Made by a program: the position numbers and the translations under genes
Part shown: piece after piece, positions 1-64,000 of the stretch
Layout: every line of letters begins with the position of its first letter
How positions within the stretch are numbered: position 1 is the first letter of the stretch
The notes under the pieces: generated by a model
Databases searched by the model: none
What the model was told of the DNA's origin: nothing
Seen by the model: only the letters and a program-made list of their open reading frames with translations
NCBI GenBank assembly: GCA_025603075.1
Contig: MU626364.1
Span: 1-64,000, forward strand
DNA: 64,000 bases
DNA from: Neoconidiobolus thromboides FSU 785
Taxonomy: Eukaryota; Fungi; Entomophthoromycota
Direction: 5' to 3'

Positions 1-287
1 TTTTAATTGTTTTCTTTTCTTAAATAGCTATTTTCATAATATGTTCTAGTTATTTCTGTTAGATATTCAATAGACATATAATATATAACCGTATGATCAT
101 ATAATTATATAAATACACTTATTTGACTTTATTTTTTGTTGAAATAAAAATAAAATGCAAACTTTCATAACTAAACTTCGAGATGGAATTTTTGAAAACT
201 TCAATACAATAGGGAGGAGTACACAATATAAACATTGTAATTCGTTTACATCCAATTTTAAGAGCTACTTATAACAACCCAAGGTTT

Positions 288-1599
288 ATGGAATTTTATA
301 ATAAAACAAAACAAAGAAAAGATATATTATCAAAGTTTACTATCGATAATAATAAACTTAACCAAGTAGTGTATAAAATTAGTGCTTTGAGGGAAACAGG
401 AAATAAAAATCAACAAGTAGCGTTATTGTCAACTATAGCTTCAGTATATTCTTTTGATGAATATAAAATTTTTGGGCTTAACATAAATATAAACCAATAT
501 GATTATTCAAAAATAAGTAACAATAATAAAATATCAACGTTACAACCTATTATTAAAAATACAAAAAAATCAAAGACGAGCAAATTGAAACTATTATACA
601 ATATTTACTAAATAATTCAACTATTTCATCAAGATTTAATAAAAAAATAATGATAATAAATATTCATCAGATAATATATATATATTAAATAAAAGTAGAA
701 GAATAATATATAGTAAATATTTAAATGATCTAAAAGATAAAGCGGTACCTGGGTCAACATTTTTTAAATATATACCAAGTAATTTCAAAAATGCAGCAAG
801 AAAAACGGATTAATGTAATATGTGCCCAGTATATAGTTAGAAAAAAGTAATCTGAAAACAAAATAAATACAGCAATAAAAAACAAAGCAGAGATAGAAGA
901 AATTTTCAATGAAGAAGAAAAGTTATACAAATTACATAAATTCTGTGTTGATACTCAAAAGAACATATTTAATGAGACTAATAAGAAATTAAATAATAAA
1001 AGTTGTATAATAATTCTAGATTTTAAACAAAGTATGGAAATGGGAACAAGACTGGACTTAATAAATTTAGATCATTATACTAAACAAGCTATATCAGTAT
1101 TATATTTTGGTGTTTTATATTTAAAAGATGATAAAACAATAGGTAAAGTTTACTTTGATTATTTATCTGAAATATTAAATCATGATTCAATATATGGGGA
1201 TGTATTTTTGTGTTTAAGAATTTTACTAATAAGTTTTCCGGTTAAATAGCGCTTAAAAATGGAAAAAATAAAGAAGTTAAAAAAACACCCTCATATAGTT
1301 TTTAAAAAATAAGAAATAAAGATACAAAAAGAATAATAGAGATACAAGGTATTAAGAAGTATTTACACTTTATTAAACATAACAATAAACTACATTGTTA
1401 TCCAGTATCTGATACATCAAAAAAAAGCAATATAGTTCCAATTAGGGTTATAGAGTCTATAGAAAATAGAGAAATTAAAAGATCAACCCCACCTTATCTT
1501 ACAAAAACAACAGAGAATTTAAAAGTCTCGATATTTACTAAACAAGTAAGTAGTTTATTAAATGATATAAATATATTATCAAATGTTAAGATTACTTAA
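288..1599 (+). pseudogene. Decayed DNA-transposon transposase, Sola-like (probably Sola2-type), with stops, frameshifts, an internal deletion and a MITE insertion
   Basis: Manual translation across frames: 721-840 LNDLKDKAVPGSTFFKYIPSNFKNAARKTD*CNMCP (KTDxCxxC motif). After a frameshift, 902-1190 reads YKLHKFCVDTQKNIFNE..KLNNKSCIIILDFKQSMEMG..QAISVLYFGVLY..KVYFDYLSEILNHDS, resembling the DFxEN and SDxxxHD blocks of Sola transposases. After the MITE, 1306-1599 reads EIQGIKKYLHF.. to TAA. The family assignment is from motif memory. Confidence 0.55.
1196..1292 (+). mobile_element. MITE copy 1 (~97 bp), inserted in the transposase relic
   Basis: ATAT|GGGGATGTATTTTTG...AAAAAAACACCCTC|ATAT; imperfect TIR and 4-bp TSD. 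Confidence 0.85.
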
Positions 1600-2050
1600 G
1601 TTATTAATAGCTAAGTTAATAAATAGTCAAAGGGCAAGTAATCGTAATAATAAACAAAAACTATTGCTATATTACTTGTACTATATAAGGATGGCTAATT
1701 ATAGTTTTAAGGCTAACCACTCCCTCACATGCATCTACTTTTTAACTCAGCAATATATCAATAATGTAATTATAACATTAAAATAGTTTATTTGATAACA
1801 AATCTCTAATGTTGGTTACAAAACAATCGATAATAAATATTGCTCAATGAAATTTCATACAATATTTATTTATTATATAGTACGACTTTGATTAATATTA
1901 ATATATAAGTTATATCATTGAAAGCCTTGGTAATTCGGAAATTTCTATCGGATTTAATATAAATTATAAAACAATTTAAAACTGTGTCGGGCTACTTTTG
2001 CTTTTTAATAAAGAATTTATTTTTAGAATTTTAAGTCGTTTTTAATATAT

Positions 2051-2148
2051 AGGAGTGTTTTTTTGACTTTATTATTTTTTCTATTTTTTAAGCGCTATTT
2101 AAGTGGAAAATTTATTAGTAAAATTCTTAAACACAAAAATACATCCCC
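2051..2148 (-). mobile_element. MITE copy 2
   Basis: ATAT|AGGAGTGTTTTTTTG...CAAAAATACATCCCC|ATAT, reverse orientation. Confidence 0.85.
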
Positions 2149-2200
2149 ATATAAAATATTAGAAATTGGATAAATGAAATCAATTTGGACATTACCATAT

Positions 2201-2297
2201 GGGAATGTATTCTGTATTTAAGAATTTTACTAACAATTTTTCCACTCAAATAGCGCTTAAAAGATGGAAAAGACAATGAAGCCGAAAAAACACTCCC
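2201..2297 (+). mobile_element. MITE copy 3
   Basis: ATAT|GGGAATGT...AAAACACTCCC|ATAT. Confidence 0.85.
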
Positions 2298-2416
2298 ATA
2301 TAAACTACTCCAAAGTTCAATTAACATGTTTTTTTATTTAAAAGTTTAAGGTTATTTTAAACTTTAAGCTGGTTTAAAATGGGCAAGTTATAATACAAAA
2401 TCATATTTAAATATAT

Positions 2417-2514
2417 GGGGATGTGTTTTTGTGTTTAAGAATTTTACTAACAATTTTTCCACTTAAATAGCGCTTAAAAGATGGAAAAAGTAATGAAACA
2501 AAAAAAACACCCTC
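2417..2514 (+). mobile_element. MITE copy 4
   Basis: ATAT|GGGGATGT...AAAACACCCTC|ATAT. Confidence 0.85.
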
Positions 2515-2961
2515 ATATCCAAATTTAAGCTGATCAATCTACTTATAATACTTTGAAATGAAAAACTAGGCATGTATAGTGGAATACCTTAAAATGGGCA
2601 ATTAAACGTTCATTGTGGAATAGAAGGTGTAGTTTTAGGTAAACTATATGACCATGTATTTAGTATAAATATCTCAAAGAAACCTTTTTTGTCTATTTAA
2701 AAACTGCTCCAAATACTGTAAAAAAAAGCTATTACAATGTAAAGTTATAAACTTTATATCACAAAGTTTGTTGATATTGTTTCGGTTTTACTAATGTACC
2801 CTATAATCTAATTTTATAAACAAGTTTTATTTAAAGGTGCTTTTAGGGATCTCCTTATTAAATAACATATCTGTTTTCGAGTTTACTATCAATAAGTTTC
2901 AAACATTTTGGTTAATATGGTTACAGTACCCAAGTGAATAACGTGCTTTTAAATATTTGGT

Positions 2962-3000
2962 AAATAGAAAAAGTGATGAAACCAAAAAAAAACATTCCTA
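2962..3000 (+). mobile_element. MITE right-half fragment
   Basis: AAATAGAAAAAGTGATGAAACCAAAAAAAAACATTCCT matches the right half of the consensus. Confidence 0.5.
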
Positions 3001-3829
3001 AATATTACAATTGTTATTTCATAAATAAATTACAAGTAATTTTAATTATTATAATACTGTATAATATTACATAACACTATATTGGGTGATAGCAAAAGCT
3101 CAAATATTATGAAAATTATTTAAAGTTAGCTCTCATGAAAAAATACATTGGAGCATCTACCTATTGATTTATTTTAGTGAATATAAATTAAGGTTTAAAT
3201 TTCTTATTAATTTTAATATCAAACTTAGATTAGGTTCTGTTTATTAGGTTTTTTTATACCTTATCCTTGATACAAACAAAACTTTATATGCAGCTTATTA
3301 GTCTATTTTAATTGATTAATTATGCTACAAAATAATGGCAGTATCAAGTAATACAAGCTCTTCATATTTTTAAAATAAACTATTACTTTGATTTTTGTTA
3401 AATTATTTTATTATTGAGACAGATCTTTTTATACTATCATTGAGCTATATTTTCAAAAATAGCATTAAGATCTATTTACCTATAATATAGTTTTTAATAT
3501 ATTTTAAATTAAATCATATAATAAAGTATATATAAATAATAGTTTAAAAATAACATTTTGTTTATTAAAATTTCCTATAAGTTAAATACTATTTATACTC
3601 ATTAATTAATTAAATTATTTAATATCCAAGAACCACTGACGCTAAATCATTAAAAAAACATTTAACCAATTAAAACTCTTAATTCTAGTAGATAACTTCC
3701 AAAGATAGAAGCTCTCATGAGGTATTATATCATTTTAGTTCGCCAAGTTTATGGTAGAACATGAATATAAACCCAAAAAAAAGGAAAATAAATAAGTTTT
3801 AATACTTTCTAATTACAATTTAATCAACA

Positions 3830-4105
3830 ATGAAACTAACTCAATATCTGGTAATATTAGGTGCCTCATTAACACAAGTGGAATCTGTCTGTAGAGCTAA
3901 AGCCAAGTCAGATAAGTTATTAGGAAATTATCCAAGTGATCATTGCTACCGTGGTGGTGTTGATGCTTGGGTGACTTATAAAGATTTCCCACCATGTTGG
4001 ATCTATGAAGAAGAGAAATCACGTTATGCATGCTATAATTACAAAGAAGGCGGTAAATGTGATACCTGGCCTGGAATGAAAGATCTCGGACCTTCTAAAG
4101 TTTGA
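3830..4105 (+). CDS. Small secreted cysteine-containing protein (91 aa, orphan)
   Basis: Intronless ORF with higher GC than its flanks. Hydrophobic N-terminus MKLTQYLVILGASLTQVES resembles a signal peptide; 5 Cys in the 72-aa mature part. TATAAA at about 3765 and AATAAA at about 4193. Confidence 0.75.
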   Translation: MKLTQYLVILGASLTQVESVCRAKAKSDKLLGNYPSDHCYRGGVDAWVTYKDFPPCWIYEEEKSRYACYNYKEGGKCDTWPGMKDLGPSKV

Positions 4106-4369
4106 AGCATTTGGTTTATCTCACTTAACTAGTTAAAATGATACAGTTTTAACTAATGTGATGCTTTGTTATTAAAATTTAACGATAGTGCAATAAAAAT
4201 TAATTTCATATGATTATGATTTATAACTCCTTATCAATTATTTGATATTATATTTAATTGCCATTATTTATTTTTAGTCAATATATATTAGATAAAAAAA
4301 TAATAAAACTCCAATCAAAACAAAAAGCTTTAAATACTTTGTTATCAATTCTTAAATCTTTATTTTTCT

Positions 4370-5735
4370 ATGTCAAAGATTGAGGGAACTTTAAGCTCTT
4401 TAGATAAAGGGCTTAGCTTAAAAGAGTTAATAATCATAGTAGAGAAAGATTATCAATTGCTAGAAGAAGGAGAAATATCAAGTAATGAAGATAAATATAA
4501 GGTAAATAATTAACAAATTTAAAATTTAAAAACTTAGCATGAAATAGAACATTGTAATAGATAATATAAATAGATTAAGGCTTTTAGAGAGAGCAATTTC
4601 TGAATTCAATTTATATAGTACTAATGAAAACATCGAAGAAATCAATCCATCATATTTGAAGTAAACATTAGTTTTAATGTATACTTATATTAACGATAAA
4701 TCAGTTTTTTTTTAGTAAATTATTATCAAGGATACTTCTATAACAAAAGCCATTTTCAAAATGAAAGAAAAGAATTACTAAATCAAAGCAAAGTATTATA
4801 ACTCAAGTATTTTTTTATTACACTAATATTAAATTAGGTATTTTATTTTGAGTTTTTGAGTTTATTAAAAAACTTCAACTTGGTTGATAATAAAGTAATG
4901 AATGATTTTGGGTTTTTAATTGACTTGTTAACTATTAATTCAATAGGCATATCAAAAGTTGAAGGAAGGAAAAGACGTATTTACATCATTAACTAGGGAA
5001 GAGAAAATAAAAAAATATAAAGAAGAAAGAGAAACTAAGCAAAAAATGAAGGTAAATCATTTCCAATATATTTGTTTAACTCTATAACTTTTAAAGGAAT
5101 TAAATGAAATGGCCCAATTAAATGAAGAGCTTCAAGAAGAGCAAGAAGATTTAATACGAGAATATAGTTTATCGAAGATTAAATATTTTGGTAATAAAGC
5201 AACTGAAGATTTGAGATTCTTACAGCAAGAACTACAGCTATTATCAGAGCAAAAAGATAAAATCGATGATGAAGTAGAAGTTGACTTAAGTTGGAGATTA
5301 GACAATTTATCTAGTTTAACTAATCAAAACAATAAAAATCTTTTGGACAAAAATGGCAAGGTAAAATCAAAATCATAGTAGAATCATACATACTCAATAG
5401 TGTTTTTAGCCATTAAGACCGTTTGTTATCACTTCAAAACAGCAAGAAATAAGAGATGGAGTTTTTAGACCTGGTCATAATTTACCTACTATGACCGTAG
5501 ACGAATACCTTCAATTAGAAATGGAACGAGGAAACTTTTTATCTGGTGGGGGAGGGTAAGAGTAATATAACCTATAAGATTTCATCTAAATTATTTTAGG
5601 GAGAGACCAGAGAAGAAAGAAGTCGATGATAGAGATTACGAAGCATTAGACGCAGAAACTGAAAAACAAAGGGAATGGGATGAGTTTAAAGACAATAACC
5701 CCAGAGGCTCAGGAAATCGATTTAATAAAGGTTAA
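4370..5735 (+). CDS. TAP42: TAP42/alpha4 (IGBP1) PP2A-associated regulatory protein, multi-exon
   Basis: Spliced translation: MSKIEG..LYSTNENIEEINPSYL..FLVNYYQG..; LPTMTVDEYLQLEMERGNFLSGG; C-terminus KQREWDEFKDNNPRGSGNRFNKG* is the TAP42 signature. Short GT-AG introns, e.g. 4502-4547 and 4661-4704. Confidence 0.9.
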
Positions 5736-6110
5736 ACAAAAGTTTTGTAATAAAGCAGCTTCATTATCTTGTTTTACTTGCTTCTTGAAATTATAAATTA
5801 AAACACATTGTATTAAATTATATTATAATTATGGTGGTATAGCTTTAAATAAATACAGATATTTTGATATTTTGAATATATATTAAGGTGCAAAGTAAAG
5901 TTATTATTAGCTAAATTATTTTATTTTTAAAAACATCATGTTCTTATTATCAATATTTTTAGTGAGTTTCTGTAGGATCTATTAAAAAGTGAAAAGCCTT
6001 GCTCCTTTTTAGTGATTAGGCTCCATCATAGTTCTTTTTGAACCAAACTTAATTATCTTTAAATTTTCCAGCTCATCAAATATTATTGGAGTAAAAGTAT
6101 GAAGCGAATT

Positions 6111-6119
6111 AGCCAATCA
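6111..6119 (+). promoter_or_regulatory. CCAAT box upstream of the MPDU1-like gene
   Basis: AGCCAATCA about 55 nt before ATG 6173. Confidence 0.4.
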
Positions 6120-6172
6120 ATAAAAGGGTCTTAAGTACTTATACAAATCTTTAAAAACAATTTATTTTGAAA

Positions 6173-6937
6173 ATGTCAACTGAACAAAAAGCAATTATAA
6201 AATTACCATTATTCGTAAAGGAGTTAGCTACTACCATCTTAGGAGAAGCCTATTGTTATGAAGAAATCGTCGAAAGGTTGAACTTTAAAAATGTAGACTG
6301 TTTGAAATTGGGTTTATCAAAAGGATTAGGTTTGGTTATCGTTGCTGGTGGTTGTATTGTTAAAATTCCACAAATTATTAAAATTATAAAAGCCAAGTCA
6401 GCTAAAGGTATTTCTTTATTATCTTATATTTTAGAAACCTTTAGTTACATTATATCCATCGTTTATAACTTACGTTCCGAAAATCCATTTTCTACCTGGG
6501 GTGAGACTTTAGCAATTACATTTCAAAATGCTTTTATCCTTTTATTAATTTTATACTATAATGGTTCCTTGTTCACTGCCTCAATTTTATTAGCTGCTGC
6601 AGCGATATTTTACACAACTTTAAATAATCCAACTATTGTTGATAGTGAGCTTTTACAATTGCTCCAGGCTTGTACCATCCCAGTTGTATTGATTTCAAGA
6701 ATCCCTCAAATTATCTCAAACTATAAAAACGGACATACTGGACATTTATCAGCTTTTGCAATCTTCAACTACTTCTTTGGTACCTTAGCCCGTGTTTTTA
6801 CTACCATCCAAGAGGTTGATGATAAGATTATTCTAACCAGTTATCTTTTAGCTTTATTCCTCAATACTGTTCTCGCTGGTCAAATGACTTACTATTGGAA
6901 TGCTAAGCCAGTGGCTGAAACTAAGAAAAAACAATAA
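6173..6937 (+). CDS. MPDU1: Mannose-P-dolichol utilization defect 1 (PQ-loop) protein
   Basis: Two PQ-loop repeats (IVKIPQIIKII; ISRIPQIISNYKNGHTGHLS) and multiple TM segments. True ATG is at 6173; the ORF track starts at TTG 6167. Confidence 0.9.
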   Translation: MSTEQKAIIKLPLFVKELATTILGEAYCYEEIVERLNFKNVDCLKLGLSKGLGLVIVAGGCIVKIPQIIKIIKAKSAKGISLLSYILETFSYIISIVYNLRSENPFSTWGETLAITFQNAFILLLILYYNGSLFTASILLAAAAIFYTTLNNPTIVDSELLQLLQACTIPVVLISRIPQIISNYKNGHTGHLSAFAIFNYFFGTLARVFTTIQEVDDKIILTSYLLALFLNTVLAGQMTYYWNAKPVAETKKKQ

Positions 6938-7134
6938 ATTCATAAATGTCATATTTATCTCTATAGCAAATAAAAATTTTAAGATATAACAATTAAAGGT
7001 TTTTTCTCTATACTAGGGGTAAATTATTTAAACGTGTTTTTATTTTACCAAACTTATCTATAACAATTATACAGCTTAATTATGAAAACGGATTAAGGTT
7101 TATAAATTAAAAATCATTAAGATTTTAATAACAA

Positions 7135-7665
7135 TTATAAAGTGGCAATAAAATCGGGTATAGATCCAAATCCAAAGTTAATATATTGGCCTAGAAGCTT
7201 TTCCAAATCACCCTTAACTTTTTTGATCATCAATGTTGCTTGCTCTTCATCTACTGCTAATTCTCTACAAAGGAAAGCGACATCCTCTTTCTTTACTTCA
7301 GTTTTGTCTAATTCTCTTTGCCTATTATAAAATATTAAAATTTATATTAGGTAGTTCTTCTAAAGTTGAGTCAAAATAGTGAAAATACTTACAATAAAGC
7401 GTTTCTAACTTTTTGTTTAACAACATCTGCCTTGAACCCTTTTAAAGCCTATAAAAAAAATCAGTTTTGAACAAACATAATTTCTATTGCTTACATCAGT
7501 TAATCGGTTGGCATAGTTATTTTTAGTGGTCTCTTCTTCTTTATCGTCTTCTTTTTCTTCGCTCATATTTTTCATCTCTTTTTGGGCTTCCCCACGCTCT
7601 CCTTTTTCGATTTGTTCCTCCTCTTCTCTTTCAGCTTCGTATTCTACATTCTCTTTTTCTGTCAT
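7135..7665 (-). CDS. HYPK-like (huntingtin-interacting protein K) acidic protein with a C-terminal UBA-like domain; 3 exons (7665-7495, 7448-7393, 7321-7135)
   Basis: Spliced C-terminus QRELDKTEVKKEDVAFLCRELAVDEEQATLMIKKVKGDLEKLL resembles HYPK ELAKVTIKKEDLELIMTEMEI...; GT-AG introns keep the frame. Confidence 0.7.
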
Positions 7666-9071
7666 CTTGTAAAATTAATTGTATTGTAAATTTTGATGCA
7701 ATTTTTTAGTTTTTATCGTAATAACTTATGGGATTCAAATGATATGTATATCTTGAATTTAACTTTAGTTCGAAATACAAGTTTTAAGGAGGATTTTATT
7801 GACTAAAATTTCAATGTTTTCAAAACGTTTATATGATGTTTTGATAGAAAAAAATATTTTTAAAACAGTGATTAACTATCTTATTTTTAATATTAAATTT
7901 CATTTTAAATCAAATCTTTAACTTAAGCTGCTAAACAGTAGTTAATTTTAAATTGAATGAAATTCAACGAACTAAAGAATTAAAATTAACGTATAGATGT
8001 AAGAACTATTTAGTATAATAAAAACTAAATGACAACATAATGTTTAATATGATATATGACATGGTAGTCATATCTGATTTTACGATAAATACCAATAATA
8101 TTATATGGGAAAATGTACTTTTGTTAAAAACTATGGTAACTGTAAAAGCACTAGATTCTTTTTTTGAAATAATTCTTTATAGAATTAAAAACTTTAACGA
8201 AGAATATACTATTTCTAAAAATAAACTATAGGTCTTAACTAAATTACCGTAAACATAGTAGTTCTTTATGAAATAATAGTTTAAATTGAGTATTTTTAAT
8301 GTTAAACTTTAAAACAACTAGAAACATACTTGATGTTTTCTATACATATATTACAATTGATACTTAATCGAAGTCTATACTAAATACCAAAAAATGTCCA
8401 TAGACATATAGAAAAAAATAATATAATGGAATGCGTAAATATACTAACTGTAACCAACCATCAATTGTCTTTTATTAAAATCCTTTACTAAGTGATAGTT
8501 ATCATGCCAAAATTACTTGTCTTGTGTTTACCCATTATATAGCTTTTATATACAAATTCTGTTGACGATAGCTTTAAATGGGGTTGTTTTTAGCTAATAT
8601 TTGAGCTTTAATTAAAAGTATTTTGAAGCATGTACAAGATGGAAGGTTTTTAGTGAATAAATAGATCAAATGATACCTTTTTGAAATTAGCATATCAAGA
8701 ATAATATGAGCTAATAAATCAATAGCAGATAGTACTTGTATAAAGTAAATTATGATAAGATATTAAGAATTAGAATAAATAAATACAAATTCAATATATT
8801 ATATTATATCATAACTTGATCCAAAAGTAGACGTAGCTATATTAGTTTAAAACTATAACCTGTTGATATTTTGATCCAGCTAGTTGATTAAATTTGCACT
8901 CTCAATTTTTTGCTATAAAGTTTAAAATCTATTAGTGTTACCTAATTAAGTAAAAACAAGAATATAATTTAATCATATGCACCTAAAGTAACACCGAAAA
9001 GATGGGTTATAACATCAGCTGGATTCTATTCCAAAAAAGCCCAAAAATTCAGAGGCTTCGAAAAGTAAAGA

Positions 9072-9079
9072 TATATAAA
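9072..9079 (+). promoter_or_regulatory. TATA box of POP-1
   Basis: TATATAAA about 70 nt upstream of ATG 9145. Confidence 0.4.
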
Positions 9080-9144
9080 CACATTATTTACTATTAATAC
9101 CTAATATAATTATTTATTTAATTATAATTGTAATTATAACAGCA

Positions 9145-11388
9145 ATGAACCAATTTATATCATTAATTTTAACTACCGTCCTCCTTCAGGTCACCGCCAA
9201 ATCTGTCCCTAAAGATGATGGCAGACAAACTTCTCAATGGAATAAACTTTCTTTACCATGGGAGTACCCTGAAGCTCGTGTCATGAAAAGCTACTATGAT
9301 ACATATCATGGAATTGGTGTAAGAGACCCATACCACTGGTTAGAAACTCATACTAGTCAAGAAACTAGAACCTTTTGGGATAAAAACAACAAGCTATTAC
9401 ACAAATACCTTAACCAAAATCCACATAAACAAGTTATTTATGACTCTGTAAAAACTTTGTTCTCTGCTCCTTCTCCAGGAAAACCAGTAAAGCATGGTGA
9501 TTATTATTATTATACTGAGCGTGCTTCTCTCCAAGGCAACTCAGTTTTATATCGTAAAAAGAATCTTGCTGATCAACCACAAGTTGTTTTAGACCCAAAT
9601 CCGCTTTCACCAGATGAAACTGCTTATATTAAATTTAACTCATTCTCTTCCGATAATAAGTATCTTTTAATTGCTGTTTCCCGTAAAGGTTCAGACTGGA
9701 CTGATATTCGTGTCCATGAAAATAATGAAGGATTAAAGGAACTCGAAAGACTTATCTGGACCCAAGATGGTGGTGTAACATGGTCAACAGATGATAAGGG
9801 TTTCTTTTACTCTAAAGACCCTGCTCCAAAAGGTATCACTTGGGAAGACGCTGGTCTTAATACTGATCCAGGTCTTGATAATAGATTATATTACCATCGG
9901 GTTGGTACTCAACAAAAGGACGATATCCTCATTTGGGCAGGTAGCAAGGATAGTGCTGAATACCCAAGTATTGAATATGCAGGCCCTAACAATGAATATT
10001 TCATCCTTCAGCTTTATCGCTCCACTGCTGATAGAACATACACCTATTATGCTGACGCCACTGATTCTAATAAGAATGGTGTAACTAAAAAGCCAGATTT
10101 CAAAAATATTTATCACGATTATGATGGTATTGCTCAATATCTTGAATCAGTTAATGAAAAGGAACATTTATTCTTAGTTACTCGTGGCACACCATACCGC
10201 AAAATTGTTCAAGGTACTTTAGAGAACCTTCGTTCCGCTAAAGATGTTTTACCAGAACAAAAAGGGTATGGATTAATTCAAGCCAAATTTGGTAAAGACA
10301 AGATTGCAGCTTCCTATATTAAAGATTCAACATATCATATTAAAGTGTTTAATAAGAATGACACATCTAAAGCAATTAGTGAAATTGACTTACCAATTGG
10401 TGGTATTAAGGGATTTAAATTTATTCGTGATGAAACTGCTATCAATTTCAATGTTACCGATTTCTTCTCACCAACCGTAGCTTATGAAGTTGAACTTAAT
10501 GACACTAAAAATAATAAATTGATTTATACTGAGCCAAGTTTACCTGGATTCAAACCGGAATTATTTGAAATGAAATTAGAACATTACAAGAGCAAAGATG
10601 GTACTATTGTACCTATTACTTTAGCTTATCGTAAAGGCACTAAATTAGATGGAAACAACAATGTTTACTTATATGGTTATGGTGGCTTCAATTCTATCAA
10701 TACTCCAGCTCCACGTGCACATTGGTTAGCTATGTTACAATCTTTAGATTTAGTATTGGCTATTGCACATATCCGTGGTGGTGGTGAAAATGGTGATCCA
10801 TGGTATACTTCAGCATCAAGATTAAATAAGCAAGTTAGTTATGATGACTTTGAATATGCTTCAAAATTCTTAGTCAACAAAAAGTATACTCAACATAATA
10901 AGATTGTTGTTAATGGACGTTCTAATGGTGGTACATTATCTGGTGTTTCCTTTACTCAAGCTCCTGAATTATTCGGCGCTGTTGTAGCTGATGTTGGAGT
11001 TATGGACTTAGTCAGATATCAATCATTCAATGATGGTACTGGATGGTTCGATGATTTTGGTGATGTAATTCATAGCAAGGAAGAATTCTTGAACGTATTG
11101 AAATTCTCCCCATACCATAATATCCGTTGCAATAGACCATATCCACCTTTATTGATCACTACTGGTTCTCATGATGATCGTGTTTCAACTTTACACTCTC
11201 TTAAATTTGCTGCTAGATTACAATCCCATTATAAAGATCATAAACATCCTATTCTCTTGCAAACTGCAAATAACACTGGTCACGGATGTACAGGATGTGG
11301 TAAACCAGTTAAATTAGATATTAATGATAAGACAAATATGCTTACTTTTATTTCAATGGTGTTTAATATTGTACCTAAACCATTATAG
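9145..11388 (+). CDS. Prolyl oligopeptidase (S9A) paralog 1 with a predicted signal peptide
   Basis: DPYHWLE N-terminal motif, GSDW propeller loop, YGYGGF oxyanion motif, RGGGENG, nucleophile GRSNGG, HDDRV, catalytic His in TGHGCTGCGKP. Intronless, 747 aa; AATAAA at 11403. Confidence 0.93.
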   Translation: MNQFISLILTTVLLQVTAKSVPKDDGRQTSQWNKLSLPWEYPEARVMKSYYDTYHGIGVRDPYHWLETHTSQETRTFWDKNNKLLHKYLNQNPHKQVIYDSVKTLFSAPSPGKPVKHGDYYYYTERASLQGNSVLYRKKNLADQPQVVLDPNPLSPDETAYIKFNSFSSDNKYLLIAVSRKGSDWTDIRVHENNEGLKELERLIWTQDGGVTWSTDDKGFFYSKDPAPKGITWEDAGLNTDPGLDNRLYYHRVGTQQKDDILIWAGSKDSAEYPSIEYAGPNNEYFILQLYRSTADRTYTYYADATDSNKNGVTKKPDFKNIYHDYDGIAQYLESVNEKEHLFLVTRGTPYRKIVQGTLENLRSAKDVLPEQKGYGLIQAKFGKDKIAASYIKDSTYHIKVFNKNDTSKAISEIDLPIGGIKGFKFIRDETAINFNVTDFFSPTVAYEVELNDTKNNKLIYTEPSLPGFKPELFEMKLEHYKSKDGTIVPITLAYRKGTKLDGNNNVYLYGYGGFNSINTPAPRAHWLAMLQSLDLVLAIAHIRGGGENGDPWYTSASRLNKQVSYDDFEYASKFLVNKKYTQHNKIVVNGRSNGGTLSGVSFTQAPELFGAVVADVGVMDLVRYQSFNDGTGWFDDFGDVIHSKEEFLNVLKFSPYHNIRCNRPYPPLLITTGSHDDRVSTLHSLKFAARLQSHYKDHKHPILLQTANNTGHGCTGCGKPVKLDINDKTNMLTFISMVFNIVPKPL

Positions 11389-11519
11389 TTATTTTTTAAT
11401 TAAATAAAACCTAATTTTGAACTAATTTCATTTTATATTTTCAAATAAATTCACTTAGATATATTAAAACTTGATTAAAAAAATATTATTTTATTAAAAA
11501 TTAGGTAATTTTAATTGAA

Positions 11520-13769
11520 TTAGATTCTCTTTGGTACAATGTTAAATACCATTGAGATAAAAGTTAAAATGTTTGTTTTGATTTCAATGTAAAGTCCAGT
11601 TGGTAAACCACAACCAGTGCAAGCATGGCCAGTATTATTAGTAACTTGTAAAAGGGAAGGATGTTGGCTATATTTGTACATAGATTGAATCTTGGCAGCT
11701 AATTTCATTGAGTGTAAAAAGGAGACACGATCATCATGGGTACCGGTATTAATTAATACTGGTGGATATGGCTCGTAAGGACGGACGTTATGATATGGTG
11801 AGAAAGTTAAGATGTTACGGAATTCAGTTGCATTATTGATAGCATCACCAAAATCATCAAACCATCCACTTCCATCATGGAATAATTGGTATCTAGTTAA
11901 ATCCATAACACCAACATCAGTTATGACAGCTCCAAATAACCATGGATTTTGTACTAAAGATACTGCTGATAATGTACCACCATTAGAACGACCATTGACG
12001 ACAATTTTACTATGTTGAGTGTATCCTTCATCACATACCCATTGTGCTGCAGCATAAAAATCGTTGTATGAGTTTTGTCTCTTCATACGAGAACCATCTT
12101 GATGCCATTTTAAACCATTTTCACCACCACCTCTGATATGTGCGATAGCAATCATCACATCAAAAGATTGTAATAAATTTAACCAATGAGCATTTACTGA
12201 AGCAGTGTTGATAGCATTGAAACCACCATAACCATGTAAATACAAAAAGTTATTATTGTTCTTTTTGATACCCTTCTTGTGTACTAAAGTAATAGGAACA
12301 ACGTTGCTATCCCATCCGTAATAATATTCAATTCTAGTTTCGAATAAGTCTGGATTGATACCTGGTAATGAGTTTCCAGTTGCAACCAATTTATTTTCAT
12401 TTGTACTGCTGTAGATATCAAATTCATAAGATTTAGATGAATAGAAGAAATCACCCATTGAATATGAAATTTTGGTTTCATTTTCTTCAATTGTGAAGTC
12501 ATTCAATGAGCCAACTGGCAATTGGACGCTCTTGACTTCCTTTTCAATTTTATCACCATTAATTGAGAACACTTTAATGTGATAATAAGCTGCCTTAATA
12601 TAAGATGCTGCTACTATTTTCTTTCCAAATACAACTGATTGTAACCCAAATCCTTTTTGCTCAGGCAAATAATCTTTAGCGTTCTTTAAGTCTTCAAAAG
12701 AACCTTTAACTACTTTAAGGTAAGGTGCGTTACGGGAAGTCATAAAGTAATGAGTCTTGGAATCAATTGATTGTAAGTAATCAGTGGATCCATCCATTTG
12801 TTCAGTAGCTTTGATGAAATTAGGTCTTGCTAAGATACCATTCTTGTTAGATTCAGTAGCATCGGCGTAATAAGTCAAAGATATTGGCTCGGTGGATCTA
12901 GCAACTGAAACAACAAGATATTGGTTGTCGTTGCCAGCATAGCTAAGAGAATATCCTAGTCTAGTATCTTCCTTATTTTCAAATAATAACAAATCGTCTT
13001 TTTGTTGAGTACCAATACGATGATACCATAATTTATTATCAACACCAGGCATAGTGTCAATACCAGCATTCTCTAATGGCGTATCTTTTGGTGCTGGGAA
13101 GGTAGAGAAAAAGAAACCTTTGTTATCAGTTGACCAAGTTACAGATTCGTCACGAGTCCAAACTAAAGATTCTAACTTGGTGAATTTTTCATTGTTTTCA
13201 TAAACATCAAACACAGTCCAATCGGAACCTTTACGGGAGTAAGCAAGAACGACGTATTTATCATCAGAAGAAAATGAAGTAAAACGAATAATTCCGGTTT
13301 CACTTGGAGAAATAAGATTAGGGTTAAATAATTCTTCAGGTTTGGCATCTAAGGAAGATTTACGATATAAAACAGAGTTCCCTTGTAAAGATTTTCTTTC
13401 CAAATAATAGTAATAATCCCCATGCTTACTTGGCTCTTCGACTTCAGGAGCGCTTAATAACTTTTTAAAGTTATTTTCAATTATCGATTTGTGTGGACTT
13501 TGTTCAAGATAACTGTTTGTAAAGTCATTGTTTTTAGTCCAAAACTCAGTTGTTTCTGCGCTTGTTTGATTTTCTAACCAACGGTAAGGATCACGGATAA
13601 CTTTACCATGCATCACATCGTATGTATTGGAGTCATACTTGGCTGCTGGGTAGTTCCATGGTAAGCTCATCTTATTGGTAGATGAAAGTACACGCCCATC
13701 ACGTGCCACATCTTGACTGGTGACCAAGGATAAAACGGTCAAAACAAACACCTTTTGGAAGCTCATCAT
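11520..13769 (-). CDS. Prolyl oligopeptidase (S9A) paralog 2 with a predicted signal peptide
   Basis: DPYRWLE, HGYGGF, GRSNGG, HDDRV, TGHACTGCGLP; colinear with paralog 1. Intronless, 749 aa. Confidence 0.93.
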   Translation of the reverse strand: MMSFQKVFVLTVLSLVTSQDVARDGRVLSSTNKMSLPWNYPAAKYDSNTYDVMHGKVIRDPYRWLENQTSAETTEFWTKNNDFTNSYLEQSPHKSIIENNFKKLLSAPEVEEPSKHGDYYYYLERKSLQGNSVLYRKSSLDAKPEELFNPNLISPSETGIIRFTSFSSDDKYVVLAYSRKGSDWTVFDVYENNEKFTKLESLVWTRDESVTWSTDNKGFFFSTFPAPKDTPLENAGIDTMPGVDNKLWYHRIGTQQKDDLLLFENKEDTRLGYSLSYAGNDNQYLVVSVARSTEPISLTYYADATESNKNGILARPNFIKATEQMDGSTDYLQSIDSKTHYFMTSRNAPYLKVVKGSFEDLKNAKDYLPEQKGFGLQSVVFGKKIVAASYIKAAYYHIKVFSINGDKIEKEVKSVQLPVGSLNDFTIEENETKISYSMGDFFYSSKSYEFDIYSSTNENKLVATGNSLPGINPDLFETRIEYYYGWDSNVVPITLVHKKGIKKNNNNFLYLHGYGGFNAINTASVNAHWLNLLQSFDVMIAIAHIRGGGENGLKWHQDGSRMKRQNSYNDFYAAAQWVCDEGYTQHSKIVVNGRSNGGTLSAVSLVQNPWLFGAVITDVGVMDLTRYQLFHDGSGWFDDFGDAINNATEFRNILTFSPYHNVRPYEPYPPVLINTGTHDDRVSFLHSMKLAAKIQSMYKYSQHPSLLQVTNNTGHACTGCGLPTGLYIEIKTNILTFISMVFNIVPKRI

Positions 13770-15233
13770 TAATTAACTTAAAAAGAGTAAAGTCTTAAAA
13801 GTGAAATATCAATGTTTTTATACTTTTCCATGAGTATGTATAATAATTAATTTATTGCTATATAGAGCAAGAACTGTGAACAAATATTGGTAACAATAGT
13901 TAAAATATTAAATTGTACCATCAAATAAAGGGTCTATGATGGAACATTCAATTTAGAATTTTGAAAATCCCTTTTTTAATTTAGTTGCACCACTTTTAGT
14001 AAAATAATAAACTATTCATTTACTTTTTAATAAAACTGGTTCAAGACTACGAATTAAAAAATAATTTGATTGTTTGTTGCTTTTTATACTTTTAAACTTA
14101 CTTAAAATATAAAATATATTAAATTTGATTGTTATTGGTGACATTCTGATATTAAATATGATATAATCTTAGGAGAAAGCATTGATCGTATTCAAAACTT
14201 AAACTCAAAGTTTTGTTTATTCTTTTGGGGTATTTTCTTAAAGTTTTTGTCCAAAATATGATTTTCCGCTATAAATAACTACAATAGAATATTAAATTAA
14301 GTAAACTAATACATCTTTCTACTGCCTCAAGTCATAACTTCTCAATATTACAATCATCTTGGAATATTATATTGTTACAAACAAAACTGTTCATTTTAAT
14401 TTTTACTATGTAGGAAACATTTGAATTTTTATAGGTTAAAGTGAGAATAAAATAAAATCATTGCATATTTAAAATCGCTAAATATCCAATTTGACGAATA
14501 TTCCAAGAAACTCAACCTTCTAAATATTAAGGTTTATTAAGAGGTGAAATTGGCTTGTTAATATCGGTGTAAACTACTTTATTATATGAGTTAGTTTATG
14601 TTAATAAAATTAAGCTAAGTGCATAAATATATTGAATATATATAAGTCATCTAAATAAAAATCTATATTAAATTATCTTTTCCCTTTAAAAGCTTTTATG
14701 TTTCAAAATTAAAGTCTATAAGTGTAATTGTATTCAATTTCCGCTTTGAATAACTTATTTTTTAACATCGTTACATCAGCTTTTATATTATTAACTTGGA
14801 TTTAAAAGAGCTCCGATTTTAAGATGTTAAATATTTCATTAAAATAGTACTATTTTATTTAAAATAATGTTTATAAATTATTTGTGTATATATATAATTA
14901 TGGAAAGGGCTAATTTAAAAAAATTCAGGTGACTTAGTTATTAAAAACAAACAAATAAAAAACTATAGTTAAATGTTAATAAACGATGTTTAAATTTGAA
15001 ATTTTATTAAAAATAAAAACTAAGACTCAGTTAAACTATATTTATAAATAAGCTATTATTTTAATCATTTAAGTTATAATTATTAAACTTGTTGATAACA
15101 AATTAAAGATAGCAAACAAAAATATGTGTAAAAACTCTGCTATTTTAAAAAAATACAACTTTTTAATTTTAGTTTAGTATTAGTTTATGCTAAGTCTAAT
15201 GTGCCTGTATCTGGTTAATTTACAGGTAGATAT

Positions 15234-15327
15234 GGGGATGTATTTTTTTGTTTAAGAATTTTACTGCAATCTTTCCACTCAAGTAGCGCTTAAAAATGGA
15301 AAAATAATGAAACCAAAAAATAGTCCT
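15234..15327 (+). mobile_element. MITE copy
   Basis: ATAT|GGGGATGT...AAAATAGTCCT|ATAT. Confidence 0.8.
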
Positions 15328-15839
15328 ATATGTTTGTTATAAAGCTGATTTACTGAATCCTGAAATTTATAAGCTTTTAATAATTTATTTAAACACTAAC
15401 AAAAGTAACAAAAATTAAATAATTTATATTTTGGCTTAAAAATAAATATCAGTTTTTATTTAAAAATTCAAATTATTTAATATAGATTTTATTCAAAAAA
15501 TACTTTATTAAAATTATCAATATATAGCATATATATTGACTTGTTATAACAAAACTTTCTAATTTAGTTGATAAATGCTTTAAAGATGCTATTACCCTTA
15601 ATTTTATGTCTATTAGTTATGAAGTTAGCTTATAAATATAAAACAGTCAAAAACTATATATAAAAATTAGACCTATTATCATAATAAAATATCATTTATA
15701 AAAGGATGTTAGCTTTAATTTATTTTCAAAATAATACTGTAGAAATTTTAATAATCTATCAGCTCTTTAATTATATTACTATAATTTGAAACTAATAATA
15801 CAAATTTATAAAATTTAACACTTGGCTATGTATGTAATT

Positions 15840-15912
15840 GCCTGGCTAGCTCAATCGGCAGAGCGTGAGACTCTTAATCTCAAGGTTGCGGGTTCGACCC
15901 CCGCGTTGGGCT
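15840..15912 (+). tRNA. tRNA-Lys (CTT), intronless
   Basis: 73-nt cloverleaf GCCTGGC..TGAGA CTCTTAA TCTCA..GGTTCGACCC..GTTGGGCT, followed by a T-run terminator. Confidence 0.97.
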
Positions 15913-16059
15913 TACTTTTTAAATTAAAAATAATATTTTATTAAGTGATTTTTAATTAAAAAACTTGAGTAGTTAAAAACTAAACTATCATAATATAAAA
16001 TTTTCATTGATGTTAATAAAATATATTTTATTTGAATATAAAAAATTATGCCTTCGCTC

Positions 16060-18092
16060 TTAATATAACTCTAACACATATCTTTCCTCTTCCTTTAATT
16101 CTTCAATTAATTCTAATGCCTTCTTTGAGTCATATCCTTTTGTCAAACAAATTGCTTCTTTGACTGCATTTCTAACATCTAACTCAGGCCAAGTTGGACC
16201 ACAAAGATAAAAGTGAGCTTTCTTTTCCATAATCCACTCATTTAAGTATTGTTTATCTTGTTGCATTAAATTTTGAATATAGACCTTTTCCTTTTGATCT
16301 CTAGAGAAAGCTAATCTTAAATACTTTAATAATTCTTGTTGATGATAATCATCTAATTCATCACCATAAAGATATTCTTGTTGTCGATATCGAGATCCAA
16401 AATAAAGGGCCATTGGACCAACATTATGTCCTAGTTTTTGAAGATGATACCGTTCTTCAATAAACGCTCGGAATGGGGCCATTCCAGTACCTAATCCAGC
16501 CATAATAATTGGTTGGTCATCATTTGGTGGTAATTTCATAACACTAGGTTTAATAGCTACAGTGAGTTCTTCATTGATTTGTAGCTGATCTAAATAATGA
16601 GTAGCTAAACCATTACGTAAACCATAAGGAGTGTCCCAATGTACAGTAACTACTAGTAAGTGAACTTGATTAGGATGTACTTTATTTGAGGAAGATATTG
16701 AATAATGACGTGGTTCAATGGTAGGGATTAACTGAATTAAATCAGAAACATCTAACTGTATGGATTTATATTGATTGAAGATATCAAAATAACTAACAGA
16801 ATTAGCTAAATTAAATTTATATTCTTCTTCACCTTCTTTTTCACTTAATTTTAGTAAATGTTGTTTCTCATTATTATCAATAGCATAATTAGCTACATTC
16901 TTATAAAACAATTTATTAGGTTTACCGAATAAATCTAAATGTTGAGTTAATACTTGCCACCCAGTACGATAATAAGAAATAGTTGAATCTTCTTCATTCA
17001 ATAATTTTACAATTCGATCTTTATCAATATTAGGAAATCTCAATAATAGTAATTCAACTAAATTAGCTGGATTCTTGGGATAAACTGCTAAAGCATCCCC
17101 AATTTCATATTTTAATTGTTGGTTTGGTAAACTATCAAATTCTAAATGAAATACATTTCGATCATAATCTAATGGAGTTAAACGTTGTCGATGACTTAAC
17201 TTCAAAATCATGGGATTTTCGATATCTGGTCGAAGTATTTGCTCAGGTTCATAAATCTCTTTAAAAGCTAAATTCCATTTTAATTGTAAATTATAATTTA
17301 ATAATTGATTTTTCTTATTCAATATAGATATTTCTTTTGATGTATAAAAATTTAATTGTATCTTTTCGTCAACATTTATTACTTCTGACTGTATATTGAT
17401 AGGTAATAACTGTTGCTCTATTCCTTTTTTATATAATTCTATTTGCTCGTTAGAAATATTATATTCTTTTTGTATCCAAGATTGTAATTTAATATCTTTA
17501 AAATACCATAATAAACTCAATAAAATTCGAAAGTCTTGTTGATTATTATTAATTCTTAAATGATAATATTGAATTTGATTATTATCAATCTTTAATCTTT
17601 CAAATAATTTATTGTAATGAAGATTTTGATCCCCTAATAAAATAACTACTTTAACATGGGGATTCAATTTTAAATATAACGGTAATTTATAAAATTGATT
17701 GAAATTTAGATACAATAATTCATTTGGATTACTTGTAATTGTATGTTTATTATATTGATAATTAATAATAACTTGATGGGATTCAAAATGAACATTATTA
17801 ACACTTTCTTTTGTTGTACGTGTTAACAATTTATATTCTTTTTTTAATTTATTAAACGTTGAATTATTATAATTGAACTCATTATTTAATTGAGTTTCTT
17901 GAATTAATTGAAACTTAATAGCTAACTCATTATTATAATTTACTTCCTTAACATAATTTGTTTTGTTTAATTCATAAATTTTTTGTTTCATTTCAACAAA
18001 ATCTACAGCTTCTTTTGATAAATCAATATTGAAATTTAATACTTTAATTTTGGTATTGAATTTATATACTAAACTTAATAAATAATAATATA

Positions 18093-18129
<37 letters not shown>

Positions 18130-19119
18130 TTCTTCATCGGTATATTCAATTATAATAATTTTTTTATATTGATTTTTTTGTAATAGCTCGATTATTTTCT
18201 CTTTTACTACTTCATCTTCAAAAGCAACAATATTTAAAAGATCACTGTTGGTCTTCTTATCATTTAATATTAACTTCAATTGATCTATAGGTGGTAAATT
18301 AAATCCAATAATTAAATTATTGCTATTTTCATTATATTTAATATACTCTAATGCTTGATATTTTCTATTAGTTAACTGAAAATAAATATCAGTTAATTGA
18401 TTAAATGAATTAAGTTGTTTATCTTTACTTTGATTATAGAGATACTTAACTTGTTCGTTATTTAATTTATCAATATCACTAACTGTATATTCACTTTGAG
18501 AAAATAAATTGAATAGAAATATATGATGTCTTAATTCATTCTTATTAACTTCTCTTTCTCTCTCATACCATATAGCATTTAATACTGCCAAATCATAATC
18601 TTCCTGTTGATTACTACTAAAGATCAATTTATCTATTAACCTCACATTTTGAAATAACGCTTTTTTACTCGATTTCAAATCCAAAAGAAATAATAACTTA
18701 TTTAACTTGTTAAATTGTGGTAAATAATTAAAATAATCATCTGAATCTCCTGTAATAGCTATACTTTGATTTGGTGAAAAAGGTGATAAGTGATCGTGAG
18801 ATAAAGTAGATTTAGTTATTACTTGATGTTGAATAGGTTGATCAAAGACATTCTTCTCTAACAATGTATTTTGATTTAACGTATGATCAAATAATATAGT
18901 AATAAAATGATGAGATGCAGTTAAGATATAGTCGTAACTAGTGGAAGAAGAGAATGGGATAATAATAGATTGTTGATGAGTTGAATTTTGCTCACTTTCC
19001 GGAGTAGTTAAAGTGTAACTAGATATAGACTCTAAACTTGGCTCTCTTTTCAAATCTAATTCATAATCTAATTGACTATTTAACTTCACTGTATCTAAAG
19101 ATAATACTTCGGTTACCAT
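16060..19119 (-). CDS. MET10: Sulfite reductase [NADPH] flavoprotein alpha subunit
   Basis: C-terminal FAD/NADPH module: RHYSISSS, MAGLGTGMAPFRAF, YFGSR, FYLCGPTWP, ending ERYVLELY. 1019 aa, a Met10-like length; intronless. Confidence 0.88.
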
Positions 19120-19767
19120 TTGTATATGTAATAATACTAATTTAACTTATAATATATATAATAATGAGAAATATATAAAGTATAAGTTATAAATTTATAA
19201 ACAATATATATATTTTATTTTTTTATTTCTAATAAATTTTTGTTTTTATATATTTATACTATTGAAAATTTATCAATGGCATCACCAACATATAAAATTT
19301 AAAATTTCTAAATTTAATGACCTAATTTTAGTTGATTATTTTGAAATCTGAATCAAACCTTATCTAAAATCATCTCCTTAATTTTAATGTTTATTATTAA
19401 TCAAGATAAGTTTTAATTAAACATTATTATTACAACAAAACTATAATTATCTTTATATTATCAATACAAGTCTAATTTCATTCCTTTACTCTTCATTAAT
19501 TAACCGCAGTACTCCCTATCTAGCAATATAAAAATGGCAAATATTTTAACTTCTAATATACCAGATTTAACAACTTTCATTTCATCTAACAAAATTTATC
19601 TCTTATAATTGGTTAACTTAATTCAAGATTTGACATTAAATTTTACTTATGTAAGCTTAATAAAAAACTCAATTTAAAAATAAATCAGAATTCAATTAAC
19701 ACTTAATCTTTAATACAGTATTTTAAAAAAATAGTTCATTCAATAAATTGTTTTAAAACAAAAAAGA

Positions 19768-20312
19768 ATGTCACAACTACCTAAAATACAACGCTTATCT
19801 ACCGAAGTCATCAATCTCATTTCTGCTGGTGAAGTGATCCAACGACCAGCCAATGCCATTAAAGAATTAATCGAAAATTCATTAGATGCAAACTCAACCT
19901 CGATCATCCTCACTATCTCTGAAGGTGGTTTAAAATTATTACAAATACAAGATAATGGTTGTGGTATTTCATCCGAAGATTTAATTTTAGCATGTGAAAA
20001 ATATACTACTAGTAAAATTCAAGGGTTTGGGGATTTAAAGAGATTACAGAGCTTTGGTTTTCGTGGAGAAGCATTGAGTAGTATGGCTAGTATTGGGAAG
20101 GTATGTATTGTTTCAAAAATAGAAAAGGAAGAGGTGGCTTATAGGTAAGTAATGGAGAGAAGTGGGAAGTTTAAGTTAAATTTTAATAGTTTTTATCTTA
20201 TTTTAGAGCTATTTATAAAGAAGGTAAGATTCAAGGGTTACCTCAACCTTGTGGGGGTGTTCAAGGGACTAATATCAAGGTAATATAATAAAATTAAAAT
20301 TAGTAATTTTTA

Positions 20313-20351
<39 letters not shown>

Positions 20352-22621
20352 GATAGAAGATTTATTTTATAATTATCCATTACGTAGAAAAGGGCTTAAA
20401 TCAACTAATGAAGAATATCAAATGATCTTAGATATAGCTAATCGGTATGCTGTTCATTCTGAAAACATTCATTTTAGTTGTAAAAAAATGAATAGTACTT
20501 TTCCAGATTTACAAATTAGTAAAAATATGACAAAGAAAGAAAGAATTGGAAAAATTTATGGTAGAAGCATTGGACAGGATTTAATAGAGGTTAAAATAGA
20601 AGATAATATACTGGGGATTAAATGTGAAGGTTATATTACAGGGTTGGGGCATAAAGGAAAGAAAATGGGGTTTTTGTTGTTTATTAATAATAGATCAGTA
20701 ATGTGGAATAAGTTGAAAATAGCTATTGGGAATATTTATAATGGGTTATTGATGAAAGGTAATTTTCCTTTTGTATACTTGAGCCTTGTATTACCACCAG
20801 AAGATGTGGATGTCAATGTTCATCCGACTAAGAAAGAGGTAAGGATATTTTATCTGATAAGACAATGTCTTCAATTAATTTTAATGTTAGGTTTATTTTC
20901 TAAAAGAAAAAGAAATATTAAATTTAATAATAACTCATTTAACGGAAAAATTGGAAGAATTGGGAACAACTAGAGGATTTCAAACTAATGTAAGTTTTAT
21001 ATTAAATGTAAATTTAGCTATTTAATTATTTTGCTTTTGTTATAGATATTGGGTACTTTAACCCCGGTTAATTCATCTTCAACTAAAGTCAAAGTAGAAG
21101 AAGATAGAATCAAACAAGAAAGAAATGAACTAAATTTATCAACTTTAACTAATAATAACACACCGATAAAAGAAACAAATCAATCATCATTACAACTTCA
21201 ATCAATAATTAATTTCAATAATTCATTTAATGCATCAACTAATTTTAGTCAAAGTATCAATCAGTCTAATACTTCCTTTAATAGAGATAATTCCTTTTTA
21301 AACACAACGACTAATAACACTAATAATACTAAGTTAATTGCTCCATCAAAAAGAAGGGATAATTATTTAATACGTACAGATCATCAACTACAAAATTTAA
21401 ATGCATTTTATCAACCCAAGTTAAGTCTAAGGGAAAATAATAAGGAAAAGGAAAAGGAAAAGGAAAAGGAAAAGGAAAGAGAGGATGGGTTTATTCAGAC
21501 GAGTATTTTAGTAGAGAGGAATAAAAATAATAAGGAAGGGATAGTGGGAGATAGGATTTTGTTGACAATTAGTGAACAAAATAAAAGTAATGTAAATGAA
21601 CAGCTTAATCCTACTGTAAACGAGTTACCAATTACTTCAATAAACAATAAAAGGAAACGGGTATTAGTAAGATTAGAAAGTGTATTACAACTAATTAATG
21701 AGTTTAAAATGGAATGTGATTATGGTAATTTATTATTTTATTATTAGACAATGTTTTGTTAATTTCTATTTTAAAATTTTTAATTTAGATATTAAAAATA
21801 GATTACAAGAACATACAATGGTAGGTAAAGTAGATTGTAGAAGAATATGTGTTCAATCTGGAACTGGATTGTACTTATTAGATGTTTGGAAATTAAGGTG
21901 AGAATGATTATTGTATCATAATTTATAATCTATATTAATTTCTTATTTTTAATTTTTAATTTCTAATTAGTTATGATTTATTTTATCAATTAACTTTACA
22001 AAATTTTTGTAATTTTTCTACTATTTTATTAAAAACCCCAATGTCAATTTATGATGTTACAAAAATGATAATAAACTCCAGTAAAATCAAAATAGTCTTT
22101 TCAAAAGAGATAATGGAATATGATGATTTAGCAGAGGGATTAACTCAATTTTTAATTCAAAAGAGAGATATGTTATTAGAATATTTTAGTATTGAGATTA
22201 ATGAAAAAGGCTATTTGACTCATTTACCTTGCTTATTAGAGAATTACATACCCTGTGTGTATAAAATTCCTTTGTTTTTAGTTAAATTGGGAACAAAAGT
22301 AAGTTATTTATATTATATTACTCTATTGATAAAATGTTTTAAATTTAAATTTAAATTATTCTATTCCTATAGGTTAATTGGAATGAAGAAAAGAGTTGTT
22401 TTTATACATTAAGTCAACAGTTAGCATGGTTATATCAATTAGAACCAAATCCTAAAGTAGATAATGAGGATAATGAAACAAGGGAAATGAAACAATATTA
22501 CTGGCAAATACAGTATTTACTATTACCTCAATTTAAAAAGGGCTTATTTTACCCAAGGAAAGAAGGGGTAACTATGTTGACTTCTTTACCAAAACTGTAT
22601 AAAGTATTTGAAAGGTGTTGA
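19768..22621 (+). CDS. MLH1: DNA mismatch repair protein MutL homolog 1, multi-exon
   Basis: GEVIQRPANAIKELIENSLDA, DNGCGI, TTSK, GFRGEALSS (GHKL ATPase); VDVNVHPTKKE; C-terminal LYKVFERC*. Confidence 0.95.
20315..20348. repeat. (AAT)~11 microsatellite in an MLH1 intron
   Basis: Direct reading of the sequence. Confidence 0.9.
21442..21477 (+). repeat. (AAGGAA)6 coding repeat giving (KE)6 in the MLH1 linker
   Basis: Direct reading of the sequence. Confidence 0.9.
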
Positions 22622-22686
22622 GGTGGACGAGTGGGGGAGGTATTTATTATGAAATAAAAATATAGGATTTTTGTTTATTGATTTTT

Positions 22687-23626
22687 TTATTTGTTTAAAT
22701 TAAGTTGAACCATTTCTACTATTGTGTCTACTGAGGCCATAGCACCAACACCTAAAAATAAAAATAAATCAATAATTTTTTTTAATAATGTCCCATAAAA
22801 AATAAAACTTACCTAAATCCCCACAAGCTAGTAATTTACTTGTTGGTTCAATAATTTGAACATTTAATTTTTGTTTTAACACGATTAAATGTTCTTGTGT
22901 AAATGGATTATTCCACATTAAAGTATTCATAGCTGGGGCTATGATGATTTTTTTACTTTGGTCTTCAATATCCCAAGCGCGTAATATGGAAGTCTAAGAA
23001 AAAAATAAAAGAAATAGGTTCTATAAAATCAACGGAATGATATATTGATTGTTATTATTGTAGTTATTGATATAAAAACTTACTAATAAATTATCACACA
23101 TGCCATTAGCTATTTTTGCTAATGTATTAGCATCCAATGGGGCTATTAAGAATAGTGAAGTCCATTTACGTAACTTTATTAACGATAAAATTAGTAAGTT
23201 GAATTAATATTGTCCCATCATAATTACTTCAATATGTTGTACTGGATCTCCGATTTTATTCCAACTCTATTATTTTAACATATATAATTTTGTCAATAAT
23301 ACTTAGAATACAATATCATACAATATCTCTTTAATTTACCTCCCACTCATACTTGTCATCATAAATATTAATTTCGATCTCACTATTTCCGACTGTTAAA
23401 TATAGTCCATCAGTATTCTTTTGTATATAATCTTTATAGAAATGTTTTGCTGATTCTGTGGTGACGATTTTGATATTATACTATTTTGAAGAAGCGGGTT
23501 AGGGTTAATTGACCTTGATGTGAGTAATAATAGAGCTACTTTGTTTTTTTTAACTAATTCTTCTACTAATAAGGGTAATTTGATTGATGCTACACTACCC
23601 GTTACTCCTATTAATAAATTTTGCAT
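22687..23626 (-). CDS. Phosphopantothenoylcysteine decarboxylase (HFCD flavoprotein, HAL3/CAB3/PPCDC family), 6 exons
   Basis: LLIGVTGSVASIK; PVQHIELRKW (catalytic His); APLDANTLAKIANGMCDNLL; APAMNTLMWNNP; LACGDLGVGAM (catalytic Cys). Both active-site halves are in one chain. Confidence 0.92.
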
Positions 23627-23748
23627 TTTAGAAGAGAAATCAATGATTGACTTTTTTTTTAAATTTAGTAATTTTATTTTCCAAAGTAAATTATAATTTC
23701 ATCACAAATTTTATTCTCATTTCCTTACATTTCAACCTTCAAAAAATA

Positions 23749-25347
23749 ATGCGTAATAAAACAAACCATCCTTCCAAATTACCTAGTGGAAATCAGCGAG
23801 TTAATTCCAATAACAATATTACTAGCGACAATTTAAACCAACTACATCAATCCAGTACTGAAGATAGTCATTCTGTTATCTTAGTTACCGCAGGTTATGA
23901 CCATACTATAAGATTTTGGGAAGCTTTATCCGGTATTTGTTCAAGAACTATTCAACATACGGATTCGGTAAGTTTTTGTTCGATCAATTATAAGACAAAA
24001 GAAACAAAATTCAAAGTTAGAGTTAGGGTTATGATTAATTTATTGATTACTTTATTTAATTAGCAAGTAAATAAACTATGTATTTCTCCAGATAAACGAT
24101 TTTTAGCTGCTGGTGGTAAATCAATGATTTATTTAATAATCGAGAATAAAAATCCTAGCCCTTTTTTCAATAGGTCATAATCAAGTACGATTATATGATA
24201 TCCATTCATTGAAACCAGATCCAGTAAGAAAAAAGAATATTAATATAAAAAAAGAATATCAATCTAACCTACATTTAATTGAAGGTAATGATATTTGAAG
24301 GTCATACGAATAATATAGTTTCTATCGGATTTCATCCCGATAACAGTTGGATGGTTACAGGAAGTGAAGATGGTACATTAAAGATTTGGGATACTAGGTA
24401 GCTTTAATTTGTTTGGTTTTTAAAAAGAGTAATATATTTAATATCAATTCAAATTTAAAAGAACACCTGTGATTCAACGTAGTTATGATCATAAAGCACC
24501 TGTAAACGAAGTAGCCATACATCCTAATTCTAATCAATTATTTTCTTGTGATCAAAATGGTAGTATTAAATTATGGAATTTGAGCGATAATTCTTGTACT
24601 CATGAATTGGTAAAAAAATCAATCTTATTTGAATTTAAATTTTTTCTTGAACTTATCATTCCATCAATAAATAGGTACCAGAAGAAGATACACCAATGAG
24701 ATCAGTGACTGTTAGTGCCGATGGTACTATGTTGGTGGCTGGAAGTACTAAAGTAATTATTTAAGATAGCTTGAATTTTTAATGTATAATTTAATTGAGT
24801 GATAAATAGGGTAGTTGTTATGTATGGAAAATGAATAGCAGCGGTAATGGAGATTTAGCAGCAAGTACAAAATTTAAAGCACATAATAAATATTTAACTA
24901 AATGTGTGTTGAGTCCAGATTCAAAGTAAGTTAAGTATTCTATGATTTGGATAATGTTAATTTATTTCCTTATAAAGAACATTAGCCACTTGTTCAGCAG
25001 ATTCAACGGTTAAATTGTGGAGTACTAAAAATTGCTCCTTTAAGCATGAAAAAACATTAATTGGTCATTCAAGATGGGTTTGGGATTGTGCTTTTTCAGC
25101 CGATTCAGCTTATGTAGTAACGGGTAAGTTTTGAAGTTTTAGAGTTTTGTAATATTTATTTATTGTTATTGAATTGATTTTTTCAAAATATATCACTAGT
25201 TTTAATTATTGATTAATTAAATTATCTTTAGCTTCTTCGGATAATACCTCAAGACTTTGGGAGATTGGTACTTCTGATTGTATACGTCAATATAAAGGTC
25301 ATCATAAGGCTACTGTTTGTGTGGCTTTAAATGACTTGTCGTTATAA
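23749..25347 (+). CDS. LST8: TOR complex subunit LST8 (WD40), multi-exon
   Basis: [28 protein letters not shown]; [20 protein letters not shown]; [13 protein letters not shown]. Confidence 0.95.
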
Positions 25348-26194
25348 ATCGTTGATGTTTTTTATAAGTTGAAACGATTGAATTGGATTTAGCAGTACTT
25401 TCTTTTGTGATTTGTAGATTGAAAAGGGAATACAATTAAGGCATTTATAAATGGAAGGTTTATTCTTTTTATTTATAAATATTAATTTGGATTATAAAAT
25501 TATAAAGTTACTTTATATGATAAATTGTTTTATCTTTCATTTTTTTAATGATACCAAAGTAAATTTATATTTGAATTTTAATCTATTAGTTATAGTTTAA
25601 TAAAATGAGCATTTTATTGATACAGTTTTTTATTAAATTTTATATTAGTAATGCTTCTGTAATAAGTAATTTTAAATATTATTATTATTATTTAAAAAAA
25701 GGTTCTAAAAGCTATGTTTAATTTTATTTTATATATATATATATAAATTTTTAAACTACATACTTAAGGACAAAAGTGATTCAATAATAATATAGCTCAA
25801 GTTGTATTATTATCTAAGTTGTTAAATTATAGCTTTTCAAAAAAATGAGCTAAAACTAAGAAAGTATTAAAAAAGACTAATATTTATTATAAATTAATAA
25901 ACTTTTTAAAAAAATTAAAGAAAATTATTTTTAGTTTTATTTTCTAATTTTAAATAAAAAAGTACATTTAATAAAAAAACAAAGTTAATAATACTTTTCT
26001 AAAATATATTAAATTCTTCATAAAATATTGAAAATTACTACCAATTAAAACTACATTAAATATTATTGATAAAAGCTAAAAGATCTATAAATCATAATAA
26101 TATAGAATAAACAATATAATTGTTAAAAGTTAAAACTAACAATAATGATACAATCTTTAAATGATTTGATAGTTAGTTTTATTTCTAACTATAT

Positions 26195-26291
26195 GGGAGT
26201 GTTTTTTTGACTTCATTACTTTTTCCATTTTTAAGCACTATTTGAGCGGAAAATTTGTTAGTAAAATTCTTGATCACAAAAATACATCCCT
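26195..26291 (-). mobile_element. MITE copy
   Basis: ATAT|GGGAGTGT...AATACATCCCT|ATAT. Confidence 0.85.
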
Positions 26292-26408
26292 ATATATAAT
26301 AATAGTTTTAAATTGTTTTGTTTAATTAAATATTTAATGAAACTAATTTAAGTCACTTTTGCTACAGTAATAAATATAAAAATTTAGTATTAAGTTACAT
26401 ATGTAATT

Positions 26409-26481
26409 GCCTGGCTAGCTCAATCGGCAGAGCGTGAGACTCTTAATCTCAAGGTTGCGGGTTCGACCCCCGCGTTGGGCT
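26409..26481 (+). tRNA. tRNA-Lys (CTT)
   Basis: Identical to 15840-15912. Confidence 0.97.
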
Positions 26482-27478
26482 TTATCTTTTTAGATAAAAC
26501 ATAATATTCTGAGTATTTACTACTCAGTGGTTGAGTCAAAAGCAGTTTTTGCTTGATTGAGTAGCCGTAAGTTGAAAAGTCTTGGTTTCTGTGACTAAGA
26601 TGGACTTAAGCTATGAAGAATAGCACGTAATAGGCTACGGACTATGTAAGATAAATAAAATAGATAATACTACTGTAAAATCTATGTAAACTAGTATTAA
26701 GAAAAGTTAGTGGCTTTATTAAAGACACGGTACCAGGGAATAATTCAGTCAAAAAGCTTTGAATTATCATGGTCTAAGATCTCTTTTATACTCCAAAAAG
26801 TATGGATATTAAAACGGGGAGATAATGTCTTTTGGAATCGCATGATAGAAATTCTTATAGCAAATCAAAACAAATAGGCTTGGGATTGATTGCATCTAAA
26901 CTTGAAAACACGACTTGAATCATTGTTGTTATAATCAGTCATAGAGCTGACAAGGCCATATTTCACAATTTTAAAATGATTTAAACTTCTACTAAGCATT
27001 TATTTTAAAATCATGTAAATGCTAACTGGATAGATAGTTATTTTTTTATAAAAATAACTAGTTAATAAGCTATGTTTTTGTTTGTTTTAGCTTAATCTAA
27101 TAATTTTGATATTTGATATTATATTTCTATTAAATATTTATCTTTATTGGTTTTTTTATTGTCAGTAGTAATTATATAAAAACAGTAGCAATAGATATTT
27201 GTTATAATAATAATATTCTATAAAAAAATTAAATTATATAAAAGCTTGAGTAATTTAATAGTTTAATAATCAATTACAGTGTAAAAAACATGTTATACAA
27301 AATAATTTAAAACTGAGCAAAAAGCAGTATTTTTGTAGCACTTGGTGTCAATTTCGCAATTAAAATATTTGAGCTGTTTTAACTGAGTTTTATTTGGTCT
27401 TTACTGCATTTAATGCTGTTATAATTAAAATTAAAATTAAATACAAATTGTTATATCGATCACTAAACAAATTGAATT

Positions 27479-27551
27479 GCCTGGCTAGCTCAATCGGCAG
27501 AGCGTGAGACTCTTAATCTCAAGGTTGCGGGTTCGACCCCCGCGTTGGGCT
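27479..27551 (+). tRNA. tRNA-Lys (CTT)
   Basis: Identical to 15840-15912. Confidence 0.97.
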
Positions 27552-27627
27552 CTAAATAATTTTTTGTTATAGTAGAGTTTTATAGATAATATTACTTTAT
27601 GTATGAAGTAAAAACAAAATTTGTATA

Positions 27628-27700
27628 AGCCCAACGCGGGGGTCGAACCCGCAACCTTGAGATTAAGAGTCTCACGCTCTGCCGATTGAGCTAGCCAGGC
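27628..27700 (-). tRNA. tRNA-Lys (CTT), inverted partner of 27479-27551
   Basis: Exact reverse complement of the other three copies. Confidence 0.97.
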
Positions 27701-27776
27701 AATTTTTATAGCCTTGTGTGTACATGCAATATATTTAAATAAATTACTAACTAGTTAGTTTTCAAAATAAAAATAT

Positions 27777-27862
27777 GGGGATGTATTTTTAGAATTTTAA
27801 TGTTCTTTCTGTTTAAATAGCGTTTAAATGGAAAAAGTGATGAAGCCAAAAAAAGCATCCTT
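27777..27862 (+). mobile_element. MITE copy with an internal deletion
   Basis: ATAT|GGGGATGT...AAAAGCATCCTT|ACAT. Confidence 0.75.
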
Positions 27863-28402
27863 ACATGTTTAAAATTCAAAATAGTTATACTTTTAAGAAG
27901 GTTAGGGTCAGCGATTGTATTTAAATTTAATCAGTAATTTGATAAAAGCTAATACTTTATTGAAAAAACTACTACCTACCCAGTCAATAATCCCTTACCA
28001 ATAATGAGTTGGGACTCATTAGTGGGTTTGAAGCTTACTTGCCAGAATCAATTAGAAACAAGCCTTCAGCTTGGTTGAAGAATGCTTTAAAAACGTCATT
28101 ACTACACCTAATCCTAATGGTAATTCTCAACAAAAATTAATACTGAGATTGAAAACTTAGTGAAAAAATATGTTATTTTTTTATTTTTTTCCTTATTTGG
28201 CATATAATATCTAATTCTAACCTAATTAAATTAATAATCAAAGGAGCATGACTGTTTTTAATTGGATTCAAACAAGGCTAACAAATAAGACACATAAGTT
28301 TTAGGGATAGAAAAGCTTTGGAAAAAAGCGAAAAGCATAACTAAACATCAATATATAAATAAACAGTTGTATTTTTTATTGAGTCGATAATACTTTTTTA
28401 AA

Positions 28403-29087
28403 ATGTTAAAGACAACCAAACAGACACCATTATTGCCCCCAATCAACTTTAAAAAATGGGTAGAAGAGAACCAACATATGTTACAACCACCGGTTAATAA
28501 TTATTGTATCCAACGTGGTGACTTTATTGTCATGGTTGTTGGTGGTCCAAATGCAAGAACGGATTATCATGTTAACGAAACTGAAGTAAATTTTGTTCTG
28601 TTGATCTAATAAATTGTATATTAAATTTGAAAATCAGGAATGGTTTTATCAATACAAAGGTAGGATGTTATTAAAAATAGTCGACAATGGCGAGTTTAGA
28701 GATATAATTATTGATGAGGGTGACTTCTTTTTATTACCTGGTAAGTTAGTTGTTTTAATTTAATGTCCAATTGTTAATTTTTATAGCTAATGTGCCACAT
28801 AACCCATGCAGATTTGAAAATACTATTGGAGTAGTAATTGAGCGTAACCGTCGAGAAGATGAAACTGGTAATCTTAGATATAAATTCAATTCGGATAATT
28901 TTTAACAGTTTTAGACCGATTGAGATGGTATTGCGAGAATTGTAAGGAGATTGTTTACGAAGAGTCTTTCCATTGTTTTGACCTTGGTACTCAGTTAAAG
29001 CCCATCATTGAAAAGTATGCCAATACCGAAGAATTGAGAAAATGCAGCGGATGTGGACATTCTAATTCAGCCAAAGTTCCTAAATAA
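28403..29087 (+). CDS. BNA1: 3-hydroxyanthranilate 3,4-dioxygenase (kynurenine pathway to NAD), 4 exons
   Basis: [23 protein letters not shown]|[24 protein letters not shown] and CSGCG rubredoxin-like Cys; TATATAAA at about 28353. Confidence 0.95.
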
Positions 29088-29550
29088 ATTAATAGTGGGT
29101 TTGTGTTAATTAAATCGAGTTTGTTATACTAATGTAATTTGTATAAATCTGTTTTTGGAAACATTATTATAAATTTGGCGAATAATATAAAGTTAATTTT
29201 TCGAAAACATCTAAAAAAATTATATCAACAATTTTGTTATAAAATTCTCCCTTCTTAAAAAATAGACATCATATAAAAAATAAAAATGGCTTATTTTATT
29301 ATTCTAACATTCTGATATAAAATAGCAAACTAATAATTTTCCTGTTAAAATTCCTTAAAATAGAAAAGGAGAAACAGTTATTAACCTTGACTCAAAAAAC
29401 AAAGCAAAATCCCATAGCAACTTGACTTTCAACAATAATCCAAGTTGATAATTTTTGCAGTGTTTAATCTAATCGAAATTAGATAATCTAACAATTTTAG
29501 TTGACAAAAACGATAATAGCAAGTCTCAAAATTTTTAGAACAATTAAAAG

Positions 29551-29929
29551 ATGAGTGAAGTACCAGGTAAGGATGTAGATTGAACAACTAAAAAGCAATA
29601 AAACTTACTAAAAATATGAAAAGAAATGAAAGTGACACAAAAAGAGTTAAAGGACGCTCGTATTCCTTTGATGTGGCGTGATTATTGTTCCCATCTTTTG
29701 ATCCCTCTCAATAAATGTCGTTACGATAACTATTATCTTACTTGGCGTTGTCAAGATGAAAAGCATGCCTACGAAAAGTGCCAATATGATGAGTAAGTTC
29801 TTATTTTGTATTTGAGTTGAGGATTTTATAGTTTTTTTATTTAGTCTCCAACGTCGTATAAGAGTTAAAAACGAAAGAAAGAGGGTAGCCGAAAAGGAAG
29901 CAATTGAAAAGGCTCAAAATCCGGAATAA
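29551..29929 (+). CDS. NDUFB7: NADH:ubiquinone oxidoreductase subunit B18 (NDUFB7), 3 exons
   Basis: Not in the ORF track. Spliced MSEVPEMKVTQKELKDARIPLMWRDYCSHLLIPLNKCR..WRCQDEKHAYEKCQYD; twin CX9C motif. Confidence 0.9.
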
Positions 29930-30494
29930 TAGTAAAGATTAAAGTTGGATATTAAGGTTTTTAGTTTTTTGGTAATTTGTTTTTTATTGTTTTATTTTGT
30001 TTATGAGTTGAGTGTTATCCTTTGTTGTAATATGCAGTTATTATATAAAAAAGAATTTCATGAGAAAATAGAATAAATCAACTACCAATATGTTGAGTTT
30101 TACCCTCATTTTGGATTATACTACATGCATTTAATGGCTGAGTGAGTTTCTATGGTAGTTAGTAAGAGATTAGTAACATGATTTGGCTAAATATCAGAAT
30201 TCAATGTATTATCTAATCTTATAAAATCAATAACATTTGATAGCTTTCGTTAGATATTTTGATTAATTATGAACATGCTTTCATTATGTGGCTTGAAGCC
30301 TTATTTATTTTATTAAATTATGGTATAGGTTTATTATCTTTAAATAAACATTTAACTTATTCAATAAAGTCAAAAAATATAAAAATACAAAACATTTAAC
30401 AATAATTCATAATACAAAAACCGATAGTTTAATTTAACGCAAAAGTTTAGTAAAAAAATCTATTTAATAAATCCTCGATAACAACATTATATTA

Positions 30495-32081
30495 TTATAG
30501 CTTAACAACTCTAGAATTTTCACTTTCTTCACTTTGTTGCCCTTGTTTTCTTAAAACTTTATCTCTATAGCGTTGATTTCTAACTTCTACAGATGAAGCT
30601 CTATTTCTTTGTAACAAATGGATATAATTTCTAGTTGAACTTCTCTGTCCAGCACCGATAACGATAGGTGTTAAGCTAGGATCCACTTTTGCAAAACTTT
30701 CTAATCCTTCAGGTGCAAGTTTTTCCAGCTCTTTTATAACATTTGAAAAATGGTAAGCTTTAGTTACGCATTCATACCATTTGGTATAAATGGTTCGATA
30801 CGAACGAGCCATAGCACTGATTTCATTTTTGGTATCAAGTTGCCACTTTATCTCTGTTTCATAATCACAATCAAAAAATAACAATGGATAAGGCGCTGAT
30901 AATTCATAAACTGGCTTTTGATTCAACTTTTCAGCATTTAAAAACTCTGTAATTACTTCTGGTTTTTCTAAACCTTGACCAATTAAAAACAAGATCGACA
31001 TGATACAACGTATTTGGTTCCACAAAAATCCAGATCCTTTAATATACAACTCATAACAAAATGGGCTGCTCATTTCCTTATTATTTTCTGGAAACCAGAG
31101 ATCTGCTTTTTGAATTTTGGCTTCAAAAATATCTCTGATAAACACTGATATTTGCTTGCTACCATCCTGCCTACAAAAGTTCCTGAAATCATGAGTTCCA
31201 ACTAAATATGTACATGCTTTGCGCATAAGATCAATATTTAAGTTTGTTCCAGAAGTAGTAAAAAAATACTTATAACTTCTCGATCGGCAATCGAATCTGG
31301 CATTGAAGTCTTCTTTAACTGGCGCCCAAGCTAATACTCGAATATCTTCTGGCAAAGACTTATTGATCATATCGGTGTAAGGTAACTCCCCTTCGACTTC
31401 AAATGGATCTTTTTCTAGCGTTTCTTTTGAAACTCCAGATCGAAGTTTAATTGATATGACTTGTTTTAATCCACTTACTCCTTTATCTGTTCTACCACAT
31501 CTAGAAAAATTACAATCTTTGGGATCTAGTATCAGTTTACAACTTAATAGCGCTTTATAGATATAATCCTCCACTGTTGCAACAATCTTTTGTTTTGGAT
31601 TATCTGGGTTATCTATTTTGAGTCCCTCTTTATCATTAATCTTCTCTAATGGTAAAGCAGTTGAAGCATCACCTTGGGAAGCTAAACCCATATAGTTCCA
31701 GCCAATATAAGCAACTTTTAAAGCAACTTGTCGTTGTGCATATTTGCTCATATCAAACGGTTTCTTCTCTTTGTTTTTATCCTTCTTTTTGTTCTTTTTT
31801 TCTTCACCATCTAGTTTTCTTTTTTTGGCTTCGGTTAAGTTAACTTGGCTTGTTTCTAGGTTGATATCCTTTGATTGAAGATCTAAAACTAATTGAATTA
31901 AATCTTCTTTAGATAATTTGATCAACTCTCCTCTATCTTGGCGACCTATACTACTCATTCTTGAATTGATTAGTCTTAAAATGGGGTTCTGTTTAATTAA
32001 TGTATGATGTTGGAAATAGCTTGGATGATGAGATATTGAAGAAGATACTTTTGAAAAATGTTTTAAACAAGTATTAAGCAT
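30495..32081 (-). CDS. DEG1: tRNA pseudouridine 38/39 synthase (TruA family)
   Basis: VALKVAYIGWNYMG, FSRCGRTDKGVS (catalytic Asp), FNARFDCRSRSYKY, GTHDFRNFC, GSGFLWNQIRC. Confidence 0.92.
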   Translation of the reverse strand: MLNTCLKHFSKVSSSISHHPSYFQHHTLIKQNPILRLINSRMSSIGRQDRGELIKLSKEDLIQLVLDLQSKDINLETSQVNLTEAKKRKLDGEEKKNKKKDKNKEKKPFDMSKYAQRQVALKVAYIGWNYMGLASQGDASTALPLEKINDKEGLKIDNPDNPKQKIVATVEDYIYKALLSCKLILDPKDCNFSRCGRTDKGVSGLKQVISIKLRSGVSKETLEKDPFEVEGELPYTDMINKSLPEDIRVLAWAPVKEDFNARFDCRSRSYKYFFTTSGTNLNIDLMRKACTYLVGTHDFRNFCRQDGSKQISVFIRDIFEAKIQKADLWFPENNKEMSSPFCYELYIKGSGFLWNQIRCIMSILFLIGQGLEKPEVITEFLNAEKLNQKPVYELSAPYPLLFFDCDYETEIKWQLDTKNEISAMARSYRTIYTKWYECVTKAYHFSNVIKELEKLAPEGLESFAKVDPSLTPIVIGAGQRSSTRNYIHLLQRNRASSVEVRNQRYRDKVLRKQGQQSEESENSRVVKL

Positions 32082-32395
32082 TAATTAAATCAGATGATTT
32101 TGCTTAATAAAAAAATAAAATTTAAAAAAATGAATTTTAGTCGAACTTTAAAATTAACAAAAATAAAGTTACTATTAAATGTAACTAAGTTTATTATTTA
32201 AGTATTTTTGATTAACAGGAATGGTTAATACCTTTAAATATAGCACTCTGGTTTTATTGCAGCTATTTTATATTCATCATTATCTACTAACATCGTCCCT
32301 GGCTATTTTTACTAATAATTGCTAATTTTATTCCCATAAAATGATCCAACCCTACTTTTTTAGATTTGTCACATCTAATCTAATCATTTTTAATA

Positions 32396-33039
32396 ATGCA
32401 ATCTATTCGCCAAACACAACGTTTAAGCACCAGCTTACGCTCAATTGCTCAATATCGATTTTACAGTGACAAAGCTATCAAGCCAAATGAAGAATTAATT
32501 ACCACTCGTCCAACAAGTGAAGTAGTACCAGCTGATATTGTATCTGGAGCACCAGGTATGACATTGAAACAATTTTAAATGAAGATTAATTTTATTTAGA
32601 GGAATTGAAGACACGTACTGTTCGTATCTTTCAACCCACAAGAAATGTAATGCAATCAGGAATCAATGCTACTAGAAAATGGTTAATTGATTTTGATATC
32701 CTTGAAGGAAGTGGGCGTTGGGAAAATACTTTAATGGGATGGGCTTCAAGGTTAGTACAAACTTAATGTTTTTTAAAATTGTAATTTAATTTATTTAGTG
32801 CTGATGCCGTACAAGCTTTAAAGATTAAATTTGGAACTAAAGAACAAGCTATCATGTTTGCCGAAAAACAAGGTAAAAACAAAATGTTAAAGTTGACAGA
32901 ATTTGTGTAACACTTAAAATTTAATTTAGGATGGAACTATACAGTCCAAGAGCCTAAACAAAAATCTTTCCGTAAAAAGCTTTATGCTGATAACTTTACC
33001 TATTCTGCAGATAAGTTACGCATGTATAAAACTAAATAA
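32396..33039 (+). CDS. NDUFS4: NADH:ubiquinone oxidoreductase Fe-S protein 4 (18/21 kDa), 4 exons
   Basis: Presequence-like N-terminus, then DIVSGAP|[36 protein letters not shown]|GWNY..YADNF. Confidence 0.93.
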
Positions 33040-33547
33040 GCAACTTTATTAGATTAAATATTAGTTTTTAAATGTTATTTGAGATATAAATAATTCATGT
33101 TAGCGCATAAATTTCATGCCTTTTATATTTTAGTTGTGTTTTGATTTTAAGTTCTTAATTAGCACCACAAATATAAATATATGGGAGAAACATGTGGTTT
33201 ATATAAAATGATGATTAAAGAATGATTCAATATGCTTACTTTAGCCTTAGAGATTTAATAGTCATTGATACAATATAAAAGTTTAATTATTGACTTTGAA
33301 ACTAAATAATAAAATCATATTAGTAAGTCATTAATTATTTTAGTTCTCATTATCGTTTCTTAGTGGTGGTATCGGAGTACTGATACAATGCCGTAAGTTT
33401 TTTTTTGGTAAATAATGATTTTTACAATACAAAATAAAAATTGATAGTAAGGTTTTAAACTTAAATTTAAATTCAAAATGTTAAATTACTTTATTTATAT
33501 ATCAATTGAATTATTAGTAAAGTCAGATTAGAGTAGGGCGAAAGTGT

Positions 33548-33642
33548 GGAGATGTATTTTTGTACTTGGCAATTCTACCAACAATTTTTCCACTCAAATT
33601 AACACTTAAAAATGGAAAAAGTGATAAAACCAAAAAAAATCC
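33548..33642 (+). mobile_element. MITE copy, diverged
   Basis: GGAGATGTATTTTTG..TTTTTCCACTCAAAT..AAAAATGGAAAAAGTGAT..CAAAAAAAATCC. Confidence 0.7.
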
Positions 33643-34364
33643 ATAGTTTAATATCTTGACTTTTAATCTATTTAGCATTTTAACAATCCATTTTTACTAT
33701 TTAAAAGGGAGGTTTCTTACTAAGATATGAAAATATATCATTGTTCACATATTATAACCCCGATCAGTACTCTGCTACTGCTTTTTTTAGCTTATAGTGT
33801 CAATGTCTAACAAAAGCTATTAGTTATTAATTACAGACTTTTGCCCAGTTGGAATATATGTATTTATAGTATTGGACATAAAATGTAACTATTAACATTA
33901 TTACCGAAGATAATAAAAATATAATTCCCAAAATTGAATAGTACTATAGAATCCTTATAGAGGAAGTGTTTTCTAGCTTTGATAGATTTTTCTAGTTATT
34001 CAGTCTTTCTATAAAGTGATTTATTTTTCTCGTAAATTTATCATTTAAAATTAGTACAAATAAACGGTTAGAGCTACAAAAGGGATATTTATCACTTTTA
34101 TTATTCAAGTTTAAGATAAATAAATAGCATTTGTTGAGGAAGCAGTAAACAGGAGTAACTGGTAAACTTACAAAGTATTATTAATAATCCGAGTATCCTA
34201 CAATCATTCACACTTTATCTCTTATCCAAAAAAGTACTAATCAGTTACATAAAAACTTTAACCATTCTATTTTTATTTATCTAACTAAAGATCAGGTAAA
34301 TATGAATTTAGCTTTTTAATTTTTGTACAATTCAACTAGCTATTTGCTTTTAAGGTTAATATCT

Positions 34365-34461
34365 GGAAGTGTTCTTTTGACTTTGTTATTTTTTCCATTT
34401 TTTAAGCGCATTTAAACAGAAAATTTGTTAGTAAAATTCTTGAACACAAAAATACATCCTC
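34365..34461 (-). mobile_element. MITE copy with ATCT target-site duplication
   Basis: ATCT|GGAAGTGT...AATACATCCTC|ATCT. Confidence 0.85.
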
Positions 34462-35447
34462 ATCTATTAAATATAAGTCAAACATTTCCCTTCCCTCCAC
34501 CTTAAATACACCCTCCTCTCAAATGAGGTCAATCGGGTAAATTAATAAGGGATATGAAGTCTTATTGTGAATATCTAATGTGTTACTATGAAGGTCACTT
34601 ACTCCTCGATTCTTCACTCTTCTAAACACAACAACATTTGCTTTTTAATTGAATAAAGCTCAAAACCTATTGGTCTGTGGGCTTTAAAAAAATTAAAATT
34701 AAAACTGATAAAATATTTTGTATTATACTTTTACATCCTAATTAGAAACTAAATATCAGTTTATATTATTCTACATATAATATATATCAGAGCTTATAAT
34801 GTTTTTGTTTTGAGGAAATTTTAAATAAATTATCTTTGGTCAAATTACTTTTATTTATTAAGTTTATTTATTAATAATAAAAATTGAAAAGAAATAAAAA
34901 ATTCAATGCTGTTATATTTAGATATCAATATCAGTCATTTAAATTTAAAAGTATTATAAATCATGAAATAAAGTTTTAATTATATGCCAATACCTCACAA
35001 TATTAACTGAAAGCTTTAATATCAAACGATTTTTTTGTATAGTTAAAAGATGACAGATTTAATTTAACAAGAATATTACTAAATTAAATCATTAAACATC
35101 ACGCAATAAAATTAGACCTGGGTAATTAAGTTTAAGACTCAAATTATTTTATTCAAATATCAAAATTAGCTAAACGCGGATAAAAGATTTCCGATTTAAA
35201 TAGTGAATTTATTACTTTGCATTACTAAAAAAGCGGTCAAGTTTATCCAAAATTCACTTATTTGATCCTTTTAGAAAATACTTGCTCTTTTTGAACTTAT
35301 TTTTAGTTACCAAATTAGTACAATATTTGAATTTAATTTTACATTAAAAAACTTTATTTAGATAAATTTGAAAACTATGAAACTATAGAAAGTCTAAGGC
35401 TTTGAACAAAAGGAATAATAATAATAATGACAAGATATAATCGCAGT

Positions 35448-37610
35448 TTAGGCCCAAACATCTTCTTGGTACCTAGATTGAGAACGAAGTTTCTTTACAT
35501 AGGCAATGGCATGCTCTTCACTCATACCACCCAAATCTTTAGCCATATCAACAAAGCATTGATTGACGTCTTTAGCCATATATTTAGCATCACCACAGAC
35601 GTAGATGGATCCCTTTTGTCTATCAATAAGGTCCCATACTTTCTCTTTTTGTTCTCTGATTAAATGTTGTACATAGACTTTCTTGTCTCCTTGACGTGAA
35701 AAGGCAGTTAACATCTCACTATCTTTCAATGGTTCAAATAACTCTTTCCATTCTTCAGCATACATAAAATCTTCATCACAACGACGACAACCAAAGAATA
35801 ACATAGTTGGTCCGACATTTTTACCACTCTTTGCTTGTGCAGAACGTTCTTGAACAAAGGCACGGAATGGGGCTACACCAGTACCAGGACCAATCATAAC
35901 AACTGGCACTTCTGGATTACGTGGAAGGCGGAAATTGGATTTACGAATATGCATTGGTAATACTACTTTTAAGGTACCATCTTCTTTCTTAGAAGCATTG
36001 AATAAATATGGACTTGGGCCTTCATGTGGACAAGTAAGTAATTCATGGGCAGATAAAAGGAAGTTAGTGAAAAGGCCTTTAACTTTACGTTTAGAATCAG
36101 ATTCAGGAGAGAATTCAAGTACAGAAGCGGTAACATGGACAGTATTAGCATGAACAATATTGCTGGAACTAATGCTGTAGTAACGAGGAGAAACACGGCC
36201 AAGGTTTTCGAGAGTAAGGTTTAATGGGATAGTTGAGCGACTGGATAATTCAACATCTTTTTCCATTTCTTGGACTTTGAGGCAAATTTCTGCCATAGTT
36301 GTACGAGTATTAAGAATTTCATTAGAATATAGAGCAGAGTCGTCAGCAATCTTTGAAATCCATTCTTTGGCCTCTTTAGATTTGATATAAGGTACCAGTT
36401 GTCCAAGAAATTGACGAGAAGGAGCAGAGCAGATATCAACATAAAAGCGGAGGAGAGATGAATAAGTGGTTGGGCTGGCAAACAATTTCTTATTGTTGTT
36501 ACCATCAATACTTTCAATTGAAATAACAGTATCCATTTTCTCAGAAAGACCAAAAGCACGAGCAAACAATTGAACTTCCGATTCAGGGTTGGTGGGCCAT
36601 AGTCCAATATGATCACCAGTTTCGTATTTAATACCAGAATCTCCAAGGTCGACTTCAAGATGAACGCATTTACGATCTCCAGTATATAGTTGACGGGTAA
36701 TTTTGACTGGGGAACAATAAGGATGTTTAGCATCGTAAGTAGTCTTACCTCCCAAGCTTTTAATACATTTATCGTGAAGTTCGCCATTATGTACTAGATT
36801 AGAGTCAACATCAGAAGCTTCAGTAATTTTCAAATTAGAATAAGTAATTTGAGAAGAGGAATCTACAAAGTCAACATTAAGTTCACCACAAATACTTTTC
36901 CAAGTTGCTTCTTTCCAAGAGATAAAATCATCCTCAAGACTTCCGTCATCATCGCCAAGACCTAACTCACCAAAACGTTTACCACCAAATTTAGTAAATG
37001 AAGCATCCAAGTTTTTAGCTACAAGGTTGAAATGTTCATAAGTACGGTTACCAAGACCAAAGAAAGAATAGCGTAATTTTTCTAAAGGTTTATCATCAGC
37101 AGAATAAGTACTTTGTGAAAGAGTCACATCTTGTTCATCTTGTAACATATGATAGAATTCATTTGCATTATCAGTAGGCTCACCTTCACCATAAGTTGCC
37201 ATTAAAAAGATAGCATAAAAATCGTCAGGGAGAGTATCTAATAAATCCATATCATAACATTCAATATCACAAACAAGGCACGATAATCCAAAACGTTGCT
37301 TTCCTTCTTTAGCTAAACGATTAGCAAAGTCTTCAGCAGTACCAGTTTGAGAACCAAAAAAGATGATAATGTTGCTTTGGGTTTGTTGCATTTTTTCAAT
37401 AAAATTGCGAGTAGCCTTTGGCTTTACATTGATCTCTGCCTTTGTTTCAACAGGTTTATTAGATGGTATAATATAATCTCTTAAGAGATATAAACCACAG
37501 AGTGCAACGATACCAGATATTATATAAGTCTCCATTGATAAATTAAAAAACCACGAAGATGTTGTTGTTTCCATAAAAGAAGTTGAGATTGAAGAATTAA
37601 AAGTTTCCAT
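35448..37610 (-). CDS. NCP1: NADPH-cytochrome P450 reductase
   Basis: N-terminal TM anchor; FFGSQTGTAEDFA, MATYGEGEPTDNA, FGLGNRTYEHFN (FMN); PRYYSISSS (FAD); MIGPGTGVAPFR; RYQEDVWA*. Confidence 0.96.
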   Translation of the reverse strand: METFNSSISTSFMETTTSSWFFNLSMETYIISGIVALCGLYLLRDYIIPSNKPVETKAEINVKPKATRNFIEKMQQTQSNIIIFFGSQTGTAEDFANRLAKEGKQRFGLSCLVCDIECYDMDLLDTLPDDFYAIFLMATYGEGEPTDNANEFYHMLQDEQDVTLSQSTYSADDKPLEKLRYSFFGLGNRTYEHFNLVAKNLDASFTKFGGKRFGELGLGDDDGSLEDDFISWKEATWKSICGELNVDFVDSSSQITYSNLKITEASDVDSNLVHNGELHDKCIKSLGGKTTYDAKHPYCSPVKITRQLYTGDRKCVHLEVDLGDSGIKYETGDHIGLWPTNPESEVQLFARAFGLSEKMDTVISIESIDGNNNKKLFASPTTYSSLLRFYVDICSAPSRQFLGQLVPYIKSKEAKEWISKIADDSALYSNEILNTRTTMAEICLKVQEMEKDVELSSRSTIPLNLTLENLGRVSPRYYSISSSNIVHANTVHVTASVLEFSPESDSKRKVKGLFTNFLLSAHELLTCPHEGPSPYLFNASKKEDGTLKVVLPMHIRKSNFRLPRNPEVPVVMIGPGTGVAPFRAFVQERSAQAKSGKNVGPTMLFFGCRRCDEDFMYAEEWKELFEPLKDSEMLTAFSRQGDKKVYVQHLIREQKEKVWDLIDRQKGSIYVCGDAKYMAKDVNQCFVDMAKDLGGMSEEHAIAYVKKLRSQSRYQEDVWA

Positions 37611-37724
37611 AGGTTATTTGCTTCCTTTATAAACTGAAATCAGATTAATTATTGCTTTAACCAATTAAATTAAATGTATATATTTAGTAGGTAAATTAGC
37701 TAAATATAAAATGTTGGGGGGAAT

Positions 37725-37734
37725 TGATTGGCTG
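37725..37734 (-). promoter_or_regulatory. CCAAT box upstream of NCP1
   Basis: CAGCCAATCA on the minus strand, about 115 nt upstream of the ATG. Confidence 0.4.
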
Positions 37735-39874
37735 CTTAATATTGGGGTTTGAAATCTATCGAAGTTTAAAGAAATAAGCCTTTAAAATGTGATAGAATAT
37801 TTGTATTTTTTATAACAATGGTGAAGATGTTTTTTGATCTTTTATACCCTTTAAAACCTTATAATTGTATGATGTAATTTAGATACATTCATTAATAAAT
37901 TTGTTTTTAGGTTAAAAATAAAATAAAATTAAAAACGCTGTCGTGTTTGGTATTAAATCATGTTTTGTTTTAAATTAGTAGTTGGAAATTTTAACCGAAT
38001 TTTTTATATTTGGTGTTTAACCCAGGATAATCTCATCCGACTATTTTGTAAAGTTGAGGGGAAATCGATAATTCGAATATTCTTAGATTTAGCATAAATT
38101 TTTCGTAACCCTTTTTATCTTAATATTTTGGTGAGAGCTCAATCAACAATTTAGAATCATTATACATATCTGATAAAAATTTTATTAATAATTTGAAAAG
38201 CTTCCTCCTAGATGACAGTTAACTTTTCTGCAGTTATTATCACAATTTAATAAGAATAGTATAAACAGGATAGCATTTTCATTAAGGATGATTCTTTCTT
38301 CTTAATTTCGCATGGTATGCTATCAAGTTTTCATTTTACTATGTCAAATTATACTTATAAAGTGATTAAAGAAGTTGTTATTTATTTAAAATAATAGTTA
38401 TAGATAAAAGCTGTATCAATGAAATAATTATAATTCACAGTCAGTATTTAAAAGTATATAATTAACCATAATTAAAGCTGAGTAAGGATTTTCGATCTAT
38501 TAAAGTTTTATTATCAAATTAATATAATAATTTATATTATATAATAGAATACAACAATAGAAATAGAAATAATTAGCCTAAAAAATAAATCATAATGAAA
38601 ATAGCTCTTAGTTAAACTAGATATTATATATTATATTTTAAAAAATTTAAATTTCTTACTAAAATACGAATGAAATAAACTTTATTTATTGACTAGTAGT
38701 TTTATAACATTTTAATAAATTAGGGTAAACAGGTATTTTATATATTTAAAATATTAATAAAAAAGGTTACAAAGTCATTTATTTAATTTGGTTTACCATA
38801 TCTTATACCTTAAAAAAGCTAAAATTCTATTGTTAATTTATTAGCTAAAGATGCTATAAAAGAATGGTTGAATAAATACAAGTCCCCTTTAATCAAACTG
38901 AGAAGATTTAAACTCAGTAGTTTTAATCTATTTATAGAGTCTAATTTTAAATAAACTGATATGAAGCTATTTAATATTATAATCTAATATTATCTTTTAG
39001 TTATTGTCCTAAATTTTATGCATAGTTATAATGATATTTACAATATATTAAAAATAGTTGTTTCAAAAATCTGTTATTAATGATTAACATTAGGCTATAT
39101 GATTATATAATCACCCATGATCATAGAAATCAACTTCTTATACCAATGATCAGTAAAACAATGCTCAAAATATGAAATAACAAATTTTATATTAAATATT
39201 TTCATGCTCTTGTTTATTCAAAACCAATAAATAGATATTATAATTTACAAAAATGTAAAAATAAATAAAAACAAATAGGTGTACTATTATTTTTACAAGT
39301 GGAGCATTTTTCCGCTTAAAAGAGCTGTCAAAAATTTTTGTCGGAAAAAGTCGGAAGCATTTTACACTATTGTGTTTAGAGTTATGCAACTTTTGCTAAA
39401 TCTTAAGGCAAATATTCCGTTATTTATCCAAAAAACAGGAGATATAGGAAAGCTAAATCGGGGCTTAAAACTGGCAGAGTGGAAGGAAATAATAGAAAGT
39501 TATATGATTATATTTATTGATGATAATCATATAGCTTAAATAACATTTTAATTAAGAGTAGTATCATTTATTGAATTGTTTAATTTTATAATAAAGATAA
39601 AGCTTTCCATAATATTTCCCTTGGAATAATTAATTCTATTCATTTCATAGTTAACTACTTATTAAAGTGCAACAAAAACATAATGAGCGCTACTATTTTG
39701 AAGACGGAGGTATTCTGCCTTCGCTGATTTAATAAGGTAAAAATAACTAAGAGCTTAAACATGATATTTTTAATTAAAATGAATATTAATATGGTTATAA
39801 ATTAACAAAAATATTGAGCAAAAATTATTAACTCTAAACTTATGCTTGGGAATTTTTACACCATTTTCAAAATT

Positions 39875-39973
39875 GGGGCTGTTTTTTTGTGTTTAAGAAT
39901 TTTACTAACAAATTTTCCACTTAAATAACGTTTAAAAAATAGAAAAAACAATGAAATCAAAAAAAACACTCCC
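39875..39973 (+). mobile_element. MITE copy
   Basis: GGGGCTGTTTTTTTG...AAAAACACTCCC; flanks AATT/ATAA. Confidence 0.8.
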
Positions 39974-40594
39974 ATAAAATAAAAATTTTAATAAAGCAGT
40001 AATGTTAATCAATAATATAAAAATGATATATGAAAAATTCAAAATTATTTAAAAATGAAAAAAACATAAGATTATGAGGCTTTCAAAAGTATTTTTAAAT
40101 TTTTTAGTATTTATATTATAAGTAATTATTAATATTTTTTTTATTAAATAAATATGAAGTTTTTTTTACCAGCTTTTGATTTTTTTTAGCAATAGTATCT
40201 TAATAAAATATTGATATTTATCTTAAAAAATTATATGTACTTTTTTATAGTTGATAAAATAAACACTTTTACTATATCAAAGGATTTTATTATTTATTTA
40301 TCAAATCATTTTTAAAGTAATATTAAACTTAATTTAAAATTGTATTTTATAAATTTTATAAATTGCTTTCAAATATAAATTAGATTCCTTTAAGATTTTA
40401 TTTTTATTAATATAATAAGTCTATGTATATCAATTACTAAAAATATTTTAAATACAAGTGCTTATTTTTAAAATAATAGCAGTTGATTAAATTAAAATGA
40501 TTCACTTTTTAACCTAAATTTAAGCTTTTACCTAATTTTCCACTATACAAAAACATAGTGCTCTGTCTATGGCTTTTGAGTGCTTTTATTAAAA

Positions 40595-42172
40595 ATGAAT
40601 AAGTCATTATAATCAATTAATCTAGGATTAAACCAGCATAGTGCCAATATTACATGAATAAAAGAAAACACAATTTAGTACTTGGATTAGCTATAAAAAA
40701 TGAAATAGTTGTATAAGGGATTAAAGACCCAGTTAAAAGCCAAAGACATATAATAATGAAAATTTCCACTCACAATACTTTTTATTATTTTAGCCATTTA
40801 AAACAGAAAAAGGGAAGATAGAGAGCGCTATTATTTTCAACTGTAAATATTTTAGGGCATCAAAATTTCATGTGTAAAAATCGGTTTGAATTCGATGCCT
40901 CTACTATGACTGTGTTTATTAAATATTATATTGCTTTTTGTGTTAGGCCATAGTTATGTATTATATAAATTTGCATTAAATAAATGCTCTAAAATATTTT
41001 CTAATAAACTGCTATATATTGAGTTAGAATCTGCAGTTGTAAAAAGGAGCATAAATATTTATCATATTGTGCCGCAACTTACAACTCTCTATTTTCAAAG
41101 AACCAATATATTATTTACATTATTTATAATTAATTTATAAATATAAAAGGGCAAAGTACATTGATTTGTTTCGTGATGATAGTAGCTTTAACACAGATAA
41201 ATGATAATGATAGTTTTTCAAAATTAGAAGTACTTTTAATATTAACTTATTTCCAATGAGATTGATTAAAGATCAACTTAGGTAACGTCCAGTTGAGGGC
41301 CATATTATCAAATATACTAAATGGATGTAGCTTGGCACTACCATCCTACTACTTTTTGAATGCTGATAATTATTATATACTACTAGGTTTACACTTAAAC
41401 CATAAGGGTAGCATTGAAAGGAAATTATACTATTCAGCAGTTATATATTTACTTTGCCTTGATGACCCTTATTTTACTTTGTTATTTGATACCCATAGTT
41501 TATGGAAAAAACATACTGTGACACTGATGTTAAATATGGATGAAGCTATAGAAACAATAACACAATAAGGTTTTTAGCATATTCTACTTATTGTTATAAA
41601 TGTAGTTTGTTTTATAAGCACCTCTTATATTTTATGGTACATATTAATATGTTAAATATGGGTGATGCAAAAGCAACCAAAGTCGATTGTTTGATAATAA
41701 ACTTATGGAGCTTGATTACTGAAAATCCAATAAGTAAATTAGAATATATCAAACAATTCCTTTTAATTAAAGGATTACTCGAAGCTATTGATGTACTTAT
41801 TAATTATGTTAAGATTATTTATCATTCAAGCTGGATTTTTTATTTGATATTAAATGGGGACTATTATCTATAATGAAGGTTTATTTTGTATTCATTTAGT
41901 GAATAAAAGGCCAGAAGATATTGAGCTTTTGGAAGCTAATATATAACAATTAGTTAAGCACATTTGTAATTTAAAGTTGTGGTCTTTTCCCTTTAAATCC
42001 TTTGCATCCTTATAACTTGTACATATCATATATTTTTATTTCAAGTAGATAGATGGTGGGAGCGCTTTAACTAATCAAGTGATATACCAATTTATTGGCT
42101 TTGCCAAAGGTCACCATATGACGTTGTTATCGTTCATTAGTTTTTTTAACACAGATAGTCAATATCAAATAA
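40595..42172 (+). pseudogene. Full-length pseudogene paralog of the Zn2Cys6 gene at 42949
   Basis: Nucleotide colinearity from ATG 40595 (atgaataagtca..aaaccagcatagtgccaa vs atgagtgagtct..agaccagcatgtgaccaa) to about 42170. LALPSYYF..LLGLH..KLYYSAVIYLLCLDDPY matches the intact copy. Multiple stops and frameshifts; the zinc-cluster Cys are lost. Confidence 0.85.
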
Positions 42173-42327
42173 ACTTTTTATAGTTTTAATTTTTCTTGTA
42201 AATACAGCAATTTACAATTGTCTATATACATGATTGATCTCTACACATTTGGCTAAATCTAACCATTGTATTAATTAAAAGGATCAAAGTTAAAATTTTA
42301 TTTGTAGTAAAAGATAGGAATATATAT

Positions 42328-42422
42328 GAAGTGTCTCCTTTGGCTTCAATATTTTGTCCAATTCTTGTATAGTATAAGATTTCAAAAGCATTATTTGTCA
42401 CTGAAATAAAAAAGGCATCCCT
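42328..42422 (-). mobile_element. MITE copy, strongly diverged
   Basis: ATAT|GAAGTGTCTCCTTTGGCTTCAAT...AAAAAGGCATCCCT|ATAT. Confidence 0.55.
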
Positions 42423-42948
42423 ATATATTTAATTTATAGCAAAGCCTACCTACGCATTTGCTTCAAAAGTTAGTAATATAATGAATAGTGTGTTATTTTA
42501 ACCTAAACTCACCTCAATTGTTTTTTTTATTAGTCATTGTTATTTGTTTCTAAAAGTTGTTTAATTCACAAGTTTTTAAAATTTGAAATATTTATATGGG
42601 ATTGTTAGTCACATTTGCTTCTTGCCTTTCCTTTTTGATTTTATGCATAAATTCCTGCTTATTCTTTATCTTTGTACATCTTCTTGAAAAATCAACTTTT
42701 AGGATCGACTGATTGGTTCAAATTTTAACATCACTCAATTTAGTTAACTAAAGTGTGACAATTGTTAATCATTTCACATTACTTTAAATGCCCCCCGTTT
42801 TATAATAACTATGCGATTTGCTATAGTTAAACAAGAGTAATTAACTTTTGAATTCAGGTTTAACTACATTAATACAGTCCTTATTATAGAAACTTTACTA
42901 CGACAAATTAATACTTCATTTATATCCTTTGAGTACTTATGCTGAAAG

Positions 42949-44583
42949 ATGAGTGAGTCTATATCTATAAATCATTTCAGAATTAGACCAGCATGTGACC
43001 AATGTTTCTTCAAGAGAGTAAAATGCGATTTGTCAATTCCCACTTGTAGTAGCTGTATAGAAAGAGGAAAAGCTTGTACAAGACTTCGAAAAAGCAAACG
43101 AAAACCAGTAATGTGTAATAATAAAGATTTCCATTCGCAATCCTTTGTAATATTTCAATCAAATAAACATAATGAAGATAATAGATTGAAAAAAGAAGGG
43201 AAGAAGAAAGATGCTATAGTTCTAAACCACAAATATATTAATCAATTGAAATTCTCTGTGGGTGGGAATCGATTTAATTCTAGTGCTTCTATTGTGTCGA
43301 TGTTTCCTGTTAAAATGTTTCATTCGCGTATAATGTTAAACCAAATTTATTCAGTTTACAAAGTAGTCCCAAATCAGTGTCTCAATTCATATTTTGATAA
43401 AATGCCAGCAAATGCGTTAGAGTCTGCTGTTATGAAAAAGGATACAAATATTTACAATACTATGTCACAGTTGATAGCTCTTTATTTTCAAAGGATCAAT
43501 ATACTGTTACCACTATTTACTTATAGCCAATTCAAGAGTAAGAGAAGAGATGACGTATTGATTTATTCGATGATGCTGGTCGCTTCAACTCAAATCGATG
43601 ATGATAATTTATTAGAGTTAAAAGTATTTTTGAAAGGTAAATTATTAAAGCATTTCCTCCCTAGTAGAGTAAAGATTAATTTAAGTAATATACAATCAAT
43701 GGTTGTATTGTTAAATGGATTGAAAGGAAGTAGCTCAGCACTACCATCTTACTACTTTTCCAACTTGAATAGTTACTGCATATTATTGGGCTTACATCAA
43801 AACTATAGAAACGATAGTGAAAAAAAGTTATGTTATTCAGCAGTTGTATACTTACTTTCTATTGATGACCCTTACTCTAACTTATTATTTGAGACACACA
43901 ATTTATGGAAAAAAGAGAAGGCAATCCCGAAATTAAAAAAGAATGAAACAATCGAAACAATAACTGAGTTAATAATGCTAACATCTTCTAACTATTACTA
44001 TAAATGTGGTTTATTTTATAAACATCATTTTGATACTTTAGTGCATATCAATGCGCTAAATTTAACCAATGCGAAAGTAATTGAAATCAATCGTTTATTA
44101 GAAATTTTATTAGATTCTACTACTCAAACAGTATTAAGTAGATTAGAAGTCATTAAAAAAATGATTTCAAGCAGGGTATTAGAAGATATTATTGATGCAA
44201 ACATAAATCATATTAAAATAATGTATTATTCCAGTTGGCTATTTTTATATGATGTTAAATGTGCAATATCCTATAGCAATAAAGGAAGTTTGTTTAGTAT
44301 TGATCCAACAAGAAAAGTACCAAAGGACCCTCGTCTTTTGGAAACTAATATTAAAGAATTAATTGCTTATAACTCTAAGTTAAGTCCAGAATACTTTTCT
44401 TCAATTCGATTCTTTGCCTTTTTACTTATCATCCATGCTACCTACACTTATTCTAAGTGGTTACACAATGGTGATGCTTTACTTAAACAAGTGTTAGGCC
44501 AATTTGATAAACTAGCTAAAAATCGTTATACAAACTTAATGTCTTTTTTTAATATGATAATATATATGTTCAGCGCTAAGTAA
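42949..44583 (+). CDS. Zn(II)2Cys6 binuclear cluster transcription factor
   Basis: ACDQCFFKRVKCDLSIPTCSSCIERGKAC (CX2CX6CX6CX2CX6C); YFQRINILLPLF resembles the fungal TF middle homology region; intronless, 544 aa. Confidence 0.88.
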   Translation: MSESISINHFRIRPACDQCFFKRVKCDLSIPTCSSCIERGKACTRLRKSKRKPVMCNNKDFHSQSFVIFQSNKHNEDNRLKKEGKKKDAIVLNHKYINQLKFSVGGNRFNSSASIVSMFPVKMFHSRIMLNQIYSVYKVVPNQCLNSYFDKMPANALESAVMKKDTNIYNTMSQLIALYFQRINILLPLFTYSQFKSKRRDDVLIYSMMLVASTQIDDDNLLELKVFLKGKLLKHFLPSRVKINLSNIQSMVVLLNGLKGSSSALPSYYFSNLNSYCILLGLHQNYRNDSEKKLCYSAVVYLLSIDDPYSNLLFETHNLWKKEKAIPKLKKNETIETITELIMLTSSNYYYKCGLFYKHHFDTLVHINALNLTNAKVIEINRLLEILLDSTTQTVLSRLEVIKKMISSRVLEDIIDANINHIKIMYYSSWLFLYDVKCAISYSNKGSLFSIDPTRKVPKDPRLLETNIKELIAYNSKLSPEYFSSIRFFAFLLIIHATYTYSKWLHNGDALLKQVLGQFDKLAKNRYTNLMSFFNMIIYMFSAK

Positions 44584-45393
44584 TAAAATAATATATATGA
44601 AAACTATTTTTTGTTCCAATATTTTGTTAATAAAATGCTCAATTTTATATACTGGATAAAAAAATAAAAAAATAAAAATAAAATAAAAAAAATAAAACAT
44701 TTAGATGCCTTTATAAATATTTCCTAATATAATTATGTTGCAACTTGGACAACTTAAGCATTGAAATTTATTTACTTATATGAATTGATATTTTTATTTA
44801 ATATCACTCGAATTATTGTAAAAAGAAACAGTAAACAACCTTGGGAGAGAATGTATTTTAGTGAGATATTAACTTATTAAAACTAGAAACGTTGCCCAAA
44901 TCGGTACAATATTTTTATATTTGTTCTCTTTAATTTATTAAATGAGAACGTAGTATACTAAAACAGCTTACAGTTAAATATCTTTATCTATTTTTAATCT
45001 AGAGTCAAATATTTTAATATGAATTTAAAGACCTGAAAGAGAATATAGGCCTTAAATTTATATTAAGAGAAATCATTTCTAAATTAAAAAATATAAAAGA
45101 CATCTACCTGTAAGCTGTTTTATCTAATTACTTAGTTAACAGCAACATTAATCTATTCTCAATAATCTTTGTTCTTTAAATAAAGACAATGGATTTTATT
45201 ACAATAGAGTTTTAAATTCAACATCCCTCTTTTTAAAGGATAAATTTAATTACAAGGATGACTACTTTTATCAATTTGAGATAACCTAACATTTAAATTT
45301 GAATTATATTCAACAAAATCGTCAATTGTACCAAGTTCTAGTTTTTTTGACATTACAAACCTAGAATTATACTTTTGAAGTACACAATTCAAA

Positions 45394-45935
45394 ATAAGTG
45401 AAATGGCCCATACTAATAGATCTAGCAAGGATCTACCAGGCGTGTGGTCAATGTTATAAAAGGAAAAGGAAATATGATTTAAAAATGCTAAAATGCGGCT
45501 ACTGGTAGAGAAAGGACCAATTTGTAAAAAGGAAAGAAAAAGCTAGTAAAAACTAAAATATGTGACAATGAAGACTTTCATTCAATGTCTTTTTTAGTTT
45601 AAAAAATTAAATCAAAAAGGAAAAATTAAAAAAGGACAATAATTTTGGAACATAAATAGTTTAATCAATTTAAAATTATTATTAGTGGGAGTAAGTTTGA
45701 TTTTAAAGTTTTGTTATTAATGTGTCCTTTATTAAAATATTATATTATCTTATAATATTATATCAGGGTTATTTATTTTATAAAGTGGCTTTAAACCAAC
45801 ATCTTAATTTTTTGTTTAAGAAAATGTCGGCTGTTAAATTTAATAATACGATTGTTAAGAAGACATTAATATCTATAATGTTATAATATAGCTTATAAAT
45901 ATTTATTTTCAAAGAATTAAATCTGACAGTTGTTA
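45394..45935 (+). pseudogene. Truncated third paralog (5' part) of the Zn2Cys6 gene
   Basis: ATA AGT GAA aligns with ATG AGT GAG (start codon lost). ACGQCYKRKRKYDLKMLKCGYW* shows Cys to Tyr/Trp and a stop. ICDNEDFHSMSFLV matches MCNNKDFHSQSFVI, and tttattttcaaagaattaa matches tttattttcaaaggatcaa. Homology ends at a (TTTTA)n tract. Confidence 0.8.
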
Positions 45936-46138
45936 TTTTATTTTATTTTATTTTATTTTTTTGTAATATTATTATTTATTTATATTATATTTGTACATTA
46001 AGTGCTTTTTATTAATAAATCAATTAGAAGCATTAGTTTTGTTTAATATATTAATTGGAAATAAATTAAACAAATTAACAGAATTTAATTTATTATATGA
46101 ATGTTCTTAGCTGAATAAAATAAAATAGAATAGAATAT

Positions 46139-46237
46139 GGGGATGTTTTTTTTTGGCTTCATTATTTTTTCCATCTTTTAAGCACTATTTGAGTGGAAAA
46201 ATTGTTAGTAAAATTCTCAAATACAAAATACACCCCC
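46139..46237 (-). mobile_element. MITE copy
   Basis: ATAT|GGGGATGT...AATACACCCCC|ATAT. Confidence 0.85.
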
Positions 46238-46465
46238 ATATCTTAATAATAATTTTTTAATCAATCTTATTTATTATTTTTAAGTTAGTTTTATTATTAT
46301 TATTCAGATTGAATTAACAATAATATAAAATATTATTCAGTTAGCTTTATAATTAACTATGTTCTTATATTTAGGCTTTAATTGTTTTATTAGTACAAGT
46401 AATTATTTTTATAAAACTATATACTTTAAATTAATAAAATTGAATAAAATTTTTTAATAATACAT

Positions 46466-46564
46466 GGGGATGTATTTTTGTATTTAAGAATTTTACTAAC
46501 AATTTTTCCGCTTAAACAACGCTTAAAAAATGGAAAAAATAATGAAGTCAAAAAAAATACTCCC
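46466..46564 (+). mobile_element. MITE copy
   Basis: ACAT|GGGGATGT...AAAATACTCCC|ATAT. Confidence 0.85.
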
Positions 46565-46568
46565 ATAT

Positions 46569-46664
46569 GGTGATGTTTTTTTATTTTATCACTTTTTTCA
46601 TTTTTAAGCGCTATTTGAATAGAAAATTGTTAGTAAATTTCTTAAACAAAAGAAATATATACAA
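46569..46664 (-). mobile_element. MITE copy abutting the previous copy and sharing ATAT 46565-46568
   Basis: ATAT|GGTGATGTTTTTTT..TTTTAAGCGCTATTTG..TTGTTAGTAAATTTCTTAAAC; far end decayed. Confidence 0.75.
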
Positions 46665-46826
46665 ATATTGAAAAACTTTTTATGAATGATAATTAAATTT
46701 TTATTTATTTATTTATTTCTATATATATTTTTAATGAAAGAAGCTTTTTTTATATATGAGCAAGTTTGAGAGGTTAGTTAAAATTAAACAAAACTTTATT
46801 AAGTTTTCAAATTAATATATACATAT

Positions 46827-46901
46827 AAAAGTGTTTTGTTTTTTAAGTGTAATCTAAGAGGAAAAATTATTAGTGAAATTATTAAACAAAAGAAAATATT
46901 T
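46827..46901 (-). mobile_element. MITE copy, deleted and A/T-eroded
   Basis: ATAT|AAAAGTGTTTTG..GAGGAAAAATTATTAGTGAAATTATTAAACAAAAGAAAATATTT|ATAT. Confidence 0.55.
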
Positions 46902-47210
46902 ATATATATTATGTGCTTTTATTTAAAAAAAAATTTCTTTAAGTTTTTATTAATAAAATTTTGTTATTGTTTTTTGTTTTAGTTTAATATTATACTAAAT
47001 AAATAAATAATTTTTTTTAAAAAGGTATTATATATGTCTTAAGTTAAGTTATATTATAGTTAACTTTCAAACTATACAACTTATACAACTAATATTTAAT
47101 GTGTCGAGTTTTTTAAATAAGAATAATATATTGCTTTTAGTTTATTAATCGTAAAAATTGAATGCCACTTATTTTATAGTTTATCAAGTATTATATATTA
47201 AATTAAATAT

Positions 47211-47307
47211 GAGGATGTATTTTTTCGTTTAAGAAATTTACTGATATTTTTTCCACTTAATAGTGCTCAAAAAATGAAAAAAGTAATGAAACTAAAAAAA
47301 CACTCAT
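47211..47307 (+). mobile_element. MITE copy
   Basis: ATAT|GAGGATGT...AAAACACTCAT|ATAT. Confidence 0.8.
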
Positions 47308-47810
47308 ATATATCTTTTATCCATGACTATATTTATGATATTTTTAATTAAATTTTTTTCAAACGTATGATTGGTTCAAATTATAACTGTTATTTTTTAA
47401 TTAAATTTGAGGCAATTTATGGATTTTTAATTTAATAACTATTTGAAATAAGTTTTTATAAAAAATAGACTTAATATCATTATCCCTTTTAACTTTATTT
47501 TCATTTTGTTTTATTTTATTTTATTTTATTCTAAACTATTTCATTAAATTCGAGTTCTAAAACTCCATTTTACTAGATATTTCCCTCAATTTTAAAACTT
47601 GCTCACCAATTTTTTATTATATTTTCAAATTTTTTTACTTAAACCAATAAAATTCAAGTCATTACTAAAAAAAGATTTTCAATTTCATAAACATCAACTT
47701 GTATTTCTCTATCTTCTTTTTTTTTCATTATTAGCTGCGAGATAATAATAAATTGAAAATTTATTTAAATATCTATTCATCCTTATCAATTCCAATAAAA
47801 CAATTATTTA

Positions 47811-48827
47811 ATGTCTAATATAGTCAGCAATAGCCCCATGGAAGCTCAACTTAATGAAGATAAGCAAAAAAATGAACCCAAGCTACCCAATTTAAATATA
47901 CGTTTAATGTGTAAAGATTGTCGTAATCCGATTCCAAATATAGTAGAAGAATTTGCCAGTGGTGATTTAGTATGTGGTGATTGTGGTTTGATATTGGGGG
48001 ATCGTATCATTGATACCCGTTCTGAATGGCGTACCTTTGCTAATGATGAAGGTGATGATCCTTCTCGTGTTGGTGCTGCTGCTAATCCATTACTCGAAGG
48101 CAATCAACTAGATACTGGTATTTCAAAATTAGGGGTTACTTCAGCTGCAGGGAAAGATATGATACGTTTTGTTAATCGAGCTAATAATAATAAAGGGATA
48201 AGAGGACGTTTACAAGCATTTAAAGATATAGCTGCTATGTGTGAAGCAGCTAATTATTCTAAACCAGTGATTGAAAAAGCAAAAGCTATTTATAAATTAG
48301 CTGAAGAAAGTAAATCCATTAGTACTAAAAAAACAGAAGTGATTATTGCAGCTTGTATCTTTATGGCTTGTAGAAGGGAAGGTGTACCACGTACATTTAA
48401 AGAAATTTCAAGTTTAGCTAGAGTTACTACTTCTGATATTGGTAAAGCTTATAAAACTTTAAAACGTAACATTGATGATGAAGGAGAACAAACAACTACA
48501 TCTACAGCAGATTTAATGCCAAGATTTTGTTCATTACTTAATTTACCAATGGAGGTACAAAATGCAGCTAGTAATTTGGCACAAAGTGCTACGAATATTC
48601 ATTCGGTTGCGGGTAGAAGTCCAGTTTCTATTGCTGCAGCAGCTATTTATTTTATGTCCCATTTATTTCAACAAGGTCGAAGTTTAAAACAGATTTCTGA
48701 TGTTTCAGGGGTATCTTCATCAACTATTAAATCCGCTTATAAAACTTTAGCTAATGAAAAAACTACTTTAGTTGATATTAATCAGTTCCAAGCTAAAGTT
48801 TCTTTCGCTTATCTTCCCCCTTGTTAA
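47811..48827 (+). CDS. SUA7: Transcription initiation factor IIB
   Basis: Zinc ribbon CKDC..CGDCG, B-reader IDTRSEWRTF..DPSRVG, two cyclin folds (GVPRTFKEI; GRSPVSIAAAAIY). Confidence 0.97.
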   Translation: MSNIVSNSPMEAQLNEDKQKNEPKLPNLNIRLMCKDCRNPIPNIVEEFASGDLVCGDCGLILGDRIIDTRSEWRTFANDEGDDPSRVGAAANPLLEGNQLDTGISKLGVTSAAGKDMIRFVNRANNNKGIRGRLQAFKDIAAMCEAANYSKPVIEKAKAIYKLAEESKSISTKKTEVIIAACIFMACRREGVPRTFKEISSLARVTTSDIGKAYKTLKRNIDDEGEQTTTSTADLMPRFCSLLNLPMEVQNAASNLAQSATNIHSVAGRSPVSIAAAAIYFMSHLFQQGRSLKQISDVSGVSSSTIKSAYKTLANEKTTLVDINQFQAKVSFAYLPPC

Positions 48828-49027
48828 TATTGGATGTCCACTACCTTGAGCTTTCATAAACTCTTCTTCTCTATTTTATTTGGATTGATAAAAAATATAT
48901 ATTATAAAATAAACTTCTATCTTTTGACTATATGTTTTTAAATTCTAATTTATTTGTTTAAATTAATTTCAATAAATAATAAGAATAATAAATTAATAAA
49001 ATATCAAATTATTCTATTTATTTGTCT

Positions 49028-50438
49028 TTAATCAAATACAATTTTATTACCCTTTGGTTTAACTGTAGCAATGGCCAACTTTTGTTGACGTTTGGCTTCC
49101 CAAGATGGATGCAATTTTTCTTCTTTTTTCTTCTTTTTGTTTTCTCCATTTCCTTTATATTCTCCCTTTCCTTTATATTCTCCTTTCCTTTTGTCTAATT
49201 TTTTTAAGGAAACATCCATATTAGCTTGAATTTGTAAATGATTGGCTTTTTGACCATATTTTTTCTCATTTAATCTAATGAAATTAAAACGAATTAGAAT
49301 ACATTACTTTATATCTATATCTATATTTATATTTATTTATACTTTTATATCAGTTAACTTACTGTCTCCTTTGCCTTTGTCCCATACGGTTTCTACCTTC
49401 AGCTCCATATAATTGTTTAAATTCTTCATCTTTTATATCAGCTAAATTATCCATATAAAGATTACTTGTCACATGTTTATTCTTAGTTTTATTTTTTAAT
49501 TCTTTATTGTTTGTCTTTGATCTTTTCTATTATAAATTTTATTGATTATTGTGAAATTTATTGTTATTAATTAACTTACTTCCATATCATTTCTACTTTC
49601 ATTATTATTATTACTTTCTTTTTCTTCTTTTTTACCCTAAAAATAAATTAGATTAATACTATTTATACTCGCCCCTCTCACTCTTACTTTTCCTTTAGCC
49701 TTAACTTTCTTTTCTGATAACCCCAAATCTACCATTAGTCCCAATTTAATTCCCTCCAATGCTTCTTTAACTTTTTTATTGGATATTACTTTATTCGTTA
49801 CTCTATTCATACTCTCTGATAATTTTTCTTTATCTTCCTCAAGTGCTGGGTAATCTAATAAGTCATTTATTTTCTTGTTTTCTTCAATATACTCTTTCAA
49901 TTGCTCTTGTTCATTCAATTTCCTATCTTTGGTGATTAATTTGTAGAGTAATTTTTTACTTAAGGATTCAGGATCAAGACACTAAAAGAGTGAAGAAAGA
50001 GTTACTATTTTTGTTTTTTATTTTTGTTTTTTATTTTTGTTTCTTGCTTTTATTTTTGAATATATAAATACTTTATCATGACTTTAAATATTACCTTTAA
50101 TAATTGAGTTTCTAATTCTAATAATTTGACCTCTTCTTGATGTTTTGAAATTTCTTGCTCTTCTTTACTATATTTTTAAAAAATGATATTAATATCAATG
50201 ATTATTTTATCACTCTATTTACAAATATAATAATTTACTTTTCCTCAATCAACTTCTGTATCCCTTTAATCTTTTTAATATACCTCAGCTTTTCCATACT
50301 TTTAATATTTTTCAACAACCTTATTATTTCAATAAGGTATTTATGCTATTATATTAAATATAGTTAAATAAATTTTACATTAGATACCATATCATAAACT
50401 ATTACTTTTGGTTGTTGTTCACTTCTTATCGATTTCAT
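49028..50438 (-). CDS. BUD22: BUD22/SRFBP1-family ribosome biogenesis protein, multi-exon
   Basis: Spliced GRNRMGQRQRR..EKKYGQKANHL and C-terminal EKLHPSWEAKRQQK..KGNKIVFD*. Start ATG 50438 is inferred from spliced upstream exons. Confidence 0.75.
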
Positions 50439-50596
50439 TTTAAAATTATAAAAAAAATTATAAAAAGAATTATAAAAAGAATTATAAAAAATAAAAAACT
50501 CAATTTAATAACCCAACTCATTTATTTAATTGGCTACAATTAAAATAAAATAAAAACAGCAACATAAACTCAATAACTTGATTTAACTCACTTTTA

Positions 50597-53500
50597 TTAC
50601 TCTATTGAACAATTATAATGTAATACAGTGCCATTGGGAAACCATTTAAAAGCAGAAATCCCGATTCTTTTTAAACAATAATTACAAATAGTATCTTTAT
50701 CAATAACAATTTTTTTTTGCTTATATTTTAACATTTGTTTATTTAATTGGTGTTGATAAGCTTTAGATAAATTTAGTTGTAATTTTTTAATATGTTGTTG
50801 AAATAAATTACTTTGAATATTTTTTAATAAAAATAATTCAATTTGTTTCATTTGAACATCATTTGGTAATAATTTTAAACTCTCTAATAAGGGTAAATAT
50901 TTAAAATATTGATTAATTAATTTGATATATTCTTCTTTTAGTTCGAATTTTAAATACATTTTTAATAATAAATAATAAATTTCTTCATTATTTTCAATTT
51001 GACAATATTCAATAGCTCCATTATAATCTTTTAATTTTTCTACTATTATATTTAATCCTAAATCATATCGTTTCAATTTATATAATATAATTGCTCTTGG
51101 TTTGTATAATAAATTAGTTGGTAGTCGACTCATTATTTTTTCATATTTATAATAACTTGGTATAGCTAATAAAAAATAAATTAATTCATTAATATGCTCT
51201 TGACATAAATTTAATATATTAATTAATTTATTATTATCCCTAATTGTTATTGTTTCATTATTATCATTTATTAATATCAAATCTTCCCAACTAATTGTAT
51301 TATTATTATTATCATTATTATTCTGCCAAATATAAGCTTCTAAATTTAAATTAATATCATTTTTTTTGTCCTCATTATTTACTTCACATTGCTTATGAAT
51401 ATCATCAAGTAACTTAATTAAACAATCAATTAATAACAAAGCATAATCTGTATGTACTTGTATATCATTAATATTTTGATGATTAGGTTTTGTTGCTTTT
51501 TTGAATCCTGTATATTTTTCATCCAATACATTTTTACAATAAATTAAAGCATATTGGTTATTAATACCTTTTAAAAAATCAATAATTTGTTTACAATTGT
51601 AACTTTCTGAATTCAAATGTTCTATTAAATATAAATTTAATGTTTCCTCTGGTGAATATTCAAAACAATAACTTGAATATTCCATAATTAAATTAAAATC
51701 TGTTATTCTTTTTAAATAATCTAAAATTGAGGTAATTATGATTTGATCTTCTTTCTTTTCTTTTTGACTTAATTCCTTTAATAGCTGTAGTCCATTTCTA
51801 TGTAATTCCTTATTAAAATATAACTCGGTTAATTCTTTATATTTTTTTAATTCCTTTAAAATACTTTCAATTTCTATTACATCCACATAATTTTTAATTC
51901 TTAATAATGGCCCTACCATAGCTTCATTAGTAACTAAATAACATTTAATTAAAGTGGTATCAATTAATTTCATTTCTTTTAATTCATTTTCTTTTAAATA
52001 ATAATTTCGATATTGAGTTAATATAATAATAAAACTTTCAATTGCTTTAATTAATCTATTGAAATTCCATTCTTCTGAATTAGTAATATAACTAGTCATA
52101 CTTTCATCTTCATTATTTGATATTGGACTATTACGATTACTCTTATTTTCTTTATTTTCTTTAATTTTTTCATAATCTTTAATAAACTCTTCCCATTTAC
52201 CATTAACTAATTTAGGAAATAATTCGGTTAATTCATTAACCTGAGTCTTTAATTCAAAAAACAAATTTAGTCCTAAATCATATTGACCATTGAAAAATTT
52301 ATCTAATGCTAACATTTTTTTAATCTCAATTTCTGTGTTTACCTTAATTTCACTAATTCGACTTTTATTTTGTTCTAATAACACTAAAGCTTCCGAATAT
52401 AATTTCAATTCTACTAATTGATTGATTTGATTAGCAAAATGAGATGGAAGCCAGCGATAAACTTGATTGTTAGTAGCTAAAAATGGGGCTTTTCCATCTT
52501 TAATAGCAATAATGGGGTTATTTAATTGCATTGTTTGTACTGTAATTTGAGAAGATAAATTTCTTACTTCAACTTGATTTTTAGTAATAATAAGAATATA
52601 TGGATAACAGTATAATAAATAATAAACTTCTTCTGGTAACTGTAATATTATGTCTCTTTCTACTTTTAATTTCTCATTAACAATAATACCAAATCCATCT
52701 TTTATTATTATCATTTGTTTTTCATTTAATCTTAACATAGGTAATTTATAGTGTTGATTAGATAAAATGGAATTTAATGGGTTATAGCTTGATACATATT
52801 GTGTTGATGTATAAGCAATACCTGATATCATAGATGCCATACCAGTTCTTATTGATGGTGTAGGTGATAACTTTCCTTTTTTTTCTACTGAACTTCCTAT
52901 TTTTTCTTCTTCTTGTTTTAAGTCATTATTATTATTATTATTATTGGAATTTTGATCGATATTTAAGTTAACGTTAATTTCTTTATAACTTCCATCATTT
53001 AGATCCATTTGATAATATTCTTTATTAATAGTACCAAGCCATAATTGAGTTGCTGTTAAAAAATTGATACTTCTAACTTTATCAGGGAGAGGGTATTCTT
53101 TTGTCTAATATAATAAACAAACGTATTAAATCCCTATTATTAATAAAATATAGTTTAAAAACTTACTTTTTCAGCATCAAACTCAGAATCCTTCCACATC
53201 ATCATAATTATACTTTTTTTACCTAATATACAAAGTCGAGTTGTCATTACTGGTATTCCACCTTTGTTTCCATTTTCTTCTTCTAACATTTCAATTCCAG
53301 TAAAAGTAACAAAAGATAATTGACCTTTAGCTTGGTTTAAAAAATAACTTGGTGCTAAAGAAGCTTGAAAAGATAATGTACTTAATTCATAAGCATTCAC
53401 TTGGTTATCGGTTAAAGCTAATAAGAGACCTAATTCTGAAATAATTTCTAGTTGATCAATAGATTTTTTAGAAAAAGATTTAAGACTCTTTAATAATTCT

Positions 53501-53694
53501 AGTTTGTAAGATTGACCATATTCATCAGTGTAAGCAATGGTGTCCTCAGAAGTGGGAGTAATGGGGATAATCTTATATAATAATAAGATACCACTTTGAG
53601 TTCCTATGTATAAAATATCTTTATGAAAGGTTATACTTTCAATTTTTATTGGAAGTTTATCCAGTAGTAGAATGGGTTCAAACGCATGGTACAT
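50597..53694 (-). CDS. VPS39: HOPS subunit Vam6/Vps39 (CNH domain, CHCR, C-terminal zinc finger); exons 53694-53167 and 53104-50597
   Basis: MYHAFEPILLLDKLPIKIESI N-terminus; IDTTLIKCYL..VGPLLR; C-terminal CNYCLKRIG..FPNGTVLHYNC. Intron 53166-53105 joins the two ORFs in frame. Confidence 0.88.
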
Positions 53695-54128
53695 TTTTAT
53701 GAGCTGGAAAATTAAAAAATGAAATTTAGATTTTGCTTTTTTGAGATTTTTTAAACGTCATTTTCTGTTCTATTTTCAATGTGTAATTTTTAGCTTTAGA
53801 ATCAAGTAGATATTTTTTAAGTTCAATCGAATATTATTAATATTTATAATTTTAGTATAATAATTTAATAAAAAAGTTAATAAAATAAGTATATTAACTT
53901 TACAACATCTTTTTTATTCAAACGCTTGAATTTTCAAATCATTAAGTACTAATAATTTATATTTGTTTTGATCTCGTTTTCATTCTACATTTTATTTTTC
54001 TATTATTAACTAGAAACTATCTTAACTTATCAATAACTACGGTTTAGCTTTATCATAAATTATTATTCAATCATTCAGCCTATTCATTTATACCTTTTAC
54101 ATACTATGCTCCCACTTAGTTTTATATG

Positions 54129-55844
54129 TTATAGCCAATCAAATGGATCAAATTCTAAATTCATATTTTCCAATGACTTAAATGGAGGGGATGGTGGAGA
54201 CATCTTAAACTCATTGACTTTTATTTTCTTTGAATTCTTATTTCCCGTCATCTCATTTTTAATTTCTATTTAGATAAAATAAAATAAGTTAAATTAAATT
54301 AATCTTTTATCTAAAATAAAATGAGTTATAAAACATACCATCCATATCAAATTGTAAATGATTGAATTCACCTTCTCTTTTATTATATAAATTATGTAAT
54401 TTGTTAAGGAAAAGTGTGTTTTCGTTAGGTTTACTATCAACGCTATCGTAAATTGATATTAATATTACTTATAAATCATAATAACTACTACCTCTCTTCT
54501 TTACATTCAAACTCCATAATATCCACTTGATGTTTTAACTCTTTTTCAATTCTTTTCAATTCTTTAGTATACTCCCTATGCTCATTGACCATCTTCTCCA
54601 AATCCCCTTCATTATCAAAACCTAAGTTATTCATGTTATCAAAACTTCTTACCTTTAAAAATAGAAACTATTAACTTACTTTCCATATTTATTTTATCCA
54701 TTTGATTCATCCATTCCTTCATATCATTCATAATATCTTTAACAATTTCATTTATGTTCATATCATTTTTTTTTTCTTTACTTAATTCACCTCCGTCAAT
54801 TAAAAGCTCACCATTTGAATTTATTAACTGTTCAAGCTGAGTCATGGGAATCATATTATTTTTATAACTCTCACTAAATGAATCCAAACAATTGAATATC
54901 TCTTGCTTATTAATTGGAGCTTCTTTATCCTCATAGCTAGCTAATATGGCTTTGTTTTTGTTCTAAAGGAATTAGTATTGTTTCAAAATAAATACAGATA
55001 AATATATCAACTTACTATTTTACTCTCAATACTTTTTATCTGTTGAGTTAGATCTTTGGCTTGAATTTTATACTCAGTTACTAAATTATCATGTTCTTTT
55101 ATTTGAGCCAGCATTTCTAATGTATTTTGAGTTGTTTTAGTCTATAAAATGGCAATCATTTTTTCAATATTTTATGATAAAATATATAATGAATATAATT
55201 ACTTTAATCTCATTTATATCTAATTTCTCAATATCTTCTATAGATTTGTTGTCTTCTACTAATTATTGTTTATAAATAATTTAATTTGATAGTAATGATA
55301 ATAAACTTAAAGCTTACTTAGAATTTTATCTAACTCTTGCTTTAACACGGTATAGCCTAAACCAACCAAAATCCAAAGGAACCTAAACCAATAAACATCA
55401 ATCGTCATCATAAAACATTCATTATAATATAATAAACTACCTTTCATTTCTATAATCTGAGAAATAAGAAAAGCGAATAGGAATAAATGACGGCCATTTG
55501 TTTTCTTTTTTTAAACTAAATAAACATTCAAAATAATATTTATTATTGATATTCGTTTGCTTAAGTTCGGAGTTTGGACACTTGCCTACATTCTAAATAA
55601 TTAAAGGTCAGAATAAAAACAATCTGTTAATTCTATTCCTGATTGAACATGGAATAGGAATTACCTTTTCTAAATCTTCGGAATTTAACTTAAAATATAG
55701 AAAATAAATTACCCATTCAATTTCTTTTTTTTGTTTCAGAAATGTATCATCCAGTCTTATCTCTATGGGTATTCCTTTTTGCTGAAAGAAACTAGTGATA
55801 TCAAGCAACTTTATTATGTTAAACAATGTCCGGTTTAAATCCAT
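54129..55844 (-). CDS. HAUS6/augmin subunit 6-like protein, multi-exon
   Basis: Not recovered as a whole by the ORF track. Spliced N-terminus IEWVIYFLYFKLNSEDLEK..CLFSLKKENKWPSFIPIRFSYFSDYRNERFLWILVGLGYTVLKQEL resembles the HAUS6 N-terminal domain; coiled-coil exons follow; ends FDPFDWL*. Confidence 0.65.
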
Positions 55845-56563
55845 GGTAACCAGATAACAATTTGGAATAAAAGGTAAAAAAGTTTTAAGCTTGAAGTTTC
55901 AGTAAATACTTGTTGAATTGGAATAAGATAAAACTAGCGAAAAAGTGAAACTGAAAATAAGAAACAACCACTAAAAGGAAATTTAGTAGTGATATTAAAA
56001 CAAGCTCAGTTTTATAAATAATAGTAATCCCATTAAAATAATATTGAAATAATTTAAAAATTAAATGAAAATTAAATAATTATTTTGAAACTATTTGTTT
56101 ATTTAATATAATGTGATTCCATACTAATCAGCTATACAAGCCGACCAATAGCTCCATTAAATTCCTTAAATCCAATCATCAAACTCCATCAAACCACTAA
56201 TTGAGTTAATCAATGATTAAATTAAAATCACCAAAGTTCAGAAGTAGGGCTCTTTAAAAACACCTACAAAGGTGAAGCCTTAAAGGAACCTACATTTAAC
56301 AATTCATAGAGTCAAAACTAAATTCACTTGATTTTTTTAAATAAATTGATAGAGTTATCTAATTAGAATTCGAAATCAAATCAAAAAATTAAAAGTAAAA
56401 TAAAAGATTGAGCTTCAATTTTTAATCTGTATACTTTTTATTGAAGCCATATTTTAAATGAACAAATCAAAATATAAATTTGTTATTACATCTTTTGTAA
56501 AAATGCATAAAACCCCAGCCAATTGGCAATTGTAAGCAGAAAACTAAAAACTTCAATATATAT

Positions 56564-56603
56564 GGGGATGTTTTTTTGGCTTCATTACTTTTTCCATCTT
56601 TTA
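56564..56603 (-). mobile_element. MITE half-copy
   Basis: ATAT|GGGGATGTTTTTTTGGCTTCATTACTTTTTCCATCTTTTA, then homology stops. Confidence 0.7.
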
Positions 56604-57112
56604 GACATTTTTGAAAAAGGTGTATTTCAACTAATTATTTAATAACTTAAAACTAAAATTTATTTAACATGGATTTAAACTTGTACATAACTATGTAAAG
56701 TTATACCATAAAAAATAAAAATAATTGTTTCAGAAACTTTTATTATATAAAGTAAAGTTCAAAAACAAAGCCTTTTAATACATATAAAAGCCTATTACAC
56801 GCTTAATTATTGAATAGTTTAAAAAAAATTAAATTTATAAAACTTTACCACTTTTAACTATTTATTTAAATCAAACTCAGCTTTGTATAGTAACTTAATA
56901 AATTTGAAACTATAAATATAGGTTTTTTTATTTAAAATCTTGTTTTTTTGTATCTAAATTTAGTATTGTTAGTTTACAATTTTTTTATTAATTTTTATTA
57001 TTAAATTAAAATCAGTTAGTTATCTTTTTAGTTTAAAAAACAAATTTTTATATAATTTTTTGTAATTAATATCATTTATTTTAAAATTGCAATTATGATA
57101 GTACATTAATAT

Positions 57113-57209
57113 GATAATGATTTTTTTTGTTCATTACTTTTTTCTTTTTTCAAGCACTATTAAGCCGAAAAAATGTTGATAGATTTCTTAGACAAAAAGA
57201 GACATCCCC
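57113..57209 (-). mobile_element. MITE copy, diverged
   Basis: ATAT|GATAATG..TTCATTACTTTT..AAGCACTAT..GACATCCCC|ATGT. Confidence 0.7.
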
Positions 57210-57338
57210 ATGTGTTATTATAAAATATCAACAAAAAAATTCATAATTATTGTACCAAGCTAAAATTAAGATTAAATTATACAAGTATTAATAAAATAAC
57301 AATTAAATAAAATAAAATAAAATAAAAATAGAACAAAT

Positions 57339-57428
57339 AAGAATGTATTTTTTTAATTTTACTAACAATCTTTCCACCCAAATAGCGCTTAAAAAATGGG
57401 AAAAGCAATGAAGTCAAAAAACGTTCTT
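57339..57428 (+). mobile_element. MITE copy with eroded ends
   Basis: AAGAATGT..TTTACTAACAATCTTTCCACCCAAATAGCGCTTAAAAAATGG..AAAAACGTTCTT. Confidence 0.75.
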
Positions 57429-57621
57429 ATAATATAAATTTAAAAGTATAAATCAGTATAAATATACAAACTATCTTTTTAACTATTAACAGCTATTAAA
57501 AAACAGTTAGTAGTTAGTCAAATAGTTTTTATGCTTATACTAGCTCATATCTTTAAATCTAAATTAATAATATTTCTTTTAAATAGTTCTCACTTTATAA
57601 TAAAGTCTTGTAAAAATATAT

Positions 57622-57707
57622 GGGGGTGTCTTTTCTGTTTCACCACCCTTTCCATTTTAAGTACTATTTGAGCGAAAAAGTTAGTAAAATTCTTAAAACA
57701 TATTTCC
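57622..57707 (-). mobile_element. MITE copy with deletions
   Basis: ATAT|GGGGGTGT..TTCCATTTTAAGTACTATTTGAGCG..GTTAGTAAAATTCTTAAA..TTTCC|ATAC. Confidence 0.7.
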
Positions 57708-57784
57708 ATACTTTAAAAATTATTCCTCTTTCATTAGTGTTACAATATAAATATTATTTACATCTTAAGCAGTAAGTATAACTT

Positions 57785-57857
57785 GCCTGATTAGCTCAGT
57801 CGGTAGAGCATGAGACTTTTAATCTCAGGGTCATGGGTTCGAGCCCCATATTAGGCT
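57785..57857 (+). tRNA. tRNA-Lys (TTT), intronless
   Basis: GCCTGAT TA GCTC AGTCGGTA GAGC A TGAGA CTTTTAA TCTCA GGGTC ATGGG TTCGAGC CCCAT ATTAGGC T; 73-nt cloverleaf. Confidence 0.96.
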
Positions 57858-57917
57858 AATTCTAACTAAAATTTTGAACTCTCAATTTATTGGGATTTTT
57901 GATTTTATGCTAGCTAG

Positions 57918-57977
57918 TCTTTCTGCTCAAATAGCGTTTAAAAAATGGAGAAGTGATCAAACCAAAAAAACATCCCT
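57918..57977 (+). mobile_element. MITE right-half fragment
   Basis: TCTTTCTGCTCAAATAGCGTTTAAAAAATGGAGAAGTGATCAAACCAAAAAAACATCCC. Confidence 0.7.
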
Positions 57978-59824
57978 TTATTTTTGTTTAATTTAACTGT
58001 GAGGGCTTTTTTTATTTTATGTTTAGAATAAAGTTAAAAGCACCTAATCCATATTTAAATCAAAGCAGTAGTATCAGGTTTTCTTGCCCAAAATATTCCT
58101 CATTTTTTAATATTTCGCGGCGGTGGTAATAGATTGCAACAGTAAGTATTATCTTTTGTAACTATTACTAATTCTTGAAAAAATTAATTCAATAAAAAAC
58201 ACTGACTAGGTTGACAACCATAATTAGTTTTTCTAGTATAGCATTAACTTTTGCTCTTAAATAGTATTACCTTATATCAATAAAGAGCAATTAATGTAAC
58301 ATTTCTTTTTTTATTTAGAAAATGAAACTTGGAAAATTATTTCAATAATACTTTTTTTGCAATTTTTACAAAAATTTTTTTTGGTTATTTATTTTCAAAA
58401 AATACTAGTAAGTAGATGATTATATTAAAAAATACTCATAAAACAGAAGTATAAAAGAACTATTTTGAAAATTGGTTTTATATAATTTATTAAAATAAGT
58501 ATTATATATTTTATTATAATTCCAACTGTTTTTAGAATTTGTATTTATAACTATTTTACAAATATACAGAGCAAATAATTGTGTATAGATAGTAGGCACT
58601 TAATTGGTGACACAAATGTTAAGTAATATTATACTCTCAAAATAATATGTAAAACAAAAAGCAATCAATTGAGCATAGATAAATATTATAGTTGAAGTAC
58701 AAATTATACTTTAAAGTCTTATACAAAGGTATAGTGGCCAAATACTTACGCATTCAATTTAATCTTAATAATTATAGTTATTGTGTGATTAGTCGAACAA
58801 TAAATTAACATTTTACAATGTTTAATTAGCTAATTAATAAAATATATTAATTACACTCATCTATTTAAAATAATGAATAAAGTTAATTCCTATTCATTAT
58901 AAAAATACATATAAATGAATGATAAGTCGGTAATCAATGTATTTATTTATTAACTAATATAAGTTATAGATTTCGGGTTATTGTAATCGAATTTATAATC
59001 AAGTAACTTGAAAATATTAAATTTATGATTGCTTATAAATTTTTATTAATTGAATAGAGCTACATAGTTTTTTTATAAAAGTCGATTTTTCACTAAATTA
59101 AATTCAACCCTTAAAACCGTATCAAAGGAAAATATTTATGTCATATTATTGAGTACTAGCGCCAAGTTAAGAAGCTAGGGAAAATAATACAAAAATAGTA
59201 AACTTACTTGGAAAAGTTTATTTTAATCTTTAAGCTAATTTTTTCACTAATTGCCAAAACTTTAGATCATTTATTCTTTAAGTTGGAAGTAGTAGATCTT
59301 AATTTATATTGTATACCTTATCTTTGGCTTTATCTTACAAAGGCTGAAATCAGCTCCGTTAATAATCTCCCCTTTAAAATGTTATTTATTTTTGGTTTTA
59401 CTAATAACTTTTAAAGCCAAGCTTCCTGAGCAATTTATTGACTTCTTTCTATTGTAATGTATTTCTAAGCTATATAATTTATAGAGCTTATTATTAAAAT
59501 TTGTTGCTATAAAGTATTTATAATGAAATTAATATTATTAGTAATATACTCTCAGCTAGAATAGAATACCTATAGTAACAGTATACTAAATTCATCATTT
59601 GAACTCCTACAATATAGGATAAGTACTATATCATTAGTAATATACTTAATTATAACATAGTCTCAGTATTAAAAGAATAAGTAAAACAATAACCCATTGT
59701 TTAATATATATATATTTGTTATTTATATTCTTTATTTTAACTTAATTATTGTACACTTTACTAAAAAAATCAAATTTTTAAATCTTATTGTTTTTTAAGG
59801 AGAGGATAGTAAAAATGAAACTCA

Positions 59825-60478
59825 CTAGGAGCTAGAGGAGAAGGAGGGGTTAATGTTTTGGATGTAATTTGTACAATGAAGTGGAAGGAGCTGATGAGCC
59901 TTAACACATTTCTTAGTAGTTCTATGGCGATCATAAATATCTTTACGGTAAAACGAAATATTACAAGGTTTGCAATGATGTGTTTTGATGTTAAAGTGAG
60001 ATCCAATATGTCGCTTTAATACATACTTTCTTTCGAATGATTTTTTACATATATCACATTGATATAATGGCTTTTCTTTGTTATCATTCTTTGTATTGTT
60101 TGTACTCTTTGTACAACTCATATTCTTCTTGATAGGTGAGCTATGTGTATTAGGTGTATTTGGCATTGTATATGGGAATGACTCTTCCACCCTTTCTCTT
60201 TTAACATCTTTCATTGGTAAACTCATTGGTATAGAATCAATAGCTGGCATATTCAACATAGGAGCCTCACAGTAAACAATCTGAGGCTCGTAATAGCTAA
60301 ATTGAGCATCTTGATAACTTAATTGAGTATCTAATGAATAATCGTTATAATAAGGCCATACTAAGTCTTGTTGTACATTTGTATCAGATAAAAAGTTATA
60401 ATCTGGTACAACTATTGGTGAAGAAAAATACTCGGTATCTAGATAGGCATATTGTGGATATAATGTGTTGTTATTCAT
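59825..60478 (-). CDS. C2H2 zinc-finger transcription factor (one C2H2 plus one C2HC-type finger)
   Basis: YQCDICKKSFERKYVLKRHIGSH, then HHCKPCNISFYRKDIYDRHRTTKKC; aromatic/acidic N-terminus. TATAAAT at about 60570 and CCAGCCAATG at 60694-60703 upstream on the minus strand. Confidence 0.85.
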   Translation of the reverse strand: MNNNTLYPQYAYLDTEYFSSPIVVPDYNFLSDTNVQQDLVWPYYNDYSLDTQLSYQDAQFSYYEPQIVYCEAPMLNMPAIDSIPMSLPMKDVKRERVEESFPYTMPNTPNTHSSPIKKNMSCTKSTNNTKNDNKEKPLYQCDICKKSFERKYVLKRHIGSHFNIKTHHCKPCNISFYRKDIYDRHRTTKKCVKAHQLLPLHCTNYIQNINPSFSSSS

Positions 60479-63400
60479 TTTTTATGTTATACTTTTTTAA
60501 TAAGCTATAAATAAATAAATTTAATTTTTTTATAATTTGATGTTTAAAACTTTGAAGAAAATCAAGTGTATTTATACTTTGATCTATAAACAAAGTTTTC
60601 TTTTTTAATAATTATTCTTTCAGTAATATTATTATTCTTTGAGCTTTTCTATTGAAAGGCTCTTTATTCGCTTTTTATTTCTAGTTGCCTATTCATTGGC
60701 TGGACATTACTTCAGTTTAAATTTGTATTCACTTTTTTCCTTAGAAATTTTGTCATTGTTTTTCTTAAATTGCCAATTTAAGGGTTTTTAGTAAGATTTC
60801 ATTCTAAATAGGAAATAAAAGGCAGATGCTGAAAATTTTTAATCATCTATTCTTAATTTATTAATAGATTTCTTAGTTTATTAGGAAATTGCGTCTGTTT
60901 AGAAAAGTTAATTCTTGTTTTGGGTATTGAGTACATTTTTTTAATAGCGAATAACATTATGCATTGGGTTTTTGGGTTTTTTATCTTTTACGCATCTTAA
61001 TTTTTTTCGGTTTAAGATTATCCAAAATTATTTTACTGAAGGATAGTATCAAGAATATCTAGATGATAATGTAGTAATAAATCTAGAGTTTTGAATTTTA
61101 TGACATTTTTGACATTTTGACATTATGACTTATAAAGTAAAGATCAAGTAATCAGTCTTATATATCCCAATATTTTGATAAGAGATTTCAAAAATATACA
61201 TAGAGAGATCATAATAAAATTATTTAATAGCACTTGACTTTAGTTTCTAAATTCTGTTTTTCTAATCAGTTGACCTGTAAAAGTTACAACCAATCAATTA
61301 TACAGGGTATGAGCAATCTGAAACATTAAAAGTGTTATTGTATAATAAGTGAAACCTTAGAAAAAATCTTCAGAATTGCCCTCAAATAACTTACAAATGA
61401 TATCCACTTTGCAAATAAGATTAAGTTATCTAATTGAGTGAGAACAAGGGATAAGATTAGGGTCAAAAACATGGAAGTTCTTATAGATAGTAAAATAAAA
61501 TTAAAAATAAATGAATTGAATAATTATTGAATTATTATTAGTTCAAAAATATTAGTAATTTTTAAAGATTTGGCCGCTTATCTAAAACCAAACTCTTGAA
61601 CTTTTTGATAGCTCTTTATAAAATACTCCGTTTACCATATTTAATAATATTTCCTTATGTAGTAAGAGAAAAAAGCAAGTTTATGCAAAAAGCTGAGAAA
61701 CTTGAAACGCTAAAGTTTTGATACTGCTTTCAATAAAGCTTATAGCTAGGATGAAGTTGGAGTAGAAATAAGTTTATCCACATTTTTAAGTGCTCTAGAC
61801 CATAATTCTAAATAGCAAAAACCTTTGTTGCTGATACTTTGCAACTTTGTTAAAGTAATAGATTAAATTAAATTTAAAATAATCAATATGGTTAAAGTTA
61901 AAATCAAAGTAGCTAATGATCCATCCACACTTTATGAGCTAAATTGCGAAACAGTATATAACAAGTAATTGAAGAAAAAGAGTGGTGATTTATAGGGATG
62001 TACGACGTATTATATAACGGACTTAAATTATTCTATTCAATAAGTAGAAAATTGCCGCATACTAACATGAAAATTTAAATAAATTATTCTAAAATAAATT
62101 GTATAATTAAATCACATGTTCTTAAGCATATCAAAACCTTAACTATTATAATTAGTTTAATTTCAAAAAAATTAAAATATAATTGTGCTAAAAATAAATA
62201 GCGAATATTAAGTCAAAAAAAGTCAAAATTTTACTTTTATATTTTTAATACTTTCTTTTTTAGACCAATAAAGGATCTATTAGCTATATTTATTAATGTT
62301 TGGCTAACATAGGAACAGTTAGTAACAAAGTAAAATTGCCTTCAATAAAAATAAGATAGTAAAATTAGTTTAAAATAATAAATATTAAAAAATAACAAAG
62401 TTGTAAGAAATTAAATAGTTGCAATTTTATGAAGCAATAAAAATGACATAGTTTTACTTTAATAAATCCGTGGCTATTGGAAAAGGCCTAGAGCACGCGA
62501 AATACTTTTCCGCATTTTATCTTTCCGAATAACCATTTTAGTTAAAGCAAATCTCATTTACCATTTGAAATTTTAAAGAAAAGCCCAAAATGAAGCACAT
62601 TATTTTCGTACATTTTATTACTTGTTTTAGTAAAAAGACAGTCCTTAATAATTCTATTTCATATATGATTTTATTCATCAATTTGATTTATAATAAGCAT
62701 TATTTAATACATCATGATATTTAATATAATATTAAACATTTACTTTGACATCCCCTCATATTATGCTCTTTTTTCAATTATTAATCAGTAGAGTAAGGAT
62801 TAAAGATTTGAGACAACAATTTACAGTTTTCAACAAAAAACAAATACAATTATTGAAATTAAAATCACATCCAATCAAAAGTTGGGAGATTAAAATTTGA
62901 ATAAATAAAAGCTCAAAAACTAGAGATTTTAAACTATACTTGTTATTTTTTTCATTAAAAATTAGTTTTTTTGTTCAAAATTGGTGAAGTTGCTACCTCA
63001 AATCTACAACTTAATTCCGAAAATATCAGATAACAATAAATAATATTGGAAAAAGATATATATGAAAATAAAAGATATGAATTGTTATGCCATTATTTTA
63101 CTCCCACTGAAAATTTATTTTATTTATTAAAACATAATAGATTGGACATAATTTTAAATGTCGTTTAACAAAATCTTAAACTAAAGGATGTATAAGGGAA
63201 TTTATAAAGCAGCCCGATTTTTTGATTTGCACTAAAAACAGGTCATAGGGGCTACAATGGTAGTTTTGGTTCTTAAATTTTTGATAAGAAATCATTTTTT
63301 ATCTAATATTTTTTAATTTTACTTAAATTAGATAATTATTACTATTTTACAATCACTAATAATAAAATATTGGCTAACTTATGTTGGCTCAAATAATTGT

Positions 63401-64000
63401 TCAGAAAACTAAAAACCAATAGCATAGTAGAGAGTGTTATTTAGATGTCCTAATCAATAATATTTTTGGATTTTTAGGCCAAATTTTACAAGAATTGATT
63501 TTGTGATTGCTGTTAGTTACTCTTACAACTTGTGCTACAAAAAAGATCACATTATTATAAAGTAATTTATACTTAAAATTAACATGAGACGATACAAACG
63601 ATTTTATAGTAAAAATCATAAATCTGTTATCCAGTTGGCTTATGAAAGTACAATTTTAAAGTTCATATTAGTTTTTCTTAAAATAAAAGGATTTCTGATA
63701 ATCTTAGTTTTGATCAATTTGAAACGTGAAGGTCTAGGACTGCTATAGTAAATTCTTTTACTCAAAAATAATTGAATTTAGGTATAAAATCTATTTGCTG
63801 ATACAATTAACAACTTTTATTTGTTTAATTTTTTGAAACTTTATTATTTAATCAAACTTAATGAGAAGGTGTTTTTGTAGTAGTGAGAGGGATATGCTTA
63901 ATGAACAAAGAAAGTATTAAACTCAAAGCAGAAAAGGGGACTAAAGATAGGAACATAATACGATAAGCAGTCAAGTAAGCTTGAATGGCTAGAGCATGTT

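What the first reader, a model, noticed from the sequence alone, without database searches (positions are those of the whole stretch)
11272..11627. Conserved CxxC insertion and N-glycosylation sequon in the catalytic His loop of both POPs
Seen: canonical POP has AGHGAGKP; here the motifs are NNTGH-G-CTGC-GKP (His 11281-11283, Cys 11287 and 11296) and NNTGH-A-CTGC-GLP (His 11625-11627, Cys 11619-11621 and 11610-11612). This is a 3-residue insertion carrying two Cys. These are the only Cys shared by the paralogs (each has just 3), and an N-N-T sequon precedes the His in both. Established: the His loop of POP is the mobile element that assembles the triad on open/closed switching. Inference: a disulfide staple or redox switch, or a metal site, built into the catalytic loop of a secreted POP. 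I do not recall this being described.
Basis: partly seen in the sequence, partly recalled or inferred. Interest (0 to 1): 0.7.

Follow-up and report, generated by a model that had tools for sequence, protein, structure and literature searches.

The report
CxxC insert beside POP catalytic histidine
Two neighbouring, expressed prolyl oligopeptidase genes of an AT-rich fungus (nearest relative: the fly pathogen Entomophthora) carry a rare three-residue insertion that puts two cysteines right after the catalytic histidine; the motif is real and conserved in a tiny lineage, but whether it is a disulfide brace, a switch or a tolerated relic is untested.

Summary
Two tail-to-tail, intronless S9A prolyl oligopeptidase (POP) genes lie at 9145-11388(+) and 11520-13769(-) and are 55% identical. 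Their His loops read GH-G-CTGC-GKP and GH-A-CTGC-GLP, against the canonical GH-G-A-G-KP, a net gain of three residues.

- **Rarity:** of 397 His loops aligned, only the window pair and two near-identical Entomophthora muscae proteins (GHGCGGCGKP) carry the motif. A profile search of 1.84 billion representatives shows an isolated clade: 1473 and 1291 bits, then 542.
- **Clade features:** the clade is monophyletic on a long stem, has signal-peptide-like N-termini, and differs at many sites that are near-invariant in other POPs.
- **Expression:** contigs from public runs look like separate unspliced transcripts and confirm the Cys codons.
- **Origin:** the insert reads as a 9-nt tandem duplication of G-C-G.
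- **Function:** a local Cys-Cys disulfide bracing an enlarged His loop in a secreted enzyme is the most likely reading, at about 0.45. No coordinates were available, so it stays an inference.
- **Sequon:** the N-N-T sequon is absent in E. muscae and sequons are not enriched, so that part is weak.

The scan noted the same motif on an overlapping window of this genome, not on other DNA. I class it as a new variant of a known kind, of moderate interest.

The parts
9145..11388 (+). p1: S9A prolyl oligopeptidase paralog, 747 aa, intronless
   Evidence: ORF. Pfam Peptidase_S9_N scores 2.5e-63 and Peptidase_S9 6.4e-44. The best solved-structure match is a prolyl endopeptidase at E = 3e-116. The AF2 model has pLDDT 92.3 and TM 0.85-0.91 to solved POPs. 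Transcript-like contigs cover 9145-11422.
9145..9198 (+). p1 signal-peptide-like N-terminus, about residues 1-18, with V-T-A before a candidate cleavage site
   Evidence: A hydrophobic stretch has mean Kyte-Doolittle hydropathy about 2. AF2 gives a low-confidence N-terminal helix. The POP core starts near residue 37 in the PDB alignments. The -3/-1 rule was applied by hand; no SignalP was available.
10921..10923 (+). p1 catalytic Ser593, in G-R-S-N-G-G
   Evidence: Aligned to porcine Ser554. The column is invariant in the 86-sequence alignment.
11173..11175 (+). p1 catalytic Asp677, in H-D-D-R-V
   Evidence: Aligned to porcine Asp641. Invariant column.
11269..11277 (+). p1 N-N-T sequon, Asn709-Thr711
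   Evidence: It is shared with p2 but absent in E. muscae.
11278..11307 (+). p1 His loop G712-P721 (G-H-G-C-T-G-C-G-K-P), holding catalytic His713 and the +3 insertion with Cys715 and Cys718
   Evidence: The DNA reads as two 9-nt units, GGATGTACA and GGATGTGGT.
11389..11519 (.). 131-nt spacer between the two convergent genes' 3' ends
   Evidence: Contigs of X1, X2 and X6 stop here. A loose end of adapter plus T-run at 11475 marks a likely poly(A) site of p2.
11520..13769 (-). p2: S9A prolyl oligopeptidase paralog, 749 aa, intronless, 55% identical to p1
   Evidence: AF2 pLDDT is 91.9. Transcript-like contigs cover 11475-13769 and beyond.
11601..11630 (-). p2 His loop G714-P723 (G-H-A-C-T-G-C-G-L-P), holding catalytic His715, Cys717 and Cys720
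11631..11639 (-). p2 N-N-T sequon, Asn711-Thr713
11733..11735 (-). p2 catalytic Asp679
   Evidence: invariant column D679.
11985..11987 (-). p2 catalytic Ser595
   Evidence: invariant column S595.
13716..13769 (-). p2 signal-peptide-like N-terminus, about residues 1-18, with V-T-S before a candidate cleavage site
   Evidence: An in-frame Met34 just before the POP core leaves an internal start possible.

Best explanation
**Shown**
- The two genes are recent paralogs of a small, fast-evolving POP lineage. So far it is seen only in this AT-rich fungus and in Entomophthora muscae.
- On the stem of that lineage the enzyme gained a signal-peptide-like N-terminus, many substitutions at otherwise near-invariant catalytic-domain positions, and a 9-nt insertion directly after the catalytic His.
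- The catalytic machinery is intact: Ser-Asp-His, Tyr473, Arg643, and the S1 residues Trp595, Phe476, Val580, Val644 and Asn555. The proteins are therefore most likely active post-proline endopeptidases.

**Inferred**
- The insertion most simply arose as a tandem duplication of an ancestral G-C-G unit. One such event would give both the extra length and the second Cys, turning GH-G-x-G-KP into GH-G-C-x-G-C-G-KP.
- In the oxidising secretory pathway Cys(i) and Cys(i+3) would form a local disulfide. This would close the three extra residues into a small ring and stiffen the enlarged, glycine-rich His loop, which must swing in to complete the triad. The insertion would then be tolerated, or the extracellular enzyme stabilised.

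The gene pair, the insertion, its rarity, its conservation and its transcription are shown. Secretion, the duplication origin and the disulfide are inferred.
For: - **Gene pair and family:**
- **Insertion and exact motif:**
- **Rarity:** only P0001, P0002, P0300 and window p2 have C-x-x-C among 397 aligned loops.
- **Isolated clade:** the exhaustive profile search gives 1473 and 1291 bits, then 542.
- **No S9A match to the motif elsewhere:** 185,579 bacterial and archaeal species genomes and JGI metagenomes gave only chance hits.
- **Single origin:** the clade has 100% SH-aLRT support on a stem of about 1.8 changes per site, and the window duplication came after the split from Entomophthora.
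- **Conservation:** both Cys are invariant over a clade tree length of about 2.3 changes per site, while the other six Cys columns are not all shared.
- **Signal-peptide-like N-termini in all three proteins:**
- **Fungal POPs usually lack signal peptides:** PMC8469457, Dikarya only.
- **Transcription:** transcript-like, unspliced contigs include the start codons.
- **Purifying selection:** 27 of 32 listed differences in a 96%-identical variant fall on third codon positions.
- **Tandem 9-nt units:** E. muscae reads GGCTGCGGC then GGGTGCGGG. The window reads GGATGTACA then GGATGTGGT. A one-Cys GHGCGKP form exists elsewhere without the insert.
- **His-loop mobility:** PMC3827171.
Against: - No structural measurement was possible. 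The models came without coordinates, and the loop is only moderately confident, with pLDDT about 72.
- Two invariant columns among three sequences are expected about 10% of the time by chance (31% invariant columns).
- Only two genomes carry the clade, so the conservation sample is tiny.
- Each window paralog has an odd number of Cys (3) and E. muscae has 7. Free thiols are therefore tolerated in these proteins.
- Other S9A lineages carry +2 to +7 insertions at the same spot without any Cys. A longer loop therefore does not need a disulfide.
- Secretion rests on hand-applied rules only. p2 also has an internal Met34 that could give a cytosolic form.
Confidence: 0.45

Rival explanations
1. Tolerated relic. 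The 9-nt duplication landed at a position of the His loop that accepts length changes. The two Cys persist because the loop is generally conserved, and they have no structural or regulatory role of their own, whether or not they oxidise.
For: About 7% of 397 homologs vary in length at exactly this place. Three unrelated lineages have +3 inserts without Cys: HGSGGRGKT, HGGGGAGKT and HGWENYGRP. The chance of two invariant columns is about 0.1. A single mutational event explains both Cys.
Against: Both Cys survive a clade tree length of about 2.3 changes per site, while all other Cys positions turned over. An unpaired, exposed Cys pair next to a catalytic His in an exported protein would be expected to be selected against.
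Confidence: 0.28
2. Redox or metal switch on the catalytic His. The C-x-x-C-G sequence resembles a rubredoxin-type knuckle. With the adjacent His it would bind a metal ion, or it would cycle between dithiol and disulfide. Either way it would hold the His loop in or out of the active site and so gate activity.
For: The sequence H-x-C-x-x-C-G is invariant in the clade. The His loop is the element that completes the triad on domain closure (PMC3827171). The flanking glycines give the loop flexibility.
Against: No second Cys or His pair is conserved in the clade to complete a four-ligand site. The clade-specific His542 lies on a distant strand by fold topology (my inference). The models place the motif in coil, three to four residues before the C-terminal helix, and not at a helix N-terminus as in thioredoxin-type redox motifs. 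No thioredoxin fold is present.
Confidence: 0.12
3. Specificity change. The longer loop reshapes the leaving-group side or the domain interface together with the other clade-specific substitutions. This would give a different substrate range or a transpeptidase/macrocyclase-like activity, with the cysteines secondary.
For: Many substitutions fall at sites 98-100% conserved in other POPs. These are T590 to N/H, P646 to T/F, D639 to S/T, L558 to T and A562 to V, plus I591 to D and Y599 to F in the loop beside the S1 Trp. His-loop length has been deliberately varied in a POP-family macrocyclase: PDB 5uzw is titled 'PCY1 G696Insertion Variant'.
Against: The core S1 residues and Arg643 are kept. 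No precursor-peptide-like gene is evident nearby; the neighbours are a PQ-loop protein, Met10 and MLH1. The papers on PCY1 could not be read.
Confidence: 0.1
4. The proteins are not secreted, because the N-terminal hydrophobic stretch is an anchor or is not used. The cysteines would then be reduced thiols in the cytosol.
For: No signal-peptide predictor was available. p2 has an in-frame Met34 immediately before the POP core.
Against: All three clade proteins have an N-terminal hydrophobic stretch followed by small residues at -3 and -1. p1 has no Met between residue 1 and the core. The contigs extend only 13-19 nt upstream of the first ATG.
Confidence: 0.05

Closest known systems
Canonical S9A prolyl oligopeptidase/prolyl endopeptidase (porcine and human PREP, PDB 1qfm, 1h2w, 9q5g; Haliotis POP, 6jci)
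   Same: It has a seven-bladed propeller plus an alpha/beta-hydrolase domain. It keeps the Ser-Asp-His triad, Tyr473, Arg643 and the Trp595 S1 pocket. TM-scores are 0.85-0.91 at about 30% identity.
   Different: - It has a signal-peptide-like N-terminus.
- The His loop is three residues longer and carries two Cys.
- The nucleophile motif is G-R-S-N-G-G instead of G-G-S-N-G-G.
- Many otherwise near-invariant positions are substituted.
Entomophthora muscae hypothetical proteins KAJ9078488.1 and KAJ9074220.1 (P0002, P0300)
   Same: They are the only other carriers of the motif (GHGCGGCGKP). They are 45% identical overall and 58-60% in the catalytic domain. They have a signal-peptide-like start and share the clade-specific substitutions.
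   Different: They have no N-N-T sequon before the His. They have 7 Cys rather than 3, and the N-terminal linker is shorter.
Exported bacterial POPs (the Aeromonas, Sphingomonas and Myxococcus enzymes in PDB 3iuj, 1yr2 and 2bkl)
   Same: They belong to S9A, and many bacterial homologs have hydrophobic N-termini and few Cys.
   Different: Their His loop has the canonical length with no Cys. The tree does not place the CxxC clade inside the bacterial group.
POP-family macrocyclases (PCY1, GmPOPB, OphP)
   Same: They are POP-fold enzymes in which the His-loop region has been a target of engineering; the PCY1 G696 insertion variant is PDB 5uzw.
   Different: They have no CxxC and are not predicted to be exported. 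They act with linked precursor genes, and none is seen near the window pair.
Secreted alpha/beta-hydrolases with a disulfide next to catalytic residues (cutinases, PETase-type enzymes). This comparison is from my own knowledge and was not tested here.
   Same: The idea is the same: an exported alpha/beta-hydrolase braces the loop that carries a triad residue with a disulfide.
   Different: Those disulfides link two separate loops, not an i/i+3 pair within one loop, and the families are different.

Membership tests
Peptidase family S9A (prolyl oligopeptidase) | N-terminal beta-propeller domain (Pfam PF02897) followed by the Peptidase_S9 catalytic domain (PF00326) | tested here: met
   Both domains are far above the gathering scores in p1 and p2.
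Peptidase family S9A (prolyl oligopeptidase) | Catalytic triad Ser-Asp-His in that order, with Ser in a G-x-S-x-G-G elbow | tested here: met
   S593, D677 and H713 in p1, and S595, D679 and H715 in p2, fall in invariant columns. The elbow reads G-R-S-N-G-G.
Peptidase family S9A (prolyl oligopeptidase) | Oxyanion Tyr473, Arg643 and the S1 proline pocket (Trp595, Phe476, Val580, Val644, Asn555, Tyr599) | tested here: met
   All are aligned and kept except Tyr599, which is Phe. The substitution in the G-G-G-E-Y motif is at porcine position 510, not at the oxyanion Tyr.
Peptidase family S9A (prolyl oligopeptidase) | Overall POP fold | tested here: met
   The AF2 model has pLDDT 92. Foldseek gives TM 0.85-0.91 to POP structures at E about 1e-65.
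Peptidase family S9A (prolyl oligopeptidase) | Post-proline endopeptidase activity on short peptides | not testable with these tools
   This needs an enzyme assay.
Thioredoxin-type redox CxxC | Thioredoxin fold with the first Cys at the N-terminus of a helix | tested here: not met
   The fold is alpha/beta-hydrolase. DSSP of both models puts the motif in coil, with the next helix starting 4 residues after the second Cys. Loop confidence is only about 72.
Rubredoxin/zinc-knuckle metal site | C-x-x-C-G knuckle | tested here: met
   The sequence is C-T-G-C-G or C-G-G-C-G in all clade members.
Rubredoxin/zinc-knuckle metal site | A second conserved pair of Cys or His ligands to complete the site | tested here: not met
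   No other Cys is shared by the three proteins. Apart from the catalytic His, no conserved ligand pair next to the loop is evident from sequence.
Secreted (signal-peptide) protein | Cleavable N-terminal signal peptide | tested here: inconclusive
   Each protein has a hydrophobic stretch plus small residues at -3 and -1 by hand. The AF2 N-terminal helices are of low confidence. No dedicated predictor or proteomics was available.
N-glycosylated His loop | Sequon conserved across the lineage | tested here: not met
   N-N-T is present in p1 and p2 but absent in E. muscae, and sequons are not enriched.

The most novel reading that the evidence does not exclude
The H-x-C-x-x-C-G motif is a built-in switch on the catalytic histidine. 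A dithiol/disulfide exchange, or metal capture by the two thiolates together with the His, would hold the His loop out of or in the active site. An exported eukaryotic POP of insect-pathogenic fungi would then be silent in the secretory pathway and switched on, or off, by the redox or metal state of the host environment.
Probability: 0.1. Interest if true: 0.75.

Novelty: new variant of a known kind. Interest (0 to 1): 0.45.

Why it matters
POP regulation turns on the movement of the His loop. How that loop is controlled is a live question for POP, oligopeptidase B and the POP-type macrocyclases used in peptide engineering.

A natural lineage with a two-Cys ring built into the loop, directly after the catalytic His, gives a ready-made test case. 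It can address whether loop rigidity, redox state or metal binding tunes triad assembly.

The lineage is also an unusual eukaryotic POP that appears to be exported. It is found so far only in relatives of insect-pathogenic Entomophthoromycotina, so it is a candidate extracellular post-proline peptidase for host peptide or cuticle-protein breakdown.

The practical value is modest until the enzyme is expressed and assayed.

Tried and rejected
- **Oxyanion Tyr.** I first read the clade's G-G-G-E-N, canonical G-G-G-E-Y, as loss of the oxyanion Tyr473. Counting the porcine numbering shows that residue is Tyr510. Tyr473 lies in Y-G-Y-G-G-F and is kept, so I dropped the idea.
- **Cys depletion as evidence for secretion.** It is not discriminating. 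The median is 4 Cys in 245 homologs, and many have 0-3.
- **Motif scans.** I scanned bacterial and archaeal genomes and metagenomes with the back-translated motif G-H-G-C-x-G-C-G-K-P. Each scan gave 3 hits, all in short GC-rich frames unrelated to S9A. The scan sees only this exact form of the motif.
- **Fragment search.** A search with the last 188 residues, meant to find short transcriptome pieces of further clade members, found nothing above 50% identity and no CxxC.
- **S-S distance.** The structure tool returns no coordinates and none are stored in /data. A second model, of p2, only reproduced the coil state and the pLDDT of about 72.
- **Literature.** No paper in the held library links POP with a CxxC or a His-loop disulfide. 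The entomophthoralean genome papers only count S9 genes. The two PCY1 structure papers are not held.
- **Neighbourhood.** I looked for a peptide-precursor or RiPP context and found none.
- **Origin of the clade, fungal duplication or transfer.** It is unresolved, because the midpoint root falls on the clade's own long stem.

Full report
**What is there**

The region holds two convergent open reading frames without introns. p1 runs 9145-11388 on the plus strand and encodes 747 aa. p2 runs 11520-13769 on the minus strand and encodes 749 aa. A 131-nt spacer separates them.

- Both match the POP propeller domain and the Peptidase_S9 catalytic domain far above the Pfam thresholds.
- They are 55% identical to each other.
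- They match solved prolyl endopeptidases at E values down to 3e-116.
- AlphaFold models built on an 86-sequence alignment are confident: pLDDT 92.3 and 91.9, pTM 0.92 and 0.90.
- The p1 model superposes on porcine, human, mollusc and bacterial POP structures with TM 0.85-0.91.

**Check of the observation**

  - In p1, His713 is at 11281-11283 and the Cys codons are at 11287-11289 and 11296-11298.
  - In p2, on the minus strand, His715 is at 11625-11627 and the Cys codons are at 11619-11621 and 11610-11612.
- HMMER alignments to porcine and Haliotis POP place a three-residue gap in the solved chains at this point. The canonical G-H-G-A-G-K-P has become G-H-G-C-T-G-C-G-K-P.
- Each paralog has three Cys, and only the CxxC pair is shared. 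The N-N-T sequon four residues before the His is the one sequon at the same position in both.
- Contigs of two public runs from different studies (X1, X2) match both genes. No difference is listed at these codons, so the motif is not an assembly error.

**How rare it is**

- A word-based search of 5.8 billion protein clusters with the p1 catalytic domain returned one close relative. It is a 700-aa hypothetical protein of Entomophthora muscae, 60% identical over that domain, whose loop reads G-H-G-C-G-G-C-G-K-P. The other hits were at most 49% identical, and the His loops I could read in them lack the insert.
- E. muscae has a second copy, 694 of 700 residues identical, on another contig.
- The same search started from the E. 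muscae protein found nothing further.
- A search with a short C-terminal piece, meant to catch fragments, also found nothing further.
- An exhaustive profile search of 1.84 billion representatives gave 1473 bits for p1 and 1291 for the E. muscae protein, then dropped to 542.
- I fetched 410 proteins and aligned 397 His loops, counting window p2. The canonical six-residue length holds in 369. Only the four clade members have C-x-x-C.
- About 7% of lineages do vary in length at this exact spot. Three unrelated lineages have +3 inserts rich in Gly and without Cys. The site therefore tolerates length change, and the two cysteines are the unique part.
- Scanning one genome per bacterial and archaeal species, and the JGI metagenomes, with the back-translated motif gave three chance hits each, none in an S9A gene.

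**The lineage**

- In a maximum-likelihood tree of 48 POPs, the two window proteins and the E. muscae protein form one group with 100% SH-aLRT support. The stem is about 1.8 changes per site.
- The window duplication is younger than the split from Entomophthora, with 95% support.
- The nearest proteins by path length are fungal. The midpoint root falls on the clade's own stem, so its origin is unresolved.
- The clade differs from other POPs at many positions that are 98-100% conserved elsewhere.
  - Changes I scored against conservation are, in porcine numbering, T590 to N/H, P646 to T/F, D639 to S/T, L558 to T, A562 to V and Y510 to N.
  - The loop next to the S1 Trp also carries I591 to D and Y599 to F.
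  - The nucleophile elbow changes from G-G-S to G-R-S.
- The triad, Tyr473, Arg643 and the main S1 residues are kept. The enzymes therefore look active and proline-directed, but remodelled around the active site.
- All three clade proteins start with a short hydrophobic stretch followed by small residues at -3 and -1. The POP core begins only at about residue 37 of p1.
- A survey of proline-specific peptidases in Dikarya found that most such fungal enzymes lack signal peptides (PMC8469457). An exported eukaryotic POP would therefore be unusual. This rests on hand rules, not a predictor.
- p2 has an internal Met34 just before the core, so a cytosolic form of p2 is not excluded.

**Expression and selection**

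- In runs X1, X2 and X6 the contigs are 2.2-2.5 kb long. They start 13-19 nt upstream of each start codon and stop in the spacer between the genes.
- One contig ends at 11475 in adapter sequence plus a T-run. No joints were seen.
- This is the pattern of two separate, unspliced, polyadenylated mRNAs. The tool itself marks the RNA status of these runs as a guess.
- Run X6 holds a variant about 96% identical to p1. Of its 32 listed differences, 27 fall on third codon positions, which indicates purifying selection.
- The summed depth of the p1 contigs exceeds that of p2 in all three runs. The tool warns that this is a poor measure of expression.

**How the insert probably arose (inference)**

The six codons after G-H read as two 9-nt units.

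- In E. muscae they are GGCTGCGGC and GGGTGCGGG. These encode (G-C-G)(G-C-G) and differ only at third codon positions.
- In p1 they are GGATGTACA and GGATGTGGT.
- A one-Cys loop, G-H-G-C-G-K-P, exists without any insert in a mealybug POP-like protein.

A single tandem duplication of G-C-G would therefore create both the extra three residues and the CxxC. The origin of the pair then needs no selective story. Only its retention does.

**What it most likely does**

- The family's His loop swings in to complete the triad on domain closure (PMC3827171).
- Here that loop is three residues longer and rich in Gly.
- Both models place it in coil, three to four residues before the C-terminal helix. Its confidence is the lowest in the catalytic domain, about 72.
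- If the proteins pass through the secretory pathway, two Cys three residues apart are likely to oxidise to a local ring. That ring would tie off the extra residues and stiffen the loop. I give this about 0.45.
- Retention of both Cys across the clade, while the other Cys positions are not all shared, fits this reading. With 31% of columns invariant among three sequences, it is not strong statistics.

The rivals are as follows.

- The insert is a tolerated relic, about 0.28.
- It is a redox or metal switch using the C-x-x-C-G knuckle and the neighbouring His, about 0.12. This is weakened by the lack of a second ligand pair and of a helix-N-terminal position.
- It is a specificity change in which loop length matters more than the thiols, about 0.10.
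- The proteins are not exported, about 0.05.

**The glycosylation part**

The N-N-T sequon is shared by the two paralogs. It is absent from E. muscae, which reads T-Q-Y-A-G-H. The window proteins have fewer sequons (4 each) than their Asn-rich composition predicts, 6.3 and 8.4. Shared descent is a sufficient explanation, and I give this part little weight.

**Known or new**

- The proteins are members of S9A by every sequence and fold criterion I could test.
- The His-loop CxxC is not described in the literature I could search. It is absent from all solved POP-family chains matched.
- The His-loop region has been altered by hand in a POP-type macrocyclase; PDB 5uzw is titled a PCY1 G696 insertion variant. 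I could not read those papers.
- I class the finding as a new variant of a known kind.
- The scan had noted the same motif on an overlapping window of this same genome (s1-272348, s1-062801), not on other DNA.

**Limits**

- No coordinates were available, so no S-S distance could be measured.
- No signal-peptide predictor was available.
- Only two genomes carry the clade.
I infer an entomophthoralean-like fungus from the nearest homolog and from the base composition, which ranges from 19% to 34% G+C across 2-kb windows.

Noticed in passing
window 13668-13670 (p2 codon 34): p2 has an in-frame Met34 directly before the POP core (M-S-L-P-W-N-Y-P). An internal start could therefore give a cytosolic isoform. 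p1 has no equivalent Met.
   Followed up: no
window 9145-13769, runs X1, X2, X6: In all three runs the contig covering p1 has a higher mean word depth than the one covering p2: 581 against 126, 101 against 41, and 234 against 10. This hints that p1 is the more abundant transcript. The tool warns that contig depth is a poor measure.
   Followed up: partly
window 9145-11326, run X9 (organism D, 2025): Eight short contigs of 151-204 nt, each at least 99% identical, all lie on p1. None lies on p2. This may be a mixed or infected sample in which only p1 is seen.
   Followed up: no
window 9145-11364, run X6 (organism C): A variant of p1 about 96% identical has 84 differences over 2220 nt. Of the 32 listed, 27 fall at third codon positions, so a related strain or species has the gene under purifying selection. 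The listing was cut short, so I could not see its motif codons.
   Followed up: partly
proteins P0137, P0153, P0171, P0054, P0290-P0298, P0062, P0241, P0232: Other S9A lineages have +2, +3, +6 or +7 residue insertions at the same point after the catalytic His, mostly Gly/Ser-rich and without Cys. This spot is a recurrent site of length variation in POPs.
   Followed up: partly
proteins P0078 and P0322 (Planococcus citri POP-like, 427-429 aa): P0078 has a single-Cys His loop, G-H-G-C-G-K-P, of canonical length. This is the form from which a G-C-G duplication would give the CxxC. P0322 is a second, very similar hit whose loop I did not print.
   Followed up: no
L001 (E. muscae QTSX02002147.1) and P0300: E. 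muscae has two copies of the CxxC POP, 694 of 700 residues identical, on different contigs. They may be haplotypes or a very recent duplication. No second POP gene lies within 10 kb of the copy fetched.
   Followed up: partly
window 3830-4105 (+): A small ORF of 91 aa has a hydrophobic N-terminus, five Cys and no Pfam match.
   Followed up: no
window 10789-10791 and 10918-10920 (p1 codons 549 and 592): There are clade-wide substitutions in two very conserved motifs. G-G-G-E-Y becomes G-G-G-E-N (porcine Tyr510), and G-G-S-N-G-G becomes G-R-S-N-G-G (porcine Gly553). The consequence is unknown.
   Followed up: partly
window 6167-6937, 16060-19119, 20422-20973: The neighbours are ordinary housekeeping genes: a PQ-loop protein, a Met10-like FAD/NAD reductase and an MLH1 fragment. 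No protease cluster or peptide-precursor context is present.
   Followed up: partly
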